Origin: an uncultured archaeon
Lineage (GTDB): Archaea; Asgardarchaeota; Thorarchaeia; Thorarchaeales; Thorarchaeaceae
DNA: 28,748 nt
Assembly (NCBI GenBank): GCA_964590575.1
Contig: CAZPWM010000011.1
Span: forward strand, 25,218-53,965
Direction: 5' to 3'
The translations under genes and the position numbers were made by a program. Under the pieces are notes generated by a model, which made no database searches, was not told where the DNA came from, and saw only the letters and a list, made by a program, of their open reading frames with translations. Below are positions 1-28,748 of the stretch, piece after piece. Each line of letters opens with the position of its first letter. The stretch's first letter is position 1.

Positions 1-387
1 GCTGTCATCGTCAAGGATTCACAGATTCTAAGCACAGGTTACAATGGAGCTCCAAAAAACTTACCACACTGCGAAGATGTGGGATGTCTTCGTGAGGAGC
101 TTGGTGTCAAACCGGGAGAACGTCACGAATTGTGCAGGGGATTGCATGCTGAGCAGAATGCCATTATTCAAGCAGCGTTTCATGGAGTTAGCGTGAATGG
201 TGCAAAGATATTCTGTACGACTCGACCTTGTAGCATTTGCACTAAGATGTTAATTAATTCAGGTATTCATGAGATTATCTATATAGAGGAATACGAGGAT
301 GAACTGGCTGCGCAGCTTGTCAAGGAAGCAGGCCTAAAACTTCGTCAAGTCGAAATTCCAAGGAAGTATGGTAGGAATTCAAAATAG
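1..387 (+). CDS. dCMP/CMP deaminase family protein (5' end outside window)
   Basis: Frame open from base 1 ([18 protein letters not shown]...); HAEQNA and PCSIC zinc-deaminase motifs. Confidence 0.9.
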
Positions 388-463
388 CTGTTTCCATCAG
401 ACGGTCATCTGGAAAGGTTAAAGAACAACATTGTTGCGTTCCAATTCGAGTGGGTGTCCAGAT

Positions 464-1378
464 ATGGGAGAGCTTGAGAACCTGATCAGTATTCATGATT
501 TAGATAGGAAGATGATAGACCATATCCTTGATACAGCTGCCAAGATGGAACCTTTTGCGGTGAAGAGGAGTAAGGACCTTGACTCGAAAATCATGGCAGT
601 CTTGTTCTTTGAACCTTCTACACGCACACGCCTTTCCTTTGAAAGCGCGATGCTTAGGCTTGGTGGGAGTGTTCTTGGCTTTGCGGAGGCAGGAGTGTCG
701 AGTGCTGGTGGAAAGGGTGAAACTCTTGCTGACACAATCAGAACTGTCGAGAGATATGCAGACATCATTGTTATTCGACATCCATTAGATGGTTCAGCCA
801 GGGTATCAGCTGAGTTTTCTAGTATTCCTGTAGTCAATGCTGGAAGTGGTTCGGAGGAGCATCCAACCCAAGCTCTTCTCGATCTTTATTCGATACGTAA
901 AATGAAGGGTAAGATTGACGGTCTCTCAATCTCACTCTGTGGGGATCTCAAGTACGGTCGTACAGTCCATTCGTTGGGAATGGGACTTTGTCATTATGAT
1001 GTCAAAATTAAGCTCGCTGCACCTCAATCGCTCAGAATGAAACCTGCCATCATAGAACAGATGAGAAAATCTGGAGTTGATGTGGTAGAAGTAGAGAGCG
1101 TAGAAGAGGCTGTCAAAGATGTAGATGTGATATACACTACTCGAATCCAGAAAGAACGGTTTCCTGATGTTCGAGAATATGATAAGGTGAAAGACCGGTT
1201 CCGAATAACTGTAAATGACCTAAAAATAATGCAGGAAGATACCATCATTCTACATCCACTTCCAAGAGTGGATGAACTAGACACTGAAATCGATAATACT
1301 CCACATGCTAAGTACTTTGACCAAGTGTACAATGGAGTAGTCTTGCGGATGGCTGTGTTGAAATTGATTCTTGGCTAG
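464..1378 (+). CDS. pyrB: Aspartate carbamoyltransferase catalytic subunit
   Basis: FFEPSTRT, HPTQ, GDLKYGRTVHS and HPLP motifs; ATG at 464 preferred over TTG at 431. Confidence 0.97.
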   Translation: MGELENLISIHDLDRKMIDHILDTAAKMEPFAVKRSKDLDSKIMAVLFFEPSTRTRLSFESAMLRLGGSVLGFAEAGVSSAGGKGETLADTIRTVERYADIIVIRHPLDGSARVSAEFSSIPVVNAGSGSEEHPTQALLDLYSIRKMKGKIDGLSISLCGDLKYGRTVHSLGMGLCHYDVKIKLAAPQSLRMKPAIIEQMRKSGVDVVEVESVEEAVKDVDVIYTTRIQKERFPDVREYDKVKDRFRITVNDLKIMQEDTIILHPLPRVDELDTEIDNTPHAKYFDQVYNGVVLRMAVLKLILG

Positions 1379-2100
1379 ATTGGCTCTATCCCTCGTAGCT
1401 CACGAGTCAGCGTTTCGATTGATCCTGGTTTGCTAACAGCAAGAGGGATTCGCATTTGATCAGACAACTCTAGAGCGAGTCTATCTACTTCTCCAACTCC
1501 GTGAAGAACAACAAGGGACGGTTTGAACTCTTGTGATTTGATAGCAATCATTGGGGCTCGACCAGTGCTAACATTAGTGAATATTAAGCACCTCTCAGTG
1601 GTGGCTCCAAAGAGCTTCAGAAATGCATCGCTGTTTAGCTCCTTCACCGCCCTTTCCACATCAACTAAGGTATAACCATATATCTCGCGGTCCATGAGTT
1701 TCTCACCAGCCTTGATTGTAAACTTCAAACGCTGGCAGAACTCTTTCGCAGTCATTGGTGATGAGAAGTCACTCATTGCCAGCACTATATTTAGGTCGAC
1801 GAGACTGACGTCCATGAGGCGAACAAACGCAGCTATGACTTGGCCGCCATTTCGCTCATCTAGCGTCAGCAATGCCATGATGAAGCGTCTTATTGTTGAA
1901 GTACCCGGAGATTTTCTTCGTCCGGACTCGTAGTCGCTGATAACACTTGGACTAATGCCCAGATGATCTGCGAGAATTATCTGAGGTAGTCTGAATCGTT
2001 CTCTCCAAAGTTTCATAGTTTGTCCTGGGTGTTCTGATAATGCGATTTCTCCAGCAATACGACGCGCAAGTCGCTCACGGACAGATGATTGATACGACAT
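1375..2100 (-). CDS. Archaeal XRE-type HTH transcriptional regulator (COG1709-like)
   Basis: LADHLGISPSVISDYESGRRKSPG HTH; C-terminal LIFTNVSTGRAPMIAI typical of this family. Confidence 0.85.
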   Translation of the reverse strand: MSYQSSVRERLARRIAGEIALSEHPGQTMKLWRERFRLPQIILADHLGISPSVISDYESGRRKSPGTSTIRRFIMALLTLDERNGGQVIAAFVRLMDVSLVDLNIVLAMSDFSSPMTAKEFCQRLKFTIKAGEKLMDREIYGYTLVDVERAVKELNSDAFLKLFGATTERCLIFTNVSTGRAPMIAIKSQEFKPSLVVLHGVGEVDRLALELSDQMRIPLAVSKPGSIETLTRELRGIEPI

Positions 2101-2173
2101 TGAACGAATTTCTGGGTATTTAGAACATAAGGATTTCGACTATTGACGAAGTAGCATCTCATATTAGAATTAA

Positions 2174-2311
2174 TGGTGGGCCGGCCCGGATTTGAACCGG
2201 GGATCCCCTGGAGTCTTGCTGGCGAACATGAGTTCGCAAGACCCAAACCAGGAATCATTTTTGGCAAAGGGTCACGAGTGGCCCACTGAAGCCAAGCTAG
2301 ACCACCGACCC
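2174..2311 (-). tRNA. tRNA-Pro(UGG) with two introns: D-loop 20a/21 (2259-2289, 31 nt) and canonical 37/38 (2213-2241, 29 nt); CCA encoded
   Basis: Acceptor GGGTCGG/CCGGCCC, anticodon arm CCTGG-TTTGGGT-CCAGG, T arm CCCGG-TTCAAAT-CCGGG; BHB central helices TTGG/CCAA and TTTG/CAAG, each with 3-nt bulges. Confidence 0.95.
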
Positions 2312-2337
2312 ACATTCAGAGATTCCTTTTATTTTTA

Positions 2338-2346
2338 GATATAAGA
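2338..2346 (-). promoter_or_regulatory. TATA-like box of tRNA-Pro
   Basis: TCTTATATC 27-35 bp upstream of tRNA G1. Confidence 0.55.
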
Positions 2347-2556
2347 GTATCTCTGGAATGTGAAGTTTTGAGAGGTCGATTGAGGAACAAATTATTCTGA
2401 ATATGAGATTAAAGTCCTAGCGTCAAGATCTTTTGTGTTGTATTTTCTTGGTTTTTTACGAATGATATTGTTTCATCTATTTGAATCATATTGCATTATA
2501 ATGTGGTTTTCTTACATTTTATTAATATCAAAAATTCAATAGATATTTTACTCTAA

Positions 2557-2651
2557 TAACCTTAAATTCAATGATAGGGAGTTTATTGTATAGGAGTTCA
2601 TTACCGCTTATCCATGACAAGAAAAGGAGTGAACTCTCAAAGAAACAGGTC
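2557..2651 (+). repeat. 95-bp mini-unit sharing both ends with the tnpB unit
   Basis: taaccttaaattcaa at 2557-2571 is repeated at 2653-2667; aagaaacaggtc at 2640-2651 is repeated at 4416-4427; internal stem gagttca (2594-2600)/tgaactc (2630-2636). Confidence 0.65.
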
Positions 2652-2652
2652 G

Positions 2653-4427
2653 TAACCTTAAATTCAACTGGTGAAAATCGTGGGTCGGTCCAAGGGAATC
2701 ATTGTCAGCGTGAAAGTGCCAATTCGATGGGATGTCATGTCTGACAGACAAAAGACTCGTTTCTCACAGATAACTGGGAGAGACACACGTGTCATCAAAG
2801 CCTACCTTGGAGTAATCGAACGTCACGAGAAAGACTTTCTTGTTGGAATAAGGAAGAAGAAGATTAGCGCGAGTGAATTGGATAAGTTGACTCTTACCGC
2901 CACTCGTGGAAAATCTTCTAGGATCTCTGTCCCTCATGACTTCAAAAAACGGTTCCAGAACATATCGGTAAATGAGTTTCAGGAATGCCGTGACACAGCG
3001 ATAGCCATGTGGCAAAGTCACCTTGAGAGAGGTGGCTCAAAACCACTGGGAGCAAGGGGATATTCATCAAGAAAGATTCCCCGCTTTGCCTTTGGAAAGT
3101 GCTTTGATTTTCTCTACACTCCTGAAAAGGAAATCAAACACTGGTTGAGTCTACGCTATTCAGTTGAATCACTGAAAAGAAACCGACGTATTCACGAAAA
3201 AATATCCATCCCACTCTCACCCTCTTCATATCATCTCAAGAGATTGAAGGATGGAGAGCTGAAGACAGTCCGACTTTTCAAGGATAGACGACGAAAGTGG
3301 TGGACAATATTCACAGTCACTTTGGATGTTGACATCACCGACTCATCGAATCAACCAACTGCGGTCTTGGGCATAGATCTCGGTATTGAAAAAGCCGCTT
3401 GTACCGTCTTGCTGACCAAGCAAGGATACAAACATGTTAGGTATTGGAAACAACGTGACAAGCTCAGACGAATGAAACACTATGACCAGATAGTAGCATC
3501 TCTCCAGCGAAAGAAGGAGTACCATTTGTCCCAGAACTTGAATTCAACCCAAGTCACAAGGCAACTGAGAGAGCTAGGCGAAAAACGTACCAAACTGAGT
3601 AAAGAGTATGACAACAAGCTTGTAAAAGACATTGCTGAACATGTACTGGAATTATCTAAGAAATACAATCTGCATGTTGTAATTGGTCAACTGAAAGGTA
3701 TCCGGTCGACTGCCAGAAAGGGAAATTACAGAGGTCGAAAGTTTCGAGGAATGGTTCATCGCTGGTCGTTTGCAAGGGTGAGAGATAATCTTGAACACAA
3801 ACTTGCATCCATTGGATTTGACCCTAAGAAGTTCTTTGCTGTAAGCGAGGCATGGACATCGATAAAGTGTCACAAGTGTGGAAGCAAAGGGTACCGACCA
3901 AAACAGAACCTCTTCGTCTGTGGAACCTGTGGGTTCCGTGCAAACGCTGACTTGAATGGAGCAATAAACATCGGTCGGCGTGTAATCAAGCTCATCCCTT
4001 CACTTAGTGATGAGAAGACTGGACTAGGAGTTTGGCTTCTCCCTAGCGAGAAGATCATCCCGAATATCTCAAGGAGCAAATGCTCTAAGAGGAAGTCCTT
4101 ACTCTCTCAGAGGAAACCAGCCTTAGTGGGAGAGTCCGTGGCTGAGTGCTGTGATCAGACATCTCTTGAGGTGTATGTGAGCACTAAAGACCCAGCCATG
4201 GCAAGTACTGTGGAAGAACCGTCTGCGTCCAAGATGAATGATAATCTTGGAGTATTGCAGCGGACAGAATCCAGTTGCCAAGAGAGGAACGATGTTCTTT
4301 TGAACTTGGACAAAGCTCATGTCACTTCGAATGACTCTGGTCATTCGAAGGCTGGTGACAGCTGTCGTGAGATTGGTGGAACACAGAAGTTTCTTGCAGT
4401 TCACTCAAAAGAAGTAAGAAACAGGTC
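2653..4427 (+). mobile_element. Non-autonomous tnpB-only element (IS200/IS605- or IS607-superfamily derived); boundaries inferred from repeats
   Basis: TnpB ORF without tnpA, bounded by the 15-bp and 12-bp motifs and abutting a tRNA fragment. Confidence 0.55.
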
Positions 4428-4434
4428 TTCATAG
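2671..4434 (+). CDS. tnpB: TnpB/Cas12f-like RNA-guided nuclease with rearranged RuvC-II and ~150-aa C-terminal tail (start could be GTG 2680)
   Basis: RuvC-I VLGIDLG (D236), VVIGQL (G339), VSEAWTS (E393), CHKC...CGTC zinc finger, RuvC-III NADLNGAINI (D427). Confidence 0.9.
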   Translation: MKIVGRSKGIIVSVKVPIRWDVMSDRQKTRFSQITGRDTRVIKAYLGVIERHEKDFLVGIRKKKISASELDKLTLTATRGKSSRISVPHDFKKRFQNISVNEFQECRDTAIAMWQSHLERGGSKPLGARGYSSRKIPRFAFGKCFDFLYTPEKEIKHWLSLRYSVESLKRNRRIHEKISIPLSPSSYHLKRLKDGELKTVRLFKDRRRKWWTIFTVTLDVDITDSSNQPTAVLGIDLGIEKAACTVLLTKQGYKHVRYWKQRDKLRRMKHYDQIVASLQRKKEYHLSQNLNSTQVTRQLRELGEKRTKLSKEYDNKLVKDIAEHVLELSKKYNLHVVIGQLKGIRSTARKGNYRGRKFRGMVHRWSFARVRDNLEHKLASIGFDPKKFFAVSEAWTSIKCHKCGSKGYRPKQNLFVCGTCGFRANADLNGAINIGRRVIKLIPSLSDEKTGLGVWLLPSEKIIPNISRSKCSKRKSLLSQRKPALVGESVAECCDQTSLEVYVSTKDPAMASTVEEPSASKMNDNLGVLQRTESSCQERNDVLLNLDKAHVTSNDSGHSKAGDSCREIGGTQKFLAVHSKEVRNRSS

Positions 4435-4454
4435 CCAAGCTAGGCCACCGACCC
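4295..4454 (+). ncRNA. Putative omegaRNA 3' region (scaffold plus guide); 5' end unknown
   Basis: Perfect 11-bp hairpin 4325-4350, closing stem 4295-4306/4398-4413, located at the tnpB 3' end. Confidence 0.55.
4429..4454 (-). repeat. tRNA-Pro 5' fragment (positions 1-24), intronless form
   Basis: GGGTCGGTGGCCTAGCTTGGCTATGA matches the predicted spliced tRNA-Pro at 25/26 nt. Confidence 0.9.
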
Positions 4455-4482
4455 TTGATAGACGGGCAGTCCTCCAACTGTG

Positions 4483-4491
4483 GTTATAAGA
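4483..4491 (-). promoter_or_regulatory. TATA-like box upstream of the tRNA fragment
   Basis: TCTTATAAC 29-37 bp upstream of fragment G1, similar to the box of the intact gene. Confidence 0.45.
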
Positions 4492-4552
4492 ATAACGGAG
4501 CTATTGCACAAGGTCAGTAATGAATAATGTCTTAACTGCTAGTCTGTATTAG

Positions 4553-4807
4553 ATGATGAGTACGATGAGTCTACTTGGCCCAGACGATTTCGACTTGGAC
4601 CCAAAAAGCCGAAAAAAGAAGCTGGCAAAGGACCTGTCTCCTTCAGTAGCGAAGGAAATCGAGAAATGGTTAGACAGGGAAGATGACCCTAAAGCATTCA
4701 GGAGAGTGTCAGAGCTGGTAGGACCAGAAGAGGCAGCCCGTTTGTTTTCTGGGCGGAGAAGACACGGTAAAAGATTGAAACCTAGAGACCCTCGACTCGA
4801 AGATTAA
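4553..4807 (+). CDS. Small charged hypothetical protein
   Basis: 84-aa ORF closely followed by a same-strand gene. Confidence 0.6.
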   Translation: MMSTMSLLGPDDFDLDPKSRKKKLAKDLSPSVAKEIEKWLDREDDPKAFRRVSELVGPEEAARLFSGRRRHGKRLKPRDPRLED

Positions 4808-4820
4808 TGAAGGGACAACA

Positions 4821-5183
4821 TTGACTGCAGAATCTGGCGAAATCGATAAACAGACACACCAGAGCAACGTACGAACATCGCTGGCTTTCATCCGTACGAT
4901 TAATGCTGAGAAAAGAACTCATCTTGCAGAGCTTCGTACAGGAATAGGGATTTTGACTATACCAATGTCGCTTTTGGCCATCCTGATTGCCACATCGAAC
5001 TATTACTCAATCGATCAAGTTTTGGGATATGTTGTAGCTCTCGCAGTTGGAATTGTCCTGCTATTCTTAATTGGGGGGTATCTTGTATTTTCATCCCTTA
5101 GAGAGATACGTGCGGATGACCGACTTCGATTGGAATGCGATGACCTCTCATGTTTAGTTGCTGAGTTTAACGACCAAGATTAG
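4821..5183 (+). CDS. DUF202/YidH-like small membrane protein
   Basis: AEKRTHLAELRTG motif followed by two hydrophobic helices. Confidence 0.65.
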   Translation: MTAESGEIDKQTHQSNVRTSLAFIRTINAEKRTHLAELRTGIGILTIPMSLLAILIATSNYYSIDQVLGYVVALAVGIVLLFLIGGYLVFSSLREIRADDRLRLECDDLSCLVAEFNDQD

Positions 5184-5290
5184 AGAATTTGAATGCGTCA
5201 AAACGAAACCATAACGAGGGTGACTCATTTCGGGTTGTAGAAAAAAAAGAAGAGCGAGTCGTTATTCATGTTGTATTAGTTGAGAAAAAG

Positions 5291-5311
5291 TGGAGCTCAG
5301 GCGAGATTTGA
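5291..5311 (-). repeat. Degenerate copy of tRNA-Thr 3' end (att-like)
   Basis: tggagc-tcaggcgagatttga versus tggagccccaggcgagatttga at 5816-5837; 14-nt perfect core. Confidence 0.75.
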
Positions 5312-5319
5312 TTTCTAGT

Positions 5320-5643
5320 CTAGTCGTCGTCCCAATCAGAGAGTTCGATGACTCGACTGTTTCGGATGTGGTCTATCGTGGCTTTAGAGATAATTGCAAC
5401 AACGATGATCATTAGGTAGTATCCAAATACAACAAGTGTCACACAACTGGCACCACCAACACCAGCGATTATTTTTGCAGCCCATGCTTTCTGTAGCCAT
5501 ACTGCCAGGCTTGCACAAAAAGTGAGTATCCCAAATACTATCATGAGAGTTCCAACTATCGTATTAAATGAGTCTGGGAACATAATTGAGAATTGAAAGA
5601 ACCAATAACCAAGATAGATGTCGTTTGCACCCAGAAGAACCAT
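5320..5643 (-). CDS. Small membrane protein (mini-island cargo; true start uncertain)
   Basis: 3-4 hydrophobic segments; frame stays open about 20 codons upstream with no ATG/GTG/TTG. Confidence 0.6.
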   Translation of the reverse strand: MVLLGANDIYLGYWFFQFSIMFPDSFNTIVGTLMIVFGILTFCASLAVWLQKAWAAKIIAGVGGASCVTLVVFGYYLMIIVVAIISKATIDHIRNSRVIELSDWDDD

Positions 5644-5815
5644 TAGGATTGTAGCATTTCGAACTTCTGACGACCTATCAACATCATTCAGAGATATTCC
5701 CTCGTTTTGCTGTTTTCACTATCTTATGTCTGCAGAACTTGATAGAGTTTGTTACTTGTGATAATTGAAAAACAATAGTACAAGTCAATGCTCAATTACT
5801 ATTGGGAAAAGATAG

Positions 5816-5923
5816 TGGAGCCCCAGGCGAGATTTGAACTCGCGGCCTCCTCAAAGTCGAGAAGAACGCAGGGTTCATCTCTCTTACCAAGGAGGCGATC
5901 TAACCGGTCTAAGCTACTGGGGC
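5816..5923 (-). tRNA. tRNA-Thr(GGU) with non-canonical 39/40 intron (5853-5882, 30 nt); CCA encoded
   Basis: Acceptor GCCCCAG/CTGGGGC, anticodon arm CCTCC-TTGGTAA-G|GAGG, T arm GCGAG-TTCAAAT-CTCGC. Confidence 0.9.
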
Positions 5924-6048
5924 TTCTATTTTACAACAAAAGGCTGTCACTTCGCATTTCGAATTAAAATCGGTGATAAAGATTTCTACAAGGTTCATTG
6001 TCCCAGTCAACCGCAATATCCAAGAGGAGTTTTTTCAAGAATAATTCT

Positions 6049-6999
6049 ATGGCAGGGGCGATTGAAACTCACGGTCAGGTCATGTTCTGCAAAGAGGGAG
6101 CAAGAGATTCCTTCATAGAGATTATTTCAAAGCTCGACCTCAAGGAACCAGTGGTAATCAAGCCCAACTGGTCAACTTCAGAGGTCTTTACTGAAGCTGA
6201 AATTCTGGATTGGACTTTGTCAGCTTTGGATTGCGAGAAGGTTGTTGTTGAGAGCTGTGCTCACTATCGAAGTCCAATCTATAAAAGCCATGATGGACCT
6301 TTTGATGCTGATCTCGAAAAGAAGTTGCTTGGCCAAAAAAAAGGAGATTTGCAAAGAAACGATAGATGGTTTCTGGAATTCACAGGGATTGGAGATGTCT
6401 TAAAGAAACATGGTGTAGAGTATCTCAATCTCTCAGAAGAATTCTGGGCAAAGAGAGTATGCAAAGCTGATCAGGTTAAGATGCTTGTAGAATCACGATT
6501 TGAGCCATTGGTTAATGATATCATGTATTCAATAGTACCAACTAGACTTTATGATTTGAGAGGCGGTACAATACTAAGTCTTGCCAAGCCTAAAATAACA
6601 GATGAAACAATTGGAGTCACTCTCTCAATCAAGAATCTGTTTGGATTGATTTCTACTCCCTATAGAGGAAAATTCCATGGAGTTAACGACACGAAGTTGC
6701 ATGATAGTATCATGGATATCAACAAAATATGTCATTCGCTCTTTGATGTGCGAGGGATTGTTGAAGCAGTCTTTTCAACCTCAGCTTCTCGAAATTGCAG
6801 CTCGAAACCAACCATATTTCATGACTTAGGACTCATCTGGGGATCAAACAGCGTCTTTGAACTAGATGCAGCTGTAAGTACACAATTAGGGCTTGATGTT
6901 CAGAATGTGGGACATTTGGCTCTAGCTGCTCAAACGTTTGGTAAGTGGTCACAACAAACTGTAGAAAATGCGATGAAGAACCGGGTAAAATTGTTATAG
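6049..6999 (+). CDS. DUF362 domain protein
   Basis: VVIKPNW, VVVES and TLSIKNLFG motifs. Confidence 0.75.
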   Translation: MAGAIETHGQVMFCKEGARDSFIEIISKLDLKEPVVIKPNWSTSEVFTEAEILDWTLSALDCEKVVVESCAHYRSPIYKSHDGPFDADLEKKLLGQKKGDLQRNDRWFLEFTGIGDVLKKHGVEYLNLSEEFWAKRVCKADQVKMLVESRFEPLVNDIMYSIVPTRLYDLRGGTILSLAKPKITDETIGVTLSIKNLFGLISTPYRGKFHGVNDTKLHDSIMDINKICHSLFDVRGIVEAVFSTSASRNCSSKPTIFHDLGLIWGSNSVFELDAAVSTQLGLDVQNVGHLALAAQTFGKWSQQTVENAMKNRVKLL

Positions 7000-7045
7000 A
7001 ACTTCAACAACACAAAATCGAAGAAGTGATATTCTCAGAAGTCCC

Positions 7046-7894
7046 GTGTGTTTGTGGAGGTTGGAGCACTTGCACGCTGAAGATGTTATCTCCAGGCAGG
7101 CATTTCCAATACAAGTCTACGGCATATCAGGTAATTGCCTCAAGAGTGAGATTGAATCTATCACAGGTGTGAACCCTGGGAAGAATTCAGTGTTTACAAA
7201 AGAAACGGGTCGTGTTTCGGTGCTTCCTGAGATTTACGTTACTGCTGCAGACCCTTGTTCTGGTTGTTCAGGGGGTGGTGGTGGAGATGGAGAAGGTGCA
7301 TTGTTCTGTGTTATATTAATTATAGCAATGTTCGCAGTCTTTGCTATTGTTTGGGCAGTGGTAATGATAGCATTCACCATCATGACATTTGGAGGATTCG
7401 TTAGAAAACGTTATCGCACTCTTATCCTCATTGAAAACCCGAATGAAGAGTTCATTGGAAAACTCTCAGTGATGTCAGTGAGAGGGGGTGGTGTCTTGAT
7501 GCATCCTCTAGGATATCCGGATTATGACGATTGGATTGAAGATACTTTTTCTAAGTTTAAAAGGTTGAAACTCATTCGACAGATTAGCATACTGTTTGGA
7601 TTTGGCTGGGGATTTATTGAGGTGGCGTTTAAGCTCTATGAAATCATCCTAAATCTATATTTGAACTATAATCTATGGCCATTAAGATATGCGATGATTG
7701 CTATCTTTCTCCCCCTTCTGCTCTACAGTCCAATCTTGGAGATTCAGTTAAGAAATGCCTTTGAAATGGGTGAAGAAATGGTCATGAGAATCATCAGTCG
7801 AGAGCCGTCATTCTCTCCAGAACAACCCATGATTTTCAAGGAAGAACCTCGAGAGGACAGAGCAATTCCAAAGTATAAAGTCAAGTTGAAATGA
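7046..7894 (+). CDS. Hypothetical membrane protein (start uncertain)
   Basis: 282-aa ORF with several TM segments and a CSGCSGGGGG stretch. Confidence 0.65.
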   Translation: MCLWRLEHLHAEDVISRQAFPIQVYGISGNCLKSEIESITGVNPGKNSVFTKETGRVSVLPEIYVTAADPCSGCSGGGGGDGEGALFCVILIIAMFAVFAIVWAVVMIAFTIMTFGGFVRKRYRTLILIENPNEEFIGKLSVMSVRGGGVLMHPLGYPDYDDWIEDTFSKFKRLKLIRQISILFGFGWGFIEVAFKLYEIILNLYLNYNLWPLRYAMIAIFLPLLLYSPILEIQLRNAFEMGEEMVMRIISREPSFSPEQPMIFKEEPREDRAIPKYKVKLK

Positions 7895-7900
7895 TGGGGA

Positions 7901-8797
7901 TTACGAAAACAGATCGTGTAGCTTAATCTGATACTCTCCAAGTTTCCCACCATAGTTTCCTGCAGTCATCTTGGTGATTCCAGGGTGTCTGCAGACTTCT
8001 TCTATAGCCACTTTCATGGCAGTTGCAACTGCAGATTCAGTCAGGCCATTGATGACAATCTCTTGAACAAACTCGCTACCCCTTGGGATGAGTGTATTGG
8101 GTACAAGAGCACGCAGAGTTGGACAGAATTTCTCATTGGTAGATGCAAACAAGACCTTGTATTTTGATGAGGGTTTTGAACCTGATCCTACGAGACCTCC
8201 AGGGAATGGTGTATAGGCTCCTTCGACCTTCTCGATTTCCTTCACAGCAGCTATTCCACTGTTCATACCACTTTCAACGTCCTCACAGCAGTAGATGATG
8301 TTCCCACCAGCGACTCCCTTCACACGTCCGAACATGTTTTGCATCACACAGGTCCCGCTCATTCGTGGAATGAACCAAAGAACCCGCCCTTCAATTGGTC
8401 CTTTCTTCGTTTGAAATCCATCACCAAACATGGCAATTTTCTTGCCAATCTCATACAGGTCTTTCGCCTTTGGAGTGTCGTCATAAGCTGAGGCCGTCGG
8501 ACTCGTAAGAACACATTGCCCAAGTCTAGCTAGAAGCTGTGGCTCGAGCGCCTTTTTCGACCCTACAGCAAAAATCACTCGCACACCAGGACGGCCATCT
8601 GGAGTATCGTCTGGTGACATGATATATTCAATCCCAGCTTCTGCAGGAGCCATGATCACAGAGGTACCGAAACCTGTAGCCTCTGTAGCGGTAATCCTTG
8701 CCCATTCTTCACTGTAAGCTGTGATTATTGTACGATTCATATGCATGCCAAAGGCTTCTGCAAATGTGTCTTCGATTGGGACTCCATTTATCTCCAT
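7901..8797 (-). CDS. ftr: Formylmethanofuran:tetrahydromethanopterin formyltransferase
   Basis: MEINGVPIEDTFAEAF N-terminus; TPDGRPG, GQCVLT and AGNYGGKLG. Confidence 0.96.
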   Translation of the reverse strand: MEINGVPIEDTFAEAFGMHMNRTIITAYSEEWARITATEATGFGTSVIMAPAEAGIEYIMSPDDTPDGRPGVRVIFAVGSKKALEPQLLARLGQCVLTSPTASAYDDTPKAKDLYEIGKKIAMFGDGFQTKKGPIEGRVLWFIPRMSGTCVMQNMFGRVKGVAGGNIIYCCEDVESGMNSGIAAVKEIEKVEGAYTPFPGGLVGSGSKPSSKYKVLFASTNEKFCPTLRALVPNTLIPRGSEFVQEIVINGLTESAVATAMKVAIEEVCRHPGITKMTAGNYGGKLGEYQIKLHDLFS

Positions 8798-8923
8798 TTC
8801 ACTCCACCTGCTGAGTGAAAAATCCAAGACAATGGCACCTTTTCTCTTTTCCGTCAGACTTGATTACTGCAAAAGGTTTTATCAGTGGGATAAACATCAC
8901 AGAAATTCTAGGTGGTTGGGCTC

Positions 8924-9778
8924 ATGACAGTGATTTTGTCACTTAGAAAGACACCCGATATCCCTCTTGAGGCGGACACAATAACACCTACCCACTTTGT
9001 GGGTAAAAGGGTGAAAGAGATTGAAGATATCCCTGTACAACAGGGCAATGAAGTCCTGAAACTCAAGGACTTCTTTGACATCAGTGGAGAGAGTGGACCA
9101 ACTCCAGATGAAACCGAGATTCTTGTCAAAGGAGACCTCAGAAGGGTAAAGATGATTGGAAAAGGGATGAACGGTGGTGTGGTCATCGTTGAAGGAGATA
9201 CAGGAATGTATCTTGGTGCAGAGATGATTGCAGGCCGCATTCATGTCAAAGGTTCTGTAGGACCCTGGGCTGCTGCTGAGATGGAGGGAGGCAACATCCA
9301 GATAGAAGGGGATGCCGGAGACTACCTCTGTGCGGGATATCGCGGAACGACTGATGGAATGAGAGGCGGACGCGTCTATGTGGCAGGTAATGTAGGTCGA
9401 GAGATGGCTGCGCACATGCGAAAAGGGTTCGTTGCAGTGAAAGGAAACGTGGAATCCCAATCTGCGATTCGGATGATGGGAGGCACTATCATTGTCGTTG
9501 GGGATATGGCTGAACGTGTCGGTGTCCAAGCGACAAAAGGGATGGTCATCTGTCTTGGAAAGATGGATTCTCTGTTTCCAACCTACAAGTTCAGTGGTAG
9601 TTCTGAGAGAGAGTTCATCAACTACTATCTTCGATACTTGAAAAAACATAGACCTGATTTCATTTCTGAGGATATCGATACCTCAGAAAAATGGGTCAAA
9701 TACTTGGGAGACTTTGCGGAAGCAAGTCCAGGAGAAGAGATTTTTGTTCGTGCTTCAAAAAATCAGCATTTAATTTGA
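8924..9778 (+). CDS. fwdC: Formylmethanofuran dehydrogenase subunit C
   Basis: GXXM-X-GG beta-helix repeats; LKDFFDISG; YRG...GMRGG. Confidence 0.92.
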   Translation: MTVILSLRKTPDIPLEADTITPTHFVGKRVKEIEDIPVQQGNEVLKLKDFFDISGESGPTPDETEILVKGDLRRVKMIGKGMNGGVVIVEGDTGMYLGAEMIAGRIHVKGSVGPWAAAEMEGGNIQIEGDAGDYLCAGYRGTTDGMRGGRVYVAGNVGREMAAHMRKGFVAVKGNVESQSAIRMMGGTIIVVGDMAERVGVQATKGMVICLGKMDSLFPTYKFSGSSEREFINYYLRYLKKHRPDFISEDIDTSEKWVKYLGDFAEASPGEEIFVRASKNQHLI

Positions 9779-9789
9779 GGTGAAAGAAA

Positions 9790-10749
9790 ACGAAACTAAG
9801 TGTAAATGAAGGCGCAATTGAGATTACCAAGGACATTATGAATCAAAAGGATGAGCTAGACTGTACTGTTAATGAATTGGGAAACGGTACGACAGTTATT
9901 GATGCAGGTATTGAGGTGGCTGGTGGAGAAGAACTCGGAAGACTTGTGGGTGAGATATGTCTTGGAGGTCTAGGTGTGGTCCGACATACCAAGATGCACA
10001 TTGGAAACATGGATCTTCCAGCTGTTGTTGTCAGTACTGACCATCCAAAAATAGCATGTATGGCATCACAATATGCAGGTTGGACTATCAATGTTGACAA
10101 GTACTTTGCAATGGGATCAGGCCCTGCAAGAGCACTTGCTCGTGTTGAGAAGAAACTCTATGCACACCTTGGTTACGAGGATGATGCAAAAGTTGGTGTG
10201 ATATTACTTGAAACAAGAGAAGTGCCTTCAGAAGAAGTTACACAGTATATTGCAGACAAATGCAAAATTGCAACATCCGACCTCTATTGTATTCTAGCTC
10301 CTACTGCATGTGTTGTAGGTTCTGTGCAGGTTTCAGCGAGAGTCGTTGAAGTGGGGATGCACAAGCTACATGAGGTCGGGTTTGACCTTGACAGAGTCAG
10401 GTCGGGATATGGTGTGGCCCCTGTTGCGCCTGTGGCAAAGAAAGACACTAGAGCGATGGGTATTACGAATGACTGTATCCTGTACGGAGGTCGGACCTTC
10501 TACTTTGTCCGTTCTGATGATAAGGACTTAGAAGATGTCATTAAGAAGGTTCCATCGTCTTCGTCTGAACAATATGGTCAGCCATTCTATGACTTGTTCA
10601 AGAGTGTGGGGAACGACTTCTACAAGGTGGACCCGCTTCTGTTCAGCCCAGCAGAGATTACATTCAATCATATTGAGAGTGGTAAGACATACCACGCAGG
10701 CAAGCTGAATCCAGAGGTTCTCAAACAATCACTAGAGAGTGCAAAGTAG
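9790..10749 (+). CDS. mch: Methenyltetrahydromethanopterin cyclohydrolase (probable ACG start at 9790; first ATG at 9838)
   Basis: LSVNE N-terminal motif, SQYAGW, FAMGSGPARAL, TNDCILYGG, FYKVDPLLFSPA. Confidence 0.95.
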   Translation, partial: TKLSVNEGAIEITKDIMNQKDELDCTVNELGNGTTVIDAGIEVAGGEELGRLVGEICLGGLGVVRHTKMHIGNMDLPAVVVSTDHPKIACMASQYAGWTINVDKYFAMGSGPARALARVEKKLYAHLGYEDDAKVGVILLETREVPSEEVTQYIADKCKIATSDLYCILAPTACVVGSVQVSARVVEVGMHKLHEVGFDLDRVRSGYGVAPVAPVAKKDTRAMGITNDCILYGGRTFYFVRSDDKDLEDVIKKVPSSSSEQYGQPFYDLFKSVGNDFYKVDPLLFSPAEITFNHIESGKTYHAGKLNPEVLKQSLESAK

Positions 10750-10754
10750 AGGCT

Positions 10755-12272
10755 TTAAGTAACCTCCATCTCTTGGACTTCTTCTTGTTCCACTTCAGTA
10801 GCGGGAATGATTTCATCGGCTTTCGGTATTGGATTATTGAAGGCTGCCCGTATCATCACTACTGCTGCTAGAGATATCACTGCACATATGATGAATGTCA
10901 GCAAGAAACCCCCAGTGACTGGAATAAACCATCCAAAGAATGCAATGAGTGGCATTGATACCAACATGACTAGTGTAGGTTGTAGAGAGTACATAGAATT
11001 ACGAATGCGATTAGGAATGACATCTAGCATCACTCTTTGCGTAAGGATGTCTGCAATCGCTCCAAACATGTTAAGACCCACAAATAGGAAGAACAGGAGA
11101 ATCACTGGGATTACTGTCTGAACAGGTATCTCAATCAATGGAAGATTAGTGAAGGGAATAAGCACTGTGAAGAGCTCTATGGTTTCCGGATCGGTGCCTG
11201 GGGGTATCCCAGGGAAGAGATATACTATCACAGCAAGCACCAAGTAAAAGATGACTCCAGTGAACTGTAATAGCCTGAAACGTGGAATCCACTTCTTCGG
11301 TTCAAACCTCTTTGCTAAAACACCACTTCTTTCATTAGCTAAGGCTTGTGGGACAAAGACAATTGTCCTGAAGGCACTAACTGCAACCAACGTGAGAAGG
11401 AAACTGAAGTAGAGGGGGAATAAGATCAAATTCCACCAAACAGGCCCGATACTCCACATCACGACCTCACCAAATATGAGCAGCGTGACAAACTTGCTAG
11501 AGAAGAGGAATCTGAAACCATCTTTGAGAAGAGACCCATATTCTCCAAGAGATGGACGTTCCTCCTTTTCATCCTTAACACCTGGCAGGTCCTTCACAAT
11601 TCTAAACACGATGATAGCTAAGAAAACCGCAAGGACAGCCTGTAAACTGAAGACCCATGTTTCACCATAAAAGAATGCAAGCCAAGACCCTGGAAGCAAT
11701 ACTAAGGTAGATGAAACCTGCCAAACCATTCCAAGCCTTCCTTGGAACACACCGTACTGTTTGCGGTCCTTGTCATGAGGCATTGCCACACGATAGTTAT
11801 TGTCGAACCATGCGTTGAAGGCCCCACTCTCTTGTGACGACCCAAGTCCAAAGAGAACATAGATAGAAACGTAAAGCCACATTGGTGCAGGTGTATCCTT
11901 CACAATCAATGATGACAGTCCGAACGCGACTGCGTAGCATAGAAGGGCTGAGGATATCACATATCGTTGTCCTATCCAGTCTCCTAGAGCGCCTGTGGGA
12001 TAGTCGAGACTAGTCTGGATTGCCATCTGAATGACCACGAGAAACCCAACGATTGTCAGTCCTGCAAAATAGTCACCGTTGCCCAGAGACTCAGCAATGT
12101 AGATCATCCAGAATGTTGTGCTTATCTGAAAGCTTGCTGCAAAAGCTGGAAGGAGTACGGATAGAATCTTTACTAAACGGACCACGTTCTCGGTCGGTTC
12201 TGCAATGCCAAAGATTCTGGCATACCTGCTTGATATAACTGCAGGTTCTTCTTGCTCACATTCCACAGCCAT
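10755..12272 (-). CDS. MFS transporter
   Basis: DYPTGALGDWIGQR (motif A-like); roughly 12 hydrophobic segments. Confidence 0.88.
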   Translation of the reverse strand: MAVECEQEEPAVISSRYARIFGIAEPTENVVRLVKILSVLLPAFAASFQISTTFWMIYIAESLGNGDYFAGLTIVGFLVVIQMAIQTSLDYPTGALGDWIGQRYVISSALLCYAVAFGLSSLIVKDTPAPMWLYVSIYVLFGLGSSQESGAFNAWFDNNYRVAMPHDKDRKQYGVFQGRLGMVWQVSSTLVLLPGSWLAFFYGETWVFSLQAVLAVFLAIIVFRIVKDLPGVKDEKEERPSLGEYGSLLKDGFRFLFSSKFVTLLIFGEVVMWSIGPVWWNLILFPLYFSFLLTLVAVSAFRTIVFVPQALANERSGVLAKRFEPKKWIPRFRLLQFTGVIFYLVLAVIVYLFPGIPPGTDPETIELFTVLIPFTNLPLIEIPVQTVIPVILLFFLFVGLNMFGAIADILTQRVMLDVIPNRIRNSMYSLQPTLVMLVSMPLIAFFGWFIPVTGGFLLTFIICAVISLAAVVMIRAAFNNPIPKADEIIPATEVEQEEVQEMEVT

Positions 12273-12370
12273 AACCTCGACTGACAGTCACTCCATATAG
12301 AGGTTCATACATAAGCAAAATCATGCACTTTATCAAGCGTTCACTAAGCATAAGCGAGCGGCAACGTATC

Positions 12371-12649
12371 ATGAAAGTCACATTGCGATTCAGAGGTCCT
12401 CTAGCCAAGAAATTTCAAGAAGGGGCAATTGAGGTTGAGCTCGGAAACGGCGCTAGCCTATCAGATTTGTTGAGTAAGGTGATTGGAATTGAGGAAAGCG
12501 TCAGAGAAGTCTGGTATAGTCCTGAGATTGTTGATCGTGATGCATTGGTTCTGTGTAATGAGATAGATATCGGTCTCAGTGGAGGACTTGCAACTAAACT
12601 GAGTGAAGGAGATGTTGTTGTGGTCCTGCCATTAATTCATGGGGGCTAG
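12371..12649 (+). CDS. MoaD/ThiS/SAMP-like beta-grasp protein
   Basis: 92 aa; ends LSEGDVVVVLPLIHGG with C-terminal di-glycine. Confidence 0.88.
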   Translation: MKVTLRFRGPLAKKFQEGAIEVELGNGASLSDLLSKVIGIEESVREVWYSPEIVDRDALVLCNEIDIGLSGGLATKLSEGDVVVVLPLIHGG

Positions 12650-13170
12650 ACGAAATCAGCTCCGGCCCGTATAGCTTTGAGATCTATATCTATGGCTTTC
12701 GCGCTAATCATATCAGCAACTGCTTTTTCGAGAGTTTCAAGTGGGAATAAACCAGACAGTTTCACAAGTGCACCCAACATCACCATATTGGAAACAAGTC
12801 GTAGACCTAACTCATCGGCAATCTTCATTGCTGGAACCTCAACGATATCAAAGCCCTTGATGTTCTTGGTACTGACAAGGTCCGGGTCGACTATGATAAC
12901 ACTATTTTTCTTTGCACCAGAGAGATACATATCGAGTGCCTTCTGTGACATCACGATGAAATAATCAGACTCTCTGACCTTTGGGTACTTTATCGGTTGG
13001 TCACTCACAATCACTTCGCTCTTTGCTGCGGTACCCCTAGCCTCTGAACCATAGCTCTGGCTTTGTACAGCCTCGAGCCCTCCATAAACAGCAGCAGCGT
13101 GACCAAGAATAACACCAGCTAGAACGACACCCATTCCACCAGTGCCAGCGATTCGAATCTCTGTCTTCAT
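12646..13170 (-). CDS. 2-oxoacid:ferredoxin oxidoreductase gamma subunit
   Basis: EIRIAGTGGMGVV, SYGSEARG and NMVMLGA. Confidence 0.92.
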   Translation of the reverse strand: MKTEIRIAGTGGMGVVLAGVILGHAAAVYGGLEAVQSQSYGSEARGTAAKSEVIVSDQPIKYPKVRESDYFIVMSQKALDMYLSGAKKNSVIIVDPDLVSTKNIKGFDIVEVPAMKIADELGLRLVSNMVMLGALVKLSGLFPLETLEKAVADMISAKAIDIDLKAIRAGADFV

Positions 13171-13176
13171 TAAGGG

Positions 13177-14004
13177 CTACTCCTTTAGATTGCCGAGTAC
13201 TGAACGTAACATTTCAGTGAACGGAGGTTCGTGTCTATCAGCAAAGACTCCCAAATCCATTCCATCTTTCGTTGGAGTTTTCTGGTCAGTTGGCGCTCCT
13301 TTCTTTCGAACTGGTAGCTTCTTGAACCACTGCAGCATTTCAGGAGGCTCTCCTGCGCGTGTTCGTCTACCGTAAGCTGTTGGACATTGTGATATCATCT
13401 CGATGAAGGAGAATCCTTCTCGTTCAAGAGCAGTCCGTATAGATCGAGCAGCTTGGATTGGATGAGCGGTTGTCCATCGTGCAACATAGTTAGCACCGGC
13501 TGCTGTGACAAGTCTTGCTAAGTCAAACGGACGCTCGGGGTTACCATAGGGTGAGGTAGTGGTACGATCCCCGGTGAAAGTCGTGGGTCCAACTTGACCC
13601 CCTGTCATACCATAGATGTAGTTGTTCACACAAATTACAGTCATATCCATATTACGTCGTGCAGCATGAATTAAGTGGTTTCCACCTATAGCAGCGAGGT
13701 CTCCATCACCACTTATCACCACAACCTTCAGTTCAGGACGAGCCAGTTTCAAGCCTGTCGCAAATGCAATTGCACGACCATGAGTAGTGTGGAGTGTGTC
13801 TGCCTGATAGTGTGGCGAGGGAATCCATGCACTGCAACCGATTCCAGAAACAAATGCGAACCCAGTGAGGTCTTCATGGCCTGAGTCTTTAGCCGCCTTT
13901 AGAAACGCATTACTTACTTCTCCTGCACCACATCCTGGACAAAATGGGCTGGGAAGACTCTCTTCACGAAGATATTGCCTTGCAAAGTGCTTCTGAGTGA
14001 CCAC
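13177..14004 (-). CDS. 2-oxoacid:ferredoxin oxidoreductase beta subunit (TPP-binding)
   Basis: FCPGCG, SGIGCS, GDGD...NNYIYGMTGGQ; GTG at 14004 is the likely start. Confidence 0.92.
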   Translation of the reverse strand: MVTQKHFARQYLREESLPSPFCPGCGAGEVSNAFLKAAKDSGHEDLTGFAFVSGIGCSAWIPSPHYQADTLHTTHGRAIAFATGLKLARPELKVVVISGDGDLAAIGGNHLIHAARRNMDMTVICVNNYIYGMTGGQVGPTTFTGDRTTTSPYGNPERPFDLARLVTAAGANYVARWTTAHPIQAARSIRTALEREGFSFIEMISQCPTAYGRRTRAGEPPEMLQWFKKLPVRKKGAPTDQKTPTKDGMDLGVFADRHEPPFTEMLRSVLGNLKE

Positions 14005-14172
14005 CGGATCAACACCTACTCCAGCTGCTGTTTGAGAGACTAATAACCCATTCTCTAGGGCATGAACTATATCAAAATGTAACAACAGGACCTCCTGTAT
14101 TGAAACAGGAAATACAGGACTAATCATCTTAATTCGGGGAGGAACAGAGTATATTTTCATCTAATGCTTGAC

Positions 14173-14463
14173 TCACCATCCGCCCTCTTCGCTTCCGAAG
14201 ATAGTAAGAATAAAATACATCATAATAGTAAATAAACCGATAATGACAGCAAACCCAAGGAGGAAGATTCGAGCAGCTTCTCTATCCGCAAACCATGTGT
14301 GCGAGAACGCTTCTGTCCAGTCGCCTCCATTCACCCAAAGTATTATTGCATCCAGGATAAAGGGGACACTTACAAACACAATGAGTAGGAGAATAACATA
14401 GTACGTTCGTTTCAGCCATTTACGGACGATTATCTTCTCTTCTGCTCTCGCCGCATCTGTCAA
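14173..14463 (-). CDS. Small two-TM hypothetical protein
   Basis: 96-aa ORF with two hydrophobic helices. Confidence 0.65.
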   Translation of the reverse strand: MTDAARAEEKIIVRKWLKRTYYVILLLIVFVSVPFILDAIILWVNGGDWTEAFSHTWFADREAARIFLLGFAVIIGLFTIMMYFILTIFGSEEGGW

Positions 14464-14618
14464 AGCGCTGGTCTCCCGATTTGTAGAGGATAAGTTCCTG
14501 CTTTTGTCTGTTACTCTCTGCGCTAACAGAATTGCTTTGGGAGGATTCTTTAAATCTCCTTTGAACCGATAAAAAAGCTACTTGAAGAGGTCTTCACCGA
14601 ATCTATTAGGGATGAATC

Positions 14619-15374
14619 ATGATCGAAATGATGGTGTCGCTGGCATTGACAGGTGCGATTGTTCTTATCTCAGCCTTTGGTAGGCTCAGGTATTTCGGGA
14701 AGTATTGGACTCTGAAGAGGACTTTGGAGGGCTCCTTTGATGTCAGCGACGTAGACATCTCAGGGAAAACTGAGTATGCAAACTGCTTCTCTCAGCAATG
14801 GGTTATCGAGAATATGACAAGAACAAAACATGGCCGCATAGGAGGTTGGTTTCAACGTCAAATGATGTATAGTACTCTCATGACTATTATCTGGTTTGGT
14901 ATTTTGTTAGGCTCGATTGGATTACTCTTCGGGTTGTTCATTGTTTCTGCATTACTGCTGGTGGGCGGAGCCTTACTCATATTCTTCTTTGGATCCTTAA
15001 TTGCTATGGGCCCAGGTGGTCCAAAGTACTCAGAGGAGTTGCTGCTAGCCCTGACAGCACTCAATCAAGATGAGTACCAAATAGGCGACTATGCATTCCT
15101 CCGTGTGGCACTGAAGTCTGTTACCCTTTGGACAACTATATCGTTCATTATTGGCGGTACATTCTTAGTAAGTGCGCCCTATGGCACCTTGCTATTCGAT
15201 TTGATAGGTGATGCATTTCTTGCATTTGGCGATGCTCTTCTGTGGGGACCAATGTTCGTTCTTTTTGGAGTGTGGCCACCCTTAGGTATACTCTACGTCA
15301 GCTTGGTGACTCCCTTCATCTTCCTAATTATCCCACTCATCTTCTATATCATGTATAGGCGTCTAAGGTATTAA
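14619..15374 (+). CDS. Hypothetical multi-pass membrane protein
   Basis: 251-aa hydrophobic ORF. Confidence 0.7.
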   Translation: MIEMMVSLALTGAIVLISAFGRLRYFGKYWTLKRTLEGSFDVSDVDISGKTEYANCFSQQWVIENMTRTKHGRIGGWFQRQMMYSTLMTIIWFGILLGSIGLLFGLFIVSALLLVGGALLIFFFGSLIAMGPGGPKYSEELLLALTALNQDEYQIGDYAFLRVALKSVTLWTTISFIIGGTFLVSAPYGTLLFDLIGDAFLAFGDALLWGPMFVLFGVWPPLGILYVSLVTPFIFLIIPLIFYIMYRRLRY

Positions 15375-15444
15375 TTACCAGAAGATACTATGTTAAACAA
15401 GAGTAGGAAGCCTAACAGGAGCCATGAACGAACTTCTATTAATA

Positions 15445-16134
15445 TCATTCAGAGATTGTGACCATATGTGGAGATTCTTCAGGTTTGCCCCTTGTTTCTC
15501 TATTATACCATGGATTAGCAAACGCAATTGCTGTTAGAATCATTGAGATTGTAAGCAATACATCGGGAATATAGAATAGAGATGTAGTAAGAAGAGGTAC
15601 ACGAAGAGTCTGACTGGCCATACCAAATAAGACTGACACAATCATAAAGTCACTTCTTACTTCTTTCAGACGACCAGTTCTCCATGTTATAATGAATGTG
15701 AACATCATCATGATTCCCAAGACGAGTAATACCGGAATTAACAGTGTCATGATCAATTGCTCAGCTGGTCCGACAAAATCAATTACTAGCCAATACAATG
15801 CTAGGAGATAGACGAGCCGGTTGTGATATCTCTGGATAGAAGGAGCCCAGATTTGGAGAATCGCACCGAAGATTGGGATGATTGAACCACCAATCGCTAC
15901 TGTACGAATTCGGAAAAATATCATCGACATTTCAAGCAACCCAATATGTTGCAACGTGACTATCGTGATGTTGAATGCTTGACTCACAAACGCGATTGCA
16001 AAGACCAGAGGAAGGTCGGTAAGAAGCCGTGCTTCTTGAGCGAGCCATTTCCGAGCCAAATATGTACCAATTACTGCGGAGATGAACACTGTAGCCATGC
16101 TTGAGATCAATACTAGTTCTGTACCAATTTGCAT
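15445..16134 (-). CDS. Hypothetical ~7-TM membrane protein
   Basis: 229-aa ORF with about seven hydrophobic helices, 2 bp downstream of the CPBP gene. Confidence 0.72.
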   Translation of the reverse strand: MQIGTELVLISSMATVFISAVIGTYLARKWLAQEARLLTDLPLVFAIAFVSQAFNITIVTLQHIGLLEMSMIFFRIRTVAIGGSIIPIFGAILQIWAPSIQRYHNRLVYLLALYWLVIDFVGPAEQLIMTLLIPVLLVLGIMMMFTFIITWRTGRLKEVRSDFMIVSVLFGMASQTLRVPLLTTSLFYIPDVLLTISMILTAIAFANPWYNRETRGKPEESPHMVTISE

Positions 16135-16136
16135 TT

Positions 16137-17111
16137 TTAGACCTCATTATCGTTTTTACTTGTAATAATTTCATTTTCAGAGTGCTTTTGTTCCTCATCA
16201 TTTTCTTTGCCAATCAACCGATGCCACATCCTTGAAACCTGCTCGATTTTGAACTTCCATAAGAACAAGCCTAGAGGAATGAATATCAAGAAGAACATCA
16301 GAAGTGTTGTAGTCATTAGTCCAGAATTTGAAAAGATAAGGTCAGGACCTTGGATTATAGGTTCAGGACCAATCTTGAAACATTCACTGACGTAGTTGAA
16401 CATTGTGTGAATTACTATTGGACCTACAAGCGATTGGCCAGAATTGAATCGTTCATAGTAAACACCCAAGAATATCCCTAGAATCGTTGTGAAAAAGACC
16501 ATCGAGGCAATCTGATTCATGGCATCAGAGCCAGCAGATCCGTTAACGAGAGGCCACCCGGCATGCCAGATGCCAAACACAATTGCAGAAGACAGAATAG
16601 CTCTATTTGGGGTCTGACATGTCTTGAGGGCGTTGATTAATAGACCTCGGAATAGAGTTTCTTCGAGGGCAGCGTTTGTCAGAAAGAAAAATAGCATGTA
16701 TCCTAGTAACTCTTCATTCAGAATATGGAGTTGCAGAGGATAGGTTGGGTCAATGAGGAGACCATACACAATAGTCCCGCCAAAGTCAATACCAAGTGAG
16801 ATTGCCATTCCAATAAAAAGCCCAACTGCCAGTTGAGCTCGAAAGTTCGCTTTTGACAGTCCGAGAACTGAGGCTATTTCTCTTGGGCGATATTTCCAGA
16901 AAAAGCCCAGAATGATTAGGAACGGAAACAACTTTGATGGAAGAATATTCATCCAGGTGTTTCCAAGACCAAGAACAAATTGATCCACCAATCGCCAAAT
17001 TGCAGCGATTGTTAGCATGATTCCTGCTATCCTAAGGAGGCCAACTGATGACCATGCGGATGTTTCTACTTGTTCGGATTCTATTATCTCTTGAACCTGT
17101 GTTGTTGCCAT
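16137..17111 (-). CDS. CPBP (Abi/CAAX type II) intramembrane glutamic protease
   Basis: EETLFRG, FGIWH and HTMFN motifs. Confidence 0.9.
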   Translation of the reverse strand: MATTQVQEIIESEQVETSAWSSVGLLRIAGIMLTIAAIWRLVDQFVLGLGNTWMNILPSKLFPFLIILGFFWKYRPREIASVLGLSKANFRAQLAVGLFIGMAISLGIDFGGTIVYGLLIDPTYPLQLHILNEELLGYMLFFFLTNAALEETLFRGLLINALKTCQTPNRAILSSAIVFGIWHAGWPLVNGSAGSDAMNQIASMVFFTTILGIFLGVYYERFNSGQSLVGPIVIHTMFNYVSECFKIGPEPIIQGPDLIFSNSGLMTTTLLMFFLIFIPLGLFLWKFKIEQVSRMWHRLIGKENDEEQKHSENEIITSKNDNEV

Positions 17112-17381
17112 ATATCTGGCCTCTACTCTGTTATGAACTGCTATGACGTGATTGTTAGCCAATATAAGCCCGTAATGTCACAATCGTTGCCTTGATACTT
17201 GCCGCACTTGAGTTCCGCATTCCATTGGAATACGGGAAGTGGTGACACTGGCAAGAAAAGGGTGGAACACAGGAATTTCTTACAGTTAGATTCACTCACC
17301 AAAATGTAAGATATGGGTTAGTTTAAAACGGCTTGACTGCGCCCTCCATTCTGATTTCAATCACATTAGTGGTGAAACTAT

Positions 17382-17813
17382 ATGTCAGAAGTCGCAGCAA
17401 TGAGAGCCTTCAACCGCGAACTTGCAGCAGTTGTTGGCGCAACAGTTGAAGTAGCAATCAACACTGGCAAGACCTACACAGGAACCTTGAAGGGTATTGA
17501 TCAGACGAGTCTGAGCATTGTCCTCTCTGATGTGGTTACTGATAGTGGAATTAACATCCCGAAGATTTTCATCTATGGGAGTAGCATAATTACATTCTCA
17601 GTTGCAGAGAGAGAGATAAGTCTTGAAGGACTTGTGAAGGAGCTAGAGAAGACATTCCCACCTGGTGGAGTGCAGTTCTATCCTGATACAGGAATAATAC
17701 TCGTCATGAACAAGATTCGTATCTCAAAGGACGGTATTGAGGGTAGTGGCCCTCTCTATGAACGAGTTGCAGTCATTGCAGATGACTGGTTGAAAGAACA
17801 CGGTCTAGCATAG
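17382..17813 (+). CDS. Sm-like archaeal protein with C-terminal domain (SmAP3-type Lsm)
   Basis: Sm1 YTGTLKGID...LSIVLSD, Sm2 IFIYGSSI, plus ~65-aa extension. Confidence 0.85.
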   Translation: MSEVAAMRAFNRELAAVVGATVEVAINTGKTYTGTLKGIDQTSLSIVLSDVVTDSGINIPKIFIYGSSIITFSVAEREISLEGLVKELEKTFPPGGVQFYPDTGIILVMNKIRISKDGIEGSGPLYERVAVIADDWLKEHGLA

Positions 17814-17918
17814 TAGTTGCTATGAACATATGAGCATGTGACCCGAACACACCTATGAGTCAAAACTAGGCATGGTTAGATATCTCGCTGCGACAAAAGC
17901 TCCTGCTGATAATTATGA

Positions 17919-19178
17919 CTATAGAAGCTTTCGAAGACCAAGCTCTTCAATCTCTCTTTTCTTAGCCTCATTTTCCTTTAGCGGTTTTCGAGTCAGTGTT
18001 CGTTCCAAAGGTTTGAGGCGGTCTTCCCAAGACCTTTCTGCGGACTCAGGGATTTTACCGAAAGCTCGTGCGCGCGCTTCTTTGGAGCCGAGGGTTGTTG
18101 TTAGAGAACCAATTATTCCATATTCTGCAAGGCGCTTTGTTGTTGAGGATAGAGTACTCTCCTCCTTTGAGCGAGCAAGCAGTTGAGGGCTCTTGACTCC
18201 TGTAAGAATGAGCATAACACGGAGAACACCACTTAGTCGTGGGTCTACACGAGCACCCCAGATAACATTTGCATCAGGGCTCATCTTTTCAGACACAAGT
18301 TCTCCAACCTTGTTTGATTCTGCAAGGCTCATATCAGGACCACCTGTGATGTGAATTAAAGCACCAGTTGCTCCACTCCATTCTACCTCAAGGAGTGGGC
18401 TATTTAGAGCATTCTTAATGGCGTCATTAGCACGGTCCGCACCTGTGGCTTCTCCAAGCCCCACGAGCGCAACACCACCATTACAGATTATTGAACGAAC
18501 ATCAGCATAGTCCAAATTAATCAGACTTGGCATTGTAATTGTTTCAGTAATGCCCTTCACCATATTTGCAAGAACTTCATCTGCAACTCCAAAAGCTTCC
18601 TCTAGGGGGAGGTCTGGAACCAACTCCATTAGTTTCTGGTTATCAATGACCACTGCAGTGTCCACATTTTCCTGTAAACGCGCCAGACCAGCTTTTGCCT
18701 TGTCAATTCGGGTCCTTTCAAGGTTGAAAGGCATCGTAATAACACCAACAACTATTGCATCATTATTCTTAGCAATCTCTGCGACCACTGGAGCACTTCC
18801 TGTTCCAGTACCACCACCCATCCCAGCAGCGATGAATACTAGATCAGCATCTCGCAGAAGTTCGGTTATTTGTCCAGTTGATTCTTCTGCGGCTGCTCGT
18901 CCTACATGCGGATAGCCGCCAGCCCCTAGTCCGCGAGTTATTCTCTCGCCAATCAAGAGCTTCCTATGAGCTGTTGTGACTGCTAAGTGTTGGCGGTCAG
19001 TATTGATTGCTATACATTCAGCGCCTTGGATTCCAATAGTCATGAGTCGTTTCACTGTATTATTTCCAGCACCGCCACATCCCACAACCACAATTCGAGC
19101 TTGGCCTATATCACGGGCTGTGGACATGTTTCGCTCTCCACGACTGTGTTCACGTGCAGAATCAATCAGTGATTTCAT
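17919..19178 (-). CDS. ftsZ: Cell division protein FtsZ (FtsZ2-type context)
   Basis: VVGCGGAGNN, GMGGGTGTG and NLDYAD; directly downstream of cdrS. Confidence 0.97.
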   Translation of the reverse strand: MKSLIDSAREHSRGERNMSTARDIGQARIVVVGCGGAGNNTVKRLMTIGIQGAECIAINTDRQHLAVTTAHRKLLIGERITRGLGAGGYPHVGRAAAEESTGQITELLRDADLVFIAAGMGGGTGTGSAPVVAEIAKNNDAIVVGVITMPFNLERTRIDKAKAGLARLQENVDTAVVIDNQKLMELVPDLPLEEAFGVADEVLANMVKGITETITMPSLINLDYADVRSIICNGGVALVGLGEATGADRANDAIKNALNSPLLEVEWSGATGALIHITGGPDMSLAESNKVGELVSEKMSPDANVIWGARVDPRLSGVLRVMLILTGVKSPQLLARSKEESTLSSTTKRLAEYGIIGSLTTTLGSKEARARAFGKIPESAERSWEDRLKPLERTLTRKPLKENEAKKREIEELGLRKLL

Positions 19179-19357
19179 TATCCTACTACCTCACTCAACT
19201 TGCTAATGTTCATAGTGCCTTCCCAGAGTTCTCGTTTCAACAAATCACGGATTGCATTTCTAATGGCTTCCGATCTATTGGGATAGAGACCATTGTCTAC
19301 AAGGCGCTGGATATCCTCGACAATCTTCTCGGGCAAGTGCACTGCTATGAGACGCAT
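19178..19357 (-). CDS. cdrS: Ribbon-helix-helix regulator, CdrS-like (59 aa, absent from ORF track)
   Basis: MRLIAVHLPEKIVEDIQRLVDNGLYPNRSEAIRNAIRDLLKRE...; TAATG overlap with ftsZ start. Confidence 0.88.
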   Translation of the reverse strand: MRLIAVHLPEKIVEDIQRLVDNGLYPNRSEAIRNAIRDLLKRELWEGTMNISKLSEVVG

Positions 19358-19482
19358 GACTAGTCCTCTTAGATATTGAGAACTTAGTGGGATATGAATG
19401 TGGATATTACTAGGGGCCTACTTAGGAAAGAGTTGAGGTGTGTTCTCGAATATAGATTGTATAGGTCATGCATGTGTTAGAT

Positions 19483-19519
19483 AAAAATGAGAGGAAAGAG
19501 AGATAGGGACTCCTCTCAT
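19483..19519 (-). terminator. Hairpin plus T-tract after rpl2
   Basis: 9-bp inverted repeat atgagagga (19487-19495)/tcctctcat (19511-19519) followed by TTTT on the minus strand. Confidence 0.55.
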
Positions 19520-19532
19520 CTCCATCAATATT

Positions 19533-20255
19533 TTACTTTGTCTTGCGACCAGTTCGCCTAGCTGCTATGTTACCAACTTTGCGACCAGGTGGTGCATGTC
19601 TGCTTACGGTGGTTGGCCGACCAGGTGATTGATGGGAACCACCACCGTGTGGATGTGAGCACGCATTCATTGCAGCACCTCTGACAACAGGCCACTTACG
19701 AGCCTTTCCACGAGTATGGTGCCAGACTGTACCAGCCTTTAGGAATGGTTTCTCTTGGCGACCACCGCCAGCAACGATACCGATTGTTGCACGACATCTT
19801 GGACTGAAAGCTTTCTGTCTACCGCTCGGTAATCTGACCATTGCTTTAGTCTTGTCAATTGATACTATTGTAGCGGCAAGACCTGATGATTTTACATACT
19901 TTCCACCATCTCCAGGACTTCCTTCTATGTTGTAGACTGGAGTACCTTCAGGGATGTGTTCTAGTATCAGGGTGTTGCCATTTGCCAAACTTGCATCTTC
20001 ACCGCATTCGATTGTTTGACCAACCTGAGCACCTTCAGGTGCTACTATGTAGTGAATCTTGGTTTCTCCTTCATATCTGATCTCAGCAAGAGGCGCGCCT
20101 CTTCCAGATTCATGATGAAGGTTCATGATTGTACCTATGTAGGTCTTATTTGGAGCCCACTTGGGATGTCTAGCTGGTGCTATCTTCTTGTGGCTTGGAG
20201 ACCTCCACTGAGTAGTACCACGACCTTTTCGTTGTACCAGAATTCGTCTACCCAT
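19533..20255 (-). CDS. rpl2: 50S ribosomal protein uL2
   Basis: MGRRILVQRKGRG; WPVVRGAAMNACSHPHGGG. Confidence 0.97.
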   Translation of the reverse strand: MGRRILVQRKGRGTTQWRSPSHKKIAPARHPKWAPNKTYIGTIMNLHHESGRGAPLAEIRYEGETKIHYIVAPEGAQVGQTIECGEDASLANGNTLILEHIPEGTPVYNIEGSPGDGGKYVKSSGLAATIVSIDKTKAMVRLPSGRQKAFSPRCRATIGIVAGGGRQEKPFLKAGTVWHHTRGKARKWPVVRGAAMNACSHPHGGGSHQSPGRPTTVSRHAPPGRKVGNIAARRTGRKTK

Positions 20256-20267
20256 TTACAAGCCTCC

Positions 20268-20531
20268 TTAGAATATCCCGAGGTTGGTTGCAACCTCTGC
20301 GGCACTGTACTCAGGTGCCAGTCTCACTAATGCCTTCTTTGTTCCGTTAGGCATTATGAGTGTGTTAACTTTCACGACCACAACCTCAAAGAGAGTTTCA
20401 ACTGCCCACTTGATTGTGTTCTTGTTTGCAGTTCGAGATACATAGAAGATGAGCTTGTTCTCTTCATCCACAGCTTCAAGACTAGATTCTGTTACGACGG
20501 GGCGAATAATGATTTCATTTGGATCTCTCAT
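20268..20531 (-). CDS. rpl23: 50S ribosomal protein uL23
   Basis: IIRPVVTE; KVNTLI...KKALVRL. Confidence 0.96.
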   Translation of the reverse strand: MRDPNEIIIRPVVTESSLEAVDEENKLIFYVSRTANKNTIKWAVETLFEVVVVKVNTLIMPNGTKKALVRLAPEYSAAEVATNLGIF

Positions 20532-20540
20532 TTTCTCACC

Positions 20541-21332
20541 TCAAACGAACAGGTTCTCCTTCTCGAGCCTGTCAATGGCGGACTTTGTCCAAACCACCAG
20601 GCGTCCGGGATGTGTTCCAGGAGCCAGAAGTTCTGCATTTAACCCATGAACCTCTGTGATATCCACTCCAGGGAGATTTCTTGCAGCCTTAGTAATACCC
20701 GAGTCTTCGCCTACAACAATGAGTAGTGACTTGGGAGTCTTCATTTTGCGACCTCGCATCTTGCCTTTTCCAGCTCTGATGCTACGACCGTTTCTGGCTC
20801 TATCAAGATCATCCCCCAGACCTAAGAAGACGAGTGCTTCAAAAGTATCCTTTGTGCTGGAAAGGGATTCCAGCTTGTCGCTTACAACCAAAGGTATCTG
20901 AGGTACATTGTCTATCTTGTGACCCCTAGCTTTTACGAACTCAGGATTAGCAGATGCTGCAATAGCTGAACGGATTGCCAAACGGTTTTCCTTCGTATTT
21001 ATTCGCTCAACAATGACTTTCCTGGACTCTGGAGGATGTGCGACTCGACCTCCAATTGTACCGGGTGCAAACCCAGCTTTATTGGCGGCTCCTGTACCAC
21101 TTCCTTTAATCCGAGGCATCCTTGATTTACCATGTCCGGTCTGCCAACTCTGGGCAGTATTGCGCTTTCCAGCCAGCTCATCAACACCATGGGGTTGATA
21201 TCTTCGTGATTGAACAGCCAAAACAGCCCGTTTGATCACATCTGGACGATAAGGCGTTTCAAACTGTGAGGGCAATGCAACTGTTTCCTTTGTAGCCTTT
21301 CCCTTCAACGAGTATGTCTTTACACTTGCCAT
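20541..21332 (-). CDS. rpl4: 50S ribosomal protein uL4
   Basis: RPDVIKRAV, RAGKGKMRGR and LLAPGTHPGRL. Confidence 0.97.
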   Translation of the reverse strand: MASVKTYSLKGKATKETVALPSQFETPYRPDVIKRAVLAVQSRRYQPHGVDELAGKRNTAQSWQTGHGKSRMPRIKGSGTGAANKAGFAPGTIGGRVAHPPESRKVIVERINTKENRLAIRSAIAASANPEFVKARGHKIDNVPQIPLVVSDKLESLSSTKDTFEALVFLGLGDDLDRARNGRSIRAGKGKMRGRKMKTPKSLLIVVGEDSGITKAARNLPGVDITEVHGLNAELLAPGTHPGRLVVWTKSAIDRLEKENLFV

Positions 21333-21347
21333 AATTATCAACCTCCA

Positions 21348-22355
21348 CTATTGCTTCGAAGCAGTACTGATGTAGCTCACCTGGGTTGGAGTATCTACGT
21401 GTCCCTTCTTAGGACGAATAGCGAATCTGAATCGTACTGGTCGCTTAACTGTACCAGGGATCGATCCATGAAGCATTATGTAGTCGCCGCGAATCACGCC
21501 GTAATTCACGAAACCTCCAGAAGGTGTAATTTCCTCACCACGCTCACCCATCTTCAAGACTTTGTTGTTGAAGCTAGTGCGAGTATGGAAACCGGTCTGT
21601 CCTGGACGGGGTACTGTGTACCTGATATTGGATGGAGTCCATGGACCAATGCAACCCACACCACGTTTTGTTTTTCGTGATTTGTGTTGGAGGATTCGTA
21701 TTCCCCAACGACGTACAGGACCCTGAAAACCGTGACCCTTGGTCACAGCGATGGTGTCGACGAGAATTCCTTCAGTAAGGATATCTGCGACTCTAATATC
21801 TGTGCCAAGAATACTCTGAGCGTACTCAAAAGCTTCCTTGACACTTGGGGCGCCTACTTTGTACTCTGTTATGTCGGGCTTCTTCTTAGGTACTCCCGCA
21901 AGTCTTGGCTGAGTATGGATTAACATCCGGATTTCGGCAAGTGAGTCGAGGTTCTCCTCAAACTCTTTCATCTTGGCTCCGTAGTCATATTCTTTGGGAA
22001 AAGGCATTGCTTTCCTAAGGTCTTCCGAGAAAGTTTCGGCAAGAACCTCAGTGACTAGTTTAGCACCATAGGGTGTTGCTTTATAGCCACGGATTGAGAA
22101 TGGTCTAATTGGCGGTGTGTCGATGACTGTGACCGGAATCACAGTTTCCTGGCCCCGGAAAGGGCTGTTAGGATTTTCAATTGTCATTACCGCATGTGTC
22201 ATACCGGCTTTGTAGCCGACGAAACCAAGTAGTTTTGCAGCCGAGTTATCGTACTCAGGCCAATTCTTGATACGGGGCACGAATTTGGAAGCTCGACCTC
22301 GTGGCAAGTATGCTAGACTGCCACGCCTTGGTGCGTTCTTCTTTCTGTGTGCCAA
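21348..22355 (-). CDS. rpl3: 50S ribosomal protein uL3 (TTG start)
   Basis: PRRGSLAYLPR, GYKAGMTH and TKGHGFQGPVRRWG. Confidence 0.97.
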   Translation of the reverse strand: MAHRKKNAPRRGSLAYLPRGRASKFVPRIKNWPEYDNSAAKLLGFVGYKAGMTHAVMTIENPNSPFRGQETVIPVTVIDTPPIRPFSIRGYKATPYGAKLVTEVLAETFSEDLRKAMPFPKEYDYGAKMKEFEENLDSLAEIRMLIHTQPRLAGVPKKKPDITEYKVGAPSVKEAFEYAQSILGTDIRVADILTEGILVDTIAVTKGHGFQGPVRRWGIRILQHKSRKTKRGVGCIGPWTPSNIRYTVPRPGQTGFHTRTSFNNKVLKMGERGEEITPSGGFVNYGVIRGDYIMLHGSIPGTVKRPVRFRFAIRPKKGHVDTPTQVSYISTASKQ

Positions 22356-22506
22356 TTCAAACACCACAATAATTACCGTATCGAACGGCCTCTAGACTAG
22401 GGCTATTCGTACTACATCGCGAGCCGAGTCGGAGTCTGTTTTTAAGATTTGCCCACTGACCAAAAGCGGTTTCCAGATGACCCAAGAGATATAGATCCGG
22501 GTGAGT

Positions 22507-24873
22507 TTAGATACGTTTCTGTTCAGTCCTGGCAATAATCTCATTTTGTAGATCTTTGCCAATGTTGACAAAGTAATCACTATAACCTGCGACTCTGACA
22601 ATCAAATCCTGATAGCATTCAGGACTTTTCTGAGCAGACTTAAGCGTGTCAGCATGGACCACGTTGAACTGGATATGATGCCCACCAAGTTTGAAGTAAG
22701 TCCGCACGAGGTCTCCAAGCTTCCTTCTACCCTCTGGATCAGCTAAAACCTCAGGCATGAACTTCTGGTTAAGGAGAGTCCCACCCGTCTTCCAGTGATC
22801 AATCTTAGCCACAGATTTGATGACTGCTGTTGGTCCTTTTGTATCAGCCCCGTGACTTGGAGATATACCATCAGAGAGGGGAGCTCCAGCGTTCCGACCA
22901 TCTGGAGTTGCACCAGTAACTTGTCCAAAGTAGATATGTACAGTGGTAGGAAGCAGGTTCACTCGATACTCACCGCCCTTCGTATTGGGGCGGCCATCAA
23001 TTAGGTCAAAGTATGCCTCAAATACTTCCTTGGCTAGTGTATCAGCATAATCAAGATCATTCCCGTACTTAGGCGTCTTGTTTAACAGCGTCATTCTCAT
23101 GACTTCATTGTCTTCATAATCAGTTCTAAGCCCATCGAGTAATTCCTTCATAGTGAACTGATTCTTCTCAAAGACATGAAACTTGATAGCTGAAAGGGAG
23201 TCTGTTATCGTACCCATTCCTACTCCTTGAATGTACGTCGAATTATAGCGAGGGCCACCATCATGGTAATCCTTTCCTCGTGCAATGCAGTCATCAAACA
23301 AGAGTGACATGAAGGGAGCTGGCATATACTCTGCATATAGACGCTCGATAATGTTGTTACCTTTGATTTTCAGGTCAATAAAATATCCAAGTTGTTTCTT
23401 GTAAGCAGAAAACAGATCATCAAATGAGTCGAATTTAGTGGGATCACCGGTCTCTATACCTACATTTTCTCCGGTTCGAGGGTCAGTTCCATTGTTAAGA
23501 GTGATTTCCAGTATCTTTGGCCAGTTACAATAACCTGTCAGGGTACAGCTTTCCTTGCCAAAAGCGCTGATTGTCACACATCCACTAGGACCTCCTACTC
23601 GAGCATCCTCAATTGATTTTCCAGCACGTAGAAACTCCTTGATTATAACATCAGTGTTGAAAATAGAAGGTTGTCCAAAACCCTCCTTGACAACTTCGAC
23701 TGCCTTCGTTAGAAAACTAGAGGGATTCTCAGTACTCAGTTGGATGCAGACACTAGGTTGTATGAGGCGCATATCATTGCACACCTCTAAAATGAGATGA
23801 GATAACTCGTTCACACTATCTTTACCATCAGCAGTGAGTCCACCAGTGTTGATCAACGCAAAGTCTTGATAGGTCCCGCTCTGTTGTTCTGTTATTGATA
23901 CTTTCAGTGGAGCGGGTTGGTTGTTGAACTTCACCCAGAAGCACTGAAGGAGTTCCTTGGCGAAATCTCTCGTCAGAGTTCCGTTTCCTAACTCTTTTTC
24001 ATAGAATGGATAGAGATTCAGGTCCAGTCTACCAGGATTGAAGCTGTCCCAGACATTCAGCTCGATGATGACTGCTAAGTGAACGAACCAGTAGGATTGC
24101 AAAGCCTCCCAAAAGTTACGAGGGGGATTCGCTGGAACATGCTGGCAAATATCAGCGATTCGCACGAGTTCCTCTTTTCGATCATCATCAGATTCACTCT
24201 CTGCGAGCTCTAGAGCCTTCTCTGCATGTCGTTCAGCAAAAATAATCACTGCATTTGCGGCAATTTCCATTGCCTTCAATTCTTGTTCTTTGTTGTAAGC
24301 TTCTGGATCATTATAGTAGTCAAGTTCAATCAAGTGTTTCCTGATATCATCAATGAAGTCTAAGAAACCTCGACAGTATATCTTATCGTCAAGAATAGCA
24401 TGTCCAGGAGCGCGCTGTTCCATAAACTCTGTGAAAACACCTGCATTGAAGGCCTTCATCCATTCGTCTGACATGGCATCAAAAACCCGGTCTCGCATGG
24501 TGCGGCCAGTCCAAAAAGGAATGATTTCATCACGATACGTAGTTCTAGTGTCTTCAGTTGACAAGAATGGAGTTCGTTCCCGTGAATTGGCAATGTCAAG
24601 GTCCTCAAGGGTATGACAACAGAGTTCAGGATATGTAGATGCAGCTTGTGGAGCGGGACCTCTCTCTCCAACAATCAGCTCACCAACATTAATACAGACC
24701 GTCTTGTTCTCTAATATATGCTTGAAAGCGAGAGCTCGTGCAACTGGTGTAGAAACCATATCTGCACCACCACTCTGGTAGAAATCTGTCAAAAGCTCCG
24801 CCCTCTCGGTAGAAATGTAGGGTTTTGTGTTAACACTTTGATTTCGAAGCTGTTTCACTCTCTCGGTCTGCAT
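22507..24873 (-). CDS. Glycyl radical enzyme, trans-4-hydroxy-L-proline dehydratase (HypD/PflD)-like
   Basis: RVAGYS glycyl loop, FTEFMEQRAPGH, WDSFNPGRLD, TYQDF; Cys loop reads SGCVT. Confidence 0.88.
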   Translation of the reverse strand: MQTERVKQLRNQSVNTKPYISTERAELLTDFYQSGGADMVSTPVARALAFKHILENKTVCINVGELIVGERGPAPQAASTYPELCCHTLEDLDIANSRERTPFLSTEDTRTTYRDEIIPFWTGRTMRDRVFDAMSDEWMKAFNAGVFTEFMEQRAPGHAILDDKIYCRGFLDFIDDIRKHLIELDYYNDPEAYNKEQELKAMEIAANAVIIFAERHAEKALELAESESDDDRKEELVRIADICQHVPANPPRNFWEALQSYWFVHLAVIIELNVWDSFNPGRLDLNLYPFYEKELGNGTLTRDFAKELLQCFWVKFNNQPAPLKVSITEQQSGTYQDFALINTGGLTADGKDSVNELSHLILEVCNDMRLIQPSVCIQLSTENPSSFLTKAVEVVKEGFGQPSIFNTDVIIKEFLRAGKSIEDARVGGPSGCVTISAFGKESCTLTGYCNWPKILEITLNNGTDPRTGENVGIETGDPTKFDSFDDLFSAYKKQLGYFIDLKIKGNNIIERLYAEYMPAPFMSLLFDDCIARGKDYHDGGPRYNSTYIQGVGMGTITDSLSAIKFHVFEKNQFTMKELLDGLRTDYEDNEVMRMTLLNKTPKYGNDLDYADTLAKEVFEAYFDLIDGRPNTKGGEYRVNLLPTTVHIYFGQVTGATPDGRNAGAPLSDGISPSHGADTKGPTAVIKSVAKIDHWKTGGTLLNQKFMPEVLADPEGRRKLGDLVRTYFKLGGHHIQFNVVHADTLKSAQKSPECYQDLIVRVAGYSDYFVNIGKDLQNEIIARTEQKRI

Positions 24874-24939
24874 GTTTTATTCGCCGTTATTGGTGTTCTA
24901 GTAGGTTTCTTCTATAAAGGTCACGTATGCCTGCACGGG

Positions 24940-25797
24940 TCATCCATGAAAACCAGGTTTCGAGATCATCATGCCTACAGATGTGTTCAATAGGCTGAGA
25001 CTCGCAAACATTGCTTCTTCAAGACGAACCGTTTCAGTGCCTTGGTCTGGGATTGTGTTCACCCAGAAATCTATGTTGGATTTGACTCCATCTCTTTCCT
25101 TATTGAAGAACCCGAGGATACCATGACCAGGTCCGCCAAACAGAGCTAAGACGGATTGTGTACCTGCGATTGTTGATTTCAAGTCATTCTCTAGTTGGTG
25201 GTAAGACGGGGCATTCCTCGAAAATCCAATTCTAGTTGAATCATCTGATTCTTCGAGGAATTTTACAAGGTTTGCTACTCGATCAACTGCAAATCCCCAA
25301 TAGTCATTGACATCATCACGGTCAATCACCTCGAGCACAATCTGCGGTTTGGTCTTTATCACCTTGAACAGAGTGGGATCACGTTCACTCACCGTTTTTG
25401 GATAAGCAACTAGCTTGCTAAGGCCTAAGTCAATTTTCCCAGGCCAAACCTGCAGACCCCATCTTACGATGCCCTCTTGAAGGTCATCTATTGCACTTTC
25501 TAATGGATGACTTTTAGTTCTTAATGGTGGAAGAAGACCAACGTACTTGAGAGATTGTGACTTGGAAAAGCTTCTCTTACGCAAATATTGTGGCGTGTCC
25601 ATGTATTGAAGTATTTTTCTGAGGAGGTCTGTATCTCGTTTCTTTTCAGGACTTAGCAGCCCAGTGTCATAGATATATACAAATTCAACACGAAAGACAG
25701 CTAGTGCACGAGCGATAACTCCGGCCTTGACAGTCTTTTCACGCAGGTCCGAGCAATCTGTTAGTGATGTATCAGGGATAGCAACACTTAGCGTCAT
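24940..25797 (-). CDS. SPOUT RNA methyltransferase (COG2106/SPOUT1-like)
   Basis: LSVAIPD, YMDTPQYLRK and NTIPDQGTETVRLEEA. Confidence 0.9.
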   Translation of the reverse strand: MTLSVAIPDTSLTDCSDLREKTVKAGVIARALAVFRVEFVYIYDTGLLSPEKKRDTDLLRKILQYMDTPQYLRKRSFSKSQSLKYVGLLPPLRTKSHPLESAIDDLQEGIVRWGLQVWPGKIDLGLSKLVAYPKTVSERDPTLFKVIKTKPQIVLEVIDRDDVNDYWGFAVDRVANLVKFLEESDDSTRIGFSRNAPSYHQLENDLKSTIAGTQSVLALFGGPGHGILGFFNKERDGVKSNIDFWVNTIPDQGTETVRLEEAMFASLSLLNTSVGMMISKPGFHG

Positions 25798-25809
25798 TTG
25801 TAATTACTC

Positions 25810-26241
25810 CTAGAGATCTAAAGTGAACCATAACGTTGTACGAGTAGGTTCCTGAAGGATTTTCATGTCAGCATATGTCATAGCTTTAACCTCGGTCCTA
25901 GTGTCATGTTTTTCATGGTCAATCGTTTCACCAAATGCGCGAGCTTCTAGTACGTAGCCTTCTAACGTTGCCTCAATGTGGTCTACCTGGAACTTGGAAT
26001 AGAACTGCCCTTTGATATCAATCAACGAAATGAGCTCACCTATCCATTCCACTAGGAGTTCTTCAAGATCTGTTCCTGTTACCTCAATTTCAGTGGTATC
26101 CTTTGGATTCACAGTAGAAGTGTCAAGAATGACCTCAAATGTTGCAAGAGCTGCTTGTTCGAACGCATCAATCAAGTCTGGAGCCCAGCACTCAATCGTG
26201 ATGTCTGCCGTATGATCGTGAAATTTGAAACCGCGCTCCAA
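25810..26241 (-). CDS. Archease
   Basis: DHTADI and EVKAMTY motifs; C-terminal LDL. Confidence 0.93.
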   Translation of the reverse strand: MERGFKFHDHTADITIECWAPDLIDAFEQAALATFEVILDTSTVNPKDTTEIEVTGTDLEELLVEWIGELISLIDIKGQFYSKFQVDHIEATLEGYVLEARAFGETIDHEKHDTRTEVKAMTYADMKILQEPTRTTLWFTLDL

Positions 26242-26312
26242 TGATTTAGTTCACCTTCTCAGCCAACCACGACAAGAAGCTTAAAAGGCATTTCCAACGG
26301 TGGCAATGCTAA

Positions 26313-26428
26313 GCCGAGGTAGCCAAGCCCGGATTACGGCGCCGGTCTTGAAAACCGGTTTCTTCGGAAGCATGAGTTCAAGGAGATCCACTAATCGTGG
26401 AGTCGAACAAATCTCATCCTCGGCGCCA
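26313..26428 (+). tRNA. tRNA-Ser(UGA) with T-loop 58/59 intron (26382-26410, 29 nt); CCA encoded
   Basis: Acceptor GCCGAGG/CCTCGGC, CCGGT-CTTGAAA-ACCGG, long variable arm; BHB helix GTTC/GAAC with AAG and AAA bulges. Confidence 0.95.
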
Positions 26429-26756
26429 TATTTTCATAATCAGTGAATATTGGATATATATCAGAATTTCTTCCCAGAAACATGCATTTTTGACCTTTGA
26501 AGAGCTTTAGAGCTCTAACAATAGGGAGTTTTGTGAGGCTCACTCTTTCGATTTTGATGTTATCAAGGCTAGACTGAATGCTACTGTATGGTAAGATCCT
26601 GGTGACGTGTTGATGAGTTCCATGTAGTCTATTCCTTGGTTTGACAAGTTATCGATGAAATTGAAGGAGATTGATGGTTGGGTGTTAAAAGATATAATTA
26701 ATAAACTCGTCCAGCTTTCATTTATAGAAATTTTTCCCCGAAAAGGTGAATTTAAA

Positions 26757-27386
26757 GTGAGTAAAGGAAGCAATATGTTAGGGGTTGTAGCCCTCATCGT
26801 TGCACTATCAGGAGTCGCTTTGGGAGCCTATTCTTTCCTTTTTGTGAATAATTATGTTAATGATCTGAATGCTCAAATTGAGGACTTGAATACTCAAATC
26901 GGTGACCTGAATGCAGTAATCAATGACCTGAATACATATGTCAACGAAACAAATTCATATAATCCACCAATGGCAAAAGTGTATTATGATGATGTGTCTG
27001 CATATTCAATACCCAGTGGAGCATCCCAAACCTTCAACTATAATCAAATAGATTTTGATAATCGTGATGCGTTTAATCTCACATCTGATTCCTATACGAT
27101 TCATGAACCAGGTTTTTATCAGGTAACAGCACAATATAGCATAGAAGCACTTGATGGGGATTTCTTTATGATACAACTTCTCAGTAATGGCATTATATTC
27201 TGTTCCAGATCGTTAACTGCAAGCTATAGTACTAATACATTTGGGGTCGTTCTAACGAATATTTTCAATTTCGCCGAAGGTGACTCTCTTACTATACTAG
27301 TGTACCAATATAATTTGGGATCTGCAACAAGAAATATATTCCCTGGAGGAGCGCATAACTTTTTTACGATTGCAAAAATAAACTAA
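26757..27386 (+). CDS. Membrane-anchored coiled-coil protein with C1q/TNF-like C-terminal domain
   Basis: GGTGA RBS then GTG at 26757; N-terminal TM; four DLN heptads; FDNRDAFNLTSDSYTIHEPGFYQV resembles the C1q motif. Confidence 0.7.
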   Translation: MSKGSNMLGVVALIVALSGVALGAYSFLFVNNYVNDLNAQIEDLNTQIGDLNAVINDLNTYVNETNSYNPPMAKVYYDDVSAYSIPSGASQTFNYNQIDFDNRDAFNLTSDSYTIHEPGFYQVTAQYSIEALDGDFFMIQLLSNGIIFCSRSLTASYSTNTFGVVLTNIFNFAEGDSLTILVYQYNLGSATRNIFPGGAHNFFTIAKIN

Positions 27387-27564
27387 ATCCTAATAATAAA
27401 CATAGTTCTACTGAATTAAGGTTCCCAGTCGAGTTGGCGTTTCTAGGATACTCGATTGTGGTATTGCTATGTTACATATTGAGTTAGGTGCACATGTATC
27501 AAGCGTCAAAGGCAGTTGGAAATTTCTTGATTATCCAGAGGTTGCAGGATACAGAATCAACTAG

Positions 27565-27583
27565 AATCTCATCCTCGGTGCCA
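27565..27583 (+). repeat. Copy of tRNA-Ser 3' end (att-like)
   Basis: aatctcatcctcggtgcca matches 26410-26428 at 18/19 nt. Confidence 0.85.
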
Positions 27584-27614
27584 CTTCTGCTGTCATGAAT
27601 GAAAGAGGAACATT

Positions 27615-28748
27615 CTATGCATCTAAATTCTCAAGAACAGTGGCAACCCCCTGTCCACCACCAACACAGGCAGTAGCAACCCCATATTTTACCTTTTTAT
27701 CTTTGAGAATTCTTGCCAGTGTCCCGGTCAACCGAATCATGGTTGAACCAAGAGGGTGTCCGATCGCAGTTGCTCCACCCATGACATTCACCTTCTCCTC
27801 TGGAATTTTCAGTCTGTTCATACAGTTGAGTGATACAATGCAGAATGCCTCATTTATCTCCCAGAAGTCAATGTCCTCTATACTTAACCCTGCATACTTG
27901 AGAGCTTTGATGGTAGCAGGTACAGGTCCACGCCCCATGACAGTGGGATCAACTCCTGCCCACCCCATGGAAACAATTCGTGCCATGGGTTTCACGCCTC
28001 TCTTTTCTGCCTCTTTCGCCTCCATTAGAACAGCAGCTGTGGCGCCTGCATTGAGAGGTGAGGAATTACCTGCGGTGATTACTCCTTCATCTGTTCCTTC
28101 TCGTTCGATATACCCCTCTTTTCCTCCGTTCTTATCGAGGTAATATGGTTGTGAGATTCTTGGTAGAGCTGAAACCACCTCGAGGGTTGAGGGACGGGCG
28201 CTCAAATCCCTATCCACTAGCATGGTTTCATCAATATTGCCCGGTGTATGTCCCTGTATTGGTATGATTTCTCCGTTGAACCATCCACTCTCCTGATTCT
28301 TGATGGTCAAATTATGACTTCTCACACCAAATTTGTCCATATCTTCCTTGGTGAAGGTGGGAACCTCCTCCTCGTACAATTTCTGAGCGGTCTGTAGCAT
28401 ATTGAATACGGTAGCAACATCCATGTCGGACCTGTAAAACTCAGATTCTTTGTCATTCATGGAGAAGTTTGGGTCAACCCCTTTACCCCGCACCCGGGTC
28501 ATATGCTCAAAACCTGTTGCCAACACGGTTGTGCTGAACCCGGTCATAATCTCCATGATACCAATATGCATTCCAGACCCTGCAGATCCACACTGACGGT
28601 CTATGAAGATAGTAGGTACATGATGTGGAAATCCAGACAGGAATGCCGGTATTTTTCCTCCATAGGTCCAGTTCTCAAGAACTCCCGATGCCACACCGAC
28701 TGTTATCTCATCGATTTCCGTTTTCTCAATGCCTTTTTCAGCCAGTGA
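27615..28748 (-). CDS. Thiolase / acetyl-CoA C-acyltransferase (5' end outside window)
   Basis: RQCGS, NEAF, GHPLG and CVGGG motifs; frame open to window edge. Confidence 0.95.
   Translation of the reverse strand, partial: SLAEKGIEKTEIDEITVGVASGVLENWTYGGKIPAFLSGFPHHVPTIFIDRQCGSAGSGMHIGIMEIMTGFSTTVLATGFEHMTRVRGKGVDPNFSMNDKESEFYRSDMDVATVFNMLQTAQKLYEEEVPTFTKEDMDKFGVRSHNLTIKNQESGWFNGEIIPIQGHTPGNIDETMLVDRDLSARPSTLEVVSALPRISQPYYLDKNGGKEGYIEREGTDEGVITAGNSSPLNAGATAAVLMEAKEAEKRGVKPMARIVSMGWAGVDPTVMGRGPVPATIKALKYAGLSIEDIDFWEINEAFCIVSLNCMNRLKIPEEKVNVMGGATAIGHPLGSTMIRLTGTLARILKDKKVKYGVATACVGGGQGVATVLENLDA

Follow-up and report, generated by a model that had tools for sequence, protein, structure and literature searches.

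The origin of introns at odd positions in archaeal tRNA genes, and that of split tRNA genes, are long-standing questions. Mobile elements that integrate are the main explanation on offer, and most of the support for it comes from a single population study. Both questions are raised by a 28,748 nt stretch of DNA from an uncultured archaeon (GCA_964590575.1, CAZPWM010000011.1:25218-53965; hereafter the window, whose positions are used as coordinates throughout), in which a tRNA-Pro(UGG) gene with an intron in its D loop lies beside a tnpB gene that ends against a piece of the same tRNA. The initial annotation took this piece to be the guide of the TnpB nuclease, and proposed a selfish element tied to the gain of the intron. 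The reading that we consider, on balance, the probable one is that 2259-4432 is a discrete, mobile cassette of 2174 nt, inserted into the D loop of what was once an intronless tRNA-Pro(UGG) gene, with a guide that would direct cutting of the empty allele.

The tRNA-Pro(UGG) gene (2174..2311, minus strand) is 138 nt long, encodes its CCA end, has orthologues in 24 congeners and is presumably functional. It was read by hand because both ARAGORN (run without introns allowed) and Rfam (at the gathering score) missed it; with introns allowed, ARAGORN miscalled the gene as Thr. The hand reading gives the order exon 1, D-loop intron, middle exon, anticodon intron and 3' exon, with an acceptor, T arm and anticodon loop (TTTGGGT) that all fit. 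It also moves tRNA position 1 to 2311, one of two corrections to the initial coordinates, the other being the start of tnpB (see below). The canonical intron (2213..2241, minus strand, 29 nt, after position 37 by hand reading) is present in all congeners, and in the genome that carries the window (G000) it is of the native type of clade II. The D-loop intron (2259..2289, minus strand, 31 nt) lies between positions 20a and 21. Its predicted borders are borne out, as precisely these 31 nt are missing at the syntenic locus of 15 congeners, and their removal leaves a mature sequence with a normal D arm and A21 (hand reading and orthologous genes). A relaxed BHB motif can be read by hand, consisting of a 4-bp helix (TTGG/CCAA) flanked by CT-T and AA-A, where hyphens mark the borders; minimum-energy folds of the pre-tRNA did not display it. 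The D-loop intron has no second copy in its own genome. Derivation of the intron from the element was considered and rejected, a BLAST search of the intron and 2313-2560 against the same genome giving nothing beyond chance. Exon 1 (2290..2311, minus strand, tRNA positions 1-20a) is a replacement that came with the cassette. Next to it, a region of unassigned strand (2312..2557) is made up of an AT-rich spacer and a tRNA promoter that belongs to the cassette (gatataagagtatctctggaat, about 2335-2357). The word of the promoter agrees with the 'type B' upstream region found in other congeners; for the remainder of the region the own genome gave no match.

The end of tnpB reads ...aagaaacaGGTC (GGTC being 4424-4427), followed by t, tcat and agccaagctaggccaccgaccc. 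Positions 4433-4454 are a direct repeat of the resident exon 1 (2290-2311) at 21/22, the sole difference being G4444 against A2301, while tcat at 4429-4432 equals 2255-2258, the first four bases past the D-loop intron. Beginning two bases past the conserved right end (GGTC) of the TnpB element, 4429-4454 matches the 5' part of the intron-free tRNA-Pro(UGG) at 25/26, and the resident, intron-bearing copy departs from this fragment exactly at its scaffold-proximal end; on both points the initial annotation was right. The match of the right flank to the tRNA set of its own genome is above chance, given a BLAST E value of 1.5e-6 and the homology of 4455-4540 to the native upstream region of intronless genes. 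Nor do the two other tRNA-Pro genes of the genome match better: they read tcaTACCAAGC and, being one base shorter, fit the flank worse. What has to be revised is the origin of the fragment, which had been seen as a derivative of the spliced form. This relic of the 5' part of an intronless tRNA-Pro gene (4429..4454, minus strand, positions 1-24) runs directly into the upstream region native to the old gene (4455..4552, minus strand; 88% identity to the sister genome G020 and 78% to G012), whose TATA-like word, ttataagaata (4484-4494), recurs with the same spacing in 15 intronless genes. Judged by this context it is the old 5' exon, in place beside its native promoter, and not a copy of spliced RNA.

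In 15 congeners the same locus holds an uninterrupted gene, in which ...ccaggaatcat is followed directly by agccaagctagaccaccgaccc, together with the same upstream region as window 4455-4540, and these alignments show that the empty, intronless state is ancestral. Compared with that state, the 2174 nt unit consists of the 31-nt intron, the replacement exon 1 with its promoter, the spacer and the TnpB element, with TCAT at both junctions. Two other genomes are composites of the same kind: G012 is colinear with window 2166-5158 (82%) and G023 aligns with 2173-4450 (68%), both having junctions identical to those in the window, and the insert stops exactly where the TnpB element has its right end in 3/3 composites. 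A left-flank tree of 24 genomes places the three composites in three lineages, each with intronless sisters. Between G000 and G012 the flanks are 74-81% identical, the intron plus exon 1 89%, tnpB 89%, the right end 85% and the relic 27/27; the 3' tRNA part of G000 is 98% identical to that of G022 and 79% to that of G012, and its right flank is 86-88% identical to that of the sister G020. From these values the foreign tract is bounded by tRNA sequence, and the comparison shows horizontal movement of the cassette between species. The empty allele is also found within the species: in run X4, a 629-nt contig of this species (4 ambiguous bases, about one difference) joins 2254 to 4429, skipping exactly 2174 nt, and cassette contigs occur in the same run, showing at the level of contigs that filled and empty alleles coexist in one species.

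Empty, filled and intron-only states are all found among the 25 congeners. Homologous introns of 30-31 nt lie in the same place in the composite or decayed genomes G012, G023 and G010, and in six congeners that have no element at the locus. A strict linkage of intron and element, as first supposed, fails on these six, an observation that had been named beforehand as speaking against it, and the distribution indicates that the D-loop intron is older than, or independent of, the present cassette copy. In G024 and G008, compared with their sister G015, the intron has been gained along with a linked exon-1 variant that is also present in the composites G023 and G010, and the extent of the change indicates gain through a very short tract. 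The broader suggestion of a selfish element tied to intron gain survives the loss of strict linkage, and fits the composites in three lineages, an element more alike than its flanks, the empty allele in the same species and the gain in G024/G008. Insertions near tRNA-Pro are not all alike, as seen from contig C92 of G010, where the joint with a decayed element lies about 70 nt ahead of the tRNA start and there is no relic. For the copy G000:C2 an empty site was not found across the genus, as the flank there is not conserved. A candidate second composite occurs at tRNA-Arg(CCG) in G015, on a contig that stops 0.5 kb past tnpB, and an intact tRNA-Arg(CCG) was not found in that assembly (90% complete). 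A giant divergent ORF had no Pfam family and no usable Atlas match, and the two small ORFs of a 9.1-kb element likewise had no Pfam family; an IS607-type recombinase is encoded on contig C123 of G000.

The only gene of the cassette, apart from the tRNA parts, is tnpB (2680..4434, plus strand). It encodes 584 aa from a GTG at 2680, the start to which the family N-terminus MGRSKG points, rather than 2671 as first annotated, and its TAG stop codon spans the junction with the tRNA relic. The protein matches Pfam PF07282 (Cas12f1-like_TNB) at 5.1e-13 and PF01385 weakly (8e-4, under its cut-off). Its best PDB match is a TnpB (1.4e-9), and by sequence its PDB matches to TnpB and Cas12f range from 1e-9 to 1e-7. 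The RuvC-I aspartate (GIDLG), the RuvC-III aspartate (NAD) and the zinc-finger cysteines are kept in 41/41 family copies, while the canonical RuvC-II glutamate is replaced by glycine in 41/41 and an alternative glutamate, in (P/S)ExWTS, is kept in 41/41; the kept residues persist at identities down to about 45%. By motif, this pattern fits the RIIr rearrangement described by Altae-Tran et al. (2023, PMC10691335), whose RIIr TnpB branches also have glycine at the RuvC-II glutamate and another conserved glutamate downstream. The RuvC-II-rearranged type is predicted to be active, and some RIIr branches are nearly exclusive to archaea (PMC10691335); the main text of that paper has the word 'tRNA' 0 times.

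Ahead of tnpB there is a conserved 5' unit (2558..2667, plus strand), present in family copies, with the order box aaccttaaattcaa (2558-2571), hairpin (GAGTTCA...TGAACTC), aagaaacaGGTC (2648-2651) and the box again (2654-2667). The second box ends about 13 nt ahead of the tnpB start, and the two boxes of this type covary between family copies. At the other end is an omegaRNA scaffold region (4205..4427, plus strand) that overlaps the 3' end of tnpB and ends in GGTC, and for which RNAalifold gave 21 consensus pairs from 24 copies, 13 of them with compensatory changes. The conserved RuvC aspartates, cysteines and alternative glutamate, together with the covarying omegaRNA, argue for an RNA-guided machine under selection. 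Conservation drops sharply past GGTC/GGTT in more than 20 non-orthologous copies, which puts the boundary between scaffold and guide where the initial annotation had it, to within two bases, and not at 4404. The word 'ttca', suggested by four copies as part of the right end, was discarded, there being no conservation past GGTC in more than 20 copies.

The putative guide (4428..4448, plus strand) is about 16-20 nt long, starts 0-2 nt past GGTC, and reads (t)tcatagccaagctaggccac. Compared with the intronless allele of congeners, it is identical at 19/20 from 4429 onward; with the empty-allele contig of run X4, the agreement appears to be 20/20. The first base past GGTC, T4428, mismatches the tRNA (A there), so that a guide starting at 4428 would have a mismatch in its seed. 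Regarding a TAM, no common 5-mer precedes the target among the eight target sites read; if the guide starts 2 nt past GGTC, T is the last base of 8/8 upstream words, with GAAT common to the two closest copies; GAAT and AGGAA are candidate TAMs. Use of the right flank as guide is the ordinary rule for TnpB elements, and not a special design. Across the family, other tnpB copies also abut tRNA fragments: at E<=0.05, 13/42 distinct family right flanks match tRNA genes, against 9/250 control windows, and at E<=0.001 the counts are 11/42 and 0/250. These counts show a family-wide habit, with right ends abutting tRNA pieces, and the number of such ends points to the TnpB element as such.

A mechanism can be proposed from these parts. 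The left part of the cassette supplies a new exon 1 with its own promoter, and the 31-nt stretch links it to the 3' part of the host gene, presumably being excised by the archaeal splicing endonuclease, so that the essential tRNA survives the insertion. The right part is the RuvC-II-rearranged TnpB element with its omegaRNA. The displaced old exon 1 stays directly past the scaffold, with the consequence that the guide spells a junction existing only in cassette-free, intronless alleles. By analogy with bacterial IS605 TnpB, for which such cutting has been shown, the nuclease and guide would cut the empty allele, and repair of the cut from a cassette-bearing copy would retain or spread the cassette; the predicted specificity for the empty site is read from the guide. 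The resident gene and cassette would be immune, since intron or scaffold sequence replaces the bases adjacent to the target. Annealing of the repair within the replacement exon 1, and not within the relic, would copy the intron alone, which could yield the intron-only alleles seen in congeners.

A competing explanation, which we regard as possible though doubtful, is that the relic is passive. The cassette would then have spread by ordinary homologous recombination on the near-invariant tRNA after DNA uptake, or by some recombinase acting on the 4-nt word TCAT, and the 'guide' would be a by-product with no role in cutting, the TnpB perhaps being inactive or otherwise employed. The T-arm types of tRNA-Pro are mosaic and incongruent with the flank tree, which means that plain recombination often takes place at this conserved gene, and that the cassette could be carried along with no cut being made. 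The lack of the RuvC-II glutamate in 41/41 copies, the lack of a consistent TAM across junction comparisons (8 sites) and the mismatch at the base right after GGTC also agree with a passive relic. So do the ends of the inserts: where both junctions are visible (3/3 insertions) a word of 4-8 nt is found at both ends (TCAT, ATAT and A(T/G)AAAAGG) and the left ends are unrelated to one another, which resembles short-identity recombination and not peel-and-paste. Against this, the aspartates, cysteines and alternative glutamate (41/41) and the covarying omegaRNA imply selection, and unaided recombination works poorly on homology arms as short as about 19 and 22 nt. Moreover, TnpB cuts at a distance of 15-21 nt, and the right boundary of the foreign tract (4444-4454) falls where such a cut would be expected.

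The closest precedent is the tRNA-Thr(GGU) gene of Caldiarchaeum subterraneum, described as a mobile-element insertion by Sugahara et al. (2012, PLoS One 7:e32504; PMC3293823), who proposed intron gain via a mobile element. By the published description its architecture matches that of the window locus: a 1.8-kb insert between a 5' fragment (positions 1-27) and a full gene with a gained intron at 24/25, a few bases common to both junctions, an insert that is a repeated element, and filled and unfilled alleles in one natural population (PMC3293823). The Caldiarchaeum insert differs in having a 545-bp repeat and an 813-bp ORF of unknown family, co-oriented with the tRNA, and a pNOB8-type integrase was guessed (PMC3293823), whereas the cassette here has tnpB as its sole gene, accompanied by the omegaRNA and antisense to the tRNA, the relic lies exactly where the guide is read, and no integrase was found. 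The identity of the TnpB and a guide matching the empty allele are what is new here. The pNOB8-type model of Sugahara et al. would make the window locus the remnant of a tRNA-targeting integrative plasmid or virus, in which an intron-containing attP had crossed with an intronless attB, TnpB being a passenger IS and the remainder deleted. We consider this improbable. That precedent (PMC3293823), the 22-nt tRNA repeat and the intron sitting in the copy that arrived with the insert are in its favour; however, no integrase is found in the cassette or among its neighbours (an HTH protein, OTCase and small ORFs), and the tyrosine recombinase family PF00589 has no match in the own genome (91% complete). 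Furthermore, the insert ends precisely at the TnpB right end in 3/3 composites, the shared core is merely 4 nt, and many other right ends of the family abut tRNA pieces. It is very unlikely that the tRNA-derived guide is a host-side guard against foreign intronless tRNA-Pro sequences (e.g., attP sites), with the intron protecting the host gene: the guide does match intron-free sequence only and tRNA-like guides are frequent in the family, but the cassette is mobile and polymorphic, unlike a fixed host gene, most close relatives lack it while having a targetable intronless gene, and no foreign element carrying the target was found.

Returning to the mobile cassette, its nuclease can be compared with the TnpB-omegaRNA systems of IS200/IS605 elements, for which homing or retention has been described (Karvelis et al. 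2021, PMC8612924; Meers et al. 10.1101/2023.03.14.532601; for the homing role of TnpB, see also 10.1101/2023.11.20.567912). Shared with these are a tnpB gene whose 3' end is overlapped by a structured RNA, and a guide that is taken from the DNA immediately beyond the right end and therefore matches the element-free site. In contrast to IS200/IS605, Y1 TnpA (PF01797) is absent from the own genome (91% complete) and found in 1/28 genomes of the genus, there is no conserved left end, both junctions have a 4-8-nt word, the RuvC-II glutamate is changed to glycine, and part of the host gene travels with the element and mends the insertion. With neither Y1 TnpA nor a tyrosine recombinase found in the own genome, an enzyme for precise movement is not apparent, which counts against the mobile-cassette reading. 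An IStron is also a TnpB transposon that eases the harm of gene insertion by removal at the RNA level. Unlike an IStron, the locus has no group I intron (in the window, Rfam at the gathering score gave a single tRNA and no family of introns), just 31 nt would be spliced, presumably by the host endonuclease, and the bulk of the element is bypassed by the new promoter and exon.

The window locus is a second, much richer case of mobile-element insertion in an archaeal tRNA gene: TnpB and its guide RNA have been identified, three states are present among congeners, and alleles coexist in one species. A small cassette like that in tRNA-Pro is probably one means by which tRNA introns originate and spread. 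Of the features expected of a homing element, occupied and empty alleles of one conserved site and spread across lineages are seen, and a nuclease specific for the empty site is predicted from the guide. We tentatively suggest that the TnpB family might be an RNA-guided homing element of tRNA genes, one that would enter conserved sites, repair them with a self-carried exon, use the displaced exon as a guide and cut cassette-free alleles (in polyploid cells and across species), while partial repair would seed BHB introns. The locus is testable at the bench, as guide and target are both defined and the resident gene provides an internal control that would be immune. Should the nuclease cut the empty allele, TnpB homing would no longer be limited to the retention of bacterial transposons but would include drive-like spread by way of a gene that is essential and universally conserved, with the harm of insertion avoided via exon replacement and not by self-splicing. 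If the homing reading is true, a transposon nuclease would be a present-day engine of tRNA intron gain and tRNA gene fragmentation in archaea.

The resident tRNA-Pro(UGG) gene, read by hand, lies on the minus strand at 2174-2311, with CCA encoded and two inserts, one of 31 nt in the D-loop (2259-2289) and one of 29 nt after position 37 (2213-2241). It gave no result in the first ARAGORN run, was miscalled by ARAGORN with introns allowed, and was missed by Rfam at gathering score, which returned a single tRNA in the window, the other one, at 5819-5923. Exon 1 of the resident gene (2290-2311) is repeated at the 3' end of tnpB (4433-4454), where the window reads ...aagaaacaGGTC t tcat agccaagctaggccaccgaccc ttgatag... 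(4413-4461). The copies agree at 21/22 positions, the sole difference being G4444 versus A2301, and the preceding tcat (4429-4432) is identical to 2255-2258, the four bases across the intron from exon 1. The tRNA-Pro fragment reported by the initial annotation is thereby confirmed. The other two tRNA-Pro genes of the genome (...tcaTACCAAGC) are shorter by one base, and the fragment therefore fits the UGG gene best. The tRNA gene at 5819-5923 (minus strand), 1.4 kb from this fragment, also contains an intron; it scores 41.4 bits with Rfam, has a 34-nt insert in the anticodon loop and is called Thr-GGU by ARAGORN.

The gene order OTCase, HTH gene, tRNA-Pro is kept in the genus, and the tRNA region was read in 25 of 28 genomes (G041-G043, with exon matches only, were not fetched). 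Fifteen are empty, six carry only the intron, three carry the composite of intron, second exon 1 and tnpB, and one is decayed. The D-loop intron is absent in G020, G016, G022, G009, G011, G005, G002, G021, G019, G006, G004, G018, G014, G015 and G003, where ...ccaggaatcat is followed directly by agccaagctagaccaccgaccc. In 11 of these 15 (type A synteny) the upstream sequence (...gacgggcagtcctccaactgtggttataagaataacggag...tcatgaataaggtcttaac) is homologous to 4455-4540, while G011, G005, G019 and G018 have a different upstream region. G020 and G016 join the homologue of 4429-5155 directly to that of 2258. The segment 4429-4454 (hereafter the relic) is therefore the 5' part that an intronless gene originally had, still in its native place and with its native TATA-like word (4484-4494). 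It was not copied from spliced RNA. Compared with the empty state, the locus has gained 2174 nt (2259-4432), with TCAT at each junction.

From left to right, this cassette comprises the 31-nt intron, the second exon 1, a 'type B' tRNA promoter (gatataagagtatctctggaat), a kind that other congeners also have, an AT-rich spacer of ~200 nt, a conserved 5' unit, tnpB and the omegaRNA region. Searches with the product of tnpB gave matches to Pfam Cas12f1-like_TNB (5e-13) and to solved TnpB/Cas12f chains (1e-9 to 1e-7). In an alignment of 41 family copies, all from the genus, the RuvC-I (GIDLG) and RuvC-III (NAD) aspartates are kept in 41/41 and the zinc-finger cysteines in 39/41, with L062 and L088 lacking the first Cys of the second pair. 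The canonical RuvC-II glutamate is replaced by glycine in every copy (V-A/S-I-G-R/Q/K-L), and all 41 have an alternative glutamate in (P/S)ExWTS. The same replacement is described, in the sections available, for 'RIIr' TnpB branches, some almost exclusively archaeal, in which an alternative glutamate is predicted to compensate (Altae-Tran et al. 2023, PMC10691335); judged by sequence, nuclease activity of this family is therefore plausible. The 220 nt up to the right end, GGTC (4424-4427), have a conserved fold (RNAalifold, 24 copies) with 21 pairs, 13 of them showing compensatory changes. Conservation ends directly past GGTC/GGTT in >20 non-orthologous copies, which places the start of the putative guide at 4428-4430 and not at 4404, in agreement with the boundary first proposed.

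An 80-nt unit lies upstream of every tnpB, at 2558-2667 in the window and in ~20 other copies (e.g., L059, L060, L064, L068, L070, L074). It contains a hairpin, GAGTTCA...TGAACTC, followed by ...ACAGGTC, which resembles the right end. Two copies of a TATA-like box of 12-18 nt flank it (ATAA... on the left and, past GGTC, AGAA... on the right) and covary between copies down to 45% protein identity. Possible readings of the unit are a small RNA gene whose promoter is duplicated and a scar left by a right-end/left-end junction.

The same composite, with both junctions identical, is present in G012 (colinear with 2166-5158, 82%) and G023 (2173-4450, 68%). In a maximum-likelihood tree of the left flank (1100-2150; 24 genomes, the G010 piece being too short), the three composites occupy separate, well-supported positions: the sister of G000, the source genome, is intronless G020, that of G012 is intronless G004, and G023 falls in the other main clade. 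Between G000 and G012, identity is 74% in the HTH flank, 79% in the tRNA 3' part (98% between G000 and G022), 89% in intron plus exon 1, 89% in tnpB, 85% in the right end, 27/27 in the relic, G4444 included, and 78-81% in the right flank (86-88% between G000 and its sister G020). Foreign sequence in G000 thus extends from ~2259 to 4444-4454, with tRNA sequence bounding both sides. Contigs from four DNA metagenome runs were also compared with the locus. One run, X4, yielded a 629-nt contig in which 2254 is joined to 4429, skipping 2174 nt (4 bases ambiguous), with 215 and 414 nt on either side of the joint; cassette-interior contigs occur in the same run. For X4, differences are listed only at 1843, 1977 and 2221, so the empty allele seems, from the difference tables, to keep G4444 and hence to match a guide starting at 4429 at 20/20 positions. 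Either the cassette entered a native allele very recently or it can leave precisely, and the 2174-nt unit is discrete in both cases. By these sequence comparisons the cassette is mobile, with evidence of transfer between species. Elsewhere, 900 nt beside the TnpB copy on G000:C2 are 94% identical between G000 and G001 (G001:C17:8363-9264), as against ~71% at the tRNA-Pro locus, an apparent sign of recent transfer. The T-arm types ggcccggatttgaaccggg and gggggagatttgaactccc are distributed among congener tRNA-Pro genes in conflict with the flank tree and differ even between G000 and G020, which suggests frequent recombination within the gene.

A homologous 30-31-nt intron is found at the same place, with TnpB absent from the locus, in six genomes (G024, G008, G013, G007, G001, G017), and the strict coupling of intron and element supposed in the initial annotation does not hold; an intron in relatives free of the element was among the observations which that annotation had named as refuting it. 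The flanks and upstream sequence of intronless G015 are nearly identical to those of its sisters G024 and G008, which differ from it by the intron and a linked exon-1 variant (agccaaTctag) also present in the composites G023 and G010; the intron therefore entered an intronless allele on a very short tract. Copying from a composite, if resolved in the replacement exon 1 rather than in the relic, would give an intron-only allele, and we infer this direction, from composite to intron-only. In the decayed locus (G010:C92), an intron-bearing gene is accompanied by an unrelated 1.7-kb gene and a decayed TnpB whose right end joins ~70 nt upstream of the point where the native tRNA begins; the relic is absent.

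The first 45 nt past the right end were taken from 50 fetched loci (42 copies distinct by their first 20 nt) and compared with the 34 tRNA genes of G000. Matches were obtained for 13/42 at E<=0.05 and 11/42 at E<=0.001, versus 9/250 and 0/250 for 45-nt control windows inside tnpB ORFs; L057, L067 and L068 have one common guide, lowering the independent count to ~9/40. One match, of L049 to tRNA-Cys, is a false positive, and the comparison missed two genuine relics (L049, Pro; L071/L072). The pieces are, in antisense, Pro 1-24, Asp 1-14 and Arg(CCG) 1-38, the last followed by its native upstream region and with an intact gene in G000; the 3' end of a Gly gene; a Cys piece; and, in sense, Arg(UCG) positions 8-26 plus T arm, and Gln. 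The association of homologous tnpB genes with tRNA fragments is thus a general one, of which tRNA-Pro is an example. At G000:C6:25600-25954 (L108; orthologues L071, L072), a decayed tnpB 3' end and right end are followed by aagagctacgtcccg, antisense to tRNA positions 1-13; the intact intron-bearing gene lies 65 nt further in the opposite orientation, so that relic and gene are inverted, not direct. A second right-end-like remnant of this TnpB family, solitary and 77% identical over 58 nt to the C2 copy, occurs at ~17255-17319 of the window (minus strand; G000:C11:42472-42536). Behind several right ends there are one to three extra short remnants (...aggtc / ...aggtt), each followed by its own flank-like stretch (in TnpB orientation, L057 3316-3520, L061 3319-3460, L067 1873-1970 and L068 3313-3355); their sequence suggests insertions stacked or nested at a single site.

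For three insertions, comparison with an empty site allowed both junctions to be read, and in 3/3 a word of 4-8 nt is present twice: TCAT in tRNA-Pro, ATAT in G012:C82 (versus G000:C128) and A(T/G)AAAAGG around a 9.1-kb element in G016:C44 (versus G000:C22). Their left ends are unrelated and the right end alone is conserved. Canonical IS200/IS605 insertion, in contrast, is seamless. Eight target sites gave no consensus for the TAM, the motif beside the TnpB target; if the guide starts two bases past GGTC, the preceding word ends in T in 8/8, and the two closest copies both read GAAT, which is insufficient to define a motif. In the source genome (91% complete) Y1 TnpA (PF01797) was not found, and it is present in 1/28 genomes of the genus; nor was a tyrosine recombinase (PF00589, E<=0.01), for which the same search was positive in 14/14 control genomes. 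The genome yielded a single serine recombinase, an IS607-type TnpA (G000:C123:136-780); it has a MerR-like N-terminus and is convergent with a homologue of a giant ORF, and its 8-kb contig also carries a distant TnpB-like stretch. The giant ORF (~1880 aa; G000:C64:872-6508, minus strand, and G000:C2:60779-66406) has at least seven further partial copies (C156, C69, C141, C6, C123, C188, C144) and neither a Pfam family nor an Atlas match; a PD-(D/E)xK-like word, GRIDLT...VIEVKSK, was read by hand. It stands divergently beside tnpB in most family copies and is part of the 9.1-kb insertion. The tRNA-Pro cassette does not include it, and it is a candidate source of the missing mobility function.

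Taken as a whole, the reading to which we incline, by a small measure, is that of a selfish RNA-guided cassette in a tRNA gene; its anatomical and evolutionary parts are well supported. By supplying a substitute for the exon that it displaces, such a cassette could occupy an essential tRNA gene, and the stretch between the host 3' part and the new exon would be spliced out as an intron. The old exon stays immediately past the omegaRNA scaffold, and the putative guide therefore matches only the cassette-free allele: the resident gene has the intron in place of the scaffold-proximal bases, and the cassette itself has the scaffold end in place of the upstream motif. The initial interpretation is partly supported, in that the putative guide matches an intronless allele; origin from a spliced form and strict linkage are not supported. 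Bacterial IS605 TnpB is reported, in the accessible parts of two studies, to cut vacant sites and drive re-copying of the element via recombination (10.1101/2023.11.20.567912; 10.1101/2023.03.14.532601), and by analogy we infer that TnpB would cut the empty allele here. Such cutting would account for retention of the cassette, for its spread across species into intronless alleles with homology arms of only ~20 nt, and for the intron-only by-products.

The tRNA-Thr(GGU) gene described from Caldiarchaeum (PMC3293823) has the same architecture. There, a repeated insert of 1.8 kb accompanies a fragment spanning positions 1-27, the gene has gained an intron at 24/25, and the population is heterogeneous; the authors proposed intron gain via the intron-containing attP of a pNOB8-like element. 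Relative to that description, what is new is that the element is identified as TnpB with a guide RNA and the relic as the putative guide, that an integrase was not found, that there is evidence of interspecies transfer and a family-wide tRNA link, and the comparative depth across the four locus states. The nearest functional analogues are IStrons, TnpB elements that remove themselves from host RNA; IStrons rely on a group I intron for this, and Rfam at gathering score showed none in the window. A literature search for TnpB linked to tRNA introns in archaea returned only a circular-omegaRNA study and a general review, and tRNA is unmentioned in the available main text, supplements aside, of the TnpB census. 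With this locus, the mobile-element theory of tRNA intron gain is turned into a testable RNA-guided mechanism.

Follow-up and report, generated by a model that had tools for sequence, protein, structure and literature searches.

A candidate truncated guide against its own promoter-like box precedes tnpB in Thorarchaeia

The window analyzed here is a 28,748-nt stretch of the genome of an uncultured archaeon of the Thorarchaeaceae. On its forward strand it carries a tnpB gene (2680–4434), whose probable start, GTG 2680, aligns with the ATG of its paralogues. On the reverse strand it carries a resident tRNA-Pro(UGG) gene (2174–2311). A 629-nt contig from another sample (run X4) has 2040–2254 contiguous with 4429–4842, with one differing letter per arm. 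Since this empty-site contig joins 2254 to 4429, the mobile unit spans about 2256–4429 (2174 bp; boundary ambiguous by the 4 nt TCAT) and is inserted in the tRNA-Pro gene. A search for a partner transposase (TnpA Y1, serine recombinase) found no ORF of at least 50 aa in 2256–4429 besides tnpB and small overlapping or internal frames. Other loci of this TnpB family have a divergent 1879-aa ORF with no Pfam domain over the cut-off; it gives weak leads to TPR and NucS/Mrr-type nuclease proteins (best score 0.81).

The right end of the mobile unit is the 3′ part of an omegaRNA scaffold (4376–4429), which is conserved and overlaps the 3′ end of tnpB. It comprises the conserved GTGGAACACAGAAGTT, a hairpin with loop GTTCACTCA, the tail AAGAAACAGGTC and a linker TT. 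The GTTCACTCA loop motif is noted for Asgard TnpB loci in the portion of PMC10691335 available to us. The omegaRNA guide (4430–4454) is right-flank DNA matching the empty site beside the TAM, and corresponds to the displaced original 5′ part of tRNA-Pro in antisense. On the empty allele, the guide sequence directly follows GGAAT. The syntenic locus L001 preserves 100% of the TT and guide (4428–4454, 27 nt), within a surrounding region of 82% identity.

As it stands, the tRNA-Pro gene is missed by ARAGORN and by Rfam at the gathering threshold because of an insert in its D-loop. Without this 31-nt insert (2259–2289), ARAGORN reports tRNA-Pro(UGG) with a canonical 29-nt intron at about 2213–2241; it also finds the tRNA on the empty allele. 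Both the 5′ exon (2290–2311) and the 31-nt insert come from the left end of the mobile unit. The fold energy of the intron region is no better than that of shuffled sequences, and a clean bulge-helix-bulge for the 31-nt insert was not established.

The TnpB protein has a RuvC-like fold and a TNB/zinc-finger domain. It matches Pfam PF07282 (Cas12f1-like_TNB) over the cut-off (5e-13) and PF01385 (OrfB_IS605) below it, and matches TnpB/Cas12f structures with E-values of 1e-9 to 1e-6. In the family alignment, the zinc-finger cysteines (CxxC...CxxC) are kept and the Asp residues of RuvC-I (GIDLG) and RuvC-III (NADxN) are invariant. Gly replaces the canonical RuvC-II Glu in each of the 21 sequences that span this position; V[SP]E.WTS contains a Glu that is invariant. 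This pattern fits the ‘rearranged RuvC-II’ class as described in the accessible part of PMC10691335, and the nuclease looks catalytically competent, so a full-length match to its own gene would be harmful. We also considered the nuclease-dead TldR class, marked by lost RuvC catalytic residues or a truncated RuvC-III, and rejected it: the RuvC-I and RuvC-III Asp residues and the alternative Glu are invariant.

Upstream of tnpB, and internal to the mobile unit, lies a 95-nt unit built from two repeats. The 15-mer TAACCTTAAATTCAA occurs at 2557–2571, 300 nt to the right of the left end, and again at 2653–2667 (15/15 identical). The 12-mer AAGAAACAGGTC occurs at 2640–2651 and at 4416–4427 (12/12 identical). 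Between the first 12-mer and the second 15-mer is the single base g2652. After the second 12-mer comes t4428 and then TCATAGCCAAGCTAG (4429–4443), which equals the resident tRNA-Pro read across the D-loop insert (TCAT 2255–2258 joined to AGCCAAGCTAG 2290–2300). Both matched targets are preceded by AA (2555–2556 for the 15-mer, 2253–2254 for tRNA-Pro). The stem GGAGTTCA (2593–2600)/TGAACTC (2630–2636) begins 26 nt past the end of the TATA-like CTTAAAT (2561–2567). The initial annotation of this DNA had described the same repeats, a match after each 12-mer to the upstream 15-mer or to spliced tRNA-Pro, the AA before both targets and a stem about 26–30 bp beyond CTTAAAT, and all of this is borne out. 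It had counted one unmatched base after the 12-mer; the family indicates a two-base linker (2652–2653; GT here, AG or GG in most loci).

With the register set by the family, the unit reads as follows. A TAM-like pentamer CTAAT (2553–2557; TTAAT in most homologues) lies directly 5′ of a BRE/TATA-like box (box 1, 2558–2571), the putative DNA target of the leader guide. A hairpin follows (2592–2639), with the outer stem given above and a variable inner stem. Next come the scaffold tail AAGAAACAGGTC (2640–2651), the 12 nt with which the omegaRNA scaffold also ends, the linker, and a 14-nt copy of box 1 (box 2, 2654–2667), which is the candidate leader guide. A Shine-Dalgarno-like GGTGA (2670–2674) lies between this copy and the start codon; (A)GGTGA is conserved 5–8 nt before the aligned ATG or GTG.

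The 15-mer is found in only two places in the 3.4-Mb genome, both at the tnpB leader. The 12-mer has four copies in the genome, against about 0.4 expected. By itself it could be a chance repeat, because the two remaining copies sit within unrelated coding sequence. Judged by the homologous genes, its placement is not chance, since they have the same tail before the guide at both ends. We rejected the 12-mer as a simple target-site duplication, the outcome that the initial annotation had named as fatal to its own reading.

The unit is conserved. A genome search around other tnpB copies, as the initial annotation had suggested, found the same layout 5′ of four paralogues in the host genome, and it recurs in Thorarchaeota loci from genomes and metagenomes. 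The order in Thorarchaeota homologues is TTAAT, BRE/TATA box, hairpin, omegaRNA-like tail, linker, box copy, Shine-Dalgarno and start codon. We collected 92 loci with at least 230 nt upstream, of which 80 remained after dereplication. In 59 of the 80, an exact word of 10–16 nt is common to the 45 nt before the start codon and the region 75–230 nt upstream; conservation at homologous loci, whose absence was to count against the unit, is thus present. The spacing from box to copy is 90–100 nt in all 59. Reverse-complement controls have a mean match of 6.7 nt. Cross-locus pairs have a mean match of 6.8 nt and reach at least 12 nt in 32 of 6320 pairs. A search of 11 loci of more distant homologues, from another Asgard family, found neither the leader nor the box duplication (0/11); as far as these sequences go, the feature is restricted to the Thorarchaeota-type clade.

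Box and copy vary together. In an anchored comparison of 60 loci, guide and box agree at the variable positions 3, 8, 11, 12 and 13 in 100, 100, 97, 92 and 77% of loci, against 34, 52, 29, 32 and 25% expected under independence. Own pairs reach at least 13 of 15 identities in 87% of cases, compared with 1.3% of cross pairs. Identity is 92–100% over positions 1–12, 77% at position 13 and 50% at position 14, and is at background from position 16. The match thus fades past position 14–15 and is shorter than the guide of TnpB omegaRNAs, which is about 16 nt long (PMC10705468, in the part of the text available).

The register is also fixed. In 55 of the 59 loci, exactly 2 nt separate GGTY from the first matched base, and the omegaRNA guide at the right end of the mobile unit aligns with its empty-site target in the same register (GGTC-TT-CATAGCC...). 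The five bases 5′ of box 1 are TTAAT in 44 of the 59 loci, TTCAT in 8, CTAAT in 2, ATAAT in 2 and others in 3. T is found at −4 and at −1 in 59/59 loci, and A at −2 in 58/59. A and T at −2 and −1 also precede seven of the eight identifiable targets of 3′ guides, the weakest of the seven being the guide of L032 (a 15-nt match to contig C3 of genome G000, with no flanking homology). The TT at −5 and −4 is not common to the 3′-guide targets. Conservation of TTAAT could instead reflect promoter constraint, since the motif overlaps the expected place of the BRE. Box 2 has no TAM because the linker takes the place of its AT.

The leader resembles an omegaRNA at its 3′ end: the tail (...ACAGGTC) is followed by the 2-nt linker and the 12–14 nt copy of the box, and the family consensus ...RAAAYRGGTY precedes the guide in leaders and omegaRNAs alike. 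Its scaffold, at about 60 nt, is far shorter than that of the omegaRNA. Support for leader structure comes from alignments and not from fold energies; the fold energy of single leader sequences is no better than that of shuffles (z-score not significant). In an alignment of nine sequences, seven outer pairs of the hairpin are retained in 8–9 of the 9. The inner stem has compensatory changes at one of three pairs and one-sided changes only at the other two. The leader of a second subfamily aligns as three helices. In both subfamilies, reverse-complementing the 3′ strand of the leader stem gives the omegaRNA loop motif.

We consider it likely that this leader carries a truncated guide that directs TnpB to bind, and not to cut, its own promoter. 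The 95-nt unit would be the promoter plus the 5′ leader of the tnpB mRNA, box 1 being assigned as promoter by the criteria of sequence and spacing. The predicted transcription start is at about 2592, some 30 nt beyond the TATA-like box. Conservation sets in with the hairpin, which also begins about 30 nt after the TATA start, the spacing expected for an archaeal transcription start. The transcript would fold into a hairpin followed by a single-stranded tail of omegaRNA type, AAGAAACAGGTC, the 2-nt linker and a 14-nt guide equal to the BRE/TATA box. TnpB would bind this leader as a minimal omegaRNA-like RNA, and complementarity of 12–14 nt would allow it to occupy the box without cutting. Bound TnpB would exclude TBP and TFB and so shut off its own transcription. 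It may additionally block translation, because the guide is followed immediately by the Shine-Dalgarno sequence. Box 2, from which the guide is transcribed, would escape targeting because the linker replaces the TAM.

A second small guide RNA of 75–80 nt against the tnpB promoter was one of two readings in the initial annotation. Its guide against the element's own promoter gains support from the co-variation in 59 of 80 loci, the fixed register, the TTAAT motif and the 12–14 nt match. As for its form, a leader at the 5′ end of the tnpB mRNA is more likely than a free-standing transcript of that size.

The other reading was a MITE-like derivative: a short non-autonomous copy that has both ends of the full element, stands in tandem with it and defines its ends. 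The arrangement [15-mer ... 12-mer] g [15-mer ... tnpB ... 12-mer] does resemble two units with common ends. The empty-site contig contradicts this, placing the ends of the element at about 2256 and 4429, with the first 15-mer 300 nt inside the left end. When the whole genome was searched for the motif, 15 matches came up; the unit structure is present in only five of them, all upstream of tnpB homologues and none standing alone. The second box is followed by a Shine-Dalgarno sequence and a start codon, with no left-end structure. Of 80 diverged loci, 59 retain the layout, and the supposed ends differ between loci, paralogues included, yet co-vary within each. We regard a tandem derivative as very improbable.

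The similarity of the boxes might also reflect two independent promoters, with box 1 driving a small RNA and box 2 driving tnpB, and BRE/TATA constraint or gene conversion keeping them alike. Both boxes are BRE/TATA-like in composition, box 2 could by its TATA-like sequence bind TBP, and it is kept in 13–16 intact loci despite a mutated or absent box 1. At positions that vary strongly in the family, independent promoters would be expected to agree in just 25–34% of cases, and 92–100% is found. Box 2 ends only 10–18 nt ahead of the start codon, and a start about 25–30 nt after its TATA would lie inside the conserved ORF. The mRNA must begin upstream of the Shine-Dalgarno sequence, because this is conserved between box 2 and the start codon. 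We know of no established mechanism of conversion between repeats of 12–15 bp lying 95 bp apart. Two promoters thus seem to us an unlikely explanation. We assign a similarly low probability to a leader that acts only at the RNA level, as an operator bound by TnpB, preventing translation or drawing TnpB off the omegaRNA, without DNA targeting. The adjoining Shine-Dalgarno sequence, the omegaRNA tail and the stem strand complementary to the omegaRNA loop would all suit such an operator. It gives no account of why the 12–14 nt after the tail equal a promoter box 95 nt upstream, or of the TAM-like motif beside box 1. An RNA-level operator could act alongside DNA targeting.

A further alternative is that the leader guide serves to cut or nick box 1 and not to repress, for instance to set off recombination or to mobilize the tnpB cassette. 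Among the 80 loci, 21 have no 10-nt match, and 16 of these have an intact tnpB; the leader feature is therefore dispensable. Three of the 16 have 9-nt matches, and in the rest box 1 is mutated or deleted or the upstream sequence is different. Early stops in tnpB occur in 0 of 59 matched loci and 4 of 21 unmatched loci, in favour of the repression reading. Cleavage would fit the apparently intact nuclease residues, and the sequence upstream of the hairpin that is unrelated or rearranged in some unmatched loci. A common rearrangement breakpoint at box 1 was sought in the unmatched loci and not found; they have point changes and small indels there instead. Complementarity ends at 12–14 nt in all lineages, as is typical of binding-only guides, by comparison with guides of about 16 nt in TnpB and of 9–11 nt in repressors. 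Cutting its own promoter would destroy expression of the element. We think cleavage improbable.

Truncated guides with this role are known from CRISPR systems. In bacterial type II systems, tracr-L is a truncated natural guide that leads Cas9 to bind, not cleave, its own promoter (Workman et al., 2021, as presented in the available parts of PMC10705468 and 10.1101/2023.03.03.530964). The proposal here likewise has a truncated match directing a nuclease to the promoter of its own gene. tracr-L is a tracrRNA-derived guide acting at a sigma-70 promoter, whereas the present case involves TnpB in place of a CRISPR effector, a proposed guide in the mRNA leader and an archaeal BRE/TATA target. CreR and crRNA-like mini-arrays autorepress type I and Cas12a (V-A) effectors, according to the portions available of 10.1101/2023.03.10.532045 and 10.1101/2023.03.03.530964. 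They share with our leader a scaffold upstream of the effector, a guide partly complementary to the effector promoter (here putative) and a PAM or TAM-like motif beside the target. As described there, they are separate small genes of degenerate CRISPR repeats, in contrast to an omegaRNA 3′-end mimic that here would be part of the tnpB mRNA. TnpB is mentioned zero times in 10.1101/2023.03.10.532045 and in 10.1101/2023.03.03.530964. Among direct repeats searched over 2000–4800, there is no regular repeat array. The leader would work like the autoregulatory truncated-guide RNAs; we do not class it as a member, its scaffold being omegaRNA-3′-end-like and not CRISPR-repeat-like. Cas12a itself descends from TnpB.

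Among TnpB relatives, TldR proteins are nuclease-dead repressors with 9–16 nt guides on TAM-flanked promoters (PMC10705468, available part). They have in common with the system proposed here a TnpB-fold protein, a short omegaRNA-like guide and a TAM-flanked promoter. TldRs are domesticated proteins whose catalytic residues have been lost, and their 3′ guide serves to repress genes of the host (fliC, oppA), by the same partial source. Here the catalytic set is apparently complete, the 3′ guide still serves the mobile element and the extra 5′ guide would target the gene's own promoter. In IS200/IS605 homing, the omegaRNA overlaps the 3′ end of tnpB and the guide is right-flank DNA (Meers et al., 2023, as summarized in the accessible text of 10.64898/2026.09.24.754181 and PMC10705468). 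The TAM and guide reconstitute the empty site in such elements, as seen here in the empty-site contig. Unlike canonical IS200/IS605, the 2174-bp unit has no tnpA and has a replacement tRNA exon and the additional 5′ guide unit. In IS605 elements, the RHH protein Arc represses the tnpB promoter (10.64898/2026.09.24.754181, available part). Both cases have the element itself restraining tnpB at its promoter; Arc is a protein, and the repressor proposed here is the TnpB ribonucleoprotein. Neither a 5′ guide nor TnpB autoregulation is described in the literature that we searched, a corpus of main texts; supplementary files might hold loci of this family.

A wider reading is that this TnpB family is a homing element that colonizes structural-RNA genes under two guides, the 5′ one self-repressing. 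We hold this as a tentative possibility, somewhat more doubtful than not. The full-length 3′ guide would cut the intron-less tRNA-Pro allele, which is still present in the population, and the element would copy itself in, bringing a replacement 5′ exon and the 31-nt insert. The insert would be spliced from the tRNA and, by splitting the sequence that the nuclease targets, would confer immunity on the invaded gene. Meanwhile the truncated 5′ guide would hold the nuclease repressed at its TATA box. We searched the genomes of L002, L004, L007, L011 and L013 for the intact 16S target of one array guide, and found only the guide itself in three of the five and nothing in two; their 16S genes are probably unassembled. 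If the two-guide reading is true, non-canonical tRNA introns of archaea, and perhaps introns in 16S rRNA, are made and dispersed by RNA-guided nucleases, and both CRISPR-like autoregulation and arrays of several guides were already present in TnpB.

Truncated-guide autorepression is known for Cas9, Cas12a and type I effectors and is regarded as something that refines CRISPR systems. If a TnpB of the transposon type in Asgard archaea follows the same logic, with a TATA box as its target, the circuit either predates CRISPR or arose independently of it. If the leader represses as we propose, it would be a natural example of an RNA-guided protein competing with TBP and TFB. The leader-box pair may also offer a compact, self-limiting expression module, orthogonal because each paralogue has its own box and guide. 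For the element and its host, self-repression would explain how it can be safe to carry an active nuclease whose target is an essential tRNA gene.

The mini-unit at 2557-2667 runs from a promoter-like box (box 1, 2558-2571) through a leader hairpin, a tail and a 2-nt linker to a copy of that box (box 2, the leader guide, 2654-2667). A direct check of the sequence bears out the repeats described in the initial annotation: copies of a 15-mer at 2557-2571 and 2653-2667, copies of a 12-mer at 2640-2651 and 4416-4427, a single base between the first 12-mer and the second 15-mer, and, one base after the second 12-mer, 15 nt identical to the tRNA-Pro gene with its D-loop insert skipped. The 15-mer is present at its two window sites only within the 3.4-Mb genome; the 12-mer occurs four times, the other two copies within unrelated coding sequence. 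The genome-wide search for the unit around other tnpB copies, which the annotation had proposed, returned the same layout upstream of tnpB homologues: the whole-genome motif search gave 15 regular-expression matches, and the five that were structured all lie upstream of these genes. Four same-genome paralogues (~41-61% protein identity to the window TnpB) share the layout with differing box sequences.

We compared 17 loci from species genomes, 80 from metagenomes and the own-genome paralogues. Upstream sequence of 230 nt or more was available for 92 loci, of which dereplication at 93% identity left 80. The unit is conserved at homologous loci: 59 of the 80 have an exact 10-16 nt word common to the last 45 nt before the start codon and the region 75-230 nt upstream, with box and copy 90-100 nt apart in every case. 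The mean shared word was 6.7 nt in a reverse-complement control and 6.8 nt in a cross-locus control of 6320 pairs, 32 of which reached 12 nt. The match starts exactly 2 nt after ...GGTY in 55/59 loci. Between its end and the start codon lie 10-18 nt, which include a Shine-Dalgarno-like (A)GGTGA. In an anchored comparison of 60 loci, guide and box agree in 92-100% at positions 1-12, 77% at 13, 50% at 14 and 35% at 15, reaching background from 16. Agreement expected under independent evolution is 25-52% at the variable positions 3, 8, 11, 12 and 13. Among close relatives, several box positions have changed in both copies together (e.g. the window versus homologous locus L029).

Contigs from four independent metagenome runs were compared with 1900-4900. 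A 629-nt empty-site contig from another sample (run X4) joins 2254 directly to 4429, skipping 2174 nt, with a 4-nt TCAT overlap and one differing letter per arm; the filled form is present in the same run on other contigs. ARAGORN called the joined empty form as a normal tRNA-Pro(UGG) with the canonical 29-nt intron only, and called the same tRNA in the resident gene (2174-2311, minus strand) minus the 31-nt insert at 2259-2289. The joint and these calls place the mobile unit at about 2256-4429: a 2174-bp tnpB unit is inserted into the tRNA-Pro gene. Its left end brings in a new tRNA 5' exon (2290-2311) together with the insert and the tRNA upstream region. The displaced original 5' exon (4430-4454) now serves as the omegaRNA guide, and in the empty allele this sequence lies directly 3' of GGAAT. 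The mini-unit sits 300 nt inside the mobile unit. One reading in the initial annotation, a MITE-like derivative in tandem with the full element, is rejected on account of the empty-site ends (~2256/4429), which make the mini-unit internal; the genome-wide motif search found the unit solely ahead of the five tnpB homologues and never alone.

Immediately 5' of box 1, the pentamer is TTAAT in 44/59 loci, TTCAT in 8/59 and another variant in 7/59 (CTAAT in the window); positions -4 (T), -2 (A) and -1 (T) are nearly invariant. The conservation of TTAAT could partly be a BRE constraint. As an independent check of the TAM, we used the identifiable 3'-guide targets in the same register (guide from 2 nt after GGTY). 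The window's 3' guide has GGAAT at the empty tRNA-Pro site. In genome G000, guides from arrays described below have AGAAT (L002 and others) and CGGAT (L004 and others, antisense) at 16S sites, L029 has AGCAT on contig C10, and L032 has AGAAT at a 15-nt match in C3 without flank homology. L050 has TGCAT at the orthologous empty site in C13 (~11908), where 414 nt of flank homology (79%) begins exactly at the guide. L093 has GGTAT at tRNA-Pro(CGG), and the exception is L054, with CAACT at tRNA-Arg. A and T thus occupy -2/-1 in 7/8 targets. At box 2, the linker (AG, GG, TT or GT) stands in place of these bases, which leaves the copy without a TAM.

Conservation of the leader sets in with the hairpin, about 30 nt from the start of the TATA box, where archaeal transcription is expected to begin. 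In alignments, the subfamily i leader is a hairpin whose outer stem is conserved; the inner stem varies, and 1 of its 3 pairs shows compensatory changes. The subfamily ii leader has three helices, including a terminal hairpin ending GGTCG(G) right before the guide. The consensus RAAAYRGGTY of the leader's pre-guide tail recurs in these genes at the 3' end of the omegaRNA; in the window, the two tails have the same 12 nt. The leader stem's 3' strand and a conserved omegaRNA loop motif are reverse complements (2626-2636 versus 4396-4408 in the window; other loci too), and the two change together by subfamily (GAGTGAACTC versus GAGTTCACTC; GAGTGAAACTC versus GAGTTTCACTC). Mimicry of a tertiary omegaRNA helix by the leader is one possible explanation, pairing between the two RNAs another.

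The ORF at 2671/2680-4434 is TnpB (Pfam TNB domain at 5e-13), and its best solved structural relatives are TnpB and Cas12f. The family retains the RuvC-I and RuvC-III Asp; at the canonical RuvC-II Glu position, all 21 sequences with coverage have Gly, and the Glu of V[SP]E.WTS, one strand further on, is invariant. Altae-Tran et al. describe the same arrangement as a 'rearranged RuvC-II' and regard it as probably active (PMC10691335, section 8); for Asgard tnpB genes they also note the motif GTTCACTCA on the downstream side. TnpB is probably a working nuclease, which would make sense of a guide held to 12-14 nt for a site within its own element. The family was found in 81/400 Asgard genomes and 53/85 genomes of the window's own family. 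A divergently transcribed 1879-aa ORF (L019:6780-12419, G000 contig C2) is conserved beside tnpB in most loci, but the window's locus lacks it; none of its Pfam matches exceeds the cut-off, and weak atlas leads point to TPR plus NucS/Mrr-type nucleases.

The annotation's other reading, a second guide against tnpB's own promoter, finds good comparative support in the box-guide co-variation, the register and the TAM-like motif, and we consider autoregulation by the leader guide likely. TnpB would bind the nascent 5' leader, and the truncated guide would place it on the TAM-flanked BRE/TATA box. The occupied box would block TBP/TFB, so that TnpB would limit its own synthesis; the adjacent Shine-Dalgarno sequence may be occluded as well. 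Same-genome paralogues, each with its own box and guide, would form separate circuits. Early stops in tnpB occur at 0/59 matched loci versus 4/21 unmatched loci, which is consistent with function. Sixteen unmatched loci have an intact tnpB, with box 1 mutated, deleted or replaced, and the leader was not found in more distant homologues from another Asgard family; both argue against a strict requirement for the leader guide.

The proposed circuit works like Cas9 tracr-L, like the CreR/crRNA-like mini-arrays that accompany type I and Cas12a effectors, and like the TnpB-derived TldR repressors. The window system belongs to none of the three, since a direct-repeat search of 2000-4800 saw no CRISPR repeat array, the protein, unlike TldR, appears not to be nuclease-dead, and the guide is a 5' leader. 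The literature searched on TnpB, Asgard/archaea, promoters, autoregulation and tRNA introns describes no such guide for TnpB. Within these sources the proposed circuit would be new for TnpB; the principle of an autorepressive guide is already known from CRISPR systems.

Guides and right-end flanks tie the TnpB family to structural-RNA genes. At L001, a syntenic locus where the region is 82% identical, linker TT plus guide (27 bases, 4428-4454) are 100% conserved. L052/L053 (880-1030 and 2953-2970), with TnpB only 61% identical to the window's, have the same 17-nt guide CATAGCCAAGCTAGGCC adjoining a tRNA-Pro(UGG) whose D-loop insert is homologous and shows compensatory stem changes; their leader guide has lost its TATA-box likeness. 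Further right-end flanks are pieces of tRNA-Arg, tRNA-Thr, tRNA-Lys or tRNA-Met. In the window (5819-5923, minus strand), Rfam scores a tRNA gene at 41 bits, its anticodon region interrupted by a 34-nt insertion. In G000, an N-terminally truncated tnpB homologue (C8:45909-46973) lies 2.4 kb from a tRNA-Pro(CGG) gene (43474-43550) without a D-loop insert.

Subfamily ii loci have arrays of 2-3 units 0-150 nt after the omegaRNA scaffold (L002, L004, L007, L008, L011, L012, L013, L015 and L048), each unit a short repeat ending ...GGTCGG and then a guide of about 20-27 nt. Array guides recur between loci, and several are 16S rRNA pieces, sense or antisense, of which comparison with the G000 16S gene confirmed two. 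In appearance the arrays resemble proto-CRISPR arrays built of omegaRNA tails. The G000 16S gene (C73:13812-16104; C137:6600-6874) spans 2293 nt over 1478 model positions and must therefore include insertions. By eye, one of them, a ~30-nt hairpin close to the 3' end, appears to interrupt the sequence that one array guide matches.

In the window, the 31-nt insert splits the omegaRNA guide's own target in tRNA-Pro. At L093 (1236-1500, a metagenome contig with the tnpB right end), the 15-nt omegaRNA guide equals tRNA-Pro(CGG) just 3' of a 30-nt insert in the neighbouring tRNA gene, and this insert separates the target from the TAM-like GGTAT precisely at their junction. In these two tRNA-Pro cases, an insert splitting the nuclease's own target would make the invaded gene immune. 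Such target-splitting inserts suggest that non-canonical archaeal introns may arise through RNA-guided homing.
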